Assembly (NCBI GenBank): GCA_038087875.1
Contig: CM075989.1
Location: 18,168,001-18,232,000 of the forward strand
Direction: 5' to 3'
DNA: 64,000 bases
DNA from: Malacoraja senta
Lineage: Eukaryota
Within the stretch, counting starts at the first letter, position 1, and every line of letters begins with the position of its first letter. Below the pieces are notes generated by a model. That model saw only the letters and a list, made by a program, of their open reading frames with translations. It searched no databases and was not told the origin of the DNA. This document shows positions 1-64,000 of the stretch, one piece after another. The position numbers and the translations under genes are program-made.

Positions 1-517
1 AGAGGAAGGGAAAAAATGACAGTGTAGATTCTCAGTTATCTGATTCCTGTTTCAGATATCGGGCACAAAGGAAGATGATGTACAGAGGTGCCTATCTCGC
101 AGTGATGCCCTATCGATCTGTTGAAGTAAATAAATTTCAAAAGCTCACTATTTTTAATCTCAATTCTACCGTGAGCAGGGGCACTTTGTCACTGTCACTC
201 AGCTCTCTCGTTTGAGTTATTTAATCTTATTTTAATCAAATATTTTTGTTTCCTGACCAGTCAATCAGGTCGGCTTGTGTCAGATAAAGGTTGACAAATG
301 GTATTACAAGACCTTTCGCTTCTGAATGGGGGCTGGGGAGAATGTTGGGTCATCTGGTGGAAAATCATTTTATTTTTTGCTTGTTAGTGGAGATTGGGTG
401 CATTGGGTCCCTGAGTAAAACTAAACCGCACGGCCCAGCTCCCGTAGACATCAGCTGCAAATGTGTACGCTGTGTACACAGCACTTCCTGACCTCGTGCC
501 CCTTGAAACCAACCCCA

Positions 518-872
518 TTCTCCAGACGTCTGTGTTCCCTCTCCGCCAGCTGTCTATCTTCTCTTATCTCCAGCGTCTGTGTTCTCTCATCAGCATCTGT
601 ATTCTCTCTTCTCCAGCCATCTGTGTCCTCTCTTCTCCAGCCGTCTGTTTCCTCTCATCTCCCAGCCGTCTGTTTCCTCTCTTCTCCAGCCGTCTGTGTT
701 CTCTCTTCTCCAGCCGTCTGTGTTCTCTTTTCTCCAGACGTCTGTGTTCTCTTTTTTTCCAGACGTCTGTGTTCTCCCTTCTCCAGCCGTGTTCCCTTTT
801 CTCCAGACGTCTGTGTTCTCTCTCCTCCAGCCGTCTGTGTTCTCGCTCCTCTAGCCGACTGTCTTCCCTCTC
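518..872. repeat. 24-bp minisatellite (unit ~CTCCAGCCGTCTGTGTTCTCTCTT, ~14-15 degenerate copies)
   Basis: Unit repeats are directly visible; explains the 8-aa periodic pseudo-ORFs (LEKREHRR, SSPAVCVL) in the ORF track. Confidence 0.92.
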
Positions 873-911
873 CTTGAAGGTTGGGTAGGCTGAGACTTTT
901 GACTTTGGGGC

Positions 912-1253
912 GTAAAGTCTTGGGATAAAGTGAACGCTCACAGTCTTATTCCCAGGATCGAGGATTCTACAACTTGAGAGCACAGGCTTAAGGTGAGAGG
1001 GGAGAGATTTTAAGAGGGAACTCAGGGGCAATATTTTCACTCAGAGGCTAGTCTGTATCTGCTGAAGAGTTGTAAGAGGAAACAGATACAATTATGACTA
1101 TTGGAAGACATTTGGACATATAAAAGGATAGGAAGGGGCCTAGAGGCCATGCCCCATATGCTGGTAGATGGGACTAGCCCAGTATACCAACTTGGTCAGC
1201 ATGGACAGGTGGGCTGAAAGGCCTATTTCCATGTTGTACAGTTCTATGACTCT
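912..1253 (+). mobile_element. CR1/HER1-like LINE 3' fragment (degraded)
   Basis: Resembles the CR1 ORF2 C-terminus (GHRLKVRGERF-like) followed by the GGGCTGAAAGGCC...CTATGACTCT tail. Confidence 0.7.
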
Positions 1254-1424
1254 CTGATTGTGTCCTTGAAACAGCAATCCCAATCTCTACACCCTCTTGT
1301 CCTGCCCCTGTCCCCCCTAGCCCTTGACATTCGGATAGTTCCCAGCTTCACAAAATGTCTCGTGTTCAAGATAAGGATGCCACGTCTTTGTTCGTCAACA
1401 GGGACCATTTTTATCGTTAAAGAA

Positions 1425-1747
1425 GGGGCAACACAGTAACGCAGCGGTAGAGTTTTGTTGCCTCACACCTCCAGAGACCCGGGCTCCATCCTGAACTATA
1501 GGTGCTGTCTGTACGGAGTTTGTACATTCTCACTGTGACCGCATGGGTTTTCTCCAGGTGCTCCGGTTTCCTCCCACACTCTAAAGACGTGCAGGTTGTA
1601 GTTAATTGGCTTTGGTAAAATAGTAATTGTCCCTCGTGTGTAGGATAGTGCTAGTGGACGGGGGGGGGGGGGGTCGCTGGTCGGCATGGACTTGGTGGGC
1701 CGAAGGGCCTGTTCCCGCGCTGTATCTCAAAAGTCTAAAGTCTAAAG
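1425..1747 (+). mobile_element. HE1-like tRNA-derived V-SINE
   Basis: tRNA-like head, central GGGTTTTCTCCAGGTGCTCCGGTTTCCTCCCACA block, LINE-type tail GGGCCGAAGGGCCTGTT and short tandem tail. Confidence 0.85.
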
Positions 1748-2281
1748 ATGGCAGCAGGCCTGCCCTGTGCTGTCGAGGAATAGCAATAACTAGGAGGATT
1801 TTAATTGTTTCCTAAGAACCACCTGCAGGATGAAAGGCTGATTCTTTTCCCTATCGCAGAAGATATGATTGAAGATTTTAAACTAATGAAAGGATTTGTT
1901 CTGATCGTAGCAGAGAGAGCTGTAAGGTGGGTAACCTAAAGAGCATTAAGAACACAAGAAGAACTGGTTTAAAAAAAGGCTAGTGTCAGACAAAAGAAGG
2001 GACTCTTGTTCAGATTGGTTTAGGGTGGGAATCCTTGTTCGCCAGACATGTGGCAACTCTTGTGTACTGTCTAGGTGAGGTCTAGCTGTGTGATTTTACT
2101 GGGTTGTATGCATCACTAATCATTTCAATGTACCTAGATAAAGGTGACCTTAAAGTATCATTGAATCATTGAGTGAAATTGTGAAAACGCACACCTCCAG
2201 ATTCAGGGACAGTTTCTTCCCAGCTGTTGTCAGGCAACTGAACCATCCTACCACATCCAGAAAGCGGTCCTGAACTACAAC

Positions 2282-2556
2282 GGGCCCTTCGGCCCACCGA
2301 GCCCTCACCGACCAGCGATCCCCGCACATCAACTCTATCCTGCACGCACTGGGGACAATTTATACCAAGCCAATTAACCTGCAAACCTACAAAACCTGTA
2401 CGTCTTTGGTGTGTGGGAGGAAATCGAAGATCTCGGGGAAAACCCACGCGGTCACGGGGAGAACGTACAAACTCCGTACAGACTGAACACCGAGTCAGGA
2501 TCGAACCCGGGTCTCTGGTGCTGCAAGCGCCGTATGGCAGCAACTCCGCCACTGTG
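2282..2556 (-). mobile_element. HE1-like V-SINE
   Basis: Reverse complement of the same SINE family. Confidence 0.85.
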
Positions 2557-3009
2557 TTGTTCACTGGTGTCCAGCAGAGAGCTGGATGCTATTCACAGAA
2601 AATTGTTTTACACATCTACCTAGAAGGTATTTCTGTTTTCAGTTAATGAACCATGGAATAAATTGGCAGAACTGTGCACTGGAGCTCACTCATTGCGAGC
2701 ATTAAATGTCCACTGCCAATAGATTATCTTGGCTAACCGGTAAATAGTTTGCAAATTTAATATTTTCCACAATGAATTATCTCGCGCACTTCTATGCTGG
2801 ATGCTCATTTATACACATCTGCAATTTGGAAAGATGTCAACAGTGGAACACATTAATTACAATATCTTTACTTGAAAAGGAGAACCAATTTCATTAACAA
2901 ATTTATTTATTGGTTCCGTGATAAATGGAGCTATAAATATGGGCTTCTAGCAGTTACTTCAGCATTTTTGGTTGCCTCACTTACGGCATGGTGCTGTATT
3001 TTAGAACAC

Positions 3010-3878
3010 AGGGTGACTTGGACAGGTTGGGGGAGTGGGCAGATGCATGGCAGAAGAAGTTTAATGTGGGATAAATGTGAGGTTATCCACTTTGGTATCA
3101 AAAACAGGAAGGCAGGTTACTATCTAAATGGCGTCAAGTTGGGAAAAGGGGAAGTACAACAGGACCTGGGGGGTCCTTGTTCATCAGTCTATGAAAGTAA
3201 GCATGCAGGTACAGCAGGCAGTGAAGAAAGCGAATGGCATGCTGGCCTTTATAACAAGAGGAGTTGAGTATAGGAGCAAAGAGGTCCTTCTGCAGTTGTA
3301 CAGGGCCCTACCTAGTGAGACCACACCTGGAAGTATTGTGTGCAGTTTTGGTCCCCTAATTTGAGGAAGACATTCTTGCTATTGAGGGAGTGCAGCGTAG
3401 GTTTACAAGGTTAATTCCCGGGATGGCGGGACTGTCATATGCTGAGAGAATGGAGTGCCTGGGCTTGTACACTCGGGAGTTTAGAAGGATGAGAGGGGCT
3501 CTTATTGAAACATATAAAGATTGTTAAGGGTTTGGACATGCTAGAGGCAGGAAACATGTTCCCGATGTTGGGGGAGTCCAGAACCATGGGCCACAGTTTA
3601 AGAATAAGGGGTAAGCCATTTAGAACGGAGACGAGGAAACACTTTTTCTCACAGAGAGTTGTGAGTCTGTGGAATTCTCTGCCTCAGAGGGCGGTGGACT
3701 GATTCTCCTGGATGCTTTCAAGAGAGAGCCTAGATGGGCTCTTAAAGATAGCAGAGTCAGGGGATATGGGGAGAAGGCAGGAACGGCGTACTGATTGGGG
3801 ATGATCAGCCATGATCACATTGAATGGCGGTGCTGGCTCGAAGGGCTGAATGGCCTACTCCTGCACCTATTGTCTATT
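3010..3878 (+). mobile_element. CR1/HER1-like LINE, 5'-truncated (RT C-terminus remnant plus 3' UTR)
   Basis: Frameshifted ORF pieces DKCEVIHFG..., KKANGMLAFITRGVEYRSKEVLLQLYRAL, GHSLRIRGKPFRTETRKHFFSQRVVSLWNSLPQ; 3' tail GGGCTGAATGGCCTACTCCTGCACCTATTGTCTAT. Confidence 0.9.
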
Positions 3879-4700
3879 AACACATACCTATAATTAATCA
3901 CTTTTGCAATGTCACTTGTGGCCTGGTCCATCATGGGTATTGATCTCCCAACCTTCGAAGGGATCTGAAGGGGTGCAGATCAAAATAGAGAGCTAATATC
4001 ATCAGAGGCCCACACAATCGCTCACTCTTCCAAATCCAGTCGTACGAAATAACATTTGATCATGGAGATGTCCCAGTACAAGGACTGAGCGTATGGACCA
4101 GACATGGCCTGCAGCGGCACATAACGGTGGAGCAGCGCTGGGGGACGCCTGCAACTTTGCTTAGCCAGGCCGACCCAGCAACGCCACCAGGACAATGGGC
4201 CTTTACGGCCAACTGCACTTAAAGCAACTTGGACTGCGAGAATGGTTTCAAAGCCTGGCAACCCTTGTCTAGTCTCTCGGTGGACAATTTCTATACACGT
4301 TGTACAGTAATACTTTACTGAACTGTATATTTGCAAAAAATAATAATAATTGCACCTCGGTACATGTGACAATAAAGAACCAATGAACCACTACTAAAAG
4401 CTGAATCTTGAGATGCAAGATTCACCCAAGTGATGACTTTATTGGCTTCCTGGGCCAGTTGGACATTGTATATTGACTTGTAAGGAGGGGAAAGGAACTG
4501 GGTGAGTGGGGAGGGGTGGAGGGAGATGGTGGATGTAATATGTGTGTTGGGGGGAGGAGCTGGGGTTAGGGAGGGGGGTGGTTTACTGAAATTGGAGGTA
4601 CCTACAGTTGGATGGTAAGCTATCCAAACAGAATACGAGGTGGTGCTCCACCAGGTTAGTAGTTCTCGCCGAACAACCCTTGAAGGAAGAGCTGCATCAC

Positions 4701-5203
4701 ATCACAGCTTGGTTTGGGAACAGCTCCATCCAAGACCGCAAGAAATTACAGCGAGCTGCCGGCACAGCCCAGACCATTACACAAACCAACCTCCCTTCCA
4801 TTGACTCCATTTATACCTCACGCTGCCTCGGCAAGGCCAGCAACATAATCAAGGATGAGTCGCACCCTGGTCACTTCCTCGTCTCCCTTCTCCCATCAGG
4901 CAAAAGGTATAGAAGTGTGAAAACACACACCTCCAGATTCAGGGACAGTTTCTTCCCAGTTGTTATCAGGCAACTGAATCATCCTACCACAACCAGATAG
5001 CAGTCCTGAACTGCTATCTACCTCATCGGGGACTCTCGGACTATCTTTGATCGGACTTTACTGGCTTTATCTTGCACTAAACGTTAATCCCATATCATGT
5101 ATCTGTACACTGCGAATGGCTCGATTGTAAACATGTATTGTCTTTCCACTGGCTGGTTAGCACTGTACCTCGGTACACGTGACAATAAACTAAACTGAAC
5201 TGA
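4701..5203 (+). mobile_element. Rex1/Babar-like LINE 3' fragment
   Basis: ITAWFGNSSIQDRKKLQR...LPSIDSIYTSRCLGKASNIIKDESHPGH...LLPSGKRYRSVKTHTSRFRDSFFP is a typical Rex1/Babar ORF C-terminus; AAACT-type tail. Confidence 0.85.
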
Positions 5204-6582
5204 TGAACTGATGAAACATTGATAAGTAAGAACACAAAGTACTCTGGATTTAGAGGGGTTTCAATGTCCAACAAGTGTGACTTGGTGCCAGGAAACGTCA
5301 ACTTTATTTAGTTTGGCCAAGCTATCTATAACAAACTGCTCACAACACATTAGAGTCATCATTCTGATGATACCCTCTGGTACCTCGTGCCATGTTACTT
5401 CCTTGGTGTGTTAAAAGGGGGTAGGTTCAGAACAAATCTGGCAGTTCAGTGAGATGCAGTTGGGTATCTGAGCAGAAGAATTGCTTCCACCCTAATCTGT
5501 AACCCATCCTTCATTCTTGGCCTGACACATCACCTATTGCTTTTCTCCAGAGATGCTGCGTGACCCGCTGAGGTCTTGAGGTACGGGTGTCAGGGGTTAT
5601 GGAGAGAAGGCAGGAGAATGGGGTTAGGAGGGAGAGATAGATCAGCCATGATTGAATGGCAGGGTAGACCTGATGGGCCAAATGGCCTAATTAGAGATAG
5701 TCATAGAGTGATACAGCGTGGAAACAGGCCCTTCGGCCCAACTTGCCCACACCGGCCAACATGTCTCACCTACATTAGTCCTACTTGCCTGCATTTGGCC
5801 CAATTCCCTCCAAACCTGTCTAACTGTTTTTTAAACGTTGGGATAGTCCCTGCCTCAACTACCTCCTCTGGCAGCTTGTTTCATTCTTTCCCTGTCACAT
5901 GAACTTATGAGTTACTGCAGGATTTTGTGTCTTATCTTCAGTCTAATTACAACCCGCTGAAGGTACAATGCAGGATATAAATGTACAAAATGTACTAAAT
6001 GTACATAAATGTGCAAAACGTTCAGTCCATTCGACAGTGTTAAATGATCCCACCACTAATCAGATCAAAGGCTGTGCTCCTACAATATCCAGCATGAATG
6101 GTTGTAAACAAATCAACAGCTACTGAGAGGAAGCTCTGTAAACATTCCTCGCTTTAATGGTGAACCCAACATGTGAAAATCACAAGGCTGATGCTTTTGC
6201 AGCGATCTCTCCTCCCACTGTTCCCATCAGTATCATGAGCCACCGGCATCAAGCCAGAAATATGTAAACTGGCCCAGTTGCGTCTCATCCAGAACAATCC
6301 CGTCAAATCCAGTGCAGTTTAGTTTAGAGATACAGCGCGGAAACAGGACATTCAGCCCACCGAGTCCGCACTGACCAGCGATCCCTGTACACCAGCACTA
6401 CCCCACTGTCTTTTAAATGGTATGATAGGACTTGCCTCAACTACATCCTCTGGCAGTTCCTTCCATACATCCACCACCCTGTGTGAAAAAGTTGCCCCTC
6501 AGTTTCCTATTAATCTTTCCCCTCTCACCTTAAACCTATGTCCTCTGGTTCTTGATTCCCAACTATGGGTAAAAGACACGTT

Positions 6583-7226
6583 GCGGCACGGTGGCGCAGC
6601 GGTAGAGTTGCTGCCTTACAGTGTCAGAGACCCAGGTTGTATCCTGACCACGGGTGCTGTCTGTACGGAGTTTGTACCTTCTCCCTGTGACCTGCATGGG
6701 TTTTCTCCGGGTGCTCCGGTTTCCTCCCACACTCCAGACGTGCAGGTTTGTAGGTTAATTGGCTTGGGTAAAATTGTAAATTGTCCCTAGTGTGTGTAGG
6801 ATAGCGTTATGCGCCTGTCCCACTTCCGCGACTTTTTCGGCAACTGCCGGTACCTGTCATAGGTCGTTGCAGGTCGCCGAAAATGTTCAACATGTTGAAA
6901 ATCCAGCGGCGACCAGAAAGACGCTCGGACTTTGGGCGACTGAGGAGACGACTCACGACCATACAGGCGACACCCTGGTGACATGTCGCTGGGTGAAGCC
7001 TGTATGGCCGTGAGTAGTCGCCCAAAGAGTCGTACCTTGCTCTGGCCGCCGCTGGGTTTTCAAAATGTTGACATTTTTCGGCGACCTGCAACGACCTATG
7101 ATGGGTGCCGGCAGTCTCCGAAAAAGTCGAGTAAGTGGGACATGCCCATTAGTGTGCAGGGATCGCTGGTCGGCACGGTCTTGGTGGGCTGAAGGACCGG
7201 TGTCCGCCCAGTATCTCGAAAACTTA
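6583..7226 (+). mobile_element. HE1-like V-SINE interrupted by a MITE
   Basis: SINE sequence resumes in register after the insertion at 6810-7148. Confidence 0.85.
6810..7148. mobile_element. PIF/Harbinger-type MITE (internal type A)
   Basis: Imperfect TIRs TGCGCCTGTCCCACTT / AAGTGGGACATGCCCA, largely palindromic body, TTA duplicated at 6807-6809 and 7149-7151. Confidence 0.85.
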
Positions 7227-8097
7227 AAAAAAACTAAAACATTGTGCACTCACCTCATCTATTCCCCTCTTGCTCCTTTTCACATGGTTAAATAGCCCAA
7301 ACTGTTCAGGTCCGTCCCTGCATTGGCACGGTGAGAATGCTATCATCACACAGCCTGAAGCCCTTCACGATGGATGCTCAGTACCACGTCTCCAAGAGCA
7401 CCTGGGGAATAGCAATAATAGCTGACCTTTCCAGCGTACCGCGTGAATTTAAAGAAACCATTAGTTTAGAATCTGACTGAAGCTGTTATCATCGACAGAC
7501 CCGGGGGCGGGGGGGGGGGGGGGGGGGTTCGTGCGCATGGATCAGAATCCATGATTTTGAACGTTTAAGGATGGGCGATACTCGGAACGACGTTCCAGCT
7601 TCAAAACCTTCAGGAATCAAAGCCACTGTGAGAAGTGAACAGAATAACATCGGGAAGAGAAGTGATGCTGCAGGCAGGGATTGTCCGAGAACACAACTAT
7701 TCCCAAGTCTACATTTTGAGAGTTTGATGTGAAGGAAAATCATTCTAATCCAAGACCCAATTAAAATGTATCTGGTGCCTAGTTATCAGGCAATTGATTT
7801 ATCTCTTCTGTTGTATGCAGAAGCCTTAAGATCTTGTTAAAGACCTAACCAACCCTCCCTTTAACCTTAGCTATTCTGCATTAATATAGTTATGAAATTC
7901 ATCCATGAATCAGAGGTTGATGAAATATGTACATGTTGAAGCCTGGTTGAAACTCGGATGCCCATTAAAAGGTCTCCTTTACTCATGACGATTTAAATAA
8001 GCACAATTTGTGACTAAACACCAACAGAAAGCACTCAGTAATCGAAGCGGTTCTGGAATCAATTCTTCACATTTTCTTTGAGTTCAGCGTTTAACAG

Positions 8098-8397
8098 TTG
8101 AGAGATCTAGCGCAGAAACAAGCTCTTCGGTGCACCAAGTCCGCACTGACCAGCAATCCCCGTATACTAGCAAGATCCTACAAACCAGGGACAATTTACA
8201 ATTTTTTTTTTAACCGAAGCCAATTAATCTTCAAACCTGCACATCTTTGGATTGTGGGAGGAATCCGGAGCACCCGGAGAAAACCCACACGGTCACGGGG
8301 AGAACGTAAAAAATCCGTACAGATAGTATCCGTAGACGGGATCGAACCCGGGTCTCTGGTGCTGTAAGGCAGCAACTCTACCGCTGCACCACTGTGT
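8098..8397 (-). mobile_element. HE1-like V-SINE
   Basis: Reverse complement of the SINE family. Confidence 0.85.
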
Positions 8398-9554
8398 GGA
8401 AAATGTGGCCTTCCTTACATTGACCCTTCAAAGGGCTTTATGTAAGCTCTGTTGGTGGGAGAATAGTGAGGAGATGTTGAACAGCTTTCTCCAGCAATTT
8501 CAATAGCAGCATTGAAGCTCTTGAAGAATGGCTAACATCTGAATTATTACAGAGAAGCATTACTGAAAGACTCAGGGCTTTACTTTCCCTTTCATAGAAT
8601 TGGACAGATTAAACCATGAGTAAAGTATCAAGAGTTTAAAATGCACTTCAGCTCAACAGCTACAAATCCCACCAGTTCTCCTGCTAACAAAAACAAGACA
8701 TGGCAGCTGGAATTACATTATTTTTCTCAATGGTCTACGCAGCCAGAAGGCAGAGAACTGAACAGTGGCTTGGGCCAGTGGCTTTTCTGTGCCGCCACTA
8801 ATGTTTGTGAAGTCATGGGTCACATCTGCCATCACTAATTGGCAAACCCATCAAGACCTTGAGTTGTTTATACAGTGCACTGAGCAGGCCATTCAGCCCA
8901 TCACCGTGTTTACTCTTTACATGAGAGGGACCGTTCCCATTCCTCTTTCCCCTGACCATGTTTAAACGCTATTCTATAAAGTGATGAATTATTTTGCTTC
9001 ATGATCCTGACTTCTACCTCTAGGGCACCCTACCTGTCTAGAGCGGTATGGTGGCGCAGCGGTAGAGTTGCTGTCTCACCGCGCCAGAGACCCGGGGTTC
9101 GAACCTGACTACGGGCGCTTGTCTGTACAGAGTTTGTACGTTCTCCCCGTGACCTGCGAGGGTTTTCTCTGGGATCTCAAGTTTTCTAACACACTCCAAA
9201 GACGTACAGATTTTTAGGCTAATTGGCTTGGTATAATTGTAAATTGTCCCTGGTGTGTGCAAGAGTGGAACTTGCTATCAAAACATGCAGGGGACGGGAC
9301 ACCAATTTTTTGCGCACACACACACACACGCGCGCGAGGCTTCGGAGGCTCAATCCAGCGCTAAATGCAGCTCAACTGCCTGTCTCACCGGGTTAACTAC
9401 AGCCCTGTCTGGACTGACGGGACACCAGCGCTGCTTCTCCGCGCTGCCCATATTTCCCGCAAGTCCAGGAAGGGTTGTAAGCTCACCTGGCGGGACAGGC
9501 AGGGTTAGCTGGGTTTAACGCTGCTTCTCTGCGCTGGCCCATCTGACTGCCGAC

Positions 9555-9581
9555 CAAAGATCCTATAGCGGAGGATCTTTG
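9555..9581. mobile_element. 27-bp hAT-like micro-insertion
   Basis: CAAAGATCCT-ATAGCGG-AGGATCTTTG flanked by CTGCCGAC / CTCCCGAC (7/8 duplication). Confidence 0.6.
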
Positions 9582-9676
9582 CTCCCGACCTCTCCGGCCA
9601 CCCGTGGCGGGGGGGGGGGGGGGGCAGCCGGTGGGGATGGGACAGCACCGGAGAGCCGGCCGGGATCGATCCTGGC

Positions 9677-9710
9677 CAAAGATACTAGAGGAGCTCCTCT
9701 AGTATCTTTG
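9677..9710. mobile_element. 34-bp perfectly palindromic hAT-like micro-insertion
   Basis: CAAAGATACTAGAGGAG-CTCCTCTAGTATCTTTG flanked by exact ATCCTGGC (9669-9676, 9711-9718). Confidence 0.72.
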
Positions 9711-10295
9711 ATCCTGGCTGCGGATGAAGCGCAGGTCTGTGCCACGTCTCCCTCCTCCAATCATCGCGCTGAATCATGTCCCGCCCCCATTGCCTGCTGA
9801 CCGACGTCTCTCTCGTCCAATCAGCACCCTAGATCATCAATCCCACCCCCACTGTCTCGCGGAAAGCGGAGATTTTAAAATCCGGATCACAAAAACTTGG
9901 GGGGGATGTCCCCCACCTCTCAAAACATGAGGGGGGACATGTCCCCTCTGCCCCCCCTGGGTTTTCCGCCCCTGGGTGTGTGTAGGATAGTGTTAGTGTG
10001 TGGGGATCGCTGGTTGGCACGGACTCGGTGGGCCGAAGGACCTCCTTCCGCACTGTATCTCTAAACTAAACTAAACTAAATGTCATGCTACCTCATGTTG
10101 GATCCATCAAATACTGCTTTCAATCTGATCCAATCCAATCTCTCACACACTTCATTATTCTGGGTGCCTCCATCCAATCGCTCTGTAATTTGCTGTTTTA
10201 ATAAAAATAACCTCCTTTGTTTGTGGTCTATTTGCTGTTTTCAGTAAGACAAGTGATGCTGTAGGGATTGTCCAAGCATCATGTGATCCCAGGTC

Positions 10296-10672
10296 TAGTT
10301 TAGTTTATTGGCATGTGTACCAAGGTACAGTGAAAAGATTTGTTGTTGCATGCTATCCAGTCAGCAGAAAGAGTAGACGTGATTACAATCAAACCTCCCG
10401 CAGTGTACAGATGCAGGATAAAGTCAAGTATAGTCCTATTAAAGATAGCCCGAGGGTCTCCAATGAGGTGCATGGTAGGTCATGGCCGCTCTCTAGTTGG
10501 TGACAGGGTGGTTCAGTTGCCTGATAATAGCTGGGAAGAAACTGTCCATGAATCTGGAGGTGTGCGTCTACACACTTCTGTACCGCTTGTCTGATGGGAG
10601 AGGGGAGCAGAGGGAGTGTCCGGGGTGAGACTCGTCCTTGATTATGCGGGTGGCCTTGCCGAGGTAGCGTGA
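10296..10672 (-). mobile_element. Rex1/Babar-like LINE 3' fragment
   Basis: Reverse complement of the same family as 4701-5203. Confidence 0.75.
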
Positions 10673-12384
10673 AGTCTCTACATTTTGAGAGTTCGATGTT
10701 GAGGGAGAATATTATATCATTGTAGTTGGTGGTTGTCTCTCATTTACCATCGAACTCCAGCTACCCAGACCTCAGCTCAGTTAGTGTGGAGTGGACTCAT
10801 TCACCTGTTGACATCGTGGTTTCACCCAGGTGGTCTGGTGTCATCCTACACCTGAAGGTGCAGCGGCAGGTTAAATGGCTGCTGCAAATTCCCCCTTGTG
10901 TAGGTCGACAACAAGAGAATCAAAGGAGCATCAGATGAGCAGAGCACGTTTTCTTGCACAGACAGTGTTGAGTATCAGGGGTTATGGGGAGAAGGCAGGA
11001 GAATGGGAGATAGATCAGCCGTGATTGGATAGCGGAGCAGACTTGATGGACCGAATGGATGGATGGACCGAATGGCCTAATTCTGCTCCGACCACTTATA
11101 AACCTGTGAGTGCCTGGAACACACTGCCAGGTTGGTGGCGAAGGCACATGTGATAGGGGGGGGGGGGGTTAAAAGGCTTTTGGATAGGCACATGGATATG
11201 CAGGGAATGGAGAGATGTGGATGATGTGCAGGCTGGGAAGATTAGTTTAGCTTGGCATTATGTTCGGCGTAGATATTGTGAGCCGAGGTGCCTGTTTCCT
11301 TGCTCTATGACTCTATTTGCACCTTAGTTGCAGGCACATTAGGAGGAGAATGAGGTTGATGGATTGTTGTATCGAGAGCTGGCTTGCTCATGAAGGTCTC
11401 CTGCCATATTGTGATAGTAACTAATATCCTTCATAACTAAACACTTTAATATAACTATGGCCTTGGTAACGTTTCAAAAGGGCTAATCGTAACTTGTGCC
11501 ATTTAGAGAAGCTGAGATCAGCACATTTGCTGGTGTTCGTACAATTTCCATTTACTGCTATTGATGGCGTGTTGTGCAAGATATACAATCTTTCTTGGCA
11601 TCTAATTTTAATATGGAAAGGTCGATGGCTGTTTAATAGCTTGCGCATGTAAATGTGAAAATATATATATAGATAAGTTAACATTTAGCTGTGGAAGATG
11701 AAAGCAAATTAGATTGGTCGCAGCCCACATCAGAGGTGATGTGTAGGAAGGAACTGCAGATGCTGGTTTACACCAAAGATAGACACAAAATGCTGGAGTA
11801 ACTCAGCGGAACAGGCAGCATCTCCTGGATAGACCCGAAACGGCACCCATTCCTTCCATCTAGAGATGCTGCCTGTTCTGCTGAGTTACTCCAGCGTTTT
11901 GATGGAGTTATGTTTGAATTTGGCCTTAAAGCAATTAATATCTAATGGTAATCCTGTGATAACAAAGATATGCCAGTATTTCTACCAGGAGTACAGAACC
12001 ATTTTGAAGCCAGAAAGAACTGAGAACTCCTTTGATAGCAAATCTTTTTTTCTAATCCCAGTCTGCACGGTGATATTAAACAATTTAAACACAGTGCATA
12101 TGGATTCTTAATGAAGCTTATTGATCATTTTAAATCTCCACTGTCCATTTTGCAGCCAACATGTTGTGTACCATCTGGCTTACTTTTCAAATTTGCACAT
12201 GCAGTGATTTTCCTGCGTTGATATTCAGCCAACAAGCGTTGCTGGAAAATAATTCCGTGCGTGCAAATGTCCAGGGCAACAAATATCCCCAGTCCAAGAA
12301 ACCCATCCTCGTTCTAGCTGGGGTGGGCTCGATTAGAGATGGGTTTACTATTCCCCTTCATTCCAAGGGGGGCAACGGCCAGTT

Positions 12385-12705
12385 TAGTTTCATTTAGTTT
12401 AGTTTAGTTTAAAGATACAGCACGGAAAGCGGCCCTTCGGCCCACCGAGTCCGTGCCAACCCCCCAGCGATACCAGCACACTAACACCATCCTACACACA
12501 CTCGGGACAATTTACAATGACACCAAAGCCAACTAAACTACAAACCTGTAGGCCTTGGGAGCATGGGAGGAAACCGGAGCACCCGGAGAAAACCCACGCA
12601 GGTCACGGGGAGAACGGGCAAACTCCGTACAGACAGCACCCGTAGTCAGGATCCAACCTTGGTCTGTGGCGCTGTGAGGCAGCAACTCCACCGCTGCACA
12701 CAGTG
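12385..12705 (-). mobile_element. HE1-like V-SINE
   Basis: Reverse complement of the SINE with (TTTAG)n tail. Confidence 0.85.
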
Positions 12706-15399
12706 CTGCTCTTGCAATAACAGCTCTAATTTCTGGACTGAGATTATCTCATTTATTTAATTAACTTCATTAAAAGTCCCAGCTGCCATAATCTTATTTG
12801 ATTACTAGTCAGATCGGGGGTTTGCCTGGCTGGTCTCATTTCTCATCCTTTTGAAGAGAAATGGTCCTTGGAAGACGTACATTAGCCTACTGGTTAAACT
12901 GCTGGATTTAGCACAGAGGCCTGTGAGACGACGATGCTGAGACAAAGGATTCACAGACCAAGGTACGGGATTTCAATTTTGTTTAATAGACTGCGGACCA
13001 AAATCCGAGACACAGAAGTCTCCTTCCACCCATATCCCTCCATCCAGCGTTACAATTTGGGACACCTCCTGGCTGTCAGGGGTTATGGGGAGAAAGCAGG
13101 AGAATGGGGTAAAGAGGGAAAGATAGATCAGTCATGATTGAATGGCGGAGTAGACTTGATGGGCCGACTGGCCTTATTCTGCTGGTGGAACTTGTGAACT
13201 TCCTTATGAACAACACTTCACTCCTTCTCTTCTCTCCTTATCCAACACCCCTTGTCTCCTTTTCACCTCACGTCTTTGCCACTATCCAGCTATCACTTAC
13301 CAGGCTTTGCCCAACCCCCCCCCCACCCCTCTCTACCAGGTTTCCATCCCCTGCTTCATCAGCCTGAAGAAGGGTCCCGACCCGAAAGGTCATCTGTCCA
13401 TTCCCACCATAGATGCTGCCTGAACTGCTGAGTTCCTCCAGCACATTGTGGTTTACTCCGAGTCAGGAAAGGTGGCCAAAGAAACCCAAATGGTTCACAG
13501 ATGTGCAATAGGAAGGGATGTTTGCTGTTCATCCGTCCTCTGGCTTATACAAGAGACCAGACTCCAAACAACTGATTCTTAACCATCATCTCTGACGACA
13601 AATACAAGCCACCTTCTGGTCCAAAGTTGTTCAGAGGTTGTTCACAGGTTCAGTTCTCCTCTCTGGTGGTTTTCACATTTTATAGTAAAAACCTTAATAA
13701 CTAATTGGAGGGCAGAACTGCACGGAGAAACGTCCTCCGTTTTAACACCTGCTCAATAGCATTAAGTTTACATTTTATGGAGTCATACGGCACGTAAAAC
13801 AAGTCCTTTGGTCCAACTCACCCCTGCCAACCAAGATAGCTATCTTAGTTAGAGAGATACAAGGACCTGCAGATGCTGGCTTACAAAGAAAGACACAAAG
13901 TGCTGGAGTAACACAGTGGATCAGGCAGCATCTCTGGATAGGTGACATATTGGATCAGAACTCTTGAGTCTTAAAATGGTCCTGACCCAAAATGTTCTCC
14001 AGAGAACATGTTCCCCAGAGCCGCTGCCTAACCTACTGAGTGCTGGGGGAACAGAAGGTGGCCTGGAATTAGACATTTCATCTGCTTACATGTTTTATTA
14101 TCACTAGGAATCTAGTGTGATTTAACTGTCAATGATCACTCTTTAGCTTAGATTATACTTACATCTTGAAAGATTTTGTAAATTTTCACGATCAAAAGGA
14201 GGATTTTCAGTCGGAGGTACTTTGCACCCCAAAGTACAGAACAATCTGTTTGCACTCAACTCATTTTAACTGTTAATATAGTATTTAACTAGCAATTAAA
14301 CTATAGAGAGACTGAATATCTACCTAAAGCATCTATTTTTATGCATTTGTTCAGTCGACAGAGAATATTCTTTACTGTCCTTGAAGACTTGAAGGAATTT
14401 AAAATATAGGTTGGTTATTACTATGCAGAGTGTGCATGAAGCGGGTTTAAGAACGTGGGCACACTGAACCCTTGTCTCAGGGAACGCCAGTGTCGATGCA
14501 CAGAAAATGCGACAACTTCAGTTGTACCATTGATTCGTGAAGCAAAGCAAAAATACCACAGTCACTGGAAATGTGAAATAAAAACAGAACGTTAAAAAAT
14601 CACCTGCGTGTCAGGCAGCGTCTGTGGAGAGGAAAGCAGAGCTAACTTTCACGTTGACCGTATCAATTTAATGGATTGGTACATATTGTTGTGAGGATCA
14701 AGTATAAACCAGGTTAGTCAGGATGGGATGGAATCTTCAGATGTCTTAGTTAGGGATGAACTTATTTTCTCATTTATTCGTTCACATGGATTTTAATTTC
14801 CAAGTTCCTCTTGGGAATCTTGTGCCTACATCCACAGATCATTCTTCAGGCTTCTGAACACCAGTCCACTAACTGAATCCTCATGGGTCTACCAAGAGCA
14901 CTCCACTAAAGAGTGAAAGTTCCAACCTTTACTTGAAAAAAAACAGGGCCAATATTTCTATCTTAATCAACAATACTGAAACAGAGTGTGTCGGAAGTAA
15001 CTCCAGATGCTGGTTTGCACTGAAAATAGACTCAAAATGCTGGAGTAACTCAGTGGGTCAAGCAGCATCTCTGGAGAAAAGGAATGGGTGACGTTTCAGA
15101 TCAAAACTCTGCAAGATGGACTATCTTTCATAGCATCTAATTTTAATTGGACATCTGGGACATATGACAATAAAACACTCTTGAATCTACATGGATAGGG
15201 TTTCGACCTGAAATGTAGCCTTATTCCCTTTTCTCCAGAGATGCTGCCTTACCCGCTAAGTTATTCCAGCATTTTGTGTCTATCCTCAATACTAAAACAG
15301 AACTTGTGTGTTGTGCAACAATGGTTACCAGACCACAGAGGTTCTTCGCTGCCTCTGAAATGCCTCGGCATCATAAGGGATGCACCATTTTCAGCCACA

Positions 15400-15915
15400 A
15401 AACATCTTGGGGTCCAAGTCCATCACACCCTGAATGTGGCAACACAAGCAGATCGAGTGGTACAGAAGGCATTATGGTATACTTGCCATCATTGGTTGGT
15501 GCATTGAATATAAGTGTCAGGAAGTCATGGTGCAGCTTTATAGACCGTTGGTTAGGCCGCATTTGGTGTATTGCATGCAGTTCTGGTCGTCCCATTGCAG
15601 GAAGGAAGAAACTTTGGAAAGGGACCAGAATAATGCCTGGAGAAGGGGAGGGTATTAGCTGCAAGGAGACGTTGGACAGACTTGGATTGCTTTCTCCGGA
15701 ACGTCGGAGGTTGAGGAGAAACCTGATAGAAGTATATAAAATGATGAGAGGTATGGATAGACAGCGAGAACCTTTATCCCAGCGTGGAAATGTCAAAGAC
15801 AAGGGGGCATAGCTTTAAGGTGAGAGGGGCAAAGTTCAACGGAGATGTGCAGAGCAAGAGAGTGGTGAGTGCCTGGAATGCACTGCCAGATGTGATGATA
15901 GATGTAGATACAATA
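15400..15915 (+). mobile_element. CR1/HER1-like LINE 3' fragment
   Basis: EYKCQEVMVQLYRPLVRPHLVYCMQFWS and LDRLGLLSPERRRLRRNLIEVYKMMRGMD. Confidence 0.85.
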
Positions 15916-16204
15916 TTGGAATATAGTCATACAGCACAAAAATAGGCCTTTCGGCCAAACTTGTCCGTGCCGATCAAGATTCCCGATCTACAGCAGTCCC
16001 TCCCGCTTGCATTTGGCCCATATCTAAACCTTTCCTATCCTTGTACCTGTCCAAATGCCTTTTAAATGTTAGTATAGAGGGGGACAGAGAAAAAGATTCA
16101 AAGCCTTTCTTAGATCATCCCTGAAGAACGTTGTCATTGACACACACCACCATGTACAGCAAGCATTGGACCATCCTGTTTGACGAACTCACATAAAAAG
16201 TGTT

Positions 16205-16525
16205 CATAACCCACCTACAGCTCACTCCCTCCATGTCAACCTGAGGAGCACCTTCAGCAACAGACTGGTTCCACCAAGATGCAGGACACAACGCCACAGG
16301 AGATCCTTCTTCCCTGTGGCTATCAAACTGTACAACTCCTCCCCCTTCTGTCATGGGGTTAGACTGAGACTGACCCCCCCCCTCCCTCCTCCACAATCTT
16401 TGCACATCACCCAATCCTTTCCACTCGTCACTTTAATTTCATGTTTCATGCATTTTGTTTTTATGACTGTTGGCAGATCAATTTCCCTCCTGGGATAAAT
16501 AAAGTTCTATCGTATCATATCGTAT
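16205..16525 (+). mobile_element. Rex1/Babar-like LINE 3' end (second subfamily)
   Basis: NLRSTFSNRLVPPRCRTQRHRRSFFPVAIKLYN-like coding remnant, GGGATAAATAAAG and (TATCG)n tail. Confidence 0.75.
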
Positions 16526-18929
16526 AAAAACTCACATGAAGAAGTCTGAATGGAGGAAAAGGCAATCTGGAATATATCACAAACCACTGATGATGGTACA
16601 GGGTCCCATCATCCCTGTCACTGTAAAGGAGGGACCTACCAGCCCAGATTGTTTAAACAGCCACCTCCGGACACATTGCAACACTTTAGTCTGAAGAAGG
16701 GTTTCGGCCCGAAACCTTGCCTATTTCCTTCGATCCGCTGCCTCACCCGCTGAGTTTCTCCAGCATTTTTGTCTACCAAAGAATTGCAGATGCTGGTTTA
16801 CAAAAAAAACAAAAACGGCACAAGTGCTGGAGTAACTTCGCGGGTCAGGTAGCATCTCTGGAGAATATGGATAAAAAAACTTTTCCCTGTCGGGGCCATT
16901 TTTAAGATTATGGACTGGATGTCATGGTCTTGGTCAGAATTGGTCATGAACAGCAACAACAGTGAAGAAGAGTGACAGAAACAAATTAAGAAACAGAAAG
17001 GGTAAAAACAATATTTTAACACACAGATAAATAATGGAGGTAATAATAATAAAGAAGATTATTTTTGGAGAACTGGGCCTTAAATTTTCTCAGTATTAAA
17101 TCTTTTTTTAACGCAGTTCTTGATAAACAACCTTGCTTCCAATTACACCACTGATATTTTATAGCTGTTTCAGAAAAAGCCATCTCGGAATTTATTTCCC
17201 TGTAAAAATGAAGGTTGCATTTCTGGAAAATCCACTTTTAAAAATTAATATTGATTTGGAGAGACTTCTGCTTGAAAATGAGGCTTCGGTGTTAATAAAA
17301 ATGTTATCTATCAACCACGTCGTAGGTCCAGCAGTGTGTGCTGAGGTCTGAATAATGCAGTATAGGGTAAGCTCTGCATGTATTGACTCGTGCATCTTAC
17401 TGCCTTGTCCCATGGGTTGAAGAGATAATGCTGGCTGGTTGCCTATTTAATGGAAAGCAAGAGTCAGTACATGGCCTTTGTACTGAGTGCATTACATTTT
17501 TGGGAAGAAGTTATTTTTTTAAAATAAATCTGTGTATTTTCATATGAGATGTCACACCCTGAAACCAGTTTCTGCAGAAATGCACACATGGGGTTTTTTC
17601 TAACCGAGAGGCCTGTTTCCACTTCCACTCTTGTAGAGTCTGTGTTTAAGTCATGATGACCCGAGCGAAAACTCCCCCAGGGTTTAATGGGGAAGCAGCC
17701 CGTGCTCGGAGAGCTATTGTATTACTTGCCTGGTGCATGTGGCGGTTTTGATATCCACTTTGAGTCGGTAGATTAGCATCAGGCGTTATTTTAGCCGCCA
17801 ACAACTCTGGGGTTGAGGAGGTGTGAGCTTTTAGCTCGCAGAGAGCAATCAAAACAAATAAATGCTCACTGCTCCCTGCCAGCCAGGCCAAAGTTATGAT
17901 TATTGGGAATTTGCTCACTTATGAATATAAACATTTCCCGGGGACCACGAGAAGCAAGATACCCGCTTATCAACCCAATGCAGCCGTTAACTGCCAACCC
18001 ATCATTTTCCCAAGGGAGATATATATACAGCGCAGATGGATATATATATATATCGAGAAATCCCTGACTTGAGGTATACGACGGAATGGGATATGTTGTT
18101 ACCTGAAGAAGAAGGATTACTTTTACAGAGGGAGGTTCAACATAAACAGGGGATATCTGATGGAAAGCAGAGACTGGGGACGGTGAGGAGTGACGGGTGG
18201 GGAGGGGAGTACAGGCTTCACATTTACTGAATGATCTCAGTCAACGTTGAATTAGATCTTCATTCTAGACATGTTGTGTTCACTTTGCGGGCAACGTGGT
18301 GATCAGCAGCATTCGCAGCCTCCAGAGACGTCTCTGACTTCCTCGACATTATTTCCATTTATATTTAAAAGCCAGCGGTTTGGGTTTTCCCAGAGCAGAG
18401 AGTTCCTTGCGCGATTCCCAAACGTTGGATTTCCCGGCATTTTTGTTGGCAGCCGCTGCCAGGTACAGGACTGCACGGTGACGTGAACATTCGACAATCT
18501 GCTTCAGGACGAGTAACATCTTTTGAGATCTTTTCAAACGTGTTATTTTAGCAGTCAGTTCAAACACCAGCAGTTGCTTTTAGTTAAGCTGTCTGTTTGA
18601 CTGAGTCAATCCACACAGAAGTAAAAGTCAGCCTTCTGCTTTTATGACCCAAGATGATTTTTGCATAATCGCCCTTCCAGGTCAACTGCTTATATAAACT
18701 TGACCAAACACAAGATCCCTGCACGCAAATGCTTACGGGAGGTGCCTCAGTATGACACTACAGCTGTACACAACATCAATGAAGAGCGTGCATGCCAATA
18801 GAGAGACACAAGGAAGGGTTCCTCTGGGTACACTGGCCAGAATAATGGATGATGAAAGCTTTTATGTAACAGAAGGGATGAATCATTTAATCACAAGGAA
18901 AGATACAAAGCATGAGATATTTAGCTTTT

Positions 18930-19142
18930 AGATAGACACAAAAAGCTGGAGTAACTCAGCGGGACAGGCAGCATCTCTGGATAGAAGGAATGGGTGACGT
19001 TTCGAGTCGGACCCTTCTTCAGTCAGAATTCATACGGAAGAAGGGTCTCGACCCGAAACGTCACCTATTCCTTCTCTCCAGAGATGCTGCCTGTCTCGCT
19101 GAGTTGCTGCAGCATTTTGTGTCTGTCTTCGGTTTAAACCAG
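18930..19142. mobile_element. Penelope-like terminal-repeat inverted pair
   Basis: Two opposed copies of the GAAGAAGGGTCTCGACCCGAAACGTCACC...CAGCATTTTGTGTCT module. Confidence 0.8.
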
Positions 19143-19342
19143 TTTCCTCGAAGTTAAAATTTGTGCATTTCTTTCTGTTTACGACGACCCATTTTGTAGA
19201 CTTAACCTCGCCGATGCTCACCTGGTGTGGAGAGACCAGGACGAGCAAATCCCTTGTTGCTCAAAGTTGCTTCGAGCACATCTGCAACATGGTTCACATT
19301 TGAAACTTTGCAGAAAGTTTCAACCAACTTGCAATCATTACA

Positions 19343-19790
19343 TGTGGAAGGAACAGCAGACGCTGGTTTACACCGAAGATAGACAAAATGCTGGGGTCAC
19401 TCAGCAGAAACTAGCGGCAGCATCTCTGGAGAAAAGAAATATGTGATTATTCAGGTCGAGACCCAGCTTCAGACGGAGAGTCAGGAGAAAGGGAGACTGG
19501 AGGTATGGAAAGGCACAAAGAGCAAATAAATGAAAGATATGAAAAGGACAAATCAAAGCCAGCAGTGATGATCTAGAAAAGGTGAGCCCACAATGGTCCA
19601 TTGTTGGCTGTGGAAAAGGTGATAATGAGCAGATAGATGCAAACAGTGAAACTAAGCAGGGCGACAATGAAACTAGTAGGATGACCAGGGTCGGGGAGGG
19701 ATGGAGAGAGAGAGGGGAATGCAAGGATTACCAGAAAATTAGAGAAATCAATATTCATACCGCTGGTTTGTTAGCTGCCCAAGCATAATA
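19343..19790 (-). mobile_element. Penelope-like element 3' end (GIY-YIG tail plus terminal repeat)
   Basis: Minus strand encodes ...PAGMNIDFSNF-like end, followed by the terminal-repeat module. Confidence 0.75.
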
Positions 19791-21284
19791 ATATTACAGG
19801 TAAGTAAAGATGCTTGAAAATTGCTTGACTGTTTCATCAGTTTTCATGACAGAACCACAAGTTTTCTTTTCTTTTTTGTTTTTTTTAGTTGAAGTTTCGG
19901 AGATCACACCACTGTGCTGGATTGCAGCGTAAACACACAAAGCCTCCTCTCCTGCCTGCCTGTCCCGAAACATGTCCCAGAGAGTCTACGATGAGAAATA
20001 CGGAGACTTTATTTAGCTGTGTAAACACTGGATGCAGAGATCCCAGTGTCTGATCTGAAATGGAATCAATAGCCCAACTGCCAATCTGTAGGACCTGCTG
20101 ATTTAAAGATCAGACAGATATTTTTTATTAATTTGTCATTAGGAAGTATATTACCTTATACTCCTTTGTGAGACAATGCTGAAAGGCCCCTAGTTTACAG
20201 AATTTAATGTTTGCCACATTCATAGCGTGCAACGCTGCTACAGCTTAGTCACGTTTAGTTTAGTTTAGAGATGCAGTGTGGAAACTGCGATTTTATTCAA
20301 TGTGAATTCAAGGGCTGGAATGGAAACAAATAGTAAAGGTCATAAAGTCGTCAGGAATAGGAGTAGAATTAGTCCAATCGGCCCATCAAGTCTACTCCGC
20401 CATTCAATCATGGCTGATCTATCTCTCCCTCCTAACCCCATTCTCCTGCTTTCTCCCCATAACCTCTGATACCTGAATTAATCAAGAATCTATCCGTCTC
20501 TGCCATAAAAATATCCACTGAGTAAAGAGTGCAGGAAGGACCGGCAGATGCTGGTTTACACCGAAGATAGAACAAAATGCTGGAGTAACTCAGCGAGACA
20601 GCAGCATCTCTGCCTCAAAGGTTGCCTGTCCCGCTGAGTTACCGCTGCATTTGGTGTCTACAAAAGGAAATGGCGTGCTTTATGCATTGCTCCTCCATCT
20701 ATTACTTCTCATGGTTTACAGATGTGGAATATTTCATCCAGCTGTCTCTGGAACATGTAAAACTTTCGAAGTCCGGGGATTGAAAATGTAAAAATCCCTT
20801 CTGCTGACCAGCATGTGGAAGCTTGTGTTGATGAGCATTTAGAAACTTGTGGTTGTAGCCAAATTGCCTCAGAGGCAAAGAGACTGCAGCACAGGTAGCT
20901 CAGGAACAAAAGAGTCATAGGATTCACGGTGGAGTTGCTGCCTTACAGCGAATGCAGCGTCGGAGACCCGGGTTTGATCCCGATTACGGATGCTGTCTGT
21001 ACCAATGAGTGAAGTATCATAGGGAAGATCAGCTACAGAGCACCGAGATGGGAAGTGTTGGAGTCAAGTGTTAACCTTTTCTTCAGATGCACATCCACTG
21101 CCGTTCTATTTAGAGTTGTGACATTCTAAATTTAATTAAGTAATTGATATTTTGTCAATTATGAATTACAGACGTACTTCCTGAAAGTGTGTTTAGATAT
21201 GGGAGAAAAGCTTCAGTCAGTGTGTATTTAATTAAGTAAAATATATTTTGTTCATGATGTCATTTAAGACTTAAAGTAAGTGCA

Positions 21285-21585
21285 CGGCACAGTGGCGCAG
21301 AGTCGCCGCCTTGCAGCCTGAGAGACGCTGGTTCGATCCTGACTACGGGTGCGTTCTGAACTGAGTTTTTACATTCTCCCCGTGACCGCATGGGTTTTCT
21401 GCTGGTGCTCTGGTTTCCTCCCACACTCCAAAGACGTACAGGTATGCAGGTAAATTGTGTTGGTATCAGTGTAAAATTGTCCCTAGTGTGTGGTAGGATA
21501 GTGTTAATGTGCGGGGATCGCTGGTTGGTGCAGTCTCGGTGAGCCGAAGGGCCTGTTACGCACTGTATCTCTAAACTACACTAAA
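21285..21585 (+). mobile_element. HE1-like V-SINE
   Basis: tRNA-like head with GGTTCGATCC, central block, LINE-type tail; tail partly duplicated downstream to ~21695. Confidence 0.8.
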
Positions 21586-21772
21586 GTAGTAATGTAGAAT
21601 AGTGTTAGTGCATGGGGATTGCTGGTTGATACGGACTCGATGGGCTGAAGGGCCTGTTTCCATGCTGTATCTCCAACGTAAAGTCTAAGTCTGAACATGA
21701 ATCCATGTTTAGATATGAGAGACACGCTTTCAGTTAGTTGTGTTAGCGGGCGGGTATCACACCCGCCCGATT

Positions 21773-21972
21773 NNNNNNNNNNNNNNNNNNNNNNNNNNNN
21801 NNNNNNNNNNNNNNNNNNNNNNNNNNNNNNNNNNNNNNNNNNNNNNNNNNNNNNNNNNNNNNNNNNNNNNNNNNNNNNNNNNNNNNNNNNNNNNNNNNNN
21901 NNNNNNNNNNNNNNNNNNNNNNNNNNNNNNNNNNNNNNNNNNNNNNNNNNNNNNNNNNNNNNNNNNNNNNNN
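21773..21972. other. Assembly gap (200 N)
   Basis: Run of N; true length unknown. Confidence 0.99.
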
Positions 21973-22340
21973 ATCTGTCTGCTTAAGTAATTAAACTTAT
22001 GGTCTTGATTAGTTCTGGGAGTTCCCTCACAAATTGATAGTACGATATATTTCGGTTATTCCCAGAAACGTTCGTCCAACAAGCAGGGACTTCCAATGTC
22101 TGTCATGATATCAGCACATCACAGATTACTAATGATAACATTGTCTTGAGGGTTTTGAGATGAAATCCTTGCATCTGGCATAAATCTTACCTACAAGGTC
22201 TCAGTTGTTTAGAGCGGGGCCGAATATTTAACAGGTTAGATACGGTGTTGGGAACAAGGGGCAGATTAGCCCAGGAAAGACACAAACTAGCTCGAGTCAG
22301 AGTCATGGAGCATGGAAACAGGCCCGTCAGCCCAGCTGAA

Positions 22341-22821
22341 GTGTTCGAAACATCTACGCACACTCCACCTTGGCCTACGCAATCTCCTGGTTGCTGAACA
22401 TTTTAACCCGCCTTCCCATTCCCATTTTCTGTCCTTGGCCTCCTCCACTTTCAGAGTGAGGCCACACGCAAATTGAAGGAACAGCACCTCATATTTCGCT
22501 TGGGCAGGTTATGACCCAGCGGTAGGAACGGTGATTTCTCTAATTTCAAGTAACTCCTACATTCCTTCCCCCCCCCCCCCTGCCGTCCCCCCACTCTAGT
22601 CCTTCCATTCTTTCCACTGTTCGCATCCTTCTATCCCTGTCGTTAGCTCATCTACCCCAGCCAACAATGAGCCAAGCTGGACTCCTCACTTCCTGAGGTC
22701 ATCTGATGCCAGCCCTGTTTTGTTCTGGCCTTCTCTAACTTTCAGTCTAAGGAAGGTTTCCGACTTGAAACGTCACATATGCCTCACATATGAGTTACTC
22801 CAGCATTCTGTGTCTACCTTC
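22341..22821 (+). mobile_element. Penelope-like element 3' fragment with GIY-YIG endonuclease C-terminus
   Basis: Broken frame LLVAEHFNPPSHSH..SVLGLLHFQSEATRKLKEQHLIFRLGRL*PSGRNGDFSNFK*, then 3' UTR and a degenerate terminal repeat. Confidence 0.85.
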
Positions 22822-23426
22822 AGCCCAACCTGTTCATGCCAACCAACATGCCCCATCTAAACTAATCCCATTTCCCAGTGCTTGACCCATATCCTTGTGA
22901 ACCTTTCCAATCCATGTACCTGTCCAAATGTTGATATCGCATCTGCCTCAATGAGTTCAACGCGTTCAGTAGTGCTGTGCTACCTACACTCTCCCCATTT
23001 TGTTCCCAAGATTTTGGTTTAAATGTCACAAAATACGGGGAATGTCACAGTGTGAAAACGCTGTTACAGTAGCTTCACCACAACCATCTCACCTCTCCAA
23101 CATGAGCACCAACCTGAAGAAGGAGAAAAAAGCCCCATGGGTATTTTGTTCTAAAAAAAGACATTAAAAAAATTGATTGCAATAATAACTCTTCCAAAAG
23201 TTGCTAAAAATACCTTGGCTGTAGATTAGCTGCCTGCCTTTCAACCGGATGGATAGATGTACTTGGAGTGGTGGAGTCATAGCGTCAAACAGCACAGAAA
23301 CAGGCCCTTCAGCCCAACATATCCATGCCAACCAAGATCTGATACTTTCAGACAGTTACTCTCATCTTTCTGCTAACGTGTAAAGTTAACCCTGTTTTAA
23401 ATCAACGATATAATATGGCTAGAGAG

Positions 23427-23503
23427 AATTTGAATATTAAATATTTGAAATATGAGAGTCTAGCCGCTAGACTCTCATATTTCAAATATTTAATATTCAA
23501 ATT
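23427..23503. repeat. Perfect 77-bp inverted repeat (38-bp arms, 1-nt spacer)
   Basis: AATTTGAATATTAAATATTTGAAATATGAGAGTCTAGC-C-GCTAGACTCTCATATTTCAAATATTTAATATTCAAATT. Confidence 0.95.
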
Positions 23504-25494
23504 GTCCCTAAGTGTGCAGGGTAGTGCTTGTGTAACGGGATCACTGGTCGGTGTGGACTCGGTGGGCCGAAGGGCCTGTTTCCGTGCTGTATCTGTATCT
23601 CTAAACTAATTTAAATCAATGTTAAAAACAAAAGACATGAATGTTTGGCAATTCTTTAATTTTCCTACATATGAAAAAAATGCAAAATGAGTTTTCCTTG
23701 TCCAATTCAGGCAGAATTCAGTTAAGCAAAAATATCTGGTGTTTAAGACTTTTACAAATAAAAATTACCATTTAAAATTGTTGGCCGGATAAATAATCGG
23801 TGCACACAATTTAAAAAAAAACACTTCTTGCTTCCACCTTAAGTTAAAGCATAACTGATCCAAATGTATTTTTAATTGCAGAATTTAAATACTTGTGAAG
23901 GGGGGGAGAGACTTAGACTTGCAGGCAGGAAAGCCTTTGTTTCGCTGTCTGGAAGCAACATAATTTGATGCTAGGTTGCCACTTTGACAGGCTAATGTGT
24001 GCAGGGTCAGAGTGTAGCTTGACTCGGTGTTTGGCCTGGCTCCAGCAGTTGGGAGACAGCAGGGTCGGGAATGATGAACAGTCCGTTCTGTTTGTTTGTG
24101 TTGATGCCGTATTACTGAACCAGCTCGGGGGGGGGGGGGGGGGGGGGGGTTATATCAAGTGTTTATGTAACAATTTACACAACACTTCGACTTTCTGCAC
24201 TTTTATAGTAATAAACGGTTTCAAGTGCGAATTTTAGGAGCACGATCTAAATCTTTTATTTGAAGAACAGTAGGGATCAGAGCAACAAATGTAAAATACT
24301 ACACATTTGTTGCAAAGACTGCCTGATGCAGTCTTATCCTGGAAAACATAATCTTTTTGCAATAAAAATGGTGCTGTTTCAGCACCTTCCATTTTGATTC
24401 TAATCAGTAAGAATAGATCATCAAATTAAACAACAATCCCTTCCTCAAGTCCAAATGCAGCCACGGAGAGCCCAGGCACTTTGTTCGATAATCCAACTGA
24501 GTGCTGCAGGTGGGAGTTCCTGATTTACTGCAGGAATTCCCACTCGGAACGCTGGGAGCAGCCTCAGAACAAAGCGCCACTGTCAAAGAGCAGCTCTCAA
24601 CTGGGGTTTACATCCCAACACGGGACATTAGCCGAGGATGACATTTCACAAAATCTTTCTGTCTCGCAACTGTTTACGCGCAAGCTGACATTCCTTCTCT
24701 TCGCACCATCAACAGTTCTGTGAGGGCATCTTCCTCTTCATCCCCGGCCCCCTCGCGGATACCGACCTCCCCACCATCGAGGGGGATCTACAGGAGGAGG
24801 AGCAGCTGCCAGCATCGTCAAGGACCCACACCACCCTGGCCACGCTCTCATCTCACTCCTCCTGCACATGGGGAAGAAGGTGCAGGAGAATGCAAACCAT
24901 GACCTCCAGGTTCAGGAGCAGATTCTCTCCAACAACCATCGTGGTCCTGAACACTCCAAACACCAAGTCAACTTCGAGCTCTGAACTGTCGTGGTCGTAT
25001 ATGTTTGATTTTGAACTATATTGGTTATTGTTTATTATTTTATCTATTGAGTATTGTGTTAACAAACCGTTATGCTGCTGCAAGTAAGAATTTCATTGTT
25101 ACTTTTTGCTGCGTAGAACAATTAAACACTCTTGACTCTGACACTGGACACTCTATCTCCCACTGCTCATTCCAAGATGGGACACATTACTTCTCCGTTT
25201 ACACGGGCTCTTTATACCCACTGCTCCCTCAGAGGTACATCATCACATTTCTTGCAGCCTGTGTGGTTTGTTTCCTATCCTTTACCTTGACTTTAGACTT
25301 TACTTTAGACTCGAGATTTTAGAGATAGATTGCGGAAACCGGCCCTTCGTCCACCGATCCTGCTCCGACCAGCAATCACACCATACACTAGCACTATCCT
25401 TCACACCAGTGACTATTTTTTTTTCCAACATGTGAAAAAAAGCCTATGAAGTCTACTCCCCATTCAATCAGCTGGAGAGTGCATGCTTTATTTT

Positions 25495-25781
25495 TGAGAT
25501 AGAGAGTGGAAACAGGCCCTTCGGCCCACCGAGTCAGCCCCGACCAACAATCACCCGTACAATAATACTATCATACAAACTAGGGGCAATTTACAGAAGC
25601 CAATTAACCTACAAACCTGTACGTCTTTGGAGTGTGGGAGGAAACCGGAGCACCCGGAGAAAACCCACGTGGTCACAGGGAGAACGTACAAACTCCGTAC
25701 AGAAAGCAACCGAAGTCAGGATAGAACTCTGGTCTCTGGCGCTGCAAGGCAGCAACTCTACCGCTGCGCCACCGTGCCACC
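25495..25781 (-). mobile_element. HE1-like V-SINE
   Basis: Reverse complement of the SINE family. Confidence 0.85.
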
Positions 25782-26209
25782 TGTTTGAATCTTGGGAACA
25801 CCGATTACTAAACCAGATAGTTACGGTAGGTTTACCGTGTACAGCAAAACTGCCCAAAAAAATAAGAGCAGAGCACTTGATGTAGTGCAGGGAAGTTTAT
25901 CACCTTGGCCAACTTTAGGATGGTGGCTCCATACACTCAGAGTCTAAAGAAGGGTCACCTATTCCTTTACTGCAGAGATGCTGCCTGACCCTCTGAGTTA
26001 CTCCAGCATTGTGTGTCCGTCTCAGTTCCACAACGCATTTAGGGTTCCTCTCTTGCGTGACAAATCTGTGGCTATGGAGACTCTCATTTGTCAGATCAAT
26101 AAAACCATTGTGTAGAGTTTCTCTGCACTCCTCGCTGTTACAGACTGGACACAGCTCTGAGGATATGTCGATGGAATTCCAAGCACGGGCCACAATGATC
26201 TAGCAGTGA

Positions 26210-26538
26210 GGGGCGGCATGGTGGCGCAACACTAGAGTTGCTGCCTTGCAGCGCTTGCACAGCGCAGAGACCAGGGTTCGATCCCGACTACGGGTGCTGT
26301 CTGTATGGAGTTTGTACGTTCTCCACCTGACAGCATGGTTTTTCTCTGAGATCTTCGGTTTCCTCCCACACTCCAAAGATGTACAGGATTGTAGGTTAAT
26401 TGGCTTGGATTTGTACACTTGGTATAAGTGTAGATTTTCCCTAGTATGTGTAGGATAGTGTTAATGTGCGGGGATCGCTGGTCGGCGCGGACTCGCTGGG
26501 CCGAAGGGTCTGTTTCCGCGCTGTATCTCTGAACTAAA
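26210..26538 (+). mobile_element. HE1-like V-SINE (variant with extra bases in the tRNA-like head)
   Basis: B box GGTTCGATCC, central block and tail present. Confidence 0.85.
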
Positions 26539-27062
26539 CAGTGCCTCAATGTAAAGCTCCATTCCACTCATTCAGCACCAGTGTTGATGAAAGTCCATGA
26601 GTTGCCCTTTTAATTAGTGTGGGTGTCAGGGGTTATGGGGCGAAGGCAGGAGAATGGGATTGAGAGGGAAAAATAGATCAGCCATGACTGAATGGCGGAG
26701 TAGACTTGATGGGCCGAATGGCCTAATTCTGCTCCTTTTACTTATGAACATATGAACTCTCCAGGATGGAGAGCAAAACAGAAAAAGAAAATAAATTATT
26801 TTGACAAAATGCTGGTTTGTTAAAATAAATGAAAAACAGGCAGGAGTTCAGAGGGGAATTAAAATGAATTTAAGAGGCAAAGCGAAAATATGTGAAAAGA
26901 ATGAAAGCAAACATAGAAGGATATTCTAAACATATTCTGCAGGCATGTAAACAGGAAAACAAATTATTAATGAAGAGTTGTGGCTGATCAGAGACTCACA
27001 AACAAATCTACTCATGGAGACACAGGCCGTGAGTCTGGGAAAATAAGATAGGAGATTAAAGG

Positions 27063-27716
27063 TTCCAGTTTAAATCACTCCATGGACCCTCAAGAAAAGA
27101 GAAATATGAAAATTGGATCTTACATTGAAGATCATGTTGTCACTACACACTCACATTAAAAATAGCCGCGTAGGGACCCTGAATATTATCTACCCGATTC
27201 ACAAAAACATGTGAGGAAAGGAACTGCAGATGCTGGTTTATATCGAAGATAGACAAAGTGCTGGAGTAACTCAGCGGGTCAGGCAGCACCTCTGGAGAAA
27301 AATGATGGGTGATGTTTCGAGTCGGGACTCTTTTTCAGACTCTGAAGAAGGGTCCCCACCTGAATGTCACCCACCCTTTTTCTCTTTGTGTCTATCTTCA
27401 CAAAATTATGTCTGAGGTGTAATTACCACGTAATGAGACTTTTCAACGGATCCCCTGGTTCGAAAATAAACATTTTATTTTTCTGCCTACAATTCTTGAT
27501 CGCACTGACCATGGTTCCGAATGAGACTAAATCAAAGTGAATGATACCATGAAGTACAACTTCATAAACCTCTACTATAAATCAGTTAGAAGATGTGCAC
27601 ATTGGTACGTCAGTTATCGGTCAGGATAACTTTGGAACATAGAAATCAATGACCCAGTTAAGGTCCGAAGAGTTTATCTGAGATGTGTTTCTGATGTTTG
27701 GAGGTAATTCACAAAT
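27063..27716 (+). repeat. Old local duplication, copy 1
   Basis: Collinear with 28264-29109 (e.g. ATCTGAGATGTGTTTCTGATGTT.GGAGGTAATTCACAAAT in both); carries a private PLE insertion at ~27207-27396. Confidence 0.85.
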
Positions 27717-27911
27717 GCACCATGGAAGAAGATGCAGATGAAGTCTCAGCAATGGCTCAATGAGGAAGATACACTCAAAGTCCTGGAGTAACTCAGCGGG
27801 TCAAGCAGCATCTCGGGAGTAAAAGGATGGCTGTTGTTTCCGGTCGGGGCCCTTCTTCAGACTAGTCTGGACCAGACCAGTACCGTCTATTCCCAGTCCA
27901 GAGCTTTGCAC

Positions 27912-28160
27912 TGGGAATGTAAGTGGGAACTGGTGGGAGCGCTGGAGGGAATGCTGATGGGAACACTGGAAAGGACACTGGCAAGGACGTTGGCGGGAAT
28001 GCTGCTGGGAATGCTGCTGGGAATACTGGCAGGAATTGTGATGGGAGCACTGGAAGGAACGTTGGCAGGAATAGTGTTGGAAGTGCGGATGGGAATACTG
28101 GTGGGAATACTGGTGGGAATGCTGGTGGGAATACTGGCGGTAATAGTGATGGAACACTGG
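27912..28160. repeat. 12-bp minisatellite (~CTGGTGGGAATR, ~20 copies)
   Basis: Directly visible; produces GNTG/GNAG and FPPV/QYSH periodic pseudo-ORFs. Confidence 0.9.
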
Positions 28161-28263
28161 TGTTCCCAAACTGGAAAGAATGTTTTTGAAAGTTAGCCTC
28201 GTGCCTCATCATCATCAGTTATCCTTTCCCACCTGGGAGAGTCGGGCAATAGAATGTAAACCA

Positions 28264-29109
28264 TTCCAGTTTATATCTCTCCACGGACTATCAAGAAAGG
28301 ACAAATATGAAAATTGGATTTTACATTGAAACATCGTGTTGTCACTAAACACACACTGGTGCACTCATGTAGAGGCGACACAAACTGACCCTGAATATTA
28401 TCCAGCAGATACACAAAATTACAGTAATGTTTCTGCTGAGATGTAATTACCATGTAATGAGACTTTTCACCACGTTAACTAGCTCCTATTATTGAAACTG
28501 AAAGGTTTTATTTTCTCTGCTAACAAGTCTTGATCATCCAGATTGTGATTCCAAAATGAGACTAAATCAAAGTGAATATCTTGATCTACAACTTTGCAAA
28601 CCTCTACTACAGACCACAGTTAGAAGTGTGGGCACTGAACACACTGCACGTCAGTAAAGGGCCTGTCCCACTGTACGAGGTAATTCAAGAGCTCTCCCGA
28701 GTTTTCCCCTGATTCGAACTCGGAGAATGTCCGTAGCGAGTCCGTAGGAGTTCGTGGATGTCTCGTAGCGGCTCGTACGAGTACAAAGTAACCATTTTTT
28801 TCATCACGAGTATTTTTTTACTCGTGGACATTTTTCGCAGTGTTGAAAAAACGTCACGAGTTTACCAGATTTCGCGAGTACCTACCGTTACTCGTACGAG
28901 CCGCTACGGGACATCCACGAACTCCTACGGACATTCTCCGAGTTGGAATCAGTGGGAAAACTCGGGAGAGTTCTCTTGAATTACCTCGTACAGTGGGACA
29001 GGCCCTTTATTGGTTGGGATAACCTTGTAACAAAGAAATCGATGACCTGGTTAAGATCTGAAGAGTTCATCTGAGATGTGTTTCTGATGTTAGGAGGTAA
29101 TTCACAAAT
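28264..29109 (+). repeat. Old local duplication, copy 2
   Basis: Collinear with 27063-27716; carries a private MITE at 28658-29006. Confidence 0.85.
28658..29006. mobile_element. PIF/Harbinger-type MITE (internal type B)
   Basis: Long TIRs starting AGGGCCTGTCCCACTGTACGAGGTAATTCAAGAG; flanks TAA/TTA; empty site CAG-TTA-TCGG at 27611-27620 in the paralogous copy. Confidence 0.9.
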
Positions 29110-29769
29110 TGCTAATTTGCCATCTAAGTGGCAGCAATTACTGTCAAGCTTGCTTCTATAAATGGGTTATTAAATGAAATGGGTATATGCGCCAGTGTAA
29201 ATGGGACGTTTGGCAATAATTACTGTTCTAATATGATTTCCTGATTTTGGAAATTAAATATGTGGCAAAGTCTAAAATCCAGCCAAGCGGGGATATTTAC
29301 TGGGGAAAACGAAGGCAGTCTGATGAACTTAGAATCACAGCGTAGACTATCTATGGGTGCTTTGTCAAGCTTGGCTTGATCCTGCAAGTTATCCTGGCTA
29401 ACAAGATTGATGGCGACATCTACAATTACCACAGATGAGATAGTTTGCTTTGCAGTTTACAAGGCAAGCAAAGCACAAACTTATCTGGTGTATTACTCTT
29501 GCTGAATGAGTAATACCGTGTTGCTTCACAGACTGAGTGCACAATACCCAATTCTGATTTCACTCTGCAGAAATTAAACTGGTAAACAACATTCAACATG
29601 CTTTGTTTAAGAAGGAACTGCAGATGCTGGAAAATCGAAGGTAGACAAAAATGCTGGAGAAACTCAGCGGGTGCAGCAGCATCTATGGAGCGAAGGAAAT
29701 AGGCAACGTTTCGGGCCGAAACCCTTCTCCTAAAATTTCATGCTTGTGCTGTGGTTAAACAGGTTATTC

Positions 29770-30193
29770 CCACCAGAAGATTATCGGCTGCCCTCTCCTC
29801 ACCTTGGAGGACCTACACAGTTCCCACTGTCTCAAAAAATCCCAGAACATCATAAAGGACATTTTCCCACCTGTTTGAACTGTTGCCGTCAGGCAGACGG
29901 TACAGATCAATGAGGACATGGACAAACAGACTCAAAAACAGTTTTTATCCCACAGCAATAACTACACTTAATGTAGCCACCAAATGAGTGCAGGTGTGCT
30001 ACACACCAAAGGGACTGGGAAATCGACAGAAGAATGTTTTTTTTCATATTATTTATTTTAGTTGTTTATTTTAGAATTTTGCTTTTAGAAAATGTGTGAA
30101 TGGTGCACTGGCTGGTTGGCATTTGTAATTTCGTTGTACATGTTTACATGTTATAATGACAATAAAGTATTCATTCATTCATTCATTCATTCA
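29770..30193 (+). mobile_element. Rex1/Babar-like LINE 3' end
   Basis: KIIGCPLLTLEDLHSSHCLKK...LFELLPSGRRYRSMRTWTNRLKNSFYP; AATAAAG and (TTCA)n tail. Confidence 0.8.
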
Positions 30194-30228
30194 TGTTTAC
30201 ACTCTTTTGTTTTTTTCTGCATTACAGA

Positions 30229-30523
30229 GGGCGGCACGGTGGCACAGCGGTAGAGTTGCTGCCTTACTGGTCCAGGGACCCTGGTTTGATCCTGACTACG
30301 GGTGCTGTCTGTACGGAATTTGTACCTTCTCCTTGTGACCTGCGTGGGTTTTTTCCGGGTGCTCTGGTTTCCCACATTTCACACAAAGATGTGTGGTTAA
30401 CTTGTAAATTGTCCCTAGTGTGAAGGATAGTAGTGTTAGTGTACGGGGTGGTCGCTGGTCGGCATGGACTCGGTGGGCCGAAGGGGCCTGTTTTCGCACT
30501 CTATCTCTAAACTAAACAAAACT
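30229..30523 (+). mobile_element. HE1-like V-SINE
   Basis: Matches the SINE family. Confidence 0.85.
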
Positions 30524-31404
30524 AGACGAGGCTTGTAAGATGAGATGACTCGTTTCCAGGCTTGGATAACTCACTCTTACTTCACACAAGGGCAGATGAA
30601 GCAATCCAACGGTGAATAACTCCTGAAGTTCTTTCTCCTTTGCAAACACCTTTCCTTCCTTATTGTACAGAAATCCCCTTGTTTTGTCACTGTGTAGTAT
30701 GCTTGTGAAATACGCCTTCTATTTGCTTGCAGAACTTACACGCTCCATAGCCTTGCCTGAAAACACCGAGATCAGAGTGTCAGCTCTTTGACTGTTTTCT
30801 TTTCCATTTTCAACAATATTCTCAAGAGTTCGCTTTTTTCTCTGAAAATAAATCTCATTTCTTGCTGGAATACATATTCCACAGGGAGCACGCTGCTGGC
30901 ACTGTGGCCCATAGCTACTCTTCTGTAGGAGCCCAGAATGTGAGTTCACAGCTAAATCAACTGCTGGGAAAGCACTGCTTGCCCAAGCTCCAGAAATGCT
31001 ACTTTAACCCCGTGTGGCTCAATAGCAGTGCTTTTTAGTTTAGTTTTTTTATGGTTTTAGTTTAGTACATTGTCACGTGCAGCGAGGTACAGTGAAAAGC
31101 TTTTGTGAGTGCAATCCAGTCAGCGGAAAGACAATACATGATTACAACCGGGCCATTTACAGTGTATAGATACATGATAAGGGAATAACATCTAGCGCAA
31201 GGTAAAGCCAACAAAGTCCGATCAAGGATAGTCCGTGGGTCATCAATGAGGTAGATAGTAGTTCAGCACTGCTCTCTAGTTGTGGTAGGATGATTCGGTT
31301 GCCTGATAACAGCTGGGAAGAAACTGTCCCTGAATCTCGAGGTGTGCGTTTTCACACTTTGTGCAGTACTATGTTTAAAGTTTAGAGATACAGCATGGAA
31401 ACAG

Positions 31405-31498
31405 AAGATAGACACAAAAAGCTGGAGTAACTCAGCGGGACAGGCAGCATCTCTGGAGAGAAGGAATGCGTGACGTTTCGGGTCGAGACCCTTCTTCA
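31405..31498 (-). mobile_element. PLE-derived mini-insertion with intact minimal hammerhead core
   Basis: Minus strand CTGAAGA-A-GGGTCTCGACCC-GAAA-CGTC; GAAACAG repeated at 31398-31404 and 31499-31505. Confidence 0.75.
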
Positions 31499-32464
31499 GA
31501 AACAGGCTCTTTAGACCACTAAGTCCATGCCGACCATCGACCATCCTTCCACACTTGTTCTATATTACCCCACTACGGCATCCACACCCTGCATACTAGA
31601 AGACAATTTACAGAGGGCCAATTAACGTACAAACCCGCAGGCCTTTGGGATGTGGGAAGAAACCAGAGCACCTGGAGGAAACCCACACGTTCACAGGGAG
31701 AACATGCAAACTCCACACAGACAGCATCTGAGGTCAGGATCGAACCCAGGTCTCTGGCACTGTGGGGCAGCAGCTCTACCAGCTGTTCCATCTGTTACGT
31801 AGAGTCTTTGATAACTGAAAGAAGTCTTTATAAGACTTTGGTTAGGCCTCATTTGGTGCGTTGCGTGCAGTTCTGGGCACCTCATTACAGGACGGACGTG
31901 GAGGCTTTGGAGAAGGTACAGAGGAGGTTGTTTACCAGATTGTTGACCGGATTAGAGGGTAATGTTGTTCACACATGGATTGTTTTCTCTGGGATGCCAG
32001 AGGTTGTGGGGAGACCTGATGGAAGGATAAAAATGTGGACATGAGTGAGATAAACCTGCACTTAAGGCAGTGAAGGGCCAGGATCCACAAAGGATGATCC
32101 ATTTGGCCGTGAGAAATAAAAATAATTCAGAAGATTCTCAGCAAGTTACCAAGGATTCGCTCTCCTTTGAACTTTAACTCGGGTGATTATTTTATGGTTG
32201 GTGAACTCTTAACCAACTAGAATATAGTCCATAGAACATAGAAGAGTACAGCACAGGAACAGGCTCTTCAGCCCACTATGTCTGTGCCGTACATGATGCT
32301 TAGACCATCTCTTATCTACCTGCACATAATCCATATCCCTCCATTCCCTGTGTATCCGTGTGCCTATCCTCAAGTCTCTGAAACGCCACTATAGTATCTG
32401 CATCAACCACCAGCCCAGGCAGCAACTTCCAGGCACTCACCACCCTCTGGGTAAAAAAGTTCAG

Positions 32465-32785
32465 GTAAAAGGTATAGAAGTGTGAAAACGCACACCTCCA
32501 ATTCAGGGAGAGTTTCTTCCCAGCTGTTACCAGGCAACTGAATCATCCCACCACAACTAGAGAGCAGTGCTGAACTACTATCTACCTCTTTGGTGACCCT
32601 TGGACTATCCTTGATTGGACTTTGCAGGCGTTACCCTGTGCTAAACGTAATTCCCTCATCATGAATCTGTACACTGTAAATGGCTCGTTGTAAACATGTA
32701 TTGTCTTTCTGCTGACGGGTTAGCACGCAACAAAAGCTTTTCACTCTACCTCGTCACACGTATCAATAAACTAAACTGAACTAAA
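32465..32785 (+). mobile_element. Rex1/Babar-like LINE 3' end nested in a CR1 fragment
   Basis: Same tail family as 4701-5203; the minus-strand CR1-like host (~32230-32910) resumes after it. Confidence 0.75.
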
Positions 32786-34597
32786 CCAAGTTGCCCCGCA
32801 CATCTCTTTTAAACTTTGCCCCTCTCACCTTAAAGCTATGCCCTCTAGGATTTGATTTCCCACCTGCGAAAAAGATTCTGACCGCTTATCCTATCCATGC
32901 CTCTCATAAATTCATATTCAATATATGACATATGGCACTATATAAAATACTAATTCAGCTATTCATTTATCTGCGTCAGTGTTTTGGAAATAAATGAGCT
33001 CTTAATAACTTTACTAATAATGTTAGATTAAACACCCCACATTAATAGAAAATCCAAAATAATTGCAAATTAGTCACCAGTCGTCATAACCCATATAAAG
33101 GACAGCAGCTTTCAAGAGCTAAGATTAATTGTGATCAATTAATTGAAAATCTATTACCTTGGAACTTATAATTGCATGTACTAAATGAAAGATGCCCATG
33201 TTATACCTATCCATTGCTTTTACAATTTATTTCAACTGTCATTTGTGTCAGTTTTTCCAAACTTGTCAGATTCATTTATTTCCCCGTTAGATTTTTTTTA
33301 GCTGCACTTGCAATTATGTATTTTTTAAAATAAAAAATAGAACCGTAGGACCAGGAACAGGCCTGTCTCCCACAATGTCTGTGCCAAACACAATGTGCCA
33401 AAATAAGCTAATCCCCCCCTGCCGGCACCTGATCCATTTCCCTCCATTCCTTGCGTATCCATGTGCCTATCTAAAGGCCTCTTAAATGGCACTATCGTAT
33501 CAGCCTGCCACCACCCTCTGTGTAAAAAGCACTTGTCCTGCACGTCACGGTTACATTTTACCCCTCTTATCTGAAAGCTATGCCCTCTAGTCCTTGACAT
33601 TTCCACCCTGGGGAAAAAAATGTCTTCCAGTCAGCAATGCAACTTGCCTGTTTACCATTTTACCAAAATTTACCATTTTGTTTCTCCGTATTGGTTTGGT
33701 TTCTCCCTCCAGGGCAATTGGAGCTGTGCCCTCTACTGTATCAGGGAAACATTTATATTTCTATTGAAGGAAATGTCCCCTTTTTAAAACACCAGAGCCA
33801 AACACAGAGTGCAGGGAAACTCAGCACACACGTGGGTGATGAGAATATCGGGTGGATTTTCAGGACGGTTGAATGTGGAATTCTGTATGAGTTTTATGAC
33901 AAGTGGTGCTATCTGTATGGAGTTTGTGCGTTCTCCCCGTGACCTGTGTGGGTTTTCTCCGGGAGCTCTGGCTTCCTCCCACACTCCAAAGACGTACAGG
34001 TTTGTAGGTTGGTTGGCTTGGTAAAATTGTAAATAGTTCATGGTGTGTGTAGGATAGTGTTAATGTACGGGGATCGCAGGTCGGTGCAGGGCCTGGTTCC
34101 GCACTGTATCACTAAACTAAAAACGTAGACTCTCATTTATTTTATTGGTTGCTTTGGAACAATCTCTTTTACACACATCGAATGGTCCCCACCCTGTTCC
34201 ATTTGCTGTTCTCATCTTGAATTTTAGATTCTGTCGCTCTATTCAATTTGTAATATTTCCATTGCTCAGAATTCAGTTTTTTTTTCTGTGACTGCAGTGT
34301 CTCTAAATATCCTTTGTTAATCTCCTCCATTTCAATCTGGCTGGTTTAAGAATCGTTTTGTGTACTCTTTCTAGGTACTTTGGTAGCAGATGCGTGGCTA
34401 CGGTTGATAATTCACCAACAGGCACAATAAACAGACGGTGGTTAGTGCTCGAGCAACTTGCTTTTGGAAGGGTGGACACACTAGTGGGGGAGAGGCTGTG
34501 TTGAAATCCCAGACTTACTTGGGCATTACTTCCTTTGTTATCAACAGGACAGATCTTTACGTTATAAAAGTTGTATTCACCCTTCAGCTGGAAATAG

Positions 34598-34933
34598 TTC
34601 TCCCATCGGGCAAGAGGTGCAGAAGTGTGACAACGCACACCTCCAGATTCAGGGACTGTTTTCCCCCAGCTGTTATCAGGGAACTGAAGCATCCTACCAA
34701 CAACTAGAGAGCGGTCCTGAGCTACTCTCTACCTCATTTGAGACCCTCGGACAATCTTAGTTAGAACTTTATCTAATGCACAAAACATTATTGACATTAA
34801 TCCCTTTATCATGCATCTGTACACTGTGGATGACTCGATTGTAAGCATGTATTGTCTTTCTGCTGACTGGTTAGCGTGCAACAAAAGCTTTTCACCGTCC
34901 CAAGGTACACATGACAATAAACTAAACTAAACT
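34598..34933 (+). mobile_element. Rex1/Babar-like LINE 3' end
   Basis: LPSGKRCRSVTTHTSRFRDCFPPAVIR plus (AAACT)n tail. Confidence 0.8.
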
Positions 34934-36619
34934 AGTTACTGAGGGTAACGGATTTACCAGTTTCCTTGCCTTTCACAAGGATAAAACATACCGAATTCTT
35001 CATTCAACTGTCTTGAAAATCATACACTTTTCTCCATCACCCATGTGTTTACTGAGTTTCCCTACACTCTGTATTTCGCTCTGGTGTTTTAAAAGGGGGA
35101 CATTCTCTTTAATTGATCCGGAGAGGTTTGTGAGGGAAAATCAGATCAGCCATGATCGAATGTGTGGGAAGGAACTGCAGATGCCAATTTACACCGAAGA
35201 TAGGCACCTACAGTAAATGCTGGAGTAACTCAGTGGGTCAGGCAGCACCTCTGGAGAAAAAGAATAGGTGATGTTTCGGGTCGAGACCCTTCTTCAGACA
35301 GAGGTCAGATGGCAGAGCAAATAAGATGAGCAGAATGGCTGAATTCTGCTCCTGTGTTCCATGAACACGAATATTTGGCAGGTGGCATGGAATTGTTATG
35401 TGCTTAAAATGCAATTTTTCAAATAAAATGATCATTCATGAATTTACAGTAACAAATCTCTCAAAACAATTCAGCACAATAATGACCAAAATCACTATTT
35501 CATAATACCTATTAAAATTCTCAACAACTTCCCTCTGTGCAAACATCCCTGAAAGGGAATTCTCCACATGAACCCAGTGAACTACTCAACCTCCGGTCCC
35601 CACTTTGCCCTCCCTCATTCCTCTGTTGTCAGAACCATCACGTTTTGCCCACCCACCTGATTGCCGGAGAAAAGCTGAACCAGGCAATTCCAAACTGGCT
35701 TAGTGTTGGGAAAAGTAAGGAAAACTGGAAAAATCATTGTGAATGTCCCTCAGGGGCCTCCCCCACCCTAGTTGAATCAGTTTCACTGTTGTCCTGTTGA
35801 GTTCCACTGTCTGTATAACTCGTTATCACCTAGCCCACAGCCTACAATGGACCATTGTGGGCTCCACCTTTCCTTGATCATTGGTACTTTTTGCATATCT
35901 TTCGTTCATTAGTTCTATCTCTCTTCCAGGCCGTCAAAGCTGCCACAGCCAGACACAAAAACAGCTTTTTTCCCTACTCAATAACCAAAAATCTGTAGCC
36001 TCCTTTTGCTCTGGTATTTTATGTAATTCACATGTTTAATCGATAATGTTTTATTGTTAATGTTTAATGTTTTACGTGTCATTCCCAACTGTCACTGTAT
36101 GTCATGTTGTCACTTGTGGGCAGAGCACCAAGGCAAATTCCTTGTATGTGAATACTTGGCCAATAAATTATTCATAAACGTATTCATTCATTCATACGTA
36201 TCATCGTCTATATCACTCGTTTCTCTCCCCACTGATTCTCAGTATGACGAAGGGTCTCGACCCAAAACGTCACCTATTCCTTTTCCCCAGAGATGCTGCT
36301 TGACCCGCTGAGTTACTTAAGCTTTTTCTCCAAATTTATCTCCAAATTTATGGATATCAATTCTATTCCTTAGCAATGAATTTATTCAAAAGGCATTGTT
36401 ATCCATTATCCGCCTTATTTTTGCTAATCTAATTCCTTTGATCTGCAACTCAAAAGGCAAAGTACTGCACATGGAGTCATAGACTCACAGAGCGTGGAAA
36501 CTGGCTCTTCATCCCAACTTGCCTACGACGACCAACATGCCCCATCTACACTTGTCCCACCTGCCTATGTTTAACCCTCTAAACCTGTCAATGTACCTGC
36601 CCAAATATCTCTTAAACAT

Positions 36620-36836
36620 TATAATAATAATAATAATAATACATTTTATTTATATAGCACTTTTCAAGGACTCAAAGTTGCTTTACATTGAGAGTAAAAA
36701 AATAAAATAAAAAATAGAGCAGTAAGACAGAGATGCAAAGGGGAGGGGGACATGGGACTAAGGGTATGCAGAGGTGAAGAGATGGGTCTTGAGGCGGGAC
36801 TGGAAGATGGTGAGGGACTCAGAATTTCGGATCAGT
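36620..36836 (-). mobile_element. L2-like LINE 3' end
   Basis: Minus strand ends TGTAAAGCAACTTTGAGTCCTTGAAAAAGTGCTATATAAATAAAATG(TAT)n, the typical L2 tail. Confidence 0.75.
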
Positions 36837-37357
36837 TATGATGGTACCTGCCTCAACTACCTCCCCTGGCAGCTCATTCCATACAAGAGAGTGAAAGGTT
36901 CAGATGAAAACAGTTCTGACTGAAGGTCACTGACCTAAAATATGCACTGCTTCTCTCTCTGCAGATGCTGCCTGACCTTCTGAGCATTCCTAGCTCTCTC
37001 TCCCTCTCCATGTTTAATCCCTACAATAGCAGTGGCATCTTCATTTTCAACCTGTATTCTGGCACCATGATCCATTATAATCTTCATTACTTCAGGCTTA
37101 TGAGTCTTGTCCATTTAGATGTGGTTCTGGAATTATCCACTGCTCCGCTGCAAGGCGGTTATGAATAGAGGAATGGGTGACATTTCGGGTCGAGACAACC
37201 TCATCAGACCTGTCTCGACCCAAAACATCACCCATTGCTTCTATCCAGAGATGCTGCCTGTCTCACTGAGTTACTTCAGCGTTTTGTGTCTATCTTCGGT
37301 GTAAACCAGCATCTGCATTTCCTTCCTACCCACTTAATAAAATTTAGTCTAGTGGAG

Positions 37358-37660
37358 TTTTGAGATACAGCGCGGAATCAGGACCTTCGGCCCACCGAGT
37401 CCACGCCGACCAGCGATCCCCGCATATTAACACTATCCTACACACACTAGGGCCAATTTACATTTATACGAAGCCAATTAAACTACAAACCTGTACGTCT
37501 TTGGAGTGTGGGAGGAAATCGAAGATCGCAGAGGAAACCCACGGGGTCTCGGGGGGGAACGTACAAACAGACAGCACCGGTAGTCAGGATCGAACCCGGT
37601 TCTCTGGCACTGAAAGCACTGTAAGGCAGCAACTCTACCGCTGCGCCACCGTGCCGCCCC
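37358..37660 (-). mobile_element. HE1-like V-SINE
   Basis: Reverse complement of the SINE family. Confidence 0.85.
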
Positions 37661-38939
37661 AAAATTAATGTTATCTCGTTGCAGGGAACAAATAGTTTTG
37701 AGGTATTAGTGAATCTAAGCAGTTGTAAGTGGATGGGAGCCCAGTTTGGATACATACAGGATGAAGTTAGTCCTTACAATGATAGGTATGGCTGAAGTCA
37801 TGGAATACTGTGGATTGCAAACAGCAGCCACACATGGTAATACCACCAAGCAATTGTGTTGGAATGAACTGCAGAGGCTAGTTTGAATCAAAGATAGGAA
37901 CAAAATGCTGGAGTAACTTAGTGGGACAGGCAGCATCTCTGGAGAGAAGGAACGGGTGACGTTTCAGGTCAAGACCCTTCTACCACCAAGCAATTAATGG
38001 TTTCTATGGCTATAATGCCCTGTTGGTCACCTCTGACTTTCAGTAACATGGTCTGACCATGGTCGGATTAGCTGGTCTTGTCCCAACTCCCTCAAATCCC
38101 ACAGACTGACTGCAGCCTGCACACCAGTACATTGGTGGCTGCATTAACACTGACCCCAAACTGCACTCAGCTGTCAAATGGGTTTGCTTGACATGAGACG
38201 TTGCCCAGACAGCACAATTGGCTGTTTCTAATAATACACTAGTCCCAATAATAAATTCCACACATTGTCACATAACTTGCAGCCGACTTCGAACTATGGG
38301 GCACTTTCATACTGTACATGATAATTAACAAAAGATTCTTCAGTGGACATTTAAAGCAACATCTTAAAGCCTCGAGGGCCAGTCGGACACCACTGAGGTA
38401 CTTCAGTAATGAAAGGACCGCTGTTGTCAGATCGGACCCATGGACAATGAAGCTTTCAGCTCCATCAGTGATTAATCCCGTTACAAATCTTATGGTTAAA
38501 CTTTGATTTCTTTTAAGATCCAAGTACTGTCTAGTCAGCATGCAAAATTGAGAGAAGAAGGCAAATTAAGAAATTCATTCTTCATTAATTACTGTAAGAC
38601 TTTCATTTCTTAAAATGAATTCTTGAAATTCATTTCTTAATGCATAGTCAGTTTATCATCAAAGTTACAGCACAATAGAACGAGTCTTTGAGCATTAGAA
38701 GGGGATGTAACAAATGTTTGAGTTTTCCACTGGAAGTATTAAGCTTATTTTCGCTGCAATTCTCAAAAGGTGTGAAAAAGCTGGGGTAAAATAACAGCTA
38801 TAATTAAATAATGTTACAATAGAGCTATCACCTTTCACAGTGATTATGTTCAATTTGTAATTCTCCTTCATTACAGCACAGAGCAGAGGTATGATGGTTT
38901 CAATATCTTCTGATTATGGAAACTAAACTTGCTTTGTCT

Positions 38940-39353
38940 TACCGAAGATAGACACAAAGTGCTGGAGTAACTCAGTGGGCCAGGCAGCATCTCTGGAGAA
39001 AAGGAATAGGTGGCATTTCGGGTCGAAACCCTTCTTCAGATGTAAAATGCTGGAGTAACTCAGCGGGTCAGGCAGCATCTCTGGAGAAAAGGAATAGGTG
39101 ATGTTTCGGGTCGAAACCCTTTTTCAGATGTAAAAAGCTGGAGTAACTCAGTGGGTCAGGCAGCATCTCTGGAGAAAAGGAATAGGTGGCATTTCGGGTC
39201 GAGACCCTTCTTCTTCGGAAGAATCTCAAGAAGAGTTTTGACTCGAAACGTCACCTATTCCTTTTCACCAGAGATGCTGCCTGACCCGCTGAGTTACTCC
39301 AGCATTTTGTGTCTATCTTCGATGTAAACTAGCATCTGCAGTTTCTTCCTACA
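38940..39353. repeat. Three tandem 88-bp PLE terminal-repeat units plus one inverted copy
   Basis: GCTGGAGTAACT recurs at 38961, 39049 and 39137; inverted copy at ~39225-39353. Confidence 0.88.
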
Positions 39354-40065
39354 TATTGGTTTGCCTTACAGCTGATTAAAACAATACTTCCTGGCCTGTT
39401 AAACAAGATAACACTCAGATGAATGTGCAGTTTTAATGCCATCATAAACAGAACAATTTGCCACATCAATCATGTTTTAAAAACAATACGTCGTCACTTT
39501 GGCTAACACAACATTGATTTCTCAGTAACGCTCACTGTTATCACAGATGGCTCAATTGGGTTGATGGTGTTTAGACATTTTAATATTTATTCGTATAATG
39601 TAAAAACACATTTAGTATTAGCAAAATTAAAACCCATACCATTAAGTTAAAACAGGAGTATACTTAAGCCACCAGATGCCAAAATAAATTAACAGGAATC
39701 TGAGGGGTGACTTTTTCACACAAAGGGTGGTGGGTGGATAGAACAGGCTGCCAGAGGAGGTAGTTGAGGCAGGGCAAGAAACAGTTAGATAGGTACAGGG
39801 TTGGAGGGATGTGGACCAAACGCGGGCAGGTGGGGCTAGTGTAGCTGGGACATGTTGGCTGGTATGGGCAAGTTGGGCCGAAGGGCCTGTTTCCACACTG
39901 TATGACTCTATGAACCTACAACTCAATGTGCCTCCCATTGGTGTTTGGCATAGAGAAACAAATTATTTTGGGTTTAAACTCCCACTCCACATTAATAAGT
40001 GTGACAGCGGGCACATCCTCTTTTCATTCAGCCACTAATAGTGGGCTTGCCTTTAAAAAGAAATG

Positions 40066-40596
40066 TATAACCAAAAATAAACTTTATTCAGAATAAAGAA
40101 TATCTACAAAACAAGAACAGTCCAAAGATTTCTTTCAGAATCTATACATTAATTAGTGTCATATTCAGCAGTGTTTGCAACTATCCTTAAACCAAGCAAC
40201 CTTGCCACTCATGTGCCCCCTGGGGTGATATCCCTGCCCTCGTTTGAGGGGTGTCCCCACCACACCCTCCCCCCCCCAATGTCCAGCAGCGGAAGGACCC
40301 TAGACTGTGGTCCTCCCTAACAGAGCCTCGCCGTTGGCTCCACCGAGCTTCAGTGCGTCCCTCAGCACGTACTCCTGCAGTCTGGAGCAGGTCAGTCAGC
40401 AATATTCCCCGATGGACATCTCGCTCTGCCGGGAGGTCAACAAAGCTCGGGCCGACCAAAGAGCGTCTTTTCACCGAGTTGATGACTTTGCAGCAGCACT
40501 CGATGTCTGTCTCCGGATGTGTCCCTGGGAACAGTCCGTACATCAGAGAGTCCTCTGTTGCGGAGTTGATTTGGGATAAACCGTGACCCTCTCATC
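40066..40596 (-). mobile_element. Tx1-like LINE, 3' part
   Basis: YGLFPGTHPETDIECCCKVINSVK... ORF2 C-terminus; AATAAAGTTTATTTTTGG 3' end. Confidence 0.8.
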
Positions 40597-42671
40597 CAGT
40601 GATGGAAATGGGTTTTAGGAACTAGGGGTACGCTAAGGTCCGTGAGGCTATAAGCCCCCCGTGAGAAATGTTTTGTAATATGGTAAATTTCAGGGCCATT
40701 TTGAGCCTATATGCACTGGGTATGATGATTACATACACATTGTATCAGTAACTCAGACAAATAAAGATAAGTATCTCAGAAAGGGAAGCTGGTCAGTGAT
40801 TGGTCGCAATGCCCCTTGGAGACTGTGTCTGATTGGCCGCCGAGTGACCAGCGCATTATGTGATTGGACACAATGTCACTGGAGACAGCGGCTGATTGGA
40901 CGGGAGGAGACCAATTTGTTGATTGGACGGGAATTTTAAGGGAAGCTGGTCGGTGATTGGACGCAACCCCCTTAGAGACAATGGTTGATTGGCCGCCATA
41001 TAATCGGGCAGGAAAAATTGACAAATAGGAAAACAATAAAATCGGAATTTCGATACAAATCTGATATAAGGTACATAGGGAGGGTATCGATTAATTCTAG
41101 ACAACAGATTTAAAAAAATAATCTAACCCCATTAAATCACTCCGGGTGTATTCTACAGTATGTGTTCTACAGTATGAAGTGTAGAGCAAAACTTGCTCTT
41201 CCAGAGTGGTCTATCGTGTTGTTTCTTCAGCGGAACACGGATTTGTTTTAAGAGCAAAACATAAAGTGCTGGAGAACTCAGCAGGTCAGGCTGGATCTAT
41301 GGAGGGTCCGAAGAAGGGTCTCGACCTAAAATGTCACCTATTCCTTCTCTCCAGAGATGCCGCCCGACCCGCTGAGTTACTCCAGCATTTTGTGTCTATC
41401 TATGGAGGGAATGGCTAGGCGATGTTTAGGATCGGGTCCCTTCTTCAGGAATTTTTTAAAGGGTTGGGAAAGATCGAAAATTTCACGTATTTAAATATGT
41501 TGTTACGAATATAACTAGTAGTGTGGGAGAAAATTCCATGAGCCATAATTGCCACATACATACCCAAAAGTAGAAATGTAGAAAGTTACAGTGTGTAAAA
41601 AAATAGATATTACGAGCTTTGTAGTCTCCTTGTACCAATCAAACGCCAAATTCAAAATTCTATATTTTGAAAATGGGCAAAGCAAAAAGTAGCATGTTCT
41701 CTTGAAAGGCTTATCCTAAAATAATTGATCGGAAGGTTGTGATTTTCGGTCAGGTGCCTGGATCATTCAGTCAGTGAGCTCGCGGTCCGGAGGTCTTCTC
41801 TATTATCCCTCTACATAAAAACAAAGTGTCAATGCCTCTTCAAGGTCTACTAATCCACCCGTATCTTCAGTTGCAGGTACAGCTGAAGGGATTTGGCGTT
41901 CGGGCGACGCTATGAATTTATATGAATTTAAAAAATCCGATACGTTTAAATCGTTCAAAAGCTACAACCACAACGTGATAAATGACACTAAATATAACTG
42001 AAGCAAATAAAGGCAAACAGAAGAACTAACCTTGAAGGTGAGAGAGAAAACAACACACATAAACATATATTTTTAAAATTCATATAACATCCCTAAATGA
42101 CGGGTACAAATTACTAAATAATGTGGGTGGACAAAAATGCTGGAGAAACTCAGCGGGTGAGATGCTGCCTCACCCACTGAGTTTCTCCAGCATTTTTGTC
42201 TGCCTTCGATTGTTTCAGCATTTGCAGTTCCTTCTTAAAATAACGTGGGTGAATGACTGTACCTGCACACCAGGAAGAAGCCGTGCTCGCGGTCCAGAGC
42301 CCTTAATGATAGTAAGTTTTAAGAAATTCTCCTGTGAATTTTATTCAAAGGTATGCGGCTTCATTAAAACATGGTCAAAACACAATTACATTTACTGAGG
42401 AATGTGGATTAATGTATTGATGACACATTGTATAACTACGTGTTAACTACTGGCTGTTAACAAGTGCTAACAGTGGTAGATAACAAATCGTTTTCGTCTC
42501 ATGGCCGGTGCAGCGGTGACTCGTAACGATCATCCATGGTCGATTAAAAAAAAAAATCCGTATTTAACAACTCTAACTCCCTTCTTGTATAGAAATTGGA
42601 CATAAACTGGAAACTGAAAAGTTGGGGAACGCCAACCCCCTGTGTACCCCCCCCCCCCATTTCCATCACTG
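40597..42671. mobile_element. hAT-type DNA transposon, ~2.07 kb, non-autonomous or decayed
   Basis: Perfect 16-bp TIR CAGTGATGGAAATGGG (40597-40612 / 42656-42671); flanks CTCTCATC / CTTGCATC (6/8); splits a Tx1 ORF. Confidence 0.85.
40797..40992. promoter_or_regulatory. Array of seven TGATTGG (inverted CCAAT, NF-Y-type) motifs
   Basis: Starts at 40797, 40830, 40861, 40893, 40920, 40954, 40986. Motifs are seen directly; function is inferred. Confidence 0.5.
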
Positions 42672-42955
42672 CTTGCATCCTTCTCCAGACTCTCTTTGCA
42701 AATCCACACTCTGCGAAGAGATGGGCAACCGTCTCCTCTCTGTCGCAGCTGTCCTGAGGGCAGCGTGCGCTGGTAGTGAGGTTCCGACGGTGCAGGAAGG
42801 ATCTGACTGGGAGGGCTCCCCTCACCGCCAGCCAAGCCAAGTCTTGGTGCTTGTTGGTGAGTTCTGGCGCTGAGGCATTTCGCCAGAGAAGCTGGGCAGT
42901 CGGCTCAAGGATCCACGCCACAGGATTGCCATTTAGTGTCTGGGCCAAACATTTT
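42672..42955 (-). mobile_element. Tx1-like LINE, upstream part (zf-RVT cysteine/histidine region)
   Basis: LWRNASAPELTNKHQDLAWLAVRGALPVRSFLHRRNLTTSARCPQDSCDREETVAHLFAECGFAKRVWRRMQ. Confidence 0.85.
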
Positions 42956-43011
42956 GCCATTCTCTTCCTAAATTCCTACAGCCCTCTAAGAGTCTCCCTG
43001 CAACTCTCCTT

Positions 43012-43285
43012 AAATTTAGAGATACAGTGCGGAAACAGCCCTTCGGCCCAGCGAGCCCGTAATGACCCTGTACACTGGCACTCTCCTAACACACTGGGGA
43101 CAATTTACAATTTTACCGGAGCCAATTAACCTACAAATCTGTACGTCTTTGGAGTACACTCCTGAGAAACCGGAGCACCCGGAGAAAACCCACGCGGTCA
43201 CAGGGAGAACGTACAAACTCCGTACAGACAGCACCCGTAGTCAGGACTGAACCCAGGTCACTTGTGCTGTAAGGCAGCAACTCTA
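43012..43285 (-). mobile_element. HE1-like V-SINE
   Basis: Reverse complement of the SINE family. Confidence 0.8.
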
Positions 43286-45084
43286 ACCTCCTCCTCTTTG
43301 GTCAAGGGTTGGCCGCATGTCCTAATATTTGCCTAACTGGCAAGGTGTCAAACTCTTAGTCTGATAGCACTCGGTTGAAATATCATGGGATGCCTTCCGA
43401 CATTAAAGGTCCTTTAAAATCTGAAGTTATAGACTGGGTGAGGCCACGTTAATGTTGGGAATGTACAGGTTTGCCACATAGGGTTCAGAAGTTGCTTCAT
43501 AGTCAATCATTATGTCCCTGATGACAATGATATGGAACGACTATATATTGACTTTGAATTTTTGGAAGATAGACACAAAATGCTGGAGTAATTCAGCGGG
43601 TCAGGCAAAATCTCGAGAAAAAGGATAGGTGACGTTTCGGGTCGAAACCCTTCCTTCAGAAAAGAGGGGTTCCGACACAAAACATCACCCATCCTTTTTA
43701 CGCAGAGATGCTGCCTGACCTGTTGTGTTACTCCAGCACTTTGTGTCAATCTTCGGGTTAAACCAGCATCTGCAATCTCTTGTGTGTAAGAAAGAACTGC
43801 AGATGCTGGTTTATACCAAAGATGCACCCAGGGCGCTGGAGGAATTCAGGTGGTCAGTCAGCATCTCTGGAGAATGTTTCGAGTCGGGACCCTTCTTCAG
43901 ACTTTCCTGTTGATGGAGCACACTGCACATTGCTCCATTCTGAAAAATTCAGAGCCACCGCCATCAGGAGCAAGGACTAATGGCAGTTTAAGTTGCACAC
44001 ACACATTAGCAAGAGATAGAGAGAGTCCCGGAAAAGCGATAGCCTTGGAAAGTTACTCGAATGACCCATGTGAAATTTGTGGAACGACTCCAGTGTGTAC
44101 GTGGTGCGCCTTGTACTGCTACGTCCATTGGCAAAGCGTCGCAGGCTGTAATTACAGAGTTTCTTTGCACCTGCCGAATCCAACTGGGAGTTCATGATCG
44201 GGTTCATGGCCAAAGACCCAGATGGGGAAGTGAATGCTATCTACATCACTGCTGCGTCAGTGGATAGAGTTGGCCGTACTTATCCGAGTCAAGTCCAACC
44301 CAGCGTGGCGCCGGACACACTGTGTCGGAAGGAACTACAGATGCTGGTTTAAATAGAGGATAGGCACAAAATGCTGGAGTCACTCAGCGGGACAGGCAGC
44401 ATCTCTGGAGAGAAGTAACGGGTGAATGAAGACCCGAAACGTCACCCATTGCATTTCTCCAGAGATGCTGCCTGTCCCGCTGAGTTAGTCCAGCATTTTG
44501 TGTCTATGGACCCCCGGTTTACAACCTTGCAGTATGAATATTGGTTTCTCTCATTTCAAGTCACCCTGGCATTCCCTCTCTCTCCGTCTCTCCCCCACCC
44601 TAGTCATCCTGGTAGTTTCACTGTTCATATCCTTTCATTATCACCTCCTCTACTGCCAACAATAGACCATTGTGGGCTCCTTTGCCATCGGTGCCGGCTC
44701 TGATTTGTTCTGTACCTTTTCATACCTCTAGTTTCGATCTCCCCTGATTCTCATTCTGAAGAAGGGTCTTGACACAAAAGGTCACCTCTTCCTTTTCTCC
44801 AGAGATGCTGCCTGACCCGCTGAGTTACTGAAGCATCGTGTCTCAATACTCAGTATTTGTTGTGTTAGTTGGAGAGGTACAGAGGAGAGTCCATCAGTTC
44901 CCAACACTCTGGAAACAGTCAGAAGAAGGGGTCTGACCAGAAATGTTTCCTATCCATTCCTTTCACTGATGCTGCCTGATCCGCTGAGTCCCTCCAACAC
45001 TTTATGCTTTAATCTGGAAATGAAGTGGGCTAAGTGTCAAATGCAGGGGCCATCGCTCTTCCTGCTGCCCACATCCATACCCAG

Positions 45085-45370
45085 GGGTGGCACGGTGGCG
45101 CAGCGGTAGAGTTGCTGCCTCACAGCGCCAGAGACCTGGGCTTGATCCTGACAACGGGTGCTGTCTGTGCGGAGTTTGTACGTTCTCCCTTGTGACCGCG
45201 TGGGTTTTCTCCGGGTGCTCCGGTTTCCTCCCGCATCCCAGAGACGTGCAGCTTTGTAGAGTAACTGCCTTCTGTAAATCGGCACTCGTGTGAAGGACAT
45301 AGAGCTATTTTATGGGTGATTGGTGGTCGGAGCGGACTCGGTGGGCCGAAGGACTGTATCTCTAAAACTA
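45085..45370 (+). mobile_element. HE1-like V-SINE
   Basis: Matches the SINE family. Confidence 0.8.
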
Positions 45371-46153
45371 CAACTACTTCTGGGTGGCTACCTCATGCTG
45401 TGATTTAGGCATAAATAAATGCCTGTGATTAGGGCATTTAGGCATAATAAAATAGTACTGGTCACTCCAGCCTTCTCCGCATATCTCTGTTTGTGCATCT
45501 TTTGCACACAGACCCCACGATTCAATTTGGTTCACACTTTAGTAGAGCAATTGAAATTAAAAATGGCACACAAATTAAGATGCATAGCGTGGAAAACAAA
45601 GCCACAATTAATGTCTCAGCAACATTTCCGTCGGTGTTGTCAGGGAGTCTGGTTTGGAGGGTGGGAATGGAGAGGAAGTGGATGGATCTCATTCTGATCT
45701 CTGTGGGATTCAGGGAGAATTTAATTTACTCAGCAGTGTAATAGATGAGCAAACCATCTGGTTCTGAGGTGGGTGAGAGATACAAGCCAGTGAAATCGGA
45801 TCACCAGTGTTGAGAAACGTTCCATCTGTATATCGTTTCCTTGCGGTATTAGCATTGCAACAGACCGGAAAATAGTTATTTTGTACGGAATGCTGTTGGG
45901 TGCAAGTTCCATGGGAAGCTGGTTTGTTGAGGCATGCAGTCTTGTACGTTGGTGTTTGGGCAGCGGCAGTATTGAGTCACCAAATATTCTCAGAGACAGT
46001 CAGTAATGAAGACAAATTGACCAATGCCTTACTCGCTACTTACATAAAAATATATCACTTGTCCACTTATTAAAATAAGACTATTTTGAAATTAGATTAA
46101 AATACTCTCAGCACAGTCCGATAAAATAGAGTAACATAGAACACTATGTTAAA

Positions 46154-46454
46154 GGTGGCACGGTGGCGCAGCGGTAGAGTTGCTGCTTTACAGCGCCAGA
46201 GACCCGGGTTCGATCCTGACTCCGGGAGCTGTCTGTATATGGAGTTTGTACGTTCTCCCCGTGACCTGTGTTGGTTTTCTCCGATTTCCTCCCACACTCC
46301 AAAGACGTACAGGTTTGTAGGTTAATTGGCTTGGTATCAATGTAAATTGTCCCTCGTGTGTGTAGGATAGTGTTAATGTGCGGGGATCGCTGGTCAGCGC
46401 GGACTCGGTGGGCCGAAGGGCCTGTTTCCGCGCTGTATCTCTAAACTAAACTAA
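46154..46454 (+). mobile_element. HE1-like V-SINE, near-intact, with pol III A and B boxes
   Basis: A box TGGCGCAGCGG 46164-46174, B box GGTTCGATCC 46207-46216, CpGs retained, (CTAAA)n tail. Confidence 0.9.
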
Positions 46455-46713
46455 GCACAGGTCTGTACTTCGGCCCTTTGGCCCACAATGTTTGAACTAA
46501 CATGATGCTGATGAAACTCATCTCATCTGCCTTCACACAATCCATATCTCTCCAGTTCGTGCACTTCTGTGTGCCTATCAAACAGCTTCTTAAACGCCAC
46601 TGTGGTATTTACCTCCACCACCACCCCTGGCAGTGCGTTCCAGACCCCCACCACTCACTCTGGAAAAAACATGCCCCGCACATCTCCTTTAAGCTTTTCC
46701 CCTTTCACGTTAA

Positions 46714-47041
46714 TGGCCCTGTCCCACTGTGCGAGTTCATTCAAGAGCTCTACCGAGTTTAAAAAAAAATCAAACTCGTGGTAAGCACGGAGATTGAACG
46801 TAGCGGGTACGTCGGAGCTCGGGGACGTCTCTTAGCCGCTCGTAACGCTAACGGCAGGTACTCGGGAAGACTCGCTAACGGCAGGTAAGCACGGGAAGAC
46901 TTGTGACGATTTTTCAACGTTGAAAAATGTCCACGAGAGCCCCGAGTACCGACGAGTGGCCATTACCGTAAATCTCTGAGTTCGAATCAGGGCAAACTCG
47001 GGAGAGCTCTTGGAATGAACTTGTACCGTGGGACAGGGCTT
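46714..47041. mobile_element. PIF/Harbinger-type MITE (type B-related)
   Basis: TIRs TGGCCCTGTCCCAC / GTGGGACAGGGCTT; TAA at 46711-46713 and 47042-47044; empty equivalent CACCT-TAA-AGCTATG at ~32826-32840. Confidence 0.85.
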
Positions 47042-48359
47042 TAAAGCTATGCCCTCTAGTGTTGGACATTTCCACCCTGGGAAAAGATTCTGACTGTCTA
47101 CCCCATCTATGCTTCTTGTAATGTTATATACTTCTACCAAGTCTCGTAATTTTATCTATTTCTATCAAGTTGTCTCTGGAACGTCAACCTCTGTCCTTCC
47201 AGAGATATCTATCCAAACGAGAGAGACTCAATTTTGTTGTCACCGCTTGATTTTTGCTGAATAATTCTACGTCATGGTAGAATACGTCCTTTGCAGCTGC
47301 TATTGCAACGTTTAAGAGACATTTGGACAGGTACATAGATAGGACAGTTTTAGAGGGATATGGGCCAAACGCAGGCAGGTGGGACTAATGTAGTTGGGGT
47401 ATGTTGGTCCGTGGGTTGGTTGGGCCGATGGGCCTGTTTCCATGCTGTGTGACTGATGCCCCTTGCCTGAACTGTGAACAGCGCTGGGTATGTCAGAGAT
47501 TGTCAGAGATTGGGATCCCAGTGCCTCCCTGGAAGCGCAGCACAGGATTGCAGGTTTGGAAGGAAGAGTGGCCATTTCCAGTGACACCAACAACTCTTAT
47601 TGTGTGCCTTCCCCTCAGCCAACAATGAACCTTTCATCTGTCGTTTTCACCCCTTACCCTTCCATATCTCTCGCGTCCCTCTCCCCTGACTCTCAGTCTG
47701 AAGAAGGGTCTCGACCCAAAACGTTACCCATTTCTTCTCTCCTGAGATGCTGCCTGTCCCGCAGAGTTGCTCCAGCCTTTTGTGTCCATCCTATGGTCAA
47801 GGTGAATGAATGTGAAACAGCCAACAAACGGAACCACTGAACACCTTTCCGAAAATATACTCCCTGCGTCCTACGTTCCCAGCCAGAAGTGCCAGACAGC
47901 AAAAACAATTATAGGGCTTTGTATTTGGACTTGAATGATAAAGAAAGGGCCTCAGACAAGTAACGACAGGACATAGGTTCGTATATTACATCGTCAGAAT
48001 ATCCCCAGAGGTTTTGCTGGCAAGTGAACAAACTTCCAAATGTTGTTTTGCACGCTCTACAATTACAGAAACTGCGATGATATAATAACTAATTAATCCC
48101 ACTGCTGCATTGCCTGATGAACTAATGTTGGAAAAGTGAAGCCTCTGCTACTTTTTGCAAAACAGACGTTGATCTTTAGTTTAGTTTAGTTGTAGGTCAG
48201 TTTATTGTCACGTGCACCGAGGTAGAGTGAAAAGCCTTTGTTGCGTGCTAACCAGTCAGCGGAAAGACAATACATGATTATGGAGGCATCCATAGTGTAC
48301 AAATATATGATGAAGGGAAGAACACGAATAACATTTAGTGCAAGAGTCCAGTGGAGTAC

Positions 48360-48630
48360 ATACATAGATACATAGATACATAGAAAATAGGTGCAGGAGT
48401 AGGCCATTCGGCCCTTCGAGCCTGCACCGCCATTCAATATGGTCATGGCTGATCATCCAACTCAATATCCCGTACCTGCCTTCTCTCCATACCCCCTGAT
48501 CCCTTTAGCCACAAGGGCCACATCTAACTCCCTCTTAAATATAGCCAATGAACTGGCCTCAACTACCCTCTGTGGCAGAGAGTTCCAGAGATTCACCACT
48601 CTCTGTGTGAAAAAGTTTTTTCTCATCTCA
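48360..48630 (-). mobile_element. CR1/HER1-like LINE 3' end
   Basis: EMRKNFFTQRVVNLWNSLPQRVVEASSLAIFKRELDVALVAKGIRGYGEKAGTGY and (TCTATGTA)n tail. Confidence 0.88.
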
Positions 48631-48910
48631 TCATTGGAGACCTTCGGACTATCTATGAAGATACAGCGCAGCGCAGGCCCTTCGGCCCACCGAGTCTGTA
48701 CTGACCATTGACCCCCGCACATCAACACTACCCTACACACACTAGGATCAATTTACATTTACACCGAGACAATTAACCTACAAACCTGTACGTCTTTTGA
48801 GTGTGGGAGGAAACCGAAGATCTCGGAGAAAAACCATGCGGTCACGGGAGAAGGTACAGACTCCATACGGTCAGCGCCCATAGTCGGGATTGAACCCACG
48901 TCTCTGGCAC

Positions 48911-49660
48911 CGTCAGCGATGGCAGCCTCGCAGACGGTCTGTCTGTCTTTTCGTCTTTTTTGTTATTTTTAGTGTGTGTTAAAAGTATGTGTTAATCTTC
49001 TCTGGTTTGTTTTATGTGGGGGGTGGGGGAGGGGGTCGGGGGAAACATTTTTCTCAATCTCTTACCTTGCCGGAGACGCGATTGTTTTCCGGATCGTATC
49101 TCCGGTCACTCTGAGGCCGAACATCATGAGGCTGATGGCCTTGTTCGAGACTGACTATGAGCCCCACCGCGGGCCGTGGACTTACCATCAGAGCCTGCGT
49201 TACTTCCCTGGGATTGACGCATCAACCGCAGCCTGCGGAATTCATCATCGAGGAGCTCTCAGTCTCGGGTAGAGACTGATGTCAGGAAGCTCCAAAGCCG
49301 CAGGAAGCTCGACCAGCCCCGACCCGGGGTCTGGTCGCCCGGCGCAGGGCAGCTGAGACCCCCCCGATGCGGGTGCTTGATCGCCCCGATGCGGAGGACC
49401 CGACTGCCGGTTACAAGAGCCAAGATGGTCCCGTCAATGGAAGGCTCGAGGCCCCCGACCGGACGACAATGAAGGGAAGAGATTGAACTTTTTTTTCGCC
49501 TTCCATCACAGTGAGGAATGTGGAGGAGTCACTGTGGTGGATGTTTATGTTAAAATGTATTTTGTGTGTTTTGTTGCTTTTTATTGGTATGACTGTATGG
49601 CAAATCAAATTCCACGTATGTTGCAAAACATACTTGGCTAATAAAGTATGATTATGATTA
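48911..49660 (+). mobile_element. Unclassified GC-rich non-coding retroposon inserted in a SINE
   Basis: Splits a minus-strand SINE (~48657-49708); ends in AATAAAG(TATGAT)n. Confidence 0.65.
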
Positions 49661-50429
49661 TGAAAGCGCTGTAAGGCAGCAACTCTACCGCTGTGCCACC
49701 ATGCCGTCCTTTTCAGGACCGCTCTCTAGTTGCAGATAGAATGGGTCAGTTGCTTTTACATTCACCTGAGCAGCACCTTGCCTGGCTAACACTTGCCATC
49801 CCACACCCCAATGCACAGCACCAAGACCCCTTGTAACGAGCCTTCGGCCATCTTGTCATGTCCCACTCCCTCCTAAACCTCCCCCCCCCCCCCCCCCCCC
49901 CCCCCCCCTCTAATCTGTCCAAGGCTTGAAGGTCATCTGAGATTACGGCCCAGGATTTGCAGCTGTGAGCTCAGATATATGGACACCCTCCAGCTCTGAA
50001 ACTCTGTTGCGGCAAAGCCCATGATGTTGGACGTTGGACAGGATGCAGGCCGGGTACTATGCAGCGGATTCAGTGGACTGATCAGTCATGAATGTCGAGG
50101 CAGCGGTCTCAGCGCTGGGCACATGATCAATGGGGAAAGCTTCAAGTACTGACAGCAATACCCGACTGCTTTGCTGGTTCCAGAGTCGCAGACTTTGCAG
50201 ATGCGTTCACCGCAGAACCAGCCGTCAGATGTGCGACTTAACACTGGGCACGGTATTTGCTTGCAAAGTCTACTGGAAATACTAAATCATTTTCATTGGG
50301 TTTACCAGGACATAAATTAATGCTGAACAGCTTCTTTGATCTTAAAAAAATAATGTACAGTCAACCACTCAATACTACAGTTAATAATTCTTCAGCTTTG
50401 AAAATTAAAGGTCTATTTTTCTTTCATAA

Positions 50430-50930
50430 GTTCCTAAGTCATAAGAGCAGAATTAGGCCATTCGGACCATCGTCTACTCCATCATTCAATCATGGCTGAT
50501 CTATCTTTCCCGCTCAACCCCATTCTCCTGCCGTCTTCCATTAATCCCCTGACACCCATACTAATCAAGAATCTGAAGAAGGGTTTCGGCCCGAAACGTT
50601 GCCTATTTCCTTCGCTCCATAGATGCTGCTGCACCCGCTGAGTTTCTCCACCACTTTTGTCTACCTTCGATTTTCCAGCATCTGCAGTTCCTTCTTAAAC
50701 ACTAATCAAGAATCTATCCACCTCCACCTTAAAAATATCCATTGACTTGACCTCCACAGCCTTCTGTGGCAATGAATTCCACAGATTCACCACCCTCCGA
50801 CTAAAGAATTGCCTCCTCATCTCCTTTCTTAAGGTATGTCCTTTTATTTTGAGGCTATAGCCTCTGGTCCTAGACTCTCCCACTAGTGGAACCATCCTCC
50901 CCACATCCACTCTATCCAGGCCTTTCATTC
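50430..50930 (-). mobile_element. CR1/HER1-like LINE 3' end interrupted by a PLE mini-insertion
   Basis: MKGLDRVDVGRMVPLVGESRTRGYSLKIKG...FFSRRVVNLWNSLPQKAVE. Confidence 0.85.
50573..50700 (+). mobile_element. PLE-derived mini-insertion starting at a hammerhead core
   Basis: CTGAAGA-A-GGGT-TTCG-GCCC-GAAA-CGTT; ACTAATCAAGAATCT repeated at 50560-50574 and 50701-50715. Confidence 0.8.
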
Positions 50931-51504
50931 CATTCCAACCCTATAACATCGTGATGTACGGGTTGCATCAAGGCAGAGACAGATAGAATCTTGATTAGTA
51001 CGGGTGTCAGGGGTTATGGGGAGAATGGGATTGGGAGGGAGGGATAGATCAGCCGTGACTGAAGACTTGATGGGCTGAATGGCCTAATTCTGCTCCTGTC
51101 ACTTATGACCTTATGACCATCACAGCCTGGCTCAGCAACATGAACGACCTGGAACGAGGGAGACTACAGAGAGTGGACAACACTGCCCAGTCCATCACGG
51201 CTACTGATCTGCCCACCATCGAAGGCGCTGTCTCAAAAACACACAAGAAGCGAATAAAGGCATAAGAAGTGAATTGAATGATGGATGCTATGGGTGCAGA
51301 ACAACGGGTGTAGCATTCAAAAGTGACCAATCTATACACTGAACGTGAAGTGTCTTGGGACTTTTCCAAGGACATGATAAGATAACATATGTGTGTGCAT
51401 GTCTCCCATCTTCGAGGTACAAAGATACATTTCCTTGTTGAAATTAGTGTGAGAGTGAATATTTTAACAAATCACCATCACAAACCATGAAGCCAAAGTA
51501 CCCA

Positions 51505-52765
51505 AAGCAGAGGAACAGCACTCCATCTTCTGCGTGGGTCACTTACGACCCAACGGTGTGAAGATTGATGTGTAAGAAGGAACTGCAGATGATGGTTTAC
51601 ACCGAAGATAAAGACAAAATGCTGGAGTAACGCAGTGGGTCAGACAGCATCTCTGGAGAAAAAGAATTAGTAATGTTTCGGGTCAAAACCCTTCCTCAGA
51701 CTGAAAGTAGAGGTAGGGGAGGTGGGGGGGGGAGGTAGGGGAGGTGGGGGGGGGAGGTAGGGGAGGTGGGGGGGGGGATGGGGGGGCAGGGATAAAATGG
51801 AGGTGAAAAAAGTCAACAAGTCAGCGTCGGCAACAGATTATTTCAGGAAGGGTGGAGCCCATAATGACCAGGCCAAACGCAAATTGGTGGAACAGCACCT
51901 TATATTTCGCTTGGGCAGCTTGCAACCCAGGGATATCCATATTGATTTCTCTAACCTCAAGTAAGCCTTGCATCCCCTCTCTCTCCATCCCTCTCCCACC
52001 CATGTCATTATAGCTTCAAAGTCGACCTAAACCTAAAGCCGTGGTCTCCGGTGGGGAAGAGCCGACTCTGGACTTTACCTGGACTTTTACCTTGTCTGTA
52101 CATCTGGACGCCCGCAGCGACGGCTGCCGAGGGTTGAGGTCCCGACCACGGGGGGAAAAGGAGGACTGGCCAAATTTTGTGCCTTCCACCACAGTGATGA
52201 ATGCTGTGGTGGGTGTTTGTGTTAAATTTTTATTGTGTTTTTGTGTGTTCTTTATCATTGTACCGCTGCTGGCAAATTCATTTCACTTGCACCTTATGTG
52301 ACGAATAAAACCGTATTGTATTGTATTGTCTTGTTGAGTCTCATGGACCGTAACTGATTTTCACCTGGCCCACAGCTAACAATGGCCTGTTTCCTTCATC
52401 ATCGTTACTTTTTTGCATATCTTTCATTCATTTGTTCTATATCTCTCTATATTAACGTCTATATCTCTCTTTTCCCTTTCCCGAGGCTCTAAGTCTGAAG
52501 AAGGGTCTCCACCCAAAACGTCATCTGTTCCTTTTCTCCAGAGATGCTGTCAGACCCGCTGAGTTACTCCAGCTTTTTGTGTCTACCTTCGGTTTAAACC
52601 AGCATCCGCAGTTCCCTCCTACCTATAAATGGCCCATTGTTGGCTGGGGAAGAGGTGATGTCAAGAGGGGTACAAGGATGTGAACATTGGAACAGGTAGG
52701 TCGACTTGGGTGGGGGAAGAGGGGAGGGAGAGAGGGGAAGGGAGGAAATACAGGGGTTACTTGAA
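51505..52765. mobile_element. Composite Penelope-like insertion (GIY-YIG tails and terminal repeats in alternating orientation), with a nested insert at ~52024-52327
   Basis: AKRKLVEQHLIFRLGSLQPRDIHIDFSNLK* at ~51870-51965; terminal repeats at ~51570-51700 (-) and ~52495-52620 (+). Confidence 0.75.
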
Positions 52766-53095
52766 ACTAGCTGGCAGTCTATGCATTAATTCCAGCAGCA
52801 TTTACTGCTCCTATAAATGTATTTATGGTTTGTACACAGACGCATCTTTCACTGCATTCTAATGTGTTTCTTCACATTATTGTTGTTGCTACAATTATCA
52901 CCGCTATCTCTAATAACGAGCTGAATGGCTTAAAGGAAATCACATTCCCTGAAACCAGGCTGTTTCCCACGAGAGGATATTGCTATTTGCAGTAGCCCAC
53001 AGCCTCTGTGTTAAATGTTTGTAGGTTGGGACCTATCCCTGGGACTTATTGAACCAAAGGCAGCAAGGTGGTGCAGCAGTAGAGCTGCTGCCTTA

Positions 53096-53297
53096 AGGGT
53101 CTGTCCCACTTGGGCGTTATTTGTGCATCATTTATGCGACATCCTAAAAATTGTTTGGCGCGCATGGCGTGTGGTGAGGCGTGGTGGCGTATGCAGTGAT
53201 GCGCGGTAGCGCGCGGCCCCCCAGGATTTTGGGATGCTCAAAATCCTCGCGCGCCACCTGCATGACGCGCAAATGACGCCCAAGTGGGACAGGTCCT
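53096..53297. mobile_element. PIF/Harbinger-type MITE (internal type C) in a SINE head
   Basis: TIRs AGGGTCTGTCCCACTTGGGCG / CGCCCAAGTGGGACAGGTCCT; TTA at 53093-53095 and 53298-53300. Confidence 0.88.
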
Positions 53298-53326
53298 TTA
53301 CGGTGCCCAAGACCCGGGTTCGGTCC

Positions 53327-53628
53327 AAGGGGCCATAGTTTAAAATAAGGGGTAAGTCATTTAGAACGGAGATGAGGAGAAACTTTTTCACAAAGAGGAT
53401 TGAGAATCTGTGGAATTCTCTGCCTCAGAAGGCAGTGGAGGCCAATTCTCTGGAGGCTTTCAAGAGTTAGGTAGAGCTCTTAAAGATAGAGGAGTCGAGG
53501 GATATGGGGAGAAGGCAGGAACGGGGTACTGATTGTGGATGTTCAGCCATGATCACAGTGAATGGCGGTGCTGGCTCGAAGGGCCGAATGGCCTACTTCT
53601 GCACCTATTGTCTATTGTCTATTGTCTA
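53327..53628 (+). mobile_element. CR1/HER1-like 3' end nested in the same SINE (~53058-53870)
   Basis: Same subfamily as 3590-3878; (CTATTGT)n tail; SINE resumes after it. Confidence 0.8.
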
Positions 53629-54499
53629 TATAGGTGCTGTCTGTACGGAGTTTGTACGTTCTCCCCATGACCCGCGTGGGGTTTCTCCAAGATCTTATGT
53701 TTTCTCCCACACTTCAAAGATGCGCATGTTTGTAGGTTAATTGGCTTGGTATAAATGTAAAATGGTCCCTGGTGTTTGAAGGATAGTGTTGGTGTGCGGG
53801 GATTGCTGGTAGGCGCGGACTCGGTGGGCCGAAGGGCCTGTTTCTGTAAACTAACTTAAACTAAACTGAACGGTTGCATTTCACTGATTGTACGTAAGCG
53901 GGTAGTTGCTTCCCATCATCATGCTGACATGGGGGGGGGAGGTGATGAATGGGGTCTCGCACAGCCCTGGGACCACGGAGAGTTTGGTCTTCAACACCCC
54001 CTCTCCGTGATGTGAATCGGGTCGTGAACGAGAGGCCTCAATGCTCTGCACATTTAAGAAGCACCTTGGCAGCCTCTTCTATCCCCGAGGCCTGAATCTA
54101 ATAACTGGGATTATAAACATGGGTGCAATGGTCAGCACGGATGTGGTGGACCGAAGGGCCTCTTTCTGTGCTGTTCACCGCTGACTCTGTGAGAACTGAA
54201 AACCAGCAGGTTACTGGTGGCTGCGGGTTTGTGCTGGAATCAATTGCAATTTCAAAAGGTTCTTTGAAGTAGTTGGAGGAGTCGCAATAGGTTGTAAGAT
54301 TCTTTAACTTATCATTCATGGCGCATACATTTCCAGACTTCAAAGATTTAGAGAGACGGGAGTGTGACTGTAGGGAATGGGACTCACGTGGCCTGTGAGA
54401 GGGCAGTGTGTTACAGCCAACTTCCTAATAAACTGAGTAGATGTATTTTTCTGCAAGACAAGAAATATTGATTGGAATGCAAGTTTAGTTTTTTTTTAA

Positions 54500-54781
54500 G
54501 TTTAGTTTAGAGAGACAGTGCGGTCCACTGAGTCCGCGCCGACCAGCGATCCCCGCACACTATCTACACAATAGGGACAATTTACAATCTTACCGAAGCC
54601 AATTAACCAACAAACCTGCACGTCTTTGGAATGTGGATGGAATCCAGAGCACCTGGAGTAAACCCACGTGGTCACAGGGAGAACGTACAAACTCCATACA
54701 GACAGCACCCGTAGTCAGGATTGAACCCGGGTCTCTGTCGCTGTAAGGCAGCAACTCTACCGCTGCACCACCGTGCCACCC
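54500..54781 (-). mobile_element. HE1-like V-SINE
   Basis: Reverse complement of the SINE family. Confidence 0.85.
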
Positions 54782-55739
54782 TTAGGTCTATTGCTATTAC
54801 TCTTCATTTACCTGGAATGATGCTGGGCAAATGACTGGAAGCCGCTGCACGGCACAACACAAGCTTTTAGTTTACAAAAGGGACAGATTAATCGGGGACC
54901 GTCGGCATGGAGTTGTTAAGAGAAGCTCATGTCTGAGCAGTCCGAGTGAATTCTGTGAGGAGAGAACAAGGAAGATTGACGCAAGATTGACGGTGCATTT
55001 GACGCAATCTATATGGATTTGTAAACGGCTTTCGACAAGATCCCTGTGGCAGATTGGTCAAGAAGGTGAAAGCCTGTGGGATTCAGGGGAGAGGGCCAAA
55101 TTGGATTCAAAATTGCTTCATTGATAGGAAGCAGTGTCTTTGTGACTCTGTTTTTGACTCAGTATTGTGCAGTACCTAATCTCTCATTTTAAAATTGTTT
55201 CATGATTCAAACTTAAATATAAATGATGTAATAAAGAGCTTTCCAGCTGGCACAATAATCTGCTTTGGAGGCTGACCATAAGGAGGTTATGTATAAATAT
55301 GGATGGTTTAGTTAGTTGGGAAGAAAGAAGGCAAATGGAATTGAATCCAGGGGAGTGTGGAGAGATGTGTAAGGCAAGGGAATATACTACCAATGGGAAA
55401 GAAATGAATCTCATGGAGTAACAGAGATATTGGATTGTATATACATAAATCCTTAAAGGTAGCAGGACATGTCGATAAGGAGGTGAAAAAAGGCTCCCTG
55501 AAAACCATCCTTTACTAACTGGACGACACAGTGGCGCAGTGGCAGAGTTGCTGACTTACAGCACCAGAAACCAATGTTCAGTCCTGACTATGCGTGCTGT
55601 CTACATGGAGTTTTCTCGTACTCCCTGTGACCGCATACATTTTCTCCGGCTGCTCTGGTTTCCTCCCACACTCCAAAGACGTAAAGGTTTATAATTGGCT
55701 TTGGTAAAGATTGTAAATTGTCCCTAGTATGTAGGATAG

Positions 55740-56046
55740 CTCCCCGTTGGATTGCAACCTTGTCGTGGTCGGGGAGCTTGTGTGTCTCAGTGACCCCTAG
55801 AGCTATGCCAGCGGGAGATTTGTCTCCTGTTAGGGTCTCCCATGCTGGACAGGTCGAAGGGTAGAGGCGAGACGAAGAGCGATCCACTGGTCCTCCAGGT
55901 TGGAGGTTGAGCACAGGGCTAACAACCCTGTCTCGTAAAACAAATATGTTATGGAAACAGCAACTGAAGGAATCAACACTACTGAGTGGAGGACCTTCGT
56001 TGCTGCCCTACATGCCAGGAGGCATAATAGGCAATGGGTGGGGGTG
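55740..56046 (+). mobile_element. Bipartite non-autonomous RTE-clade retroposon (5' UTR fused to 3' end) inserted in a SINE
   Basis: RTE/Expander-type 5' motifs CCTTGTCGTGG...GAGCTATG...TAGGGTCTCCCA...CAGGTC; 3' WRTFVAALHARRH; TSD GTATGTAGGATAG / GTATTTAGGATAG (55727-55739, 56047-56059). Confidence 0.8.
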
Positions 56047-57849
56047 GTATTTAGGATAGTGTTAGTGTACGGAGTGATTGCTGGTCGTCAAGGACTGCTT
56101 CCGCACTGGATCTTGAAACTAAACTATGAACTAAAAACTGAGGCACAGAATACGAAGGTAGATTAGATACGCTGGAACGGTAAACTACTCCACACCATAG
56201 CTTGAGTTGCGAGTGCAGTTCTGATCACCACGTTATCAGAGAGATATGACTGCCCCAGACAGAAAGCAGAAAAGATTTACGAGGATGCAGTCAGGGATGA
56301 AAAAATTGCATCTGTGAGGAAAGATTGGATAAGCTGGGGTTGTTTTAATTGGAGAAACAAGGAATTGGCAGATGCTGGTTTACACTGGAGTGATGCAGTG
56401 TTTAAGAAAGAACTGCAGATGCTGGAAAAACCGAAGGTGGACAAAAATGCTGGAGAAACTCTGCGGGTGAGGCAGCATCTATGGAGCGAAGGAATAAGTG
56501 ATGCTTCGGGTCGAGACCCAACCTGAATCGTCACCTATCCATATTCTCCAGAGGTGCTACTTGACCCGCTGAGGTACTCCAGCACTTGTTTTTTTTTTAG
56601 ATCAGTGTTTTTCCCAGGTGCTCCGGTTTCCTCCCACACTCCAAAGATGTACAGGTTTGTAGGTTAATTGGCTTCAGTAAAAATTGTAAATTGTCTCTAA
56701 TGTGTAGGATGGTGCTAGTGTATGGGTCGATCGCTGGTCGGCGCAGACGTGCTGGGCCGAAGGGCCTGTTTCTCCAAAAACTAAGTGTGGACACAATGGG
56801 TTAAACAGTCTGTTTCTGCATCTATGTTTTTCTGAGTTTCTACAAAGCTACCGTGGGTGAAAGCATTGAGCCCGTCTATAGCTCTTTGTTAGTGACAAAT
56901 AAAGCTTTCTGTGCAGCTGGCTACCCGACCATCCAGTAGCGTGACTTCTCAGACCAGAACACACACTTGCTGTATTCAGCAGATATATCGGTGATACACA
57001 GACCCATGAAACACCTACACCATTAGTGCCGAGCATTCATTACTTTTACTGTATCTTGCAATCTCCCATTCTTTGTTCCAAAGAATACCATCTGTCCAAC
57101 AGATAAACAAAGTGCTTGACGGATGAGGATTCCCCCGTGGGTTTCGGTGGGACCGGGTGAGATTAAAGATGACATTGATGACCTCTCTGGCCATGGACCA
57201 TGCACCACCGCCGGCCAATGCCATTTAGCTTTAGTTTTACTTTTAGAGATACAGCGTGGGAACAGGCCTTCGGCCCACCAGATCCGCGCCCACCAACGAC
57301 CACCCTGTGCACTAGTTCGATCCTACAATAGACACAACACACACAAAAAGCTGGAGAAACTCAGCCTGGTTTAAATCAAAGATAGACACAAAAAGCTGGA
57401 GCAACTCAGCGGGACAGGCAGCATCTCTGGAGAGAAGGAATGGGTGACGTTTTAGGGTCGAGACCCTTAATTCAGACTTCAGGTCTAAAGAAGGGTCTCG
57501 AGTTGAAACGTCGTCCATTCTTTCTCTCCAGAGATGCCGCCTGAGTTGCTCCAGCATTTTGTGTCTATCTTTGATTTAACCAGCATCTGCAGTTCCTTCC
57601 CTCACAGTTCTATCCCACACTCTAGAGGCAATTAGCCTACAAACCTGTGCGTCTTTGGAATGTGGGAGGAAACTGGGAGAACGTGCAAACTCCATACCGA
57701 CAGCACCCGTAGTCAGGATCAAACCCGGGTCTCCGTTGCTATGGGGCAGCAGCTCTACCAACTGCGCCACTGTGTGTCATCACGGGCCAGGTGATAGGCC
57801 TCAGCTATAGACTGCACTGGTGATATTTCCCTTGGTTCTTGGTTTCTTG

Positions 57850-58300
57850 GTCCTCCAAAATATTCCAAATGGAATTTAAACTGGAGGTGGTGGAGGGAGG
57901 ACTTAAGCCAGAAAGGGTTTTTGGGAAGAAAGAGCTACCATAAATGTAGTTGTATCTGGTTGGGTAACTATGGTAGGGTGGAGATTATTCCATGCTGTAA
58001 TTGTGCTGGGGAAGAACGAATTGCAGTACACATCTGTCTTGGTAGCTGGAATCTCAAATTGGATCGAATGCCCTCGTCTGCTCCTAGTTGGTTTGGGTTT
58101 GGTGTAGGTCTTGTCATCTATGTCGAGCTGACCATTTAACATTTTGTAAAAACAGGTCAAACGGTGAGCTTCACGTCTGTCTTGGAGAGGGTGTCCACCC
58201 CAGAGAATTCAGAAGTTTGGTAACACCTGCTTCTCTCTCATAGGTGTTAGTAACAAATTGAGCTGCCTGTCTTTGGACACGTTTGGACACTTCCTGCCAT
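57850..58300 (-). mobile_element. CR1-group LINE fragment of a lineage distinct from HER1
   Basis: VQRQAAQFVTNTYEREAGVTKLLNSLGW...TCFYKMLNGQLDI...RRGHSIQFEIPATKTDVYCNSFFPSTITAWNNL. Confidence 0.75.
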
Positions 58301-58924
58301 TGCTCGATGGTCTGCACCTGGCTGGTACTTTGAATATACTCTGCCTCTACTCTAATATACATGTATGCATGTGCTCTCCTGCCAAATACAGTACATGTAA
58401 ACACATGTACACAGTAAATGGCAGGAAGCTTAGGGACACTGATGTTCAGAGGGATCTTGGGTCCAGGTCCATAGCTGATTGTAAGGGGCAACACAAGACA
58501 AGCGAGTGATAAAGTATATGGTACAGGTTCAGGTGTTGCGTGTACGAGGCAGGAAGTCGTAACGCAGCCTTATAGGACTTTGGTTCAGCTGTGTTTGGAG
58601 TATTGCGTGCAGTTCTAATCACTCCATTACAGGAAGGATGTGCATGCTTTGCAGATGAGGTTCTCATGGATGTTGACTGGATTAGAGAGCACGAACTGTA
58701 AAGAGAGTTTGGATAAGAAAGGATTGTTTTCTCTGAAACATCCGAGGCTCAGTGAGAACGATATGAAATTATGAGACTTAAAGATATTGAAAACAATCTC
58801 CTCTCTTGCATCTCTCAATAACCTGGGATAAATCTTATCAGGTCTTGGGGCTTTATCCTCCTTAACGTCCTTCAAGAGTCCAAAACATCCTCCTTCTTGA
58901 TCTCAAACTGCCCTTGCATAGTAA

Positions 58925-59235
58925 CAGCAGCACGGTGGCGCAGCGGGAGAGGTGCCTCCTTACAGCGCCAGAGACCCGGGATCGATCCCGTTTACGGGTG
59001 CTGTCTGTACGGAGTTTGTACGTTCTTCCTGTGACCCGCGTGGGTTTTCTCCGAGATCTCTGGTTTCCTCCCACGCTCCAAAGACGTACAGGTTTGTCGG
59101 TTAATTGGCTTGATATCGTTGTAAATTGTCCCTGGTACGTGTAGGACAGTGTTAGAGTGCCGGGATCGCTGGCCGGCACGGACTCGGTGGGCCGAAGGGC
59201 CTGTTTCGCGCTGTATCTCTATAAACTAAAGTAAA
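58925..59235 (+). mobile_element. HE1-like V-SINE
   Basis: Matches the SINE family. Confidence 0.85.
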
Positions 59236-59944
59236 AACCGACATAAATCCCATCCGCTCTTTGAGATTTATCCACCTTGGCGAACTTCCAGAGTCCAAAA
59301 ACCTCCACAATCACAAACTGCCCTTGCATGGTATTACTCTCCGTACACTCGGTTCATCACATATAACCCTGCCTGCTATCCATGTCAGTGATTACAGTGG
59401 TTTTCCTTCAAAGCTCCCTGTTTATTGAGCTGTTTGGTTGCAGGTTTGCACAGGGTAACCAGAAGGTCGCAGAATGTTGAACGTGAGTAATCGCCTCACT
59501 TTTTGCTTTGCCAATTAATTAGTCTCTCGTGCACTTATCATTAACTTTACTTCCCTCTCTGTGGAGCCTGAGAGAACTCCCATCCCCTGTTCCACGCGTA
59601 AACAAATGCTCCCATTCCTGCTTTCCATTAACGTGACACAGATTTATATTTACCCCTTCTCATAACATGTTCAAATTCAGGGAAATATTGGCCTTTGTCA
59701 CTTTGTTCATGAAATGAAGACTGTTTAATCTAAGTGAAATATTCATTGGCTTTAACAAACTAACAACTTAGAAGATGTAAACTAAGAAACCTGGGACTGC
59801 ATTAACACTAAATAAACAAGGCAGGCATTGATGATGAAACACCAGCAACATTAGTGTTTGTGTTTAGCGTTCTCTGTTGCCTGGGACCTCCTGGTACACT
59901 CATACCTGGGGGTCCAGTGCGTTTGCCACTGCTCAGTTTTGTTT

Positions 59945-60237
59945 TTATAGTTTAGAGATACAGCGCAGAGACAAGCCCTTCGGCCCACCGAGTTCACACC
60001 GACCAGCGATCCCCCCTACGCTAACACTATGCTGCACACACTAGGGACAATTTATAATTTTACCAAGCCAATTAGCCTACGAACCCGCACGTCTTTGGAG
60101 TGTGGGTGGAAACCGGGGCACCTGGAGAAAACCCACGCAGATCACAGGGCGAACGTACAGACAGCAGCCGTGGTCAGGATGGAACCCGGGTCTCCGGTGC
60201 TGTAAGGCAACGGTTCCACCGCTGTACCACCGTGCCG
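59945..60237 (-). mobile_element. HE1-like V-SINE
   Basis: Reverse complement of the SINE family. Confidence 0.85.
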
Positions 60238-60314
60238 AACTTGGTGGCACCCCGCTCCGAATCAGTTCGAGCCTTCCACCTCCCAATCTAAAGATCTGAG
60301 CATTAAATCACTTT

Positions 60315-62397
60315 AGTAATCGGATTTAGCACCTTCTGACAGCGTGCCTAGATATTTATCAGCCAGATGACTTCTATAATCAAGTTGACCAGCCATAGCT
60401 TCAGGCTGCCTGCTGCAGTGGTACCTGAATCGGCATTGCTTTGTTCCAACATTGTCACCATCCAGTGTGACCGGAATCAACGGGCGGCACGACGTCGCAG
60501 CGGGTAGAGCCAGTGCCTCACAGCGCCAGAGACCCAGGTTCGATCCTGACCTTGGGTGCTGGCTGTGTGGATTTGTGCACGTTCTCCCTGTGACCACGTG
60601 GGTTACCGAGGGTGTCCGGTTTGGTCAGAGGCGGTGAATTCTCTGGTGAAAAAATATCCTCAGTTGAATCCTCCAATGTCGGATGGTGCTGCAGACGCTG
60701 ATTTACACCAAAGTTGGACACAAAGTGCTGGAGTAACATCAGCGGGACAGGCAGCATCTCTGGTGAGAACGAAAGGGTGAGGTTTCGGGGCAAGACCCAT
60801 CTTCAGACTGAGAGTCAGGGGAGAGGGAAACTGGAAGTATAAGGAGTCATAAAGAACAAGAGAATGACCAAGTGGGACACTATCTTGAATACAAATTAGT
60901 GAGTACTGCTTGTGTTGTCAGTCGCCCCTGAGCAGTACTGCTCCGATCCTCTTCATCCTCTCCACTGACTATTAGTCTGAAGAAGGGTCTCGATCCGAAA
61001 CGTCACCCATTCCTTCTCTCCAGAGATGCTGCCTGTCCCGCTGAGTTACTCCAGCATTTTGTGTCTATCTTGGATATAAAGAATGTTAGGGCACTATGGT
61101 GAAGTGAAGAGACCCTTTCCATGGTCCCTTGAGCAACATTCATCTCCCCATCAGTGTCATTAAAGCAAGTTGTGAGTCGTTTATAACATTGCCATGTATA
61201 CATGTCTCTGGTATTACAAAGGTGATAGCACATTGAAAGCATTTAATTAGTTATAAAAGCACTCGCTTGAGGGGTGGGGGGGGGGGCGGAAGGGGAGGGG
61301 TTACCTTAGAGAAAGCATACCGTTACACAATAGAGCTGTACAGCACGGAAACAGGTCCTTCAGCCCAACTTGTCCACACCGACCAAGATGCCCCATCTAC
61401 ACTTGTCCCACCACCCCACCTTTGGCCCATATCCCTCTAAACCATGTACCTGTCCAAGGTAGACAAAAGTGCTGGAGAAACTCAGCGGGTGCAGCAGCAT
61501 CTATGGAGCGAAGGAAATAGGCAACGTTTCGGGCCGAAACCCTGTCCAAATGTCTTTTAATTCGTGTTATAATTAGAAGTAAAGAAACTGAACCTACATC
61601 GGTTAAAGATGAAAAGTAAATGTATCGGTGTGACAGCCAGCAATACAACATCAGCAGTAGTGGAAGAATATAAATGAAGGGATAATCGATTGCTAACTTC
61701 TTGTTGCTTTAACTTGCAGCAGAAAGAGCAGCAAGGAATTGATAGAAAGACGTAGCATGGCAACAGGCCCTTCGGCCCATCGAGACCACATCGACCATCG
61801 ATCACCTGTTCACATTATGTGTAGGAAGGAACTGCAGATGCTGGTTAAAACCAAAGATAGACACAAAAAGCTGGAGTAACTCAGCGGGACAGGCAGCATC
61901 TCTGGAGAGAAGGAATGGGTGACGGTTCGGGGCGAGATATTTCGTGATGTTCGGTCCCAAGAGGGGTCTCGACCTGAACCGTCACCGCTTCACATTAGTT
62001 CTTTGCCATCCACTCCCTCCACACGAGGGGCAAATTTACAGAGGACAAATAACCTGCAAACCTGCACGTCTTTGGGATGTGGGAGGAAGCCGGAGCACCC
62101 GGAGGAAACCCACGTGGTCACAGGGAGAACGTGCAAAAATCCACAAAGACAGCACCCGAGGTCGGGATCGAACCAGGGTCTCTGGCGCTGTGAGGCAGTG
62201 GCTCTACCCGCTGCGCCATCGTGCCGTGCCTTGATTCCGGTCTCACTGGATGGAGACAATGTTGGAACAAAGCAATGCCGACTCCAGGTACCACTGCAGC
62301 AGGCAGCCTGCAGCTATGGCTGGTCAACTTGATTATAGAAGTCATCTGGCTGATAAATATCTAGGCACGCTGTCTGAAGGTGCTAAATCCGATTACT
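60315..62397. repeat. ~290-bp inverted duplication (arms 60315-60604 and 62107-62397)
   Basis: Arms share ~165 bp not seen elsewhere in the window plus the head of one SINE copy. Confidence 0.9.
60977..61004 (+). ncRNA. Minimal hammerhead ribozyme core in a PLE terminal repeat
   Basis: CTGAAGA-A-GGGTC-TC-GATCC-GAAA-CG-TC; the short palindromic helix III (ACGT) is typical of PLE hammerheads. Activity is untested. Confidence 0.6.
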
Positions 62398-62871
62398 CTA
62401 ATCCCCTTTAGTTTGAGGCAGTGTGATTTAAACAAAATTCCAATACAAAAGACAGAAACATAGCCCATAAACATTTCCGCGCGTTACTTTAGAGACCTCG
62501 TGGATGCAAAGGAGTATCACCGAGTTACATTGGTGGAGCCTGTAGGGATCCAACCAACAACTGCAAACAAGGAAGAAGGCGTGGGAGCTGCATTTCATCC
62601 CTAGTGATAAAAAGTCGTGAAGTTGCCTCCCAGAACGTGGACGATTTTCAACATCACCGAGTTGTCTCTGGTCTAAAGACTGAGCCATCCCAAATGTTGT
62701 GGCAAATGCTGGTGATCGGATGCAAAAAAACATTTAGTCTTCACTGGAGTGGTGTTGCAAATGTGGTGGCCATCTTGCTCAGAGAGGCAAAGGTTTAACA
62801 AGGGCAGTGCCCACCCCAGCTCAGCGGACAATTCCACCACTCCCAGGTTGGTATTGGAGGGTTAATGACCT

Positions 62872-63143
62872 ACCTTTAGGAAGGAGATGGGTTGGAGTTT
62901 CTTCAGTCAGAGGGCGGTGAATCGGTGGAATTTATTGCCACAGAAGGCTGTGGAGACAAAGTCATTGGATATTTTTAAAGTGGAGATTGCTAGGTTCTTG
63001 ATTAGTAATGGCGTCAGGGGTTATGGGGAGAAGGCAGGAGAATGGGGTTGAGAGGTAAAGATAGATCAGCCATGATGGAATGGTGGAGGGGACTCTATGG
63101 CCCGAATGGCCTAATTCTGCTCCTATGACTTATGAACTTATGA
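62872..63143 (+). mobile_element. CR1/HER1-like LINE 3' end
   Basis: FFSQRAVNRWNLLPQKAVE-like remnant and GGCCCGAATGGCCTAATTCTGCTCCT tail. Confidence 0.8.
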
Positions 63144-63559
63144 AGTTTTGGGTCAACAACGATGTCCCTTTCCACACTATCCGGTGGTGAGGGCTACATT
63201 ATACTCTCTAATATAATCTGTGCTTGGTCTGCCCATATCTTCACGTTAAAGTCACACATATCTGTCACAAGATTGACGTAAGAACAAAAAGGCGCGACAG
63301 TTTCTTTAGACTGAGCCCAACATATTGAATAGGAAGGAACTGCAAATGCTAGTTTACACGGAAGATAGACACAAAATGCTGGAGCAACTCAGCGGGACAG
63401 GAAGCATCTCTCGAGAGAGAAGGAATGGGTGACGTTTCGGGTAGCGACCCTTCTTCAGACATGTTGAGTTGTACGACGTTACTTGTGTGGGATTTCTTAA
63501 GTATCGCATCGTATTGCCGTGGGTACTTTGGAAGGTTCTATAAACATTGCAATAATATA

Positions 63560-63758
63560 TATGTGAGGAAGGAACTGCAGATGCTGGTTTAAGCCAAAGA
63601 TAGACACAAAAAGCTGGAGTAACTCAGCGGGACAGGCAACATCTCTGGAGAGAAGGAATGGGTGACGTTTCGGGTCGACTTGCAACATCACCCATTCCTT
63701 CTCTCCAGAGATGCTGCCTGTCCCGCTGAGTTACTCCAGCTTTTTGTGTCTATCTTTG
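63560..63758. mobile_element. Fold-back PLE mini-insertion
   Basis: ~74-bp near-perfect inverted arms (63596-63669 / 63684-63758); TTGCAATAATAT repeated at 63547-63558 and 63756-63767. Confidence 0.8.
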
Positions 63759-64000
63759 CAATAATATTTGTGCCCGACCCTCATGAAGCAGCTGATGTTC
63801 ATCAATCACTTACTAGATCCAATCCCCAGCCCTGACAAAGAGTTGATGTCATTGTTGGATCAGCAAACCATGAATGATGTTCCTGCACAATGCTTTTTTG
63901 TTTGGAAGGCCGGCAACTTAACAGCTCAGTACTTCTCTGGCCTGGTTCAGCTGATTTTTCAATTTTGCAAGTCTTTCCCCAGTCTCTTGTGACGAGTTCC

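Follow-up and report, generated by a model that had tools for sequence, protein, structure and literature searches.

Two short palindromes flanked by 8-bp duplications, termed sites A and B, are located within a multicopy element in the 64,000-nt stretch of Malacoraja senta DNA analysed here (the window). These palindromes are most probably donor-site excision footprints of longer transposons of the P superfamily (THAP/P-type). We infer the P membership of the parent elements and the depth of the cut (17 or 19 nt), whereas the excision chemistry and this type of scar are already known from Drosophila.

Structure of sites A and B

Site A is a 27-bp scar (9555..9581) with perfect arms of 10 bp and a loop of 7 nt. 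It is flanked by 8-bp duplications at 9547..9554 and 9582..9589, the right copy of which differs from the left copy at one base (9584). Site B is a 34-bp scar (9677..9710) and a perfect palindrome of 17+17 nt, flanked by 8-bp duplications at 9669..9676 and 9711..9718, which match exactly. The target duplication is therefore retained on both sides of each scar, exactly at site B and at 7 of the 8 positions at site A, so that both palindromes, each with a target site duplication (TSD) of 8 bp, reported in a preliminary description of this DNA are present, with one mismatch at site A. The ends of the two sites are identical at 13 of their first 17 nt. The proposal that they represent two independent insertion events, each with an 8-bp duplication, is judged to be right.

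We counted hairpins that have arms of 10 bp or more, do not exceed 60 bp and are flanked by an 8-bp repeat with no more than one mismatch, both in the window and in order-3 Markov simulations of it. The real window contains three such hairpins, which are site A, site B and the core of a 77-bp palindrome, the flanking 8-mer of which is self-complementary. In 60 simulations there is none, and lowering the required arm length to 8 bp yields two in 60 runs. Site B is the sole loop-free perfect palindrome longer than 20 bp in the window, and its fold z-score is -7.5. Sites A and B are genuine motifs that are far above chance.

The 77-bp palindrome (23427-23503) is AT-rich and nearly perfect, with 38-bp arms and a 1-nt loop. 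It lies where a truncated SINE copy is broken off on its 5' side, and its outer ends have no flanking duplication. It is possibly a fold-back repair product or the remnant of another element. A 38-bp segment with CA..TG ends (2126-2163) has a flanking duplication of 7/8 and a terminal match of just 7/10, and may represent an ancient, decayed scar or a chance occurrence. The window also contains an assembly gap of 200 bases (21773-21972).

Host element and interrupted SINE-like repeat

Both motifs lie within a host element of 715 bp (9260..9974), which is non-coding, multicopy and non-autonomous, with imperfect CA..TG terminal repeats that match at 7 of their first 10 nt. The host element breaks a SINE-like repeat that is recognised by self-BLAST and has about 25 copies in the window. 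The 5' part of this repeat is located at 9043..9259 on the forward strand, and the right host duplication (9975-9982) together with the SINE 3' part and its short-repeat tail at 9975..10082 on the same strand. The left 8-bp target duplication of the host element (9252..9259) matches 9975-9982 exactly, and the SINE junction is continuous without the host element in 19 other copies in the window. The three-deep nesting described earlier, with the motifs inside the host element and the host element with an exact 8-bp duplication inside the SINE, is thus borne out. We take the interrupted repeat to be a SINE from its appearance; a search of Rfam gives no match at E values up to 1. The host element is presumably hAT-like, as judged by its ends and duplication alone.

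Contigs of related organisms indicate the same organisation. In one of them (X1), 59 contigs leave the element at 9974 and continue into heterogeneous flanks (agreement 0.37), and many joints from near 9250 to 9976-9981 in the relatives' contigs represent the empty SINE site. The host element is a multicopy mobile family. Its left end (9260-9315) is degenerate as compared to its right end, and the relatives' contigs match it poorly. The low contig depth in this region and the loose ends before 9311-9317 indicate that the left terminus of this copy is rearranged or mutated.

Sites A and B in related organisms

Part of the host element is present in 20 of 24 sequencing runs, none of which contains half of its words. 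The contig sets of three related organisms (13141, 11927 and 10097 records) and a raw-read run (X22) were aligned. The raw-read run gives 13 reads, which align on simple repeats, and it is without the host element. The results given for the contigs are taken from those listed, namely 40 of 121 substitutions, 12 of 22 indels, 15 of 174 joints and 21 of 1286 loose ends. Contig depths are not equivalent to copy numbers, and the contig alignment favours forms near 34 bp and does not separate whole palindromes from the ends of long elements.

Site A is bridged by a relative's contig (record 21), which spans 9489-9619. Position 9584 is G in 91, 99 and 98% of the depth in the three organisms (57, 55 and 31 contigs), so that the match to the left site A duplication of the window is restored. 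Position 9549 in the left duplication is C in 10, 61 and 60% of the depth, the two higher values being those of X16 and X1, and the exact duplication is the majority form only in X15 when these unphased positions are considered. An empty site A is not found among the junctions listed for the relatives' contigs. Site A is inherited with the host element and fixed in many host copies of the relatives. Thus, inheritance with the host element, which had been raised earlier as a possibility, is demonstrated for site A by the bridging contig.

Site B is missing from other host copies in the relatives' contigs. The empty site is detected in 40 contigs of X15 and 52 contigs of X16, in which a single copy of the 8-mer is left; the loose ends before 9710 are here identical to the part of the host that lies upstream of the left-hand duplication. 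The check for empty sites in host copies, which had been suggested earlier, is therefore positive for site B, and none is listed for site A. The left border of site B (9676/9677) is joined to heterogeneous flanks in 77 contigs of X1 (agreement 0.36), and 46 contigs of X16 have unrelated flanks behind the right border at 9710 (agreement 0.40). A central loss of 2 nt is detected at 9693 (6, 3 and 1 contigs) and at 9694 (5, 3 and 1 contigs), and these losses give 32-bp forms of 16+16 and 17+15, which account for approximately 7-18% of the depth, a value that is not a copy number. The 34-bp form seems to be more common than the 32-bp form among the alignable contigs.

A relative of site A and the search for parent elements

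The left 19 nt of site A have one exact match in a metagenome collection, in contig L001, where a 33-bp hairpin (2962-2994) contains them as its left arm. Outside the search pattern this hairpin has 14 further bases, 13 of which are complementary to its left end, and by our own arithmetic such complementarity is expected by chance on the order of once in several million. Its flanking duplication is not clean, with a 7/8 match and an offset of 3 nt. L001 has a GC content of 39%, its longest stop-to-stop frame is at most 117 aa, and it has no other repeat in common with the window. These features suggest that L001 derives from a different, animal-like genome, as far as its sequence indicates. 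The match would then suggest that one P-like end family is present in distant animals, either by horizontal transfer or by long conservation.

A parent element or transposase was not recovered in scans of viral, prokaryotic and metagenome collections, which hardly sample animal DNA. The left 19 nt of site A have no match in viral contigs. The 17-nt arm of site B has 5 viral and 29 prokaryotic matches, none of which (0/34) is accompanied by an inverted end and a duplication; about 69 chance matches are expected in the prokaryotic set by our own arithmetic. The left 15 nt of site A have 45 viral matches, none with an inverted end and a duplication. A gapped pattern containing both ends has 26 viral matches, none with a duplication of 7/8 or 8/8, the best being 6/8 in AT-rich DNA. 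These viral and prokaryotic matches, the ends and duplications of which are unmatched, are taken as chance and rejected as parents. Inspection of the open reading frames of the window gives no recognisable candidate for a transposase-like coding sequence.

Probable excision by a P-type transposase

Drosophila P transposase cuts at the 3' tip of the element and, on the opposite strand, 17 nt further in, and generates an 8-bp TSD (PMC7776569). This staggered cut leaves 17-nt tails of each P end at the donor site, and accordingly the donor after excision has been described as 8-bp TSD + 17 + 17 + 8-bp TSD (PMC2895639). Among the junctions of that study, Table 1 gives joins of 30 bp (14 isolates), 32 bp (5 isolates) and shorter asymmetric forms, and Table 3 gives one 33-bp join and one blunt 34-bp join. 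The blunt 34-bp join is therefore rare in Drosophila as far as these tables show, with none in Table 1 and a single isolate in Table 3 (PMC2895639).

The smallest tail that explains site A, site B and the L001 hairpin without added bases is 17 nt, and a tail of 16 nt fails for all three. The halves lie within this tail length, site B being 17+17 and site A consisting of 17 nt of the left end and 10 nt of the right end. A tail of 19 nt with microhomologies of 2-4 nt gives 27, 33 and 34 bp equally well, an argument that is circular for palindromes. These scars might have been produced by a P-like enzyme whose stagger is 19 nt instead of 17 nt, a variant that we regard as less likely than not. 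The ends of sites A and B presumably fit the terminal motif of the P superfamily, which we take to be of the CANRG type. Their TSDs each match the Drosophila target core, with its ATRGTCCGGACWAT-like preference (PMC2577343), at only 5 of 8 positions (n=2), a weak point of the P-type reading.

The structure of the scars and the results from the relatives are consistent with the following series of events, for which we infer a P-type parent, a staggered cut and end joining. A P-like element would enter a host copy and make an 8-bp duplication, as the empty site shows for site B and as is presumed for site A. The transposase would excise this element with a stagger of about 17 nt, as has been shown in Drosophila and is presumed here, and the flanks would keep 3' tails. 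End joining would then unite the tails, either intact to give 17+17 = 34 (site B), or trimmed to give 17+10 = 27 (site A), 16+16 and 17+15 = 32 (relatives) and 33 (L001); alternatively, site A may be a 33-bp form that has lost 6 nt. The resulting scar would be inert and spread passively, and site A was gained by a host copy that was later amplified, as the bridging contigs show. Sites A and B would derive from two related families, the ends of which are alike at 13 of 17 nt. A unit of 34 bp or less has no duplex left (0 bp at 34 bp) when each end is cut at a depth of 17 nt, and P transposase binds internal 10-bp sites past the terminal repeat (PMC7776569). For both reasons, scars of this size should be immobile. 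The apparent abundance of 34-bp joins, which is at odds with the fly data, could reflect efficient full-length joining, passive amplification, alignment bias or a 19-nt tail. The failure to recover a parent or transposase in the viral, prokaryotic and metagenome scans, the imperfect duplication in L001 and the results for site A in the relatives' contigs also speak against the P-type reading.

Alternative explanations

The motifs had been assigned to hAT elements in the preliminary description. CA..TG ends fit hAT elements, and sites A and B have both these short repeats and the 8-bp duplication that hAT elements and related MITEs carry. This trait is not discriminating, because P elements, too, have CA..TG ends together with duplications of 8 bp (PMC2895639, PMC7776569). 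The hAT excision scars consist of palindromic P-nucleotides of the flank and retain no element ends (PMC5873905), an arrangement that is seen at neither site. For mobility, elements of the hAT type require 100-200 bp at either end (PMC10368747), and the units here are only 27-34 bp long. The motifs therefore fit neither the footprint of a hAT element nor a hAT micro-element that is mobile, and the hAT assignment is not upheld. The motifs might instead be MITEs of the hAT or another superfamily with 8-bp TSDs that were reduced by extreme internal deletion, through abortive gap repair or the collapse of a palindrome, their length of about 34 bp being coincidental. This explanation is unlikely. 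It agrees with the 8-bp TSD, which fits hAT (PMC10368747), with the derivation of site A from a 33-bp form by loss of 6 nt between two short repeats, and with the failure to find a transposase in the viral, prokaryotic and metagenome scans or among the open reading frames of the window. Against it, the observed lengths of 27, 32, 32, 33 and 34 bp are all equal to or slightly below 2 x 17, three of them need exactly 17, and hAT scars would again be flank P-nucleotides without element ends. This length argument is weaker than a census, because the alignment is biased to forms near 34 bp.

It is more improbable still that the motifs are micro-transposons of 27-34 bp that consist of ends only and are mobilised in trans. 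The empty site B, the many unrelated flanks that its ends abut in the relatives, the apparent dominance of 34 bp and the A-like unit in the unrelated DNA of L001 would all be expected of such units, but all of these are equally predicted by footprints. A 17-nt stagger leaves 0 bp in a 34-bp unit and fewer in shorter units, and the internal 10-bp sites used by P transposase and the 100-200 bp per end needed by hAT are both lacking in units of this size. Furthermore, the length of the centre varies (32, 33, 34 and 27 bp), as repair junctions do. Movement of ends-only units, for example as hairpins or cruciforms, by a transposase without internal binding sites has the same very low probability; if true, these units would be among the shortest known transposons and common to this lineage and the unrelated animal represented by L001. 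Chance hairpins or slippage within a repetitive host element can be practically dismissed. The host element does have short internal repeats near site A, but neither the 60 simulations without a single such hairpin nor the fold z-score of site B agrees with chance, and the empty site and the independent copies argue against it, the empty site effectively refuting it for site B. Excision footprints of P-type parents thus remain the preferred explanation. One option of the preliminary description, a footprint of a longer element, coincides with it, and its other option, a mobile micro-element consisting of terminal inverted repeats only, is unlikely. That description does not point out that 34 = 17+17 is what a P-type cut with a 17-nt stagger leaves.

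Significance

The long 17-nt staggered cut has been described as peculiar to Drosophila P transposase. Natural 17+17 scars in the genome of a cartilaginous fish would form a fossil record of the same type of cut being made in the germ line by P-like enzymes outside insects. A genome-wide histogram of scar lengths would reveal the cut depth of each family and its repair pathway without biochemistry. The earlier suggestion to search the genome with a regular expression for the CAAAGAT ends is unsafe as written, because CAAAGAT also ends another repeat. This repeat, with long inverted ends starting with CAAAGAT (57377-57573 and 63595-63758), has about 40 copies in the window and no 8-bp duplications. 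For annotation, a 'micro-MITE' of 27-34 bp that lies between duplications of 8 bp may prove to be an inert scar. A search of the titles and abstract openings of mostly open-access papers gave none that describes P-type footprints occurring naturally in a vertebrate, which is weak evidence of absence, and PMC2775673 and PMC3698922 contain no 'footprint' passage.

Comparison with known systems

The hAT (Ac/Ds) footprints resemble the motifs in that a palindromic scar is located at a donor site with an 8-bp TSD (PMC5873905). The hAT palindrome, as described there, is copied from the flank via a hairpin, without retention of an element end, whereas here both duplications are undamaged and the flank does not contain the sequence of the palindrome. 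The BuT5-type MITEs that are moved by P transposase (PMC3698922) are likewise non-coding, with P-type ends and 8-9-bp duplications. They are about 1 kb long with internal THAP binding sites according to that source, whereas the motifs here are ends only. Zebrafish Pdre/THAP9 is a vertebrate P-like element with 8-bp duplications and a transposase that has been shown to excise (PMC10983969, PMC7776569). The terminal repeats of Pdre2 are given as 13 bp in these sources, whereas pairing between the ends extends over at least 15-17 bp here.

The Drosophila P{wa} junctions (PMC2895639) resemble the motifs in that both 8-bp duplications are kept with at most 17 nt of each CA..TG end, and in the occurrence of 34-, 33- and 32-bp joins together with shorter asymmetric forms. 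The end sequence differs, being CAAAG here and CATG in Drosophila P. The full 34-bp join is seemingly frequent here, whereas it is rare in the fly genotypes reported in that study. The Drosophila junctions were induced, whereas the scars described here arose naturally, are inherited and have been amplified as part of a different element.
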